Assembly (NCBI GenBank): GCA_050186685.1
Contig: JBFWYF010000124.1
Location: 1 to 11,787 of the forward strand
Length of the DNA stretch: 11,787 nucleotides
Origin: Pirellulaceae bacterium
GTDB lineage: Bacteria; Planctomycetota; Planctomycetia; Pirellulales; Pirellulaceae
Direction: 5' to 3'
Below are positions 1 to 11,787 of this stretch, in pieces. Below the pieces are notes generated by a model that ran no database searches, had not been told where the DNA came from, and saw nothing but the letters and a program-made list of their open reading frames with translations. Within the stretch, counting starts at the first letter, position 1. Every line of letters begins with the position of its first letter. The position numbers and the translations under genes are program-made.

Positions 1-1
1 G

Positions 2-2410
2 GGCGCGGGAGCCGAGGAGTTGTTGGAGCGCGTATCCGGTTCGATCGGCGTGGCGGTGCAGTCTGCGAATTACCGCACGCACCTCCAGAATCTGCTGCAG
101 GAGACCCAACAGCAGGCCGAAGAACTGCAGGTGCAGGGCGAGGAGCTGCGCGTGGCCAACGAAGAACTCGAGGAGCAGAGTCGCGCTCTCCAGGAATCGC
201 AAGTCCGTCTCGAGAACCAGCAGGCAGAGTTGGAACAGACGAACACGCAGTTGGAAGAACAAGCGCAAGAACTCGAGACCCAGCGCGACGACCTCAGCCG
301 GGCTCATGCCACGTTGGAACTGCGTGCTCGGGAACTCGAACAGGCGAGTCGTTTCAAGTCCGACTTTCTGGCCAACATGTCGCACGAGTTGCGGACGCCA
401 CTCAACTCGGCGCTTATCCTGGCTCGGTTGCTCGCTGATAACCGGGAAGGAAATCTGAGCGACGAACAGGTGAAGTACGCGGAAACGATACTCATGGCCG
501 GCAATGATCTGTTGGCGCTGATCAACGACGTACTCGATCTCTCGAAAATCGAGGCCGGCCGGATGGAGATGCGGCCAGAACCCCTGCCGATAGCACAGCT
601 GGTCGACGATCTCAGCCGTGCCTTTCGGCCGCAGGCCGAGGCGAAGGGGCTGTCGTTCCGCGCGTCGGTGGATGCGTCCTGTCCGGAATCGATTGATACG
701 GATCAGCAGCGGCTGGAACAGGTGCTGAAGAACCTGCTCGCGAACAGCGTCAAATTCACGGAGCGGGGCGAAGTCTCATTGGAGATTCGCCGTGAAACGG
801 GCGACCGGCTGGCACTGGCCGTGCGCGATACGGGCATCGGTATTCCGGCTCACCAGCATGAGCTGATATTCGAGGCTTTCCGCCAGGCAGATGGTAATGT
901 CAATCGGCGACATGGCGGCACCGGCCTGGGCTTATCGATATGCCGGGAACTGGTCCGTCTGCTGGGTGGCGAGATCCGGCTGCAGAGTGAACCGGGGCAC
1001 GGCAGCACGTTTACCGTGGTGATACCGAGGGCATACGATCCGGCACGCGTGCGGGGCCGTGACGCGCCGGTATCGTCGGTCGTAGCGGAGCAGGTTCCGC
1101 CCAGCGTCCGACCGCCGGTCGCTCCTCCAGCGCCGGCGACGCCGGCCTCCACGACGGTCACGTCCCCGCCACCGGCAACCGGCGCAGCCGTAGCCGACGA
1201 TCGGGAGCGGCTCGCTTGGGGCGGGCGAGTCCTCCTGATCGTCGAGGACGACGAGCCGTTTGCTCGCATCCTGTACGATCTCGGACATGAACTGGGATTT
1301 CAGTGCGTTGTGGCGTCGACCGCGGAAGAGGGCCTGGCTGCCGTGGCACGGCACCCGCCCAGTGCCGTGCTCCTGGATGTCGGCTTACCCGATCAGTCCG
1401 GGCTGTCGGTCCTCGATCGGCTGAAGCACGACGGACGCACCCGCCACATCCCGGTGCACGTCATTTCCGCGGCGGACCACAGTGAGACCGCGCGGGCCCT
1501 GGGAGCTATCGGCCATCTGATGAAGCCGGTAGAACGGGAAACGCTGATTGAAACGATCCAGGGCTTCGAAGCACGGCTCGCGCAGCGCGTACGCCGGGTC
1601 TTGATTGTCGAGGACGACCCGGTACAGCGCGACGGGTTGGGCAAACTGCTCGGTTCGCGTGACGTCGAGACGGTCGGCGTAAGCAGCGCGGCCGAATGCC
1701 TGGCACTGCTGCGCGATTCGACGTTCGACTGCATGGTCCTCGACTTGTCCTTGCCCGACACCACCGGTTACACGCTCCTGGAGACACTTAGCCGCGAGGA
1801 CGCGTATTCTTTTCCGCCGGTGATCGTGTACACCGGTCGTGATTTGTCGGCCGACGAAGAGCAGCGACTGCGACGCTATTCCCGTTCCATCATCATCAAG
1901 GGCGCCAAATCGCCAGAACGGCTGTTGGACGAAGTCACGCTGTTCTTGCACCAGGTCGTGGCGGATTTGCCGCCCGAACAGCAGCGGATGATCCGAAAAT
2001 CCCGCAGCCGGGACGCGGCCCTCGAAGGTCGCCGCATCCTTATCGTCGAGGATGACGTGCGCAATGTGTTCGCGCTGACCAGCATTCTCGAGCCGCGCGG
2101 GGCGAACATTCAAATTGCTCGGAATGGCCGCGAGGCGTTGGAATTGCTGAGCCGGTGCGCGGACGATCCCGATCGGCGAGTCGATCTCGTGCTGATGGAC
2201 GTCATGATGCCCGAAATGGACGGCCTGGCGGCCACGCGCGAGATTCGCAAACATCCCGCCTGGAAGAAACTGCCCGTCCTGATGCTGACCGCCAAGGCGA
2301 TGAAAGACGACCAGGAACAGTGCCTTGCGGCCGGCGCCAATGACTACATGGCCAAGCCGCTGGACGTCGAGAAACTGCTATCGCTCGTGCGTGTCTGGAT
2401 GCCCCGGTAG
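2..2410 (+). CDS. hybrid sensor histidine kinase, 5' partial (Glu/Gln-rich coiled coil - HisKA - HATPase_c - REC - REC - REC)
   Basis: The frame is open to the window edge with no upstream stop, and the track ORF 20..2410 starts at a TTG that is probably internal. H-box SHELRTPLN has His at nt 383-385. N-box LKNLLANSVKFT, G1 RDTGIGI and G2 GGTGLGLSI are present. Three receiver domains follow, with acceptor Asp in LLDVGLPD (nt ~1376), VLDLSLPD (~1742) and LMDVMMPEMDG (~2198) and conserved Lys in MKP, IKGAK and AKP. A Pro/Ala/Thr-rich linker lies at nt ~1081-1200. Stop TAG is at 2408-2410. Confidence 0.9.
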   Translation, partial: GAGAEELLERVSGSIGVAVQSANYRTHLQNLLQETQQQAEELQVQGEELRVANEELEEQSRALQESQVRLENQQAELEQTNTQLEEQAQELETQRDDLSRAHATLELRARELEQASRFKSDFLANMSHELRTPLNSALILARLLADNREGNLSDEQVKYAETILMAGNDLLALINDVLDLSKIEAGRMEMRPEPLPIAQLVDDLSRAFRPQAEAKGLSFRASVDASCPESIDTDQQRLEQVLKNLLANSVKFTERGEVSLEIRRETGDRLALAVRDTGIGIPAHQHELIFEAFRQADGNVNRRHGGTGLGLSICRELVRLLGGEIRLQSEPGHGSTFTVVIPRAYDPARVRGRDAPVSSVVAEQVPPSVRPPVAPPAPATPASTTVTSPPPATGAAVADDRERLAWGGRVLLIVEDDEPFARILYDLGHELGFQCVVASTAEEGLAAVARHPPSAVLLDVGLPDQSGLSVLDRLKHDGRTRHIPVHVISAADHSETARALGAIGHLMKPVERETLIETIQGFEARLAQRVRRVLIVEDDPVQRDGLGKLLGSRDVETVGVSSAAECLALLRDSTFDCMVLDLSLPDTTGYTLLETLSREDAYSFPPVIVYTGRDLSADEEQRLRRYSRSIIIKGAKSPERLLDEVTLFLHQVVADLPPEQQRMIRKSRSRDAALEGRRILIVEDDVRNVFALTSILEPRGANIQIARNGREALELLSRCADDPDRRVDLVLMDVMMPEMDGLAATREIRKHPAWKKLPVLMLTAKAMKDDQEQCLAAGANDYMAKPLDVEKLLSLVRVWMPR

Positions 2411-2422
2411 TGAGTCGACGCC

Positions 2423-3250
2423 ATGCACGAAAAAATCGAGGACATCGAGGTCCAACTGCTGCTGGAGGCGATCTTCCGCCGATACCATTACGACTTCCGT
2501 GGATACTCGCTGGCCTCCCTGAAACGCCGGCTGACCCAGGCACGCGACCGCTACCACTGCCGCACGCTTTCCGACTTGCAGGAACGTGTACTGCACGATC
2601 CCCAGATGTTTCCCCGGCTGTTGTCGTACCTGACGGTGCAGGTGAGTGATCTGTTCCGCGACCCGGCCTATTTCCGCGCCCTGCGTTCGCAGGTTATCCC
2701 GCATTTGCGCACTTACCCTTCGTTGAAGATCTGGGTGGCGGGCTGTGGAGCGGGCGAGGAGGTCTACTCGCTCGCCATTCTTTTTCGGGAAGAAGGGCTC
2801 GAGGAGCGCACGCTTTTCTACGGTACCGATATCAACCCGAACTCGCTGCGGAAGGCCGAGGCGGGTGTCTTTGAACTGGATCGCATCCCGCTCTTTACGG
2901 AGAATCACCGCAGGTCAGGTGGCAAGTCCTCCTTGTCCGATTACTATACCGCGGCCTACGGCGCCGCGGTTTTCGACAAGAGTCTGCGGCGGCAGGTCGT
3001 GTTTTCGGACCACAGCCTGGTGTCCGATGAGGTGTTCGCCGAAGTACAACTGGTCTCGTGCCGCAACGTGCTGATCTATTTCGATCGTGAGCTGCAGGAC
3101 CGAGCCATTGGGCTATTTAAGGATTCATTGATCCGCAGAGGATTTCTGGGGCTCGGCGCGAAGGAGAGCCTTCGATTTGCGAGGCATGCGGATGCCTTTC
3201 TTGAATTTGCGCGCGACGAACGGATTTACCAGAAGCGAGGAGACGTGTAA
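2423..3250 (+). CDS. cheR: chemotaxis-type protein-glutamate O-methyltransferase CheR
   Basis: 275 aa. The AdoMet-binding signature IWVAGCGAGEEVYSLAILF matches the CheR motif (V/I)WSAGCSTGEEPYS(L/I)A. The N-terminal helical CheR_N-like region is EDIEVQLLLEAIFRRYHYDFRGYS. ATG lies 12 nt after the upstream kinase stop. Confidence 0.9.
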   Translation: MHEKIEDIEVQLLLEAIFRRYHYDFRGYSLASLKRRLTQARDRYHCRTLSDLQERVLHDPQMFPRLLSYLTVQVSDLFRDPAYFRALRSQVIPHLRTYPSLKIWVAGCGAGEEVYSLAILFREEGLEERTLFYGTDINPNSLRKAEAGVFELDRIPLFTENHRRSGGKSSLSDYYTAAYGAAVFDKSLRRQVVFSDHSLVSDEVFAEVQLVSCRNVLIYFDRELQDRAIGLFKDSLIRRGFLGLGAKESLRFARHADAFLEFARDERIYQKRGDV

Positions 3251-3825
3251 TGGAGCGGCGTGCGGAAGCCGTCGTCATGGGAGCTTCGGTGGGAGCCATC
3301 GACGCGCTCTCCATGATTCTCCCCGTCTTGCCGCACGATTTCGCGCTCCCCCTGATGATCGTTGTGCATGTACCGCCCGACAAGAACAACAAGATGGTCG
3401 AACTGTTCCGCAGTAAATGCCAGCTGCCCGTGCGGGAGGCCGAGGACAAAGAACCTATCCGAGGCGGCACAATTTACTTCGCGCCACCTGACTACCACTT
3501 GCTCGTCGAGACAGATCGGCGATTATCGTTGTCGAGCGAGGAGCCGGTGCAATACTCTCGCCCGTCCGTTGACGTCCTGTTCGAGACGGCTGTCGACGCC
3601 TATGGTTCGGGGCTGGTGGGCGTGCTGTTGACGGGCGCCAACGACGATGGTGCCCGGGGAATGGGGTTGGTGCACGAGGCGGGTGGCATTGCCGTGGCGC
3701 AGCGCCCGGATCTGGCGTATGCCCCGACGATGCCCCGCGCGGCGCTGGATCTTTGCCCCGGAATCCGCGCGCTGACCCTGCAGGAAATCGGGCAGCTGTT
3801 ACGGGAGGTGAGCACATCGCAATGA
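3250..3825 (+). CDS. cheB: CheB-type protein-glutamate methylesterase, catalytic domain only (no receiver domain)
   Basis: 191 aa. The catalytic triad context matches CheB_methylest: Ser in VMGASVGAIDAL (GASTGG-like), His in IVVHVPPD (QHMPPGF-like) and Asp in GANDDGARGM. No N-terminal REC is present. The start overlaps the cheR stop (TAATG at 3248-3252). Confidence 0.85.
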   Translation: MERRAEAVVMGASVGAIDALSMILPVLPHDFALPLMIVVHVPPDKNNKMVELFRSKCQLPVREAEDKEPIRGGTIYFAPPDYHLLVETDRRLSLSSEEPVQYSRPSVDVLFETAVDAYGSGLVGVLLTGANDDGARGMGLVHEAGGIAVAQRPDLAYAPTMPRAALDLCPGIRALTLQEIGQLLREVSTSQ

Positions 3826-5435
3826 CGGACCTGCCGACGCAACCGGTCTTTTTTCTTCTTGTCGATGACCTGGAGGAAAACCTGCTGGCGCTGGAAGCCC
3901 TGCTGCGGCGGGACGGCTTGGTCCTGCTCCAGGCGCGGTCCGGTCGCGATGCGTTGGAGTTGCTGCTGCGCCACGACATTGCGTTGGCGCTGGTCGACGT
4001 CCGCATGCCGGATATGGACGGTTTTGAGCTGGCGGAGCTGATGCGCGGCTCGGAACGTACCCGGCGAGTGCCCATCATCTTCCTGACGGCCGGAGCGCCG
4101 AGCCTCCAGCGCCGCTTTCGCGGTTATGAGGCGGGCGCCGTCGACTTCCTGCAAAAGCCCATCGAACCGGACATTCTCCGCAGCAAGGCAGACGTATTTT
4201 TTGAGCTGTACCGACAGCGGCAGGAGGTGGCGCGGCAACGAGACGAACTGAAGGCCGTCGTGTCCGAGAACGCTCGACTGCTGCAGGAAAGCCGTCAGGC
4301 GACGGCCGCATTGCGGGAAGCGGACCGGCGAAAAGACGAATTCCTCGCCACCTTGGCCCACGAGCTGCGCAACCCGCTTGCGCCGATCCTCAACGCGATT
4401 CAGTTGCTGGGCGTTCCAGATCTGGCGCCTGCCGAAGCGGACGAACTGCGGCAGATGATCGAACGTCAGGTCAAGCACATGGTGCGACTGGTCGACGATC
4501 TGCTCGACTTAAGCCGGATCACGCAGAGCAAAATCAAGTTGCAACGGCACCGCGTCGCCGTGAGCGAAATCGTTCAGAACGCGATTGAAACCAGCCGCCC
4601 GCTGCTGTCGGCCGGACACCATGAGGTCGAAGTCCAGATCCCGGACGAGCCGCTGATCGTACTGGCCGACACGGTGCGTCTCACACAGGTTCTGGCCAAC
4701 CTCTTGAACAATGCAGCCAAGTTTACGCCCGAACGGGGACGTATTTGCGTGGCGGCGGAACGGCACGGACAGGAAATCGCTTTGAGCGTGATCGATAGCG
4801 GGTTGGGCATCCCTCCGGATATGCTGGGTAAGGTCTTCGAGATGTTCACGCAGGTGAACCAGCACCTGATAGGCTCGCAGGGCGGGTTGGGAATCGGCCT
4901 GTCGCTCGTGAAAGGGCTCGTCCAACTGCATGGGGGAACGGTGGAAGTGTACAGCGAAGGTGAGGGACGAGGCGCGCGGTTCACCGTGCGCCTGCCAGTG
5001 GCCGAAACGGCGACGGCTGCGGCACCAGCGCCAGCAAAGGCCGCGGTGGCACATGCGGTCCACCAACGCCGGATCCTGGTGATCGACGACAATCAGGACG
5101 CGGCCAACAGCCTCGCCCTGCTGCTAAAGATGTGCGGGCATACGGTCGCGACTGCGCACAGCGGCGAAGCGGGACTCGCACAGGCCATAGCTTTTCGCCC
5201 GCAGGTCGTCCTGCTCGACCTGGGCATGCCCGGCATGGATGGTTTCGAGACCGCCCGGCGGTTGCGTGAGTTGGACGAAGCACGCGACTCCGTGCTCGTC
5301 GCGCTGACTGGCTGGGGGCAGGACGAAGACCGCCGTCGCACGTCAGCAGTCGGTTTCGAGCGGCACTTGGTGAAGCCCGTCGACTTGAGTGGGCTGCAGA
5401 AGCTGCTCGCAAGCCTCGGCCCGGGGCCACGCTGA
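3822..5435 (+). CDS. hybrid histidine kinase / response regulator (REC - coiled coil - HisKA - HATPase_c - REC)
   Basis: ATG 3822-3824 overlaps the cheB stop TGA 3823-3825 (ATGA). The N-terminal REC has acceptor Asp in LVDVRMPDMDG (nt ~3996) and Lys in QKP. H-box LATLAHELRNPL has His at ~nt 4359. ATP-lid motifs DSGLGIP and GGLGIGLSLV are present. The C-terminal REC runs RRILVIDDN...LLDLGMPGMDG...LVKP. The earlier in-frame ATG at 3753 was rejected because it would overlap cheB by 73 nt and add a non-domain leader. Confidence 0.8.
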   Translation: MTDLPTQPVFFLLVDDLEENLLALEALLRRDGLVLLQARSGRDALELLLRHDIALALVDVRMPDMDGFELAELMRGSERTRRVPIIFLTAGAPSLQRRFRGYEAGAVDFLQKPIEPDILRSKADVFFELYRQRQEVARQRDELKAVVSENARLLQESRQATAALREADRRKDEFLATLAHELRNPLAPILNAIQLLGVPDLAPAEADELRQMIERQVKHMVRLVDDLLDLSRITQSKIKLQRHRVAVSEIVQNAIETSRPLLSAGHHEVEVQIPDEPLIVLADTVRLTQVLANLLNNAAKFTPERGRICVAAERHGQEIALSVIDSGLGIPPDMLGKVFEMFTQVNQHLIGSQGGLGIGLSLVKGLVQLHGGTVEVYSEGEGRGARFTVRLPVAETATAAAPAPAKAAVAHAVHQRRILVIDDNQDAANSLALLLKMCGHTVATAHSGEAGLAQAIAFRPQVVLLDLGMPGMDGFETARRLRELDEARDSVLVALTGWGQDEDRRRTSAVGFERHLVKPVDLSGLQKLLASLGPGPR

Positions 5436-5442
5436 GTGTGGG

Positions 5443-5470
5443 ACGACGCTCCGCGGTCGTGGACTTTTTC
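5443..5470 (+). terminator. candidate intrinsic terminator of the HK-cheR-cheB-HK operon
   Basis: The local GC hairpin at 5443-5460 is followed by ggaCTTTTTC (T5 at 5465-5469). The stem is short (5-6 bp), so this is weak to moderate. Confidence 0.3.
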
Positions 5471-5516
5471 TATGCACCCCATGTCCTCGCGAGAAGACAC
5501 GACGGCGGAGCGTCGT
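5443..5516. repeat. pair of inverted, individually palindromic ~20-nt elements separated by a 36-nt spacer
   Basis: 5443-5454 pairs with 5505-5516 (12 bp) and 5456-5461 pairs with 5498-5503 (6 bp), with a single G/G mismatch. Each arm is itself a hairpin: acgacg-ctccg(g)-cgtcgt, and acgacg-gcggag-cgtcgt at 5499-5516. The pair starts 7 nt after the kinase stop (5435) and lies ~90 nt upstream of the caspase ATG. Confidence 0.6.
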
Positions 5517-5605
5517 GCCGCACTGGTTGAGTGCCACGCTCGCCCGGCGCTGCAGCTCGCAAAGGAAACAGGACGGATCCCTGCTCACAACCTGGAGCCC
5601 TGTTT

Positions 5606-7570
5606 ATGGCGGACCGTGCCCTGCTGACCGGCATCAACCAGTACAAATACATCAGTCATCTGCGCGGATGCGTCAATGATGTGCGTATGGTGGAGCGGCT
5701 GCTGATCGAAGTGTTCGGCTTCGCCGCGGCGAACATCAAGACACTGATCGACAGCCAGGTGACGAAGGAACGCATTACGAAGGAGTGGGCCCGCATGCTC
5801 AAGGACGTGAAGCGCGGTGACCGCATCGTGTTTCACTTTTCCGGTCACGGGTCCCATATCGCGGACAAGGATGGCGACGAGGAGGACGGTGCCGACGAAC
5901 TGCTCTGCCTCTACGATATGGATTTCGATGACGAACGGACGTACCTGCTGGACGATGATTTGCGAAAGCTCACCGAGCAAGTTCCAGACAGTGGGTATTT
6001 AACTGTCTTGCTCGACAGCTGCCACTCCGGCACAGCCACGCGCATGATGCTGGCCCCGACCGCGGCGCGCGAAGTACGATTCACCGGTCCGCCGCCGCTG
6101 GTCGACCTGCAGGCCAGTCTCGCTCGGCTGGAACGATCGAGTGGCAGCTCGCGATCGCTGGCCGGCCGAGACGCGGACGAAGTCGTCACCCGCCTGCTGG
6201 CGCCTCGATCGGCGTTGGACGAGCGGAACACAGTCCTGGCACGTTTCGTCGAGCCGCCGCCGCACGTGTCTGCGGCTTTACGGCGCGGGGGTATCCGCAA
6301 GCAGGTCCGTGCCGCCATGGCGGAAGCGCGCCAAGGCGAGCGGATGAACCACGTGCTGCTGGCCGGCAGCGAAGCGACCCAGACATCGGCCGATGCTTTC
6401 ATCGAAGGGAACTATCACGGAGCCTTCAGTTTCTACCTCGACAGGACCGTGCGCGAGGAGGGTCGGAGCATCGATCACCAGAAGCTGATCCGTCGCCTGC
6501 GCGATGCATTGGCGGCGGAACGTTTCAGTCAGACTCCGCAACTCGAACCGGCCGAAACCACCGGCCCCTTGCTGTTGAGAGCTCTTCCCGATCCGGACCG
6601 CGTTACAGGGGCCCCTGCCCTGTCGCAAACGGACGTCCTGAAGATTCTGCTTGAAATCCGGGATCTGCTGGCGGGACGAGCCGATGACCGACTCGTCGGT
6701 AGCCGGGCCACGGGGCGGCGGGCCATCGTCTATGTCCATGGTATCTGCCGGCACGACGCCAGTTTTGCCGATCCCTGGTGGCAGGCATTGCGGCCGCACC
6801 TCGCCGCGCCGCTCCGGCAGGAACTCGAGCGGAATCGTCATCCGGTCGTCTGGAGTGATCTGGTTACTCCCGAACGGCAGCGTTCCATCGCGGCGGATTC
6901 CCGGCAGGCGGCCGCCGAACACGAACTTGCCACCCTGTTACGGGAAGTGCTGGAGGACCGCGCCGTGCGCGAGACATTGACCGCGGTCGAACCGCAGGCC
7001 TCGGACTGCAACCCGGTCGCCACGCGTGCCGTTCAAGACCGCGTTCTGCTCGACATTCCGGGTCTCAATTGCATCGACGACTTCGTCAAGTACCTGCTGG
7101 ACGACTCCGTCCGACGCGCCGTCCAGAAACGATTTCTCGACGTGGCCGGGCCCTTGCTGCGCGACGGCGTGGAACTGGAAGTGGTCAGCCACAGCTGGGG
7201 AACCGTCGTGGCCTTCGAGGCATTGCGGACGCTCGATGGCGAGCAGCTTGCCGGGAGGGTCCGGAACTGGTTCACGGTGGGCGCGGCCCTGTCGATCGTG
7301 ACGGTCCAGCGGAGACTCGTGCCCGCCGACGGGCGCAGGCCTCGGCACGTCTCCCGGTGGCTCAATCTGGACGCCCGCGGCGACATCGTGGGAGGGCCGC
7401 TGGCCAACGCCTTCCAGGTGACGCAGGAGTTCCTGAACCTTGACCCCACCACGTGCCGAACCATCTGGAGTCTGGTCGAACCGACTTGTGCCCATTCGTC
7501 CTACTTCCACGCGTCCAACCTCGCTGTGAATCGAGGTATATTCGCGGCGCAAATTCAAGGCGGCGGATGA
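5606..7570 (+). CDS. orthocaspase (peptidase C14 caspase-like, p20+p10) fused to a C-terminal lipase-like alpha/beta-hydrolase domain
   Basis: 654 aa from the first ATG. The ORF opens at GTG 5531, but the caspase fold begins right at MADRALLTGINQY and GGAG lies 9 nt upstream of ATG 5606. Caspase dyad: His in HFSGHGS (nt 5846-5848) and Cys in LDSCHSG (nt 6020-6022). A p10-like segment LLAGSEATQTSADAFIEGNYHGAFSFYL is present. C-terminal domain: oxyanion-type IVYVHGI (His nt 6737-6739), nucleophile elbow VVSHSWGT (Ser nt 7193-7195), then NLDARGD and CAHSSYFH as candidate Asp/His, in Ser-Asp-His order. Stop TGA is at 7568-7570. Confidence 0.85.
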   Translation: MADRALLTGINQYKYISHLRGCVNDVRMVERLLIEVFGFAAANIKTLIDSQVTKERITKEWARMLKDVKRGDRIVFHFSGHGSHIADKDGDEEDGADELLCLYDMDFDDERTYLLDDDLRKLTEQVPDSGYLTVLLDSCHSGTATRMMLAPTAAREVRFTGPPPLVDLQASLARLERSSGSSRSLAGRDADEVVTRLLAPRSALDERNTVLARFVEPPPHVSAALRRGGIRKQVRAAMAEARQGERMNHVLLAGSEATQTSADAFIEGNYHGAFSFYLDRTVREEGRSIDHQKLIRRLRDALAAERFSQTPQLEPAETTGPLLLRALPDPDRVTGAPALSQTDVLKILLEIRDLLAGRADDRLVGSRATGRRAIVYVHGICRHDASFADPWWQALRPHLAAPLRQELERNRHPVVWSDLVTPERQRSIAADSRQAAAEHELATLLREVLEDRAVRETLTAVEPQASDCNPVATRAVQDRVLLDIPGLNCIDDFVKYLLDDSVRRAVQKRFLDVAGPLLRDGVELEVVSHSWGTVVAFEALRTLDGEQLAGRVRNWFTVGAALSIVTVQRRLVPADGRRPRHVSRWLNLDARGDIVGGPLANAFQVTQEFLNLDPTTCRTIWSLVEPTCAHSSYFHASNLAVNRGIFAAQIQGGG

Positions 7571-7890
7571 GCAGCCCCCTCGCGGAAGACGCCGATAGGG
7601 AAGCGTGCAACGACGCAAGCTGTTGTTCCGGCCCCCAGAGCGTGTTCCGCTGACGGGAGCTGCTGGCTCCACCGGCGCCATACTTCGCCGTCAGCGTCCA
7701 GAACCCCCGATACGGCGGTCTCGAGCGCCCAGGCGATGCTCGCCTCGATGCCTGCCTCGATCTGCGCCCTGAAGTCCGCCGTCGCTCCGCTGACTTGGAC
7801 GTCCTGGCCGGCGATCTTCAACGACTCCGGCAGCATGCCAATGGCCGTCTGGCAAAAGTGCCACTGGATGGCGGCCAATTTTACTTTCAC
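7555..7890 (-). CDS. hypothetical small protein (111 aa), convergent with and overlapping the 3' end of the caspase gene by 16 nt
   Basis: GTG start is rc of cac at 7888-7890, and an internal ATG at 7834-7836 would give 93 aa. GC3 for the first ~80 codons, counted by hand from the sequence, is ~82% against ~65% overall GC, which is a coding-like skew. The last ~30 codons are less convincing. No recognisable domain and no SD motif were found. Confidence 0.45.
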   Translation of the reverse strand: MKVKLAAIQWHFCQTAIGMLPESLKIAGQDVQVSGATADFRAQIEAGIEASIAWALETAVSGVLDADGEVWRRWSQQLPSAEHALGAGTTACVVARFPIGVFREGAAHPPP

Positions 7891-8005
7891 CCGGTCCGCC
7901 GGTGGCGGAAGAGCTTCCCGCTGAGTACGCGGGGGGACTCATGTGGGTACGACGTTCACTGCGACTCCAGCGGCCTCTGCGGGCCCCCCGCCGTCTTGAA
8001 AAGTA

Positions 8006-8035
8006 GCCCGTGGCTCGATTTGTCAAGCCACGGGC
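8006..8035 (-). terminator. rho-independent terminator candidate for the slipin gene
   Basis: A perfect 10-bp GC-rich inverted repeat, GCCCGTGGCT (8006-8015) and AGCCACGGGC (8026-8035), has a 10-nt loop. It lies 5 nt downstream of the slipin stop (8040-8042). On the minus strand it is followed by UACUUUUCAAG (rc of 7995-8005). Confidence 0.5.
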
Positions 8036-8039
8036 CTGG

Positions 8040-9146
8040 TCACAACAGATTGATCACGCGGTCGGCGAGTCCCTTTTCGCCGAGCACAATCTTCAGGTTG
8101 CCGGCCGACGCGATCTTTTCCAGGACTTCCAGTTCCCGCAACCGCATCAGCGTCGGATTGTCGGCCAGCAGCTTGGCCGTGTTGGCCTGGCTGCGCATGG
8201 CGGCCGTTTCCTCGCGCCGCGAGATGAGGTTGGCCTCGGCGGCCTTCTTGGCCTCCGTGACCTTGTTCATCAAGTCCTTCATATCGCCCGGCAGGATCAC
8301 GTCCCGGATACCCACTGATACGATTTCCAGACCCAGTTCGCCGGCGCGGCGGCGTACCGCCTGCTCGATCTCCTGAGCAACCGCGTCCTTTTCGGTCAGG
8401 AAGACGTCGAGTTCGCGTACGCCGATGACGGCTCGCAGTGCCAACTGCGTCTCGCGGTACAGTGCCTGGCGGACGTCGTCCGTCGAGCTGACTGCCTTCC
8501 GCGCGTCGGCGATGCGGTAAGTGACCAGTGCGTTCATGCGCAGGCTGACCTTGTCGTGGGTCATGATTTCCTGACCACTGACGTCGGCTGCGCAATCCCG
8601 CATGTCCACTTCCACAACTCGCGCGTCCGCCGCGCCCTTCCAGAACGCGTACAGGCCCGGCCGTAGCGTGTCCACAAACCGTCCGTCGATGAACAGGACG
8701 CCGGCGTGGTCGCGTTCGACTTTGCAGATGTCCAGCAGCTGCTTCGCCATGTGCGTCGCCGCAATAACCTTTAGATCCTCGTGCTCGAATCGCACCTGGC
8801 GAGCGTCGAGTACCTCGACGCGCACTTCGCGGACACCTTGCCAGTAGGCGTACAGGCCCGGCCCCAGCAGGTGCGTGAACCGACCGTCGATCCACACCAG
8901 ACCCCGCTGGTGGTCCTTCAAATCCAGGACGATCGCACGGTCCTTCAGCACGCGCGATTTGACGATCATGTCGAGTTTTTCGTGCGGGAACCAGGCATCG
9001 CGCAGGTTGGCGACGTCGACACGGACCTTCATCCACGGGTCGAACAGCCAGTGCCGTCCTTCGCCCAGCAAGCCCTGGAATTCCCCGTCACGGAAGTACA
9101 AACCCGTCTCGTAGCTGCGAATCTTGATGTGCTTGAACAGGATCAT
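8040..9146 (-). CDS. SPFH/band-7 (slipin-family) protein with three N-terminal 67-aa tandem repeats
   Basis: 369 aa from ATG (rc of 9144-9146). A strong SD GGGAGGG (rc of 9154-9160) lies 7 nt upstream. The track ORF extends to 9407, but that N-terminal extension is non-domain and crosses the RBS. The SPFH core runs from ~aa 190-369 (THDKVSLRMNALVTYRI ... GNLKIVLGEK). Repeats at aa ~5-71, 72-138 and 139-205 are marked by GEGRHWLF, GPGLYAYW and RPGLYAFW. Confidence 0.85.
   Translation of the reverse strand: MILFKHIKIRSYETGLYFRDGEFQGLLGEGRHWLFDPWMKVRVDVANLRDAWFPHEKLDMIVKSRVLKDRAIVLDLKDHQRGLVWIDGRFTHLLGPGLYAYWQGVREVRVEVLDARQVRFEHEDLKVIAATHMAKQLLDICKVERDHAGVLFIDGRFVDTLRPGLYAFWKGAADARVVEVDMRDCAADVSGQEIMTHDKVSLRMNALVTYRIADARKAVSSTDDVRQALYRETQLALRAVIGVRELDVFLTEKDAVAQEIEQAVRRRAGELGLEIVSVGIRDVILPGDMKDLMNKVTEAKKAAEANLISRREETAAMRSQANTAKLLADNPTLMRLRELEVLEKIASAGNLKIVLGEKGLADRVINLL
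8532..9134 (-). repeat. intragenic tandem triplication (3 x 201 bp, 67 codons) in the slipin N-terminal region
   Basis: A 16/16 identical core gcgtacaggcccggcc occurs at 8647-8662 and 8848-8863, exactly 201 nt apart. ccgtcgat recurs downstream in both copies. The protein repeats carry G(L/V)x(F/W)xDG(R/E)F..L..PGLYA(Y/F)W motifs. Confidence 0.6.
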
Positions 9147-9153
9147 GGGAACG

Positions 9154-9160
9154 CCCTCCC
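9154..9160 (-). promoter_or_regulatory. ribosome-binding site of the slipin gene
   Basis: The minus strand reads AAGGGAGGGCGTTCCC-ATG, with GGGAGGG 7 nt from the start codon. Confidence 0.5.
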
Positions 9161-9197
9161 TTCTGTTGCCAGGAACTCGTGCTGTCGCGGGAGCACG

Positions 9198-9233
9198 AAA
9201 AAACCCGGTGCCACTTTCGCGTGCGACACCGGG
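9198..9233 (-). promoter_or_regulatory. terminator-like hairpin plus U6 tract inside the slipin 5' leader (possible attenuator)
   Basis: The minus strand reads CCCGGTG-(16 nt)-CACCGGG-TTTTTT (stems rc of 9227-9233 and 9204-9210, U-tract rc of 9198-9203). It is 52 nt upstream of the slipin ATG. A second hairpin (rc of 9177-9198, 7-bp stem, 8-nt loop) lies between it and the RBS. No gene upstream within ~400 nt on this strand could use it as an ordinary terminator. Confidence 0.35.
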
Positions 9234-9493
9234 TTCGATACGATCCGCGCAGTCTCGGTCGAACGTCAGCAGTGCCATCTGAATGTAGGGGTATGCGCGC
9301 CTGTGCAGGCCGGCAAACGGTTGCCGCTTTCTTCGATAGGCGAGTTCGAATGTAAGGTCATCGCAGAATCCCTTGTTGTGGGGGTGGCGCGTTCTCGCCC
9401 AATGCATGTCTGAAGTGTAAGAGGGGCGCAGCTACCGAAAGGTTCGCTGGACGGTGCTGTCGCACGGAGGACCGCGTTGAGGTTCGTGTCAGA

Positions 9494-9522
9494 TTTGACA
9501 TTCCCCTCGGAGGCGTTATCTT
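9494..9522 (+). promoter_or_regulatory. candidate sigma70-like promoter for the downstream secreted-protein gene
   Basis: TTGACA (9494-9499), a 17-nt spacer, then TATCTT (9517-9522). It sits in the lower-GC divergent intergenic region, ~100 nt upstream of ATG 9630. Confidence 0.3.
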
Positions 9523-9629
9523 CAGGGCCCCAAACGGAAACCGACTTCTCGAGATTCCGACAGGTCAAGAAAATGCTTCTCTCACTCCACCGCGGCAATG
9601 TGGCACGCACCTGCGGCAGACGCCGCAAT

Positions 9630-11787
9630 ATGGCAGTTCGATATCGCAGGCTGCGGTTCGATGTACTTGAACCTCGCTTGTCCCTGGCCGCCGACTTGGC
9701 GCCGGCGCAGTTTAATGGCTGGTCCGACAGCATCGTTATTTCGAACAAGACAGGCACCAATACCGACGATGTGCCTATCACGAACGCCGACACGGTTTAT
9801 TTGGATATAGGCTGGGGCAATTTTGGCGATGTCACGGTTCCGGCCAATACTTTTGCCACTACCCTGTTATTGGACGGTATACCCGTTAGTACGTTCATCA
9901 CACCGTTCTCTTTGTCCCCGTTTACGGGAGCCGTCGTGCAAGACCTCGGCCTGGGCCAGCTAAGCCTAGGCGTCCATACCGTGTCGTTAGTCGTCGACGT
10001 GAATAATTCTGTGGCAGAGGGAGACGAAGCGAACAACACGTATGAGCGGTCATTCACAGTGGTTGTGCCGCCAACCGAGGACTTTGGTGACGCTCCCACC
10101 GCGACTCAGTCAGGGTTCTTATCGAGCTACCCGACGACGTTGCTGGACAACGGCGCGCGGCACACGCCGCTGGTCGGGTTCCGGTTAGGGACCGCGCTGG
10201 ATGCGGATGCGAACGGACAGCCCAATCCGACAGCCGATTTGGACGACCTGACGGGCTCGACCGATGACGAAGACGGTGTCACCCTCAACGCGGATTTCAT
10301 GATCGGCGCTGCGTCCGCAGTTCAGGTCTTCGTTACGAATACGGCAGGCGTCGCCAATCCCTTTCTCGATGCCTGGATCGACTTTAATCGCGATGGCGAC
10401 TGGAGCGACGTTAATGAACGGGTGTATGGCGGTCCGGTTGTGGCGGGAAACAACATCTTGTCGATCGACGTACCCGGAAGTTCCTCGGTGGGGACGACGT
10501 ATGCCCGCTTCCGACTGCATAACGGCACTACGCCATTAGGAGTCACAGGGCAATTTGCGGATGGTGAGGTAGAAGATTATCAGGTTAGTCTCGTCCGGCC
10601 GGGCACCTGGATCGACGAGGGCCCTCGACCCACACAAAACGCGCAAGTGGAAAACGTCCTGCCCGCCGATCAGGTTACCGGTGCGATTCATACCGTGGTC
10701 GCTCATCCGACCAATCCCGATATCCTGTATATCGGCGCTGTCAATGGAGGCATTTGGAAGACGACCAATGCTACAGCGGTCAGACCGAACTGGACGCCTC
10801 AGGCCGATTTCCTGAACTCGCTGTCCATTGGGGCTATGGCGTTCGACGCGACAGATGTCACACACAACACGCTCGTAGCTGGGACAGCTTTCTACAGCAG
10901 CTTTGGTGGACTGGGCGGCGGACGCGGCGCGGTGTATCGCACCACCGACGGAGGGACCACCTGGATCAGTCCCGGCAGCATTGGTATTCCCGCGACGGGC
11001 GAGAACATTTCGGGCATCGCGGCGCGCGGGAACACGATCGTCGCTACCTCCTCCGGCCCTGGTGGGGGAGTCTTTCGCAGCCTGGACGGAGGTACGACAT
11101 TTACAGGCATCAATGCCGCCGATTTTGTTGTTGGCAACAACTTCACGGATCTCATATTAGATCCCAGCGATGTGAGTGGTCAGCGCCTGTACGCGGCCTC
11201 CGAAGGATCCGGTGGCCCGGGTGGAATCTATCGTTCCGACGATTTCGGTGCGACCTGGACCAAGATTACCGGGCCCGATATTGATGCCGACATGCACCAG
11301 GTACTCGAGACGCTTAATTCGAATAACATTGAAATGGCCGTTCACCCCACGACGGGTCGGCTGTACGTTGCGGTGCTAGTCCTCGGCCAACCGCGTGGCA
11401 TTTTTTTCTCGAACACGGCAGCTACGGCAACGCCAGCCTGGACGCGAATGGACGTCCCTGTGCTGCCGGTCACTGCGGCTGGCACTGCCATCACGGAGGC
11501 GAGCAATACGACACCGATCCAAGTCACGTCCACAAGTCATGGTCTGCCGAATGGCGCATTTGTGTTCGTCAACGGGGTGGCCGGAAACACCGCGGCAAAT
11601 GGCATTTATCGTATTGCGGTGATCAATGCCGATACATTCTCGCTGGAGGGAAGCGCCGGGAACGGATTGTACAGCGGTGGTGGAACCTGGACGCGCGTTA
11701 CGGGCCCCAATCCCACGGCGAAAGAGGTAGAAGAGACGGGAGCGCAAGGTCGGATTCATTTCTCAATCACCGTGGATCCCACGAACG
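9630..11787 (+). CDS. large secreted-type protein, 3' partial: N-terminal RRLRFDVLEPRLSLAA motif, CARDB-like domain, GEVED-like domain, BNR/Asp-box repeat region
   Basis: It is absent from the ORF track because it has no stop before the window end. The frame (codon starts at multiples of 3) is open from the stop at 9411-9413 to 11787, as verified by hand at six separate places. Candidate starts are ATG 9630 (MAVRYRRLRFDVLEPRLSLAADLAP) and ATG 9573. The CARDB-like signature is LVVDVNNSVAEGDEANNTYERSFTVVV. DFGDAPT ... GEVEDYQVSL is GEVED-like. Asp-box repeats YRTTDGGTTW, FRSLDGGTTF and YRSDDFGATW are present. The antisense ORFs 9797..11759 listed in the track are shadows of this gene. Confidence 0.8.
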   Translation, partial: MAVRYRRLRFDVLEPRLSLAADLAPAQFNGWSDSIVISNKTGTNTDDVPITNADTVYLDIGWGNFGDVTVPANTFATTLLLDGIPVSTFITPFSLSPFTGAVVQDLGLGQLSLGVHTVSLVVDVNNSVAEGDEANNTYERSFTVVVPPTEDFGDAPTATQSGFLSSYPTTLLDNGARHTPLVGFRLGTALDADANGQPNPTADLDDLTGSTDDEDGVTLNADFMIGAASAVQVFVTNTAGVANPFLDAWIDFNRDGDWSDVNERVYGGPVVAGNNILSIDVPGSSSVGTTYARFRLHNGTTPLGVTGQFADGEVEDYQVSLVRPGTWIDEGPRPTQNAQVENVLPADQVTGAIHTVVAHPTNPDILYIGAVNGGIWKTTNATAVRPNWTPQADFLNSLSIGAMAFDATDVTHNTLVAGTAFYSSFGGLGGGRGAVYRTTDGGTTWISPGSIGIPATGENISGIAARGNTIVATSSGPGGGVFRSLDGGTTFTGINAADFVVGNNFTDLILDPSDVSGQRLYAASEGSGGPGGIYRSDDFGATWTKITGPDIDADMHQVLETLNSNNIEMAVHPTTGRLYVAVLVLGQPRGIFFSNTAATATPAWTRMDVPVLPVTAAGTAITEASNTTPIQVTSTSHGLPNGAFVFVNGVAGNTAANGIYRIAVINADTFSLEGSAGNGLYSGGGTWTRVTGPNPTAKEVEETGAQGRIHFSITVDPTN

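Follow-up and report, generated by a model that had tools for sequence, protein, structure and literature searches.

A planctomycete cfcABCD/bmsA-type cassette places CheR and CheB beside a hybrid histidine kinase with a candidate methyl-accepting coiled coil

Introduction

Chemotaxis has its textbook memory mechanism in reversible glutamate methylation, which is commonly regarded as specific to chemoreceptors. An MCP, CheW and a CheA-type kinase make up the Wsp-type (ACF class) systems, in which the methylation enzymes are tied to surface and biofilm c-di-GMP signalling and not to swimming, as they are in the cassette type described below. Reviews likewise define chemosensory systems by these three components, all of which are missing from the cassette.

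The closest described relatives of the locus analysed here are two clusters of Pseudomonas. The cfcABCD(E) cluster of Pseudomonas putida KT2440 (PP_3761 and downstream genes) encodes, in the same order as here, a CHASE3/GAF hybrid kinase with three receivers, CheR, CheB and a REC kinase. The diguanylate cyclase regulator CfcR depends for its activity on CfcA, which is made of a CHASE-type sensor, a GAF domain and three REC domains, and the CheR/CheB pair encoded by cfcB and cfcC has been excluded from chemotaxis (PMC4951495; bioRxiv 10.1101/2024.11.25.625174). According to an unpublished remark of the authors, mutants in other cfc genes kept the crinkly phenotype (PMC4951495); any effect of methylation would therefore be modulatory at most under those conditions. 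In PMC8175716, which cites Lee et al. 2016, the bmsA cluster of Pseudomonas alkylphenolica is described as a CHASE3/GAF hybrid kinase, BmsA, with CheR, CheB and a further hybrid kinase after it, and is tied to biofilm and motility, not to chemotaxis. On that description, BmsA has the architecture predicted for the first kinase studied here from its full-length orthologues.

Results

The window carries a four-gene cassette of the cfcABCD/bmsA type

The window (the whole stretch of DNA analysed, 11,787 nucleotides from a Pirellulaceae genome) contains the following features.

2-5435, + strand: four same-strand genes encoding a 5'-truncated hybrid kinase, CheR, CheB without a receiver and a REC-HisKA-HATPase-REC kinase
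2-2410, + strand: gene 1, CfcA-type hybrid histidine kinase, 5'-truncated (802 aa seen; coiled coil-HisKA-HATPase_c-REC x3)
83-301, + strand: Glu/Gln-rich heptad coiled coil, candidate methyl-accepting segment (aa 28-100 of gene 1)
356-1030, + strand: kinase core of gene 1 (HisKA aa 119-186, HATPase_c aa 233-343, by domain search)
1226-2389, + strand: three receivers of gene 1 (about aa 409-510, 531-636 and 677-796)
2423-3250, + strand: CheR-type glutamate O-methyltransferase (275 aa; CheR_N and SAM-binding domain)
3250-3825, + strand: CheB-type methylesterase, catalytic domain only (191 aa; triad Ser13/His40/Asp133)
3822-5435, + strand: gene 4, CfcD-type kinase (537 aa; REC-HisKA-HATPase_c-REC)
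5443-5470, + strand: weak terminator-like hairpin and T-run directly 3' of the gene-4 stop (z-score only -1.7)

Gene 1 has no in-frame stop between base 2 and its TAG at 2408-2410. Re-reading of the window bore out every coordinate and junction of the coupling claimed in an earlier note on this DNA: the CheR ATG at 2423 follows gene 1 after 12 nt (2411-2422), the CheR stop overlaps the CheB start in a TAATG at 3248-3252, and the CheB stop overlaps the gene 4 start in an ATGA at 3822-3825. The start of gene 4 was taken as ATG 3822 instead of the TTG 3753 of the mechanical ORF list because this start is called on a 99.97% identical public contig and gives a -4 overlap, as in most related loci. 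An identical CheR was found in one public contig only (GCA_050248895.1, a Pirellulaceae MAG), which begins 492 bases inside the window and so does not extend it upstream. Downstream of gene 4, the hairpin is a possible operon end, although suggestive only. Caspase-like and SPFH genes further downstream were considered as parts of the module and rejected, as they are not conserved beside the cassette in related loci. Scans for Rfam families, tRNAs and tandem repeats returned nothing in the window.

Both kinases are hybrid kinases with an H-box histidine, an ATPase domain and a receiver with a phospho-acceptor aspartate; no HPt domain was found in either. The H-box of gene 1, ANMSHELRTPLN, contains His128 (nt 383-385) and is invariant in 67 orthologues. 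Each of its three receivers has the acidic pair, the Asp context (LLDVGLP, VLDLSLP and LMDVMMP, respectively), the Ser/Thr and the Lys. The 802 C-terminal residues fit the cfcA/bmsA-type kinase architecture; the N-terminus lies beyond the window, and its CHASE3 and GAF domains are predicted from orthologues. Full-length orthologues are ~1150 aa long and ~70% identical, and all of them begin TM-CHASE3-TM-GAF (in locus L002, CHASE3 spans 49-184 and GAF 243-376). A profile search on full-length orthologues, a check proposed in the earlier note for the full-length protein, returned no MCPsignal, HAMP or PAS domain even at E <= 10. In the orthologues, CHASE3 and GAF stand where the earlier note had allowed for an MCP-like sensor.

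From its sequence, the cassette is a planctomycete copy of the known cfcABCD/bmsA-type four-gene module. The likeness to the Pseudomonas clusters rests on architecture, gene order and short primer-encoded peptides and not on direct alignment; the cfcA primer-encoded peptides ESARYRQ and ANMS[H]EL match conserved motifs flanking the coiled coil of gene 1-type kinases. The present copy differs from the P. putida cluster in its Pirellulaceae genome and in the content of the window, where neither a fifth gene nor a CfcR-type REC-GGDEF-EAL regulator is visible. Taken by itself, the window is unremarkable and adds another copy of a module for which names exist in Pseudomonas.

A conserved coiled coil of gene 1 is the best candidate methyl acceptor

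Leucines occur every 7 residues from L42 to L98 of the gene 1 coiled coil, which also contains glutamate pairs at aa 40/41, 47/48, 54/55, 57/58 and 85/86. In the alignment of 67 orthologues, 55% of its core columns were >=95% conserved versus 5-7% in the sensor domains, a conservation equal to that of the catalytic domains. AlphaFold2 modelled aa 2-146 as a single continuous helix, in which aa 40-110 have pLDDT >90, and the coiled coil is predicted to run as one helix into the phospho-accepting DHp helix 1. A helical hairpin like the methylation helices of MCPs was rejected, since the modelled helix is uninterrupted and the leucine register unbroken.

The three-heptad EE-L motif was found in 65 of 78 HK1-type ORFs versus none of 1167 other ORFs of related loci. 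One locus (L058) has an exact 28-aa deletion in the coiled coil, corresponding to four heptads, with the register kept. In two unlinked Nitrospira paralogues the leucine heptads are kept and two of the three EE pairs are lost. The methylation consensus of MCPs is [ASTG][ASTG]xx[EQ][EQ]xx[ASTG][ASTG] with heptad spacing; it is not satisfied by the EE pairs of the coiled coil, which are heptad-spaced and have small flanking residues that fit only partly (for example Q-[VTA]-Q-S-E-E-L-R-V-S). In 185 orthologues the E and Q positions hardly vary, which leaves no E/Q exchange of the kind that would mark CheB deamidation sites and makes this comparison uninformative. We infer that the 'EEL' coiled coil of gene 1 is the best candidate methyl acceptor.

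A similar segment is present in proteins that join CheB, CheR, a coiled coil and PAS domains in one chain, found in 212 plasmid records. In all seven fusions fetched (7 genera, one with an EAL output), CheR is directly followed by 3-7 heptads of [ST]xNEEL. These fusion sensors, annotated 'CheR family methyltransferase' or 'chemotaxis protein CheB' (for example R. etli p42f RHE_RS26810), resemble the cassette in combining non-chemotaxis CheB and CheR with an xNEEL coiled coil and a kinase or EAL output. Unlike the fusions, the cassette encodes the enzymes as separate genes, and its coiled coil lies inside a CHASE3-GAF HisKA-type kinase instead of ahead of PAS/HWE modules; the window CheB shares no more than about 28% identity with the fusion CheB domain. 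Tentatively, the first kinase could be seen as a 'methyl-accepting histidine kinase' working without MCP, CheA or CheW, with the xEEL/NEEL coiled coil serving as the in-cis acceptor in the CheB-CheR fusions; we give this wider reading slightly less than even odds.

Proposed methylation of the first kinase

We consider it somewhat probable that the cassette is a self-contained cfcABCD/bmsA-type module in which CheR and CheB reversibly methylate the coiled coil of gene 1. Glutamates of the heptad 'EEL' repeat, continuous with the DHp helix, would be modified, and the resulting charge neutralisation would shift the kinase/phosphatase balance of the first kinase. Methylation would in this way lend the two-component system a slow, covalent control of gain, or adaptation, like that of chemoreceptors. 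With no receiver on CheB, any feedback would have to act through conformation-dependent access to the sites and not through CheB phosphorylation. By analogy with P. putida, the likely recipients of phosphoryl groups would be the kinase's own receivers, the PleD-like receiver of gene 4 and an unlinked REC-diguanylate cyclase regulator, which would control c-di-GMP and biofilm behaviour. A limited literature search found no report of kinase methylation for gene 1 or related kinases.

The proposed arrangement shares its enzyme families, with intact active sites, with canonical MCP-CheA-CheW adaptation, and in both cases the (candidate) acceptor is a glutamate-pair heptad helix adjoining a kinase-control module. 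Unlike the canonical system, the cassette has no MCP signalling domain, CheA, CheW or CheB receiver. Here methylation would fall on a parallel coiled coil that is fused to a class I kinase and departs from the MCP site consensus, and a parallel two-helix coiled coil is geometrically unlike the antiparallel four-helix bundle that is the usual substrate of CheR and CheB.

The cassette puts chemotaxis-type methylation enzymes beside a class I sensor kinase in at least four phyla. If the proposal is true, methylation-based sensory adaptation extends to two-component systems controlling c-di-GMP and biofilm, and hundreds of unexplained 'CheB/CheR' annotations outside che clusters are accounted for. 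The candidate acceptor is clear, specific and short, and therefore easy to test.

Gene 4 and other possible substrates

Gene 4 has an N-terminal REC (aa 12-122, PleD-like, Asp in LVDVRMP), HisKA at 171-235 with the histidine in LAHELRNPL, HATPase_c at 283-394 and a second REC at about 416-520. This agrees with the REC-kinase fusion announced for the gene following CheB. The accompanying hint that its REC stands in for the missing CheB receiver found no support: the best solved relative was PleD REC1 (E = 1e-21), with no CheB among the best 60 solved-structure matches listed, and we rejected a split-off CheB receiver on these grounds.

It is unlikely, though worth weighing, that CheR and CheB act on another protein of the circuit, be it gene 4, one of the five receivers or an unlinked response regulator. 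Many Alphaproteobacteria carry the gene 4-type REC on an HWE-type kinase core, and even with the core swapped this REC is the most strongly retained part of the gene, at about 70% identity. CheR-dependent methylation of a two-component protein other than a receptor has been reported (PMC8546571), the analogy being CheR acting on the response regulator PhoP in Salmonella, and the departure of the gene 1 coiled coil from the MCP consensus points the same way. Against this, the gene 4 linker contains no glutamate-pair heptads, the EE-L motif is confined to the first kinase within the loci, and it travels with CheB-CheR fusions of differing outputs.

The cassette is conserved across phyla without chemotaxis genes

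We compared the window with 80 loci from other genomes (+/-10 kb) of Planctomycetota, Alphaproteobacteria, Verrucomicrobiota and Nitrospira. The order HK1-CheR-CheB-HK2 was kept in essentially all of them, and only these four genes were conserved, with no other gene recurring in >8 loci; the arrangement is far beyond chance. Four-nucleotide start/stop overlaps were found at 66/78 CheR-CheB, 47/77 CheB-HK2 and 42/73 HK1-CheR junctions, counts in which the choice of start is biased to the nearest start codon. The cassette is also present on a conjugative plasmid.

A domain search detected no MCPsignal, CheW or CheA-type domain anywhere in the window. The wider search for homologous HK-CheR-CheB-HK cassettes that the earlier note had proposed gave the same picture, as neither CheA nor CheW was detected within +/-10 kb in any of the 80 loci (1.5 Mb of flanks). 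The CheW and CheA probes were validated against Pfam, and the MCP genes of three loci served as positive control; these were the only MCP genes found (3/80), about 9-10 kb off, at the locus edges. Since orthologue N-termini carry CHASE3 and GAF and the cassette has no MCP, CheA or CheW, neither of the outcomes that the earlier note had named as decisive against it, a chemotaxis set in the operon or an MCP signalling domain in the missing N-terminus, was observed. Together with the Pseudomonas genetics, these data indicated that its interpretation as a non-chemotaxis operon stands; its choice of the first kinase as methylation substrate keeps the rank of a proposal, and its hint of the gene 4 REC as a CheB receiver is unsupported.

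The same data bear on the idea that CheR and CheB are an extra adaptation set for chemoreceptors elsewhere in the genome, which the kinases regulate or are merely co-expressed with. In its favour, CheR and CheB are genuine members of their families and have their active sites intact, and the search covered locus flanks, leaving room for unlinked MCPs. We nevertheless find this explanation distinctly improbable: the cassette is a coupled, strictly conserved unit with no MCP, CheA or CheW belonging to it in 80 loci of four phyla, the receiver that links CheB to CheA is missing, and the P. putida homologues are reported inactive in chemotaxis.

CheR and CheB retain their active sites

CheR scored 35.8 bits for PF03705 and 118.5 bits for PF01739 (cut-off 27 each). 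Its best solved relative was B. subtilis CheR (5FTW, E = 1.4e-24), with which the conserved motifs AGCGAGEE, TDI and CRNVLIYF align, and it is 68-82% identical to the CheR of cassettes in other phyla. It is, on this evidence, a predicted glutamate methyltransferase with an intact active site. CheB matched CheB_methylest (PF01339) with 172 bits (E = 1e-50), and its triad Ser13/His40/Asp133 aligned with Ser164/His190/Asp286 of Salmonella CheB (1A2O). As the earlier note had stated, it has no receiver: domain search and alignment revealed CheB_methylest only, in a 191-aa protein that begins 7 residues ahead of the catalytic domain. The median length of the CheB gene product in 62 related loci is 195 aa.

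The intact triad and SAM motifs, an amino-acid identity of 52-82% for the cassette across phyla and the conserved overlaps of start and stop codons indicate strong purifying selection on what appear to be active enzymes; that CheR and CheB are catalytically idle remnants, acting as scaffolds only or being lost, is on the same three grounds very hard to credit, even though work with the P. putida crinkly-colony assay reported no phenotype for the remaining cfc genes.

Four coupled genes place CheR and CheB between two hybrid kinases

Open reading frames, Pfam domains and junctions agreed with the four-gene arrangement proposed in the earlier note:

Base 2 to TAG 2408-2410, + strand: gene 1, 5'-truncated kinase (kinase 1), open frame with 802 residues seen; Pfam HisKA at aa 119-186, HATPase_c at aa 233-343 and, C-terminal to it, three receiver domains
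From ATG 2423, + strand: CheR, 275 aa, CheR_N and CheR SAM domains
From a start within TAATG 3248-3252, + strand: CheB, 191 aa, start overlapping the CheR stop
From a start within ATGA 3822-3825, + strand: gene 4, 537 aa, start overlapping the CheB stop; REC-HisKA-HATPase-REC (Pfam)

The translational coupling described previously, a 12-nt gap (2411-2422) followed by the TAATG and ATGA overlaps, was seen in the sequence, and CheB was indeed receiver-less, consisting of the methylesterase domain alone. CheB Ser13, His40 and Asp133 aligned to the Salmonella triad Ser164/His190/Asp286, and CheR, whose best solved relative was the B. subtilis protein, retained the SAM-binding motifs. The acidic pocket, acceptor Asp, Ser/Thr and Lys were kept in 5/5 receiver domains of both kinases, and an HPt domain was found in neither. 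Upstream of its H-box, gene 1 contained an E/Q-rich helical segment matched by generic coiled-coil models only. A weak hairpin and a T-run directly followed the gene-4 stop. Nothing resembling an MCP signalling domain, CheA or CheW was detected anywhere in the window, in agreement with the claim that the operon contains none of them.

The cassette is conserved as a unit without CheA or CheW

A scan using the 191-aa CheB as a query, with one genome per species, returned 225 confirmed relatives. The 80 loci kept (L002-L081) came from Planctomycetota, Verrucomicrobiota, Nitrospira and many Alphaproteobacteria (Rhizobium, Mesorhizobium, Ancylobacter, Bosea, Caulobacter, Asticcacaulis and sphingomonads). 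The four genes were found by tblastn in unchanged order in essentially every one of these loci, the identity to the window being 59-71% (kinase), 68-82% (CheR) and 52-71% (CheB). They were the only recurrent genes among 1245 clustered ORFs, the next largest cluster covering 8 loci; the caspase-like, SPFH and GEVED/CARDB genes downstream in the window were not conserved neighbours. A 4-nt start/stop overlap was present at 66/78 CheR-CheB, 47/77 CheB-HK2 (gene 4) and 42/73 HK1 (gene 1)-CheR junctions, counts in which the choice of start codon favours the nearest one.

CheW, CheA and MCP signalling domains were sought with probes validated against Pfam beforehand. These detected no CheW or CheA in the ~1.5 Mb of related-locus sequence, so that the absence of both, which the earlier note proposed to test, extended to all 80 loci. 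MCP genes, which also provided a positive control, occurred in three loci only, at the edges of the locus and 9-10 kb from the cassette. The cross-phylum identities of the kinase and CheR are unusually high for signalling proteins, and the cassette was also found on a conjugative plasmid, Agrobacterium vitis pAt (L084). Together, the high identity and the plasmid copy suggest horizontal spread plus strong constraint.

Orthologues of gene 1 carry CHASE3 and GAF domains

A Pirellulaceae metagenome-assembled genome (GCA_050248895.1) encodes an identical CheR on a 9.9-kb contig, which corresponds to window 493-10388 at 99.97% identity and provides no upstream extension. A protein search returned thousands of gene-1 relatives, the best 120 of which were 67-73% identical over the whole query, a range that leaves out the identical partial copy on this contig. 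These 120 were largely from Planctomycetota (Gemmata, Singulisphaera, Fimbriiglobus, Schlesneria, Zavarzinella) and mostly 1030-1180 aa long, with a few shorter or partial. Ahead of the kinase core, CHASE3 was present in most and GAF in all except the partial copy.

A direct domain scan of a Singulisphaera orthologue identified CHASE3 (49-184), GAF (243-376), HisKA (476-543), HATPase and three REC domains. The scan for MCPsignal, HAMP and PAS suggested previously, run on this full-length protein, found none even at E ≤ 10; at this threshold, CHASE3 had a faint likeness to the 4HB_MCP_1 ligand-binding bundle. The proposal that the unseen N-terminus could hold an MCP-like sensor was not borne out in the orthologue, which has CHASE3 and GAF in that position without MCPsignal. 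With no CheA or CheW in the 80 loci, this N-terminus, also devoid of HAMP and PAS, argues against both arrangements that would point to a chemotaxis pathway, a standard MCP signalling domain in gene 1 or an MCP/CheA/CheW set immediately upstream.

A near-invariant coiled coil precedes the H-box histidine of kinase 1

Residues 28-100 of gene 1 were near-invariant across 67 orthologues (LLEETQRQSEELQxQSEELRVSNEELEEQSRALKESQARLEQQQAELEQTNSQLEEQAQxLExQRDDL). In this alignment, columns with at least 95% conservation made up 55% of the coiled-coil core, and 5% of CHASE3, 7% of GAF, 6% of inter-domain linkers and 41% of the ATPase domain. Leucines occur at seven-residue intervals from L42 to L98, with glutamate pairs ahead of them (40/41, 47/48, 54/55) and further pairs at 57/58 and 85/86. 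AlphaFold2 (25 orthologues) predicted that residues 2-146 form one helix (pLDDT >90 for 40-110) that runs straight into DHp helix 1, which bears His128. The orthologue at L058 5608-9150 had an exact 28-residue (four-heptad) deletion, NEELEEQS...AELEQTN becoming NEELEQTN, which fits an uninterrupted coiled coil. This natural length variant has lost several candidate sites and kept the register.

A three-heptad [DE]E[LM] motif was present in 65/78 kinase-1-type ORFs versus 0/1167 other ORFs of the same loci. The misses were single-residue variants, the orthologue with the 28-residue deletion, one locus in which no open frame runs through the coiled-coil region, and three unlinked paralogues. Two Nitrospira paralogues not adjoining CheR/CheB kept the leucine heptads, TEL and KEL replacing two EE-L units. 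Both (L068 14885-20518, - strand, 1877 aa; L080 15978-20138, - strand, 1386 aa) are encoded on the strand opposite to the cassette, a few kb away, and their similar coiled coil (TELQAQQKELQQTNEEL) is without most of the glutamate pairs.

CheB-CheR fusion proteins contain a similar coiled coil

Many plasmid-encoded single proteins have the organisation CheB-CheR-coiled coil-PAS-output (212 records covering at least 80% of such a query). In 7/7 examples (Sphingomonas, Azospirillum, Methylocystis, Rhizobium etli p42f, Ralstonia, Burkholderia and Shewanella), three to seven [ST]xNEEL heptads directly followed the CheR domain, as in ...NEELKSSNEEMMSMNEELQSTNEELSTVNDEL...; the NEEL motif was not found in the canonical che locus used as a control. 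Judged from sequence, non-chemotaxis CheB/CheR thus occur with one unusual coiled coil in two independent architectures, one in cis and the other in trans; of the available arguments that CheB/CheR act on this coiled coil, this is the strongest. Alternatively, convergence could account for the motif likeness of cassette kinases and fusion proteins.

The coiled coil of the first kinase is a well-motivated candidate substrate of CheR and CheB, with the chances for and against about evenly balanced. Classical MCP methylation sites follow a consensus with flanking small residues; the EE pairs failed this consensus, and the flanking small residues fitted it in part. E/Q positions were near-invariant in 185 orthologues, so that the E/Q interchange expected where sites are deamidated was absent or uninformative. 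The predicted acceptor geometry also differs, being a parallel two-helix coiled coil and not the four-helix bundle of MCPs. The case directs attention to a precise and cheap experiment on the methyl-acceptor mechanism.

The fusion on the plasmid of Shewanella sp. LC6 (L090, 2474 to locus end) contains CheB, CheR and a coiled coil with seven NEEL heptads. It is annotated as an EAL domain-containing protein, not as a kinase, indicating a direct link of CheB/CheR and the coiled coil to c-di-GMP turnover domains as well. In R. etli p42f (L087 1336-2358) and Burkholderia stagnalis (L089 1375-2364), a separate CheB-annotated gene of ~330-340 aa lies directly upstream of the fusion gene, giving these loci two esterase domains.

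The cassette corresponds to the cfc module of Pseudomonas

In P. putida KT2440, the cluster is cfcABCDE. The membrane hybrid kinase CfcA (PP_3761) comprises a periplasmic CHASE-type domain, GAF, a kinase core and, at the C-terminus, three receivers, and CfcR, an orphan REC-GGDEF/EAL regulator, depends on CfcA, via His496, for its activity; cfcB and cfcC form a CheR/CheB pair for which a chemotaxis role was ruled out; within the KT2440 genome, no REC is more closely related to that of CfcR than the CfcD REC; and the crinkly phenotype was retained in mutants of the other cfc genes (PMC4951495; PMC6849547; bioRxiv 10.1101/2024.11.25.625174). For the P. alkylphenolica bmsA cluster, PMC8175716 describes the same order, continuing with CheR, CheB and a hybrid kinase, and effects on biofilm and motility. 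The cfcA mutagenesis primers in PMC4951495 encode ESARYRQ and ANMS[H]EL, which match conserved motifs flanking the coiled coil of the window kinase family. Compared by description and primer-encoded peptides, the window cassette is a planctomycete member of an already named, partly characterised module. Published accounts of this module (PMC4951495, PMC6849547, bioRxiv 10.1101/2024.11.25.625174 and PMC8175716) report no methyl acceptor. Collectively, comparative genomics and Pseudomonas genetics support the earlier reading of a methylation-linked, non-chemotaxis two-component module.

The receiver of gene 4 is PleD-like

Compared with solved structures, the N-terminal REC of this protein resembled PleD most (E = 1e-21 versus 1e-15 for the next family), and no CheB receiver was among the 60 best matches listed, so its identification as a detached CheB receiver was rejected. 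In many Alphaproteobacteria, this REC (~70% identical) is joined to an HWE-type core, not to HisKA/HATPase and REC. Kept while the kinase core is swapped, it represents the conserved element of gene 4, and is the likely phosphoryl acceptor from kinase 1. The HWE/HisKA_2-type fourth gene, ~350-400 aa in total, is found at L084 9572-10633, and a gene of this type also follows CheB in L011, L013, L034, L046, L049, L054 and L058.

The CheB esterase is activated when its receiver is removed, and E. coli can adapt precisely without CheB phosphorylation; a receiver-less CheB is thus compatible with adaptation. Such adaptation would be driven by conformation-dependent access to the sites.

Other genes of the window

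5531-7570, + strand: caspase-type protein, 679 aa, N-terminal Peptidase_C14 (domain match)
7555-7890, - strand: 111-aa ORF after the SPFH gene, no family match
8040-9407, - strand: SPFH/Band 7 protein with a long N-terminal extension
9630 to beyond 11787, + strand: large open frame, at least 719 aa, no stop within the window

The caspase-type protein matched PADLOC 'caspase' (E = 1e-17) and, weakly, 'caspase, EACC1-associated type'; its C-terminal half (~330 aa) had no family match. The product of the frame starting at 9630 has GEVED and CARDB-like domains as well as BNR/sortilin-like repeats; it is probably secreted or located at the surface. A shorter SPFH form (368 aa) is called on the GCA_050248895.1 contig. 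On the Methylocystis plasmid (L086), too, an SPFH gene immediately precedes the one for the CheB-CheR fusion, which is probably coincidental.
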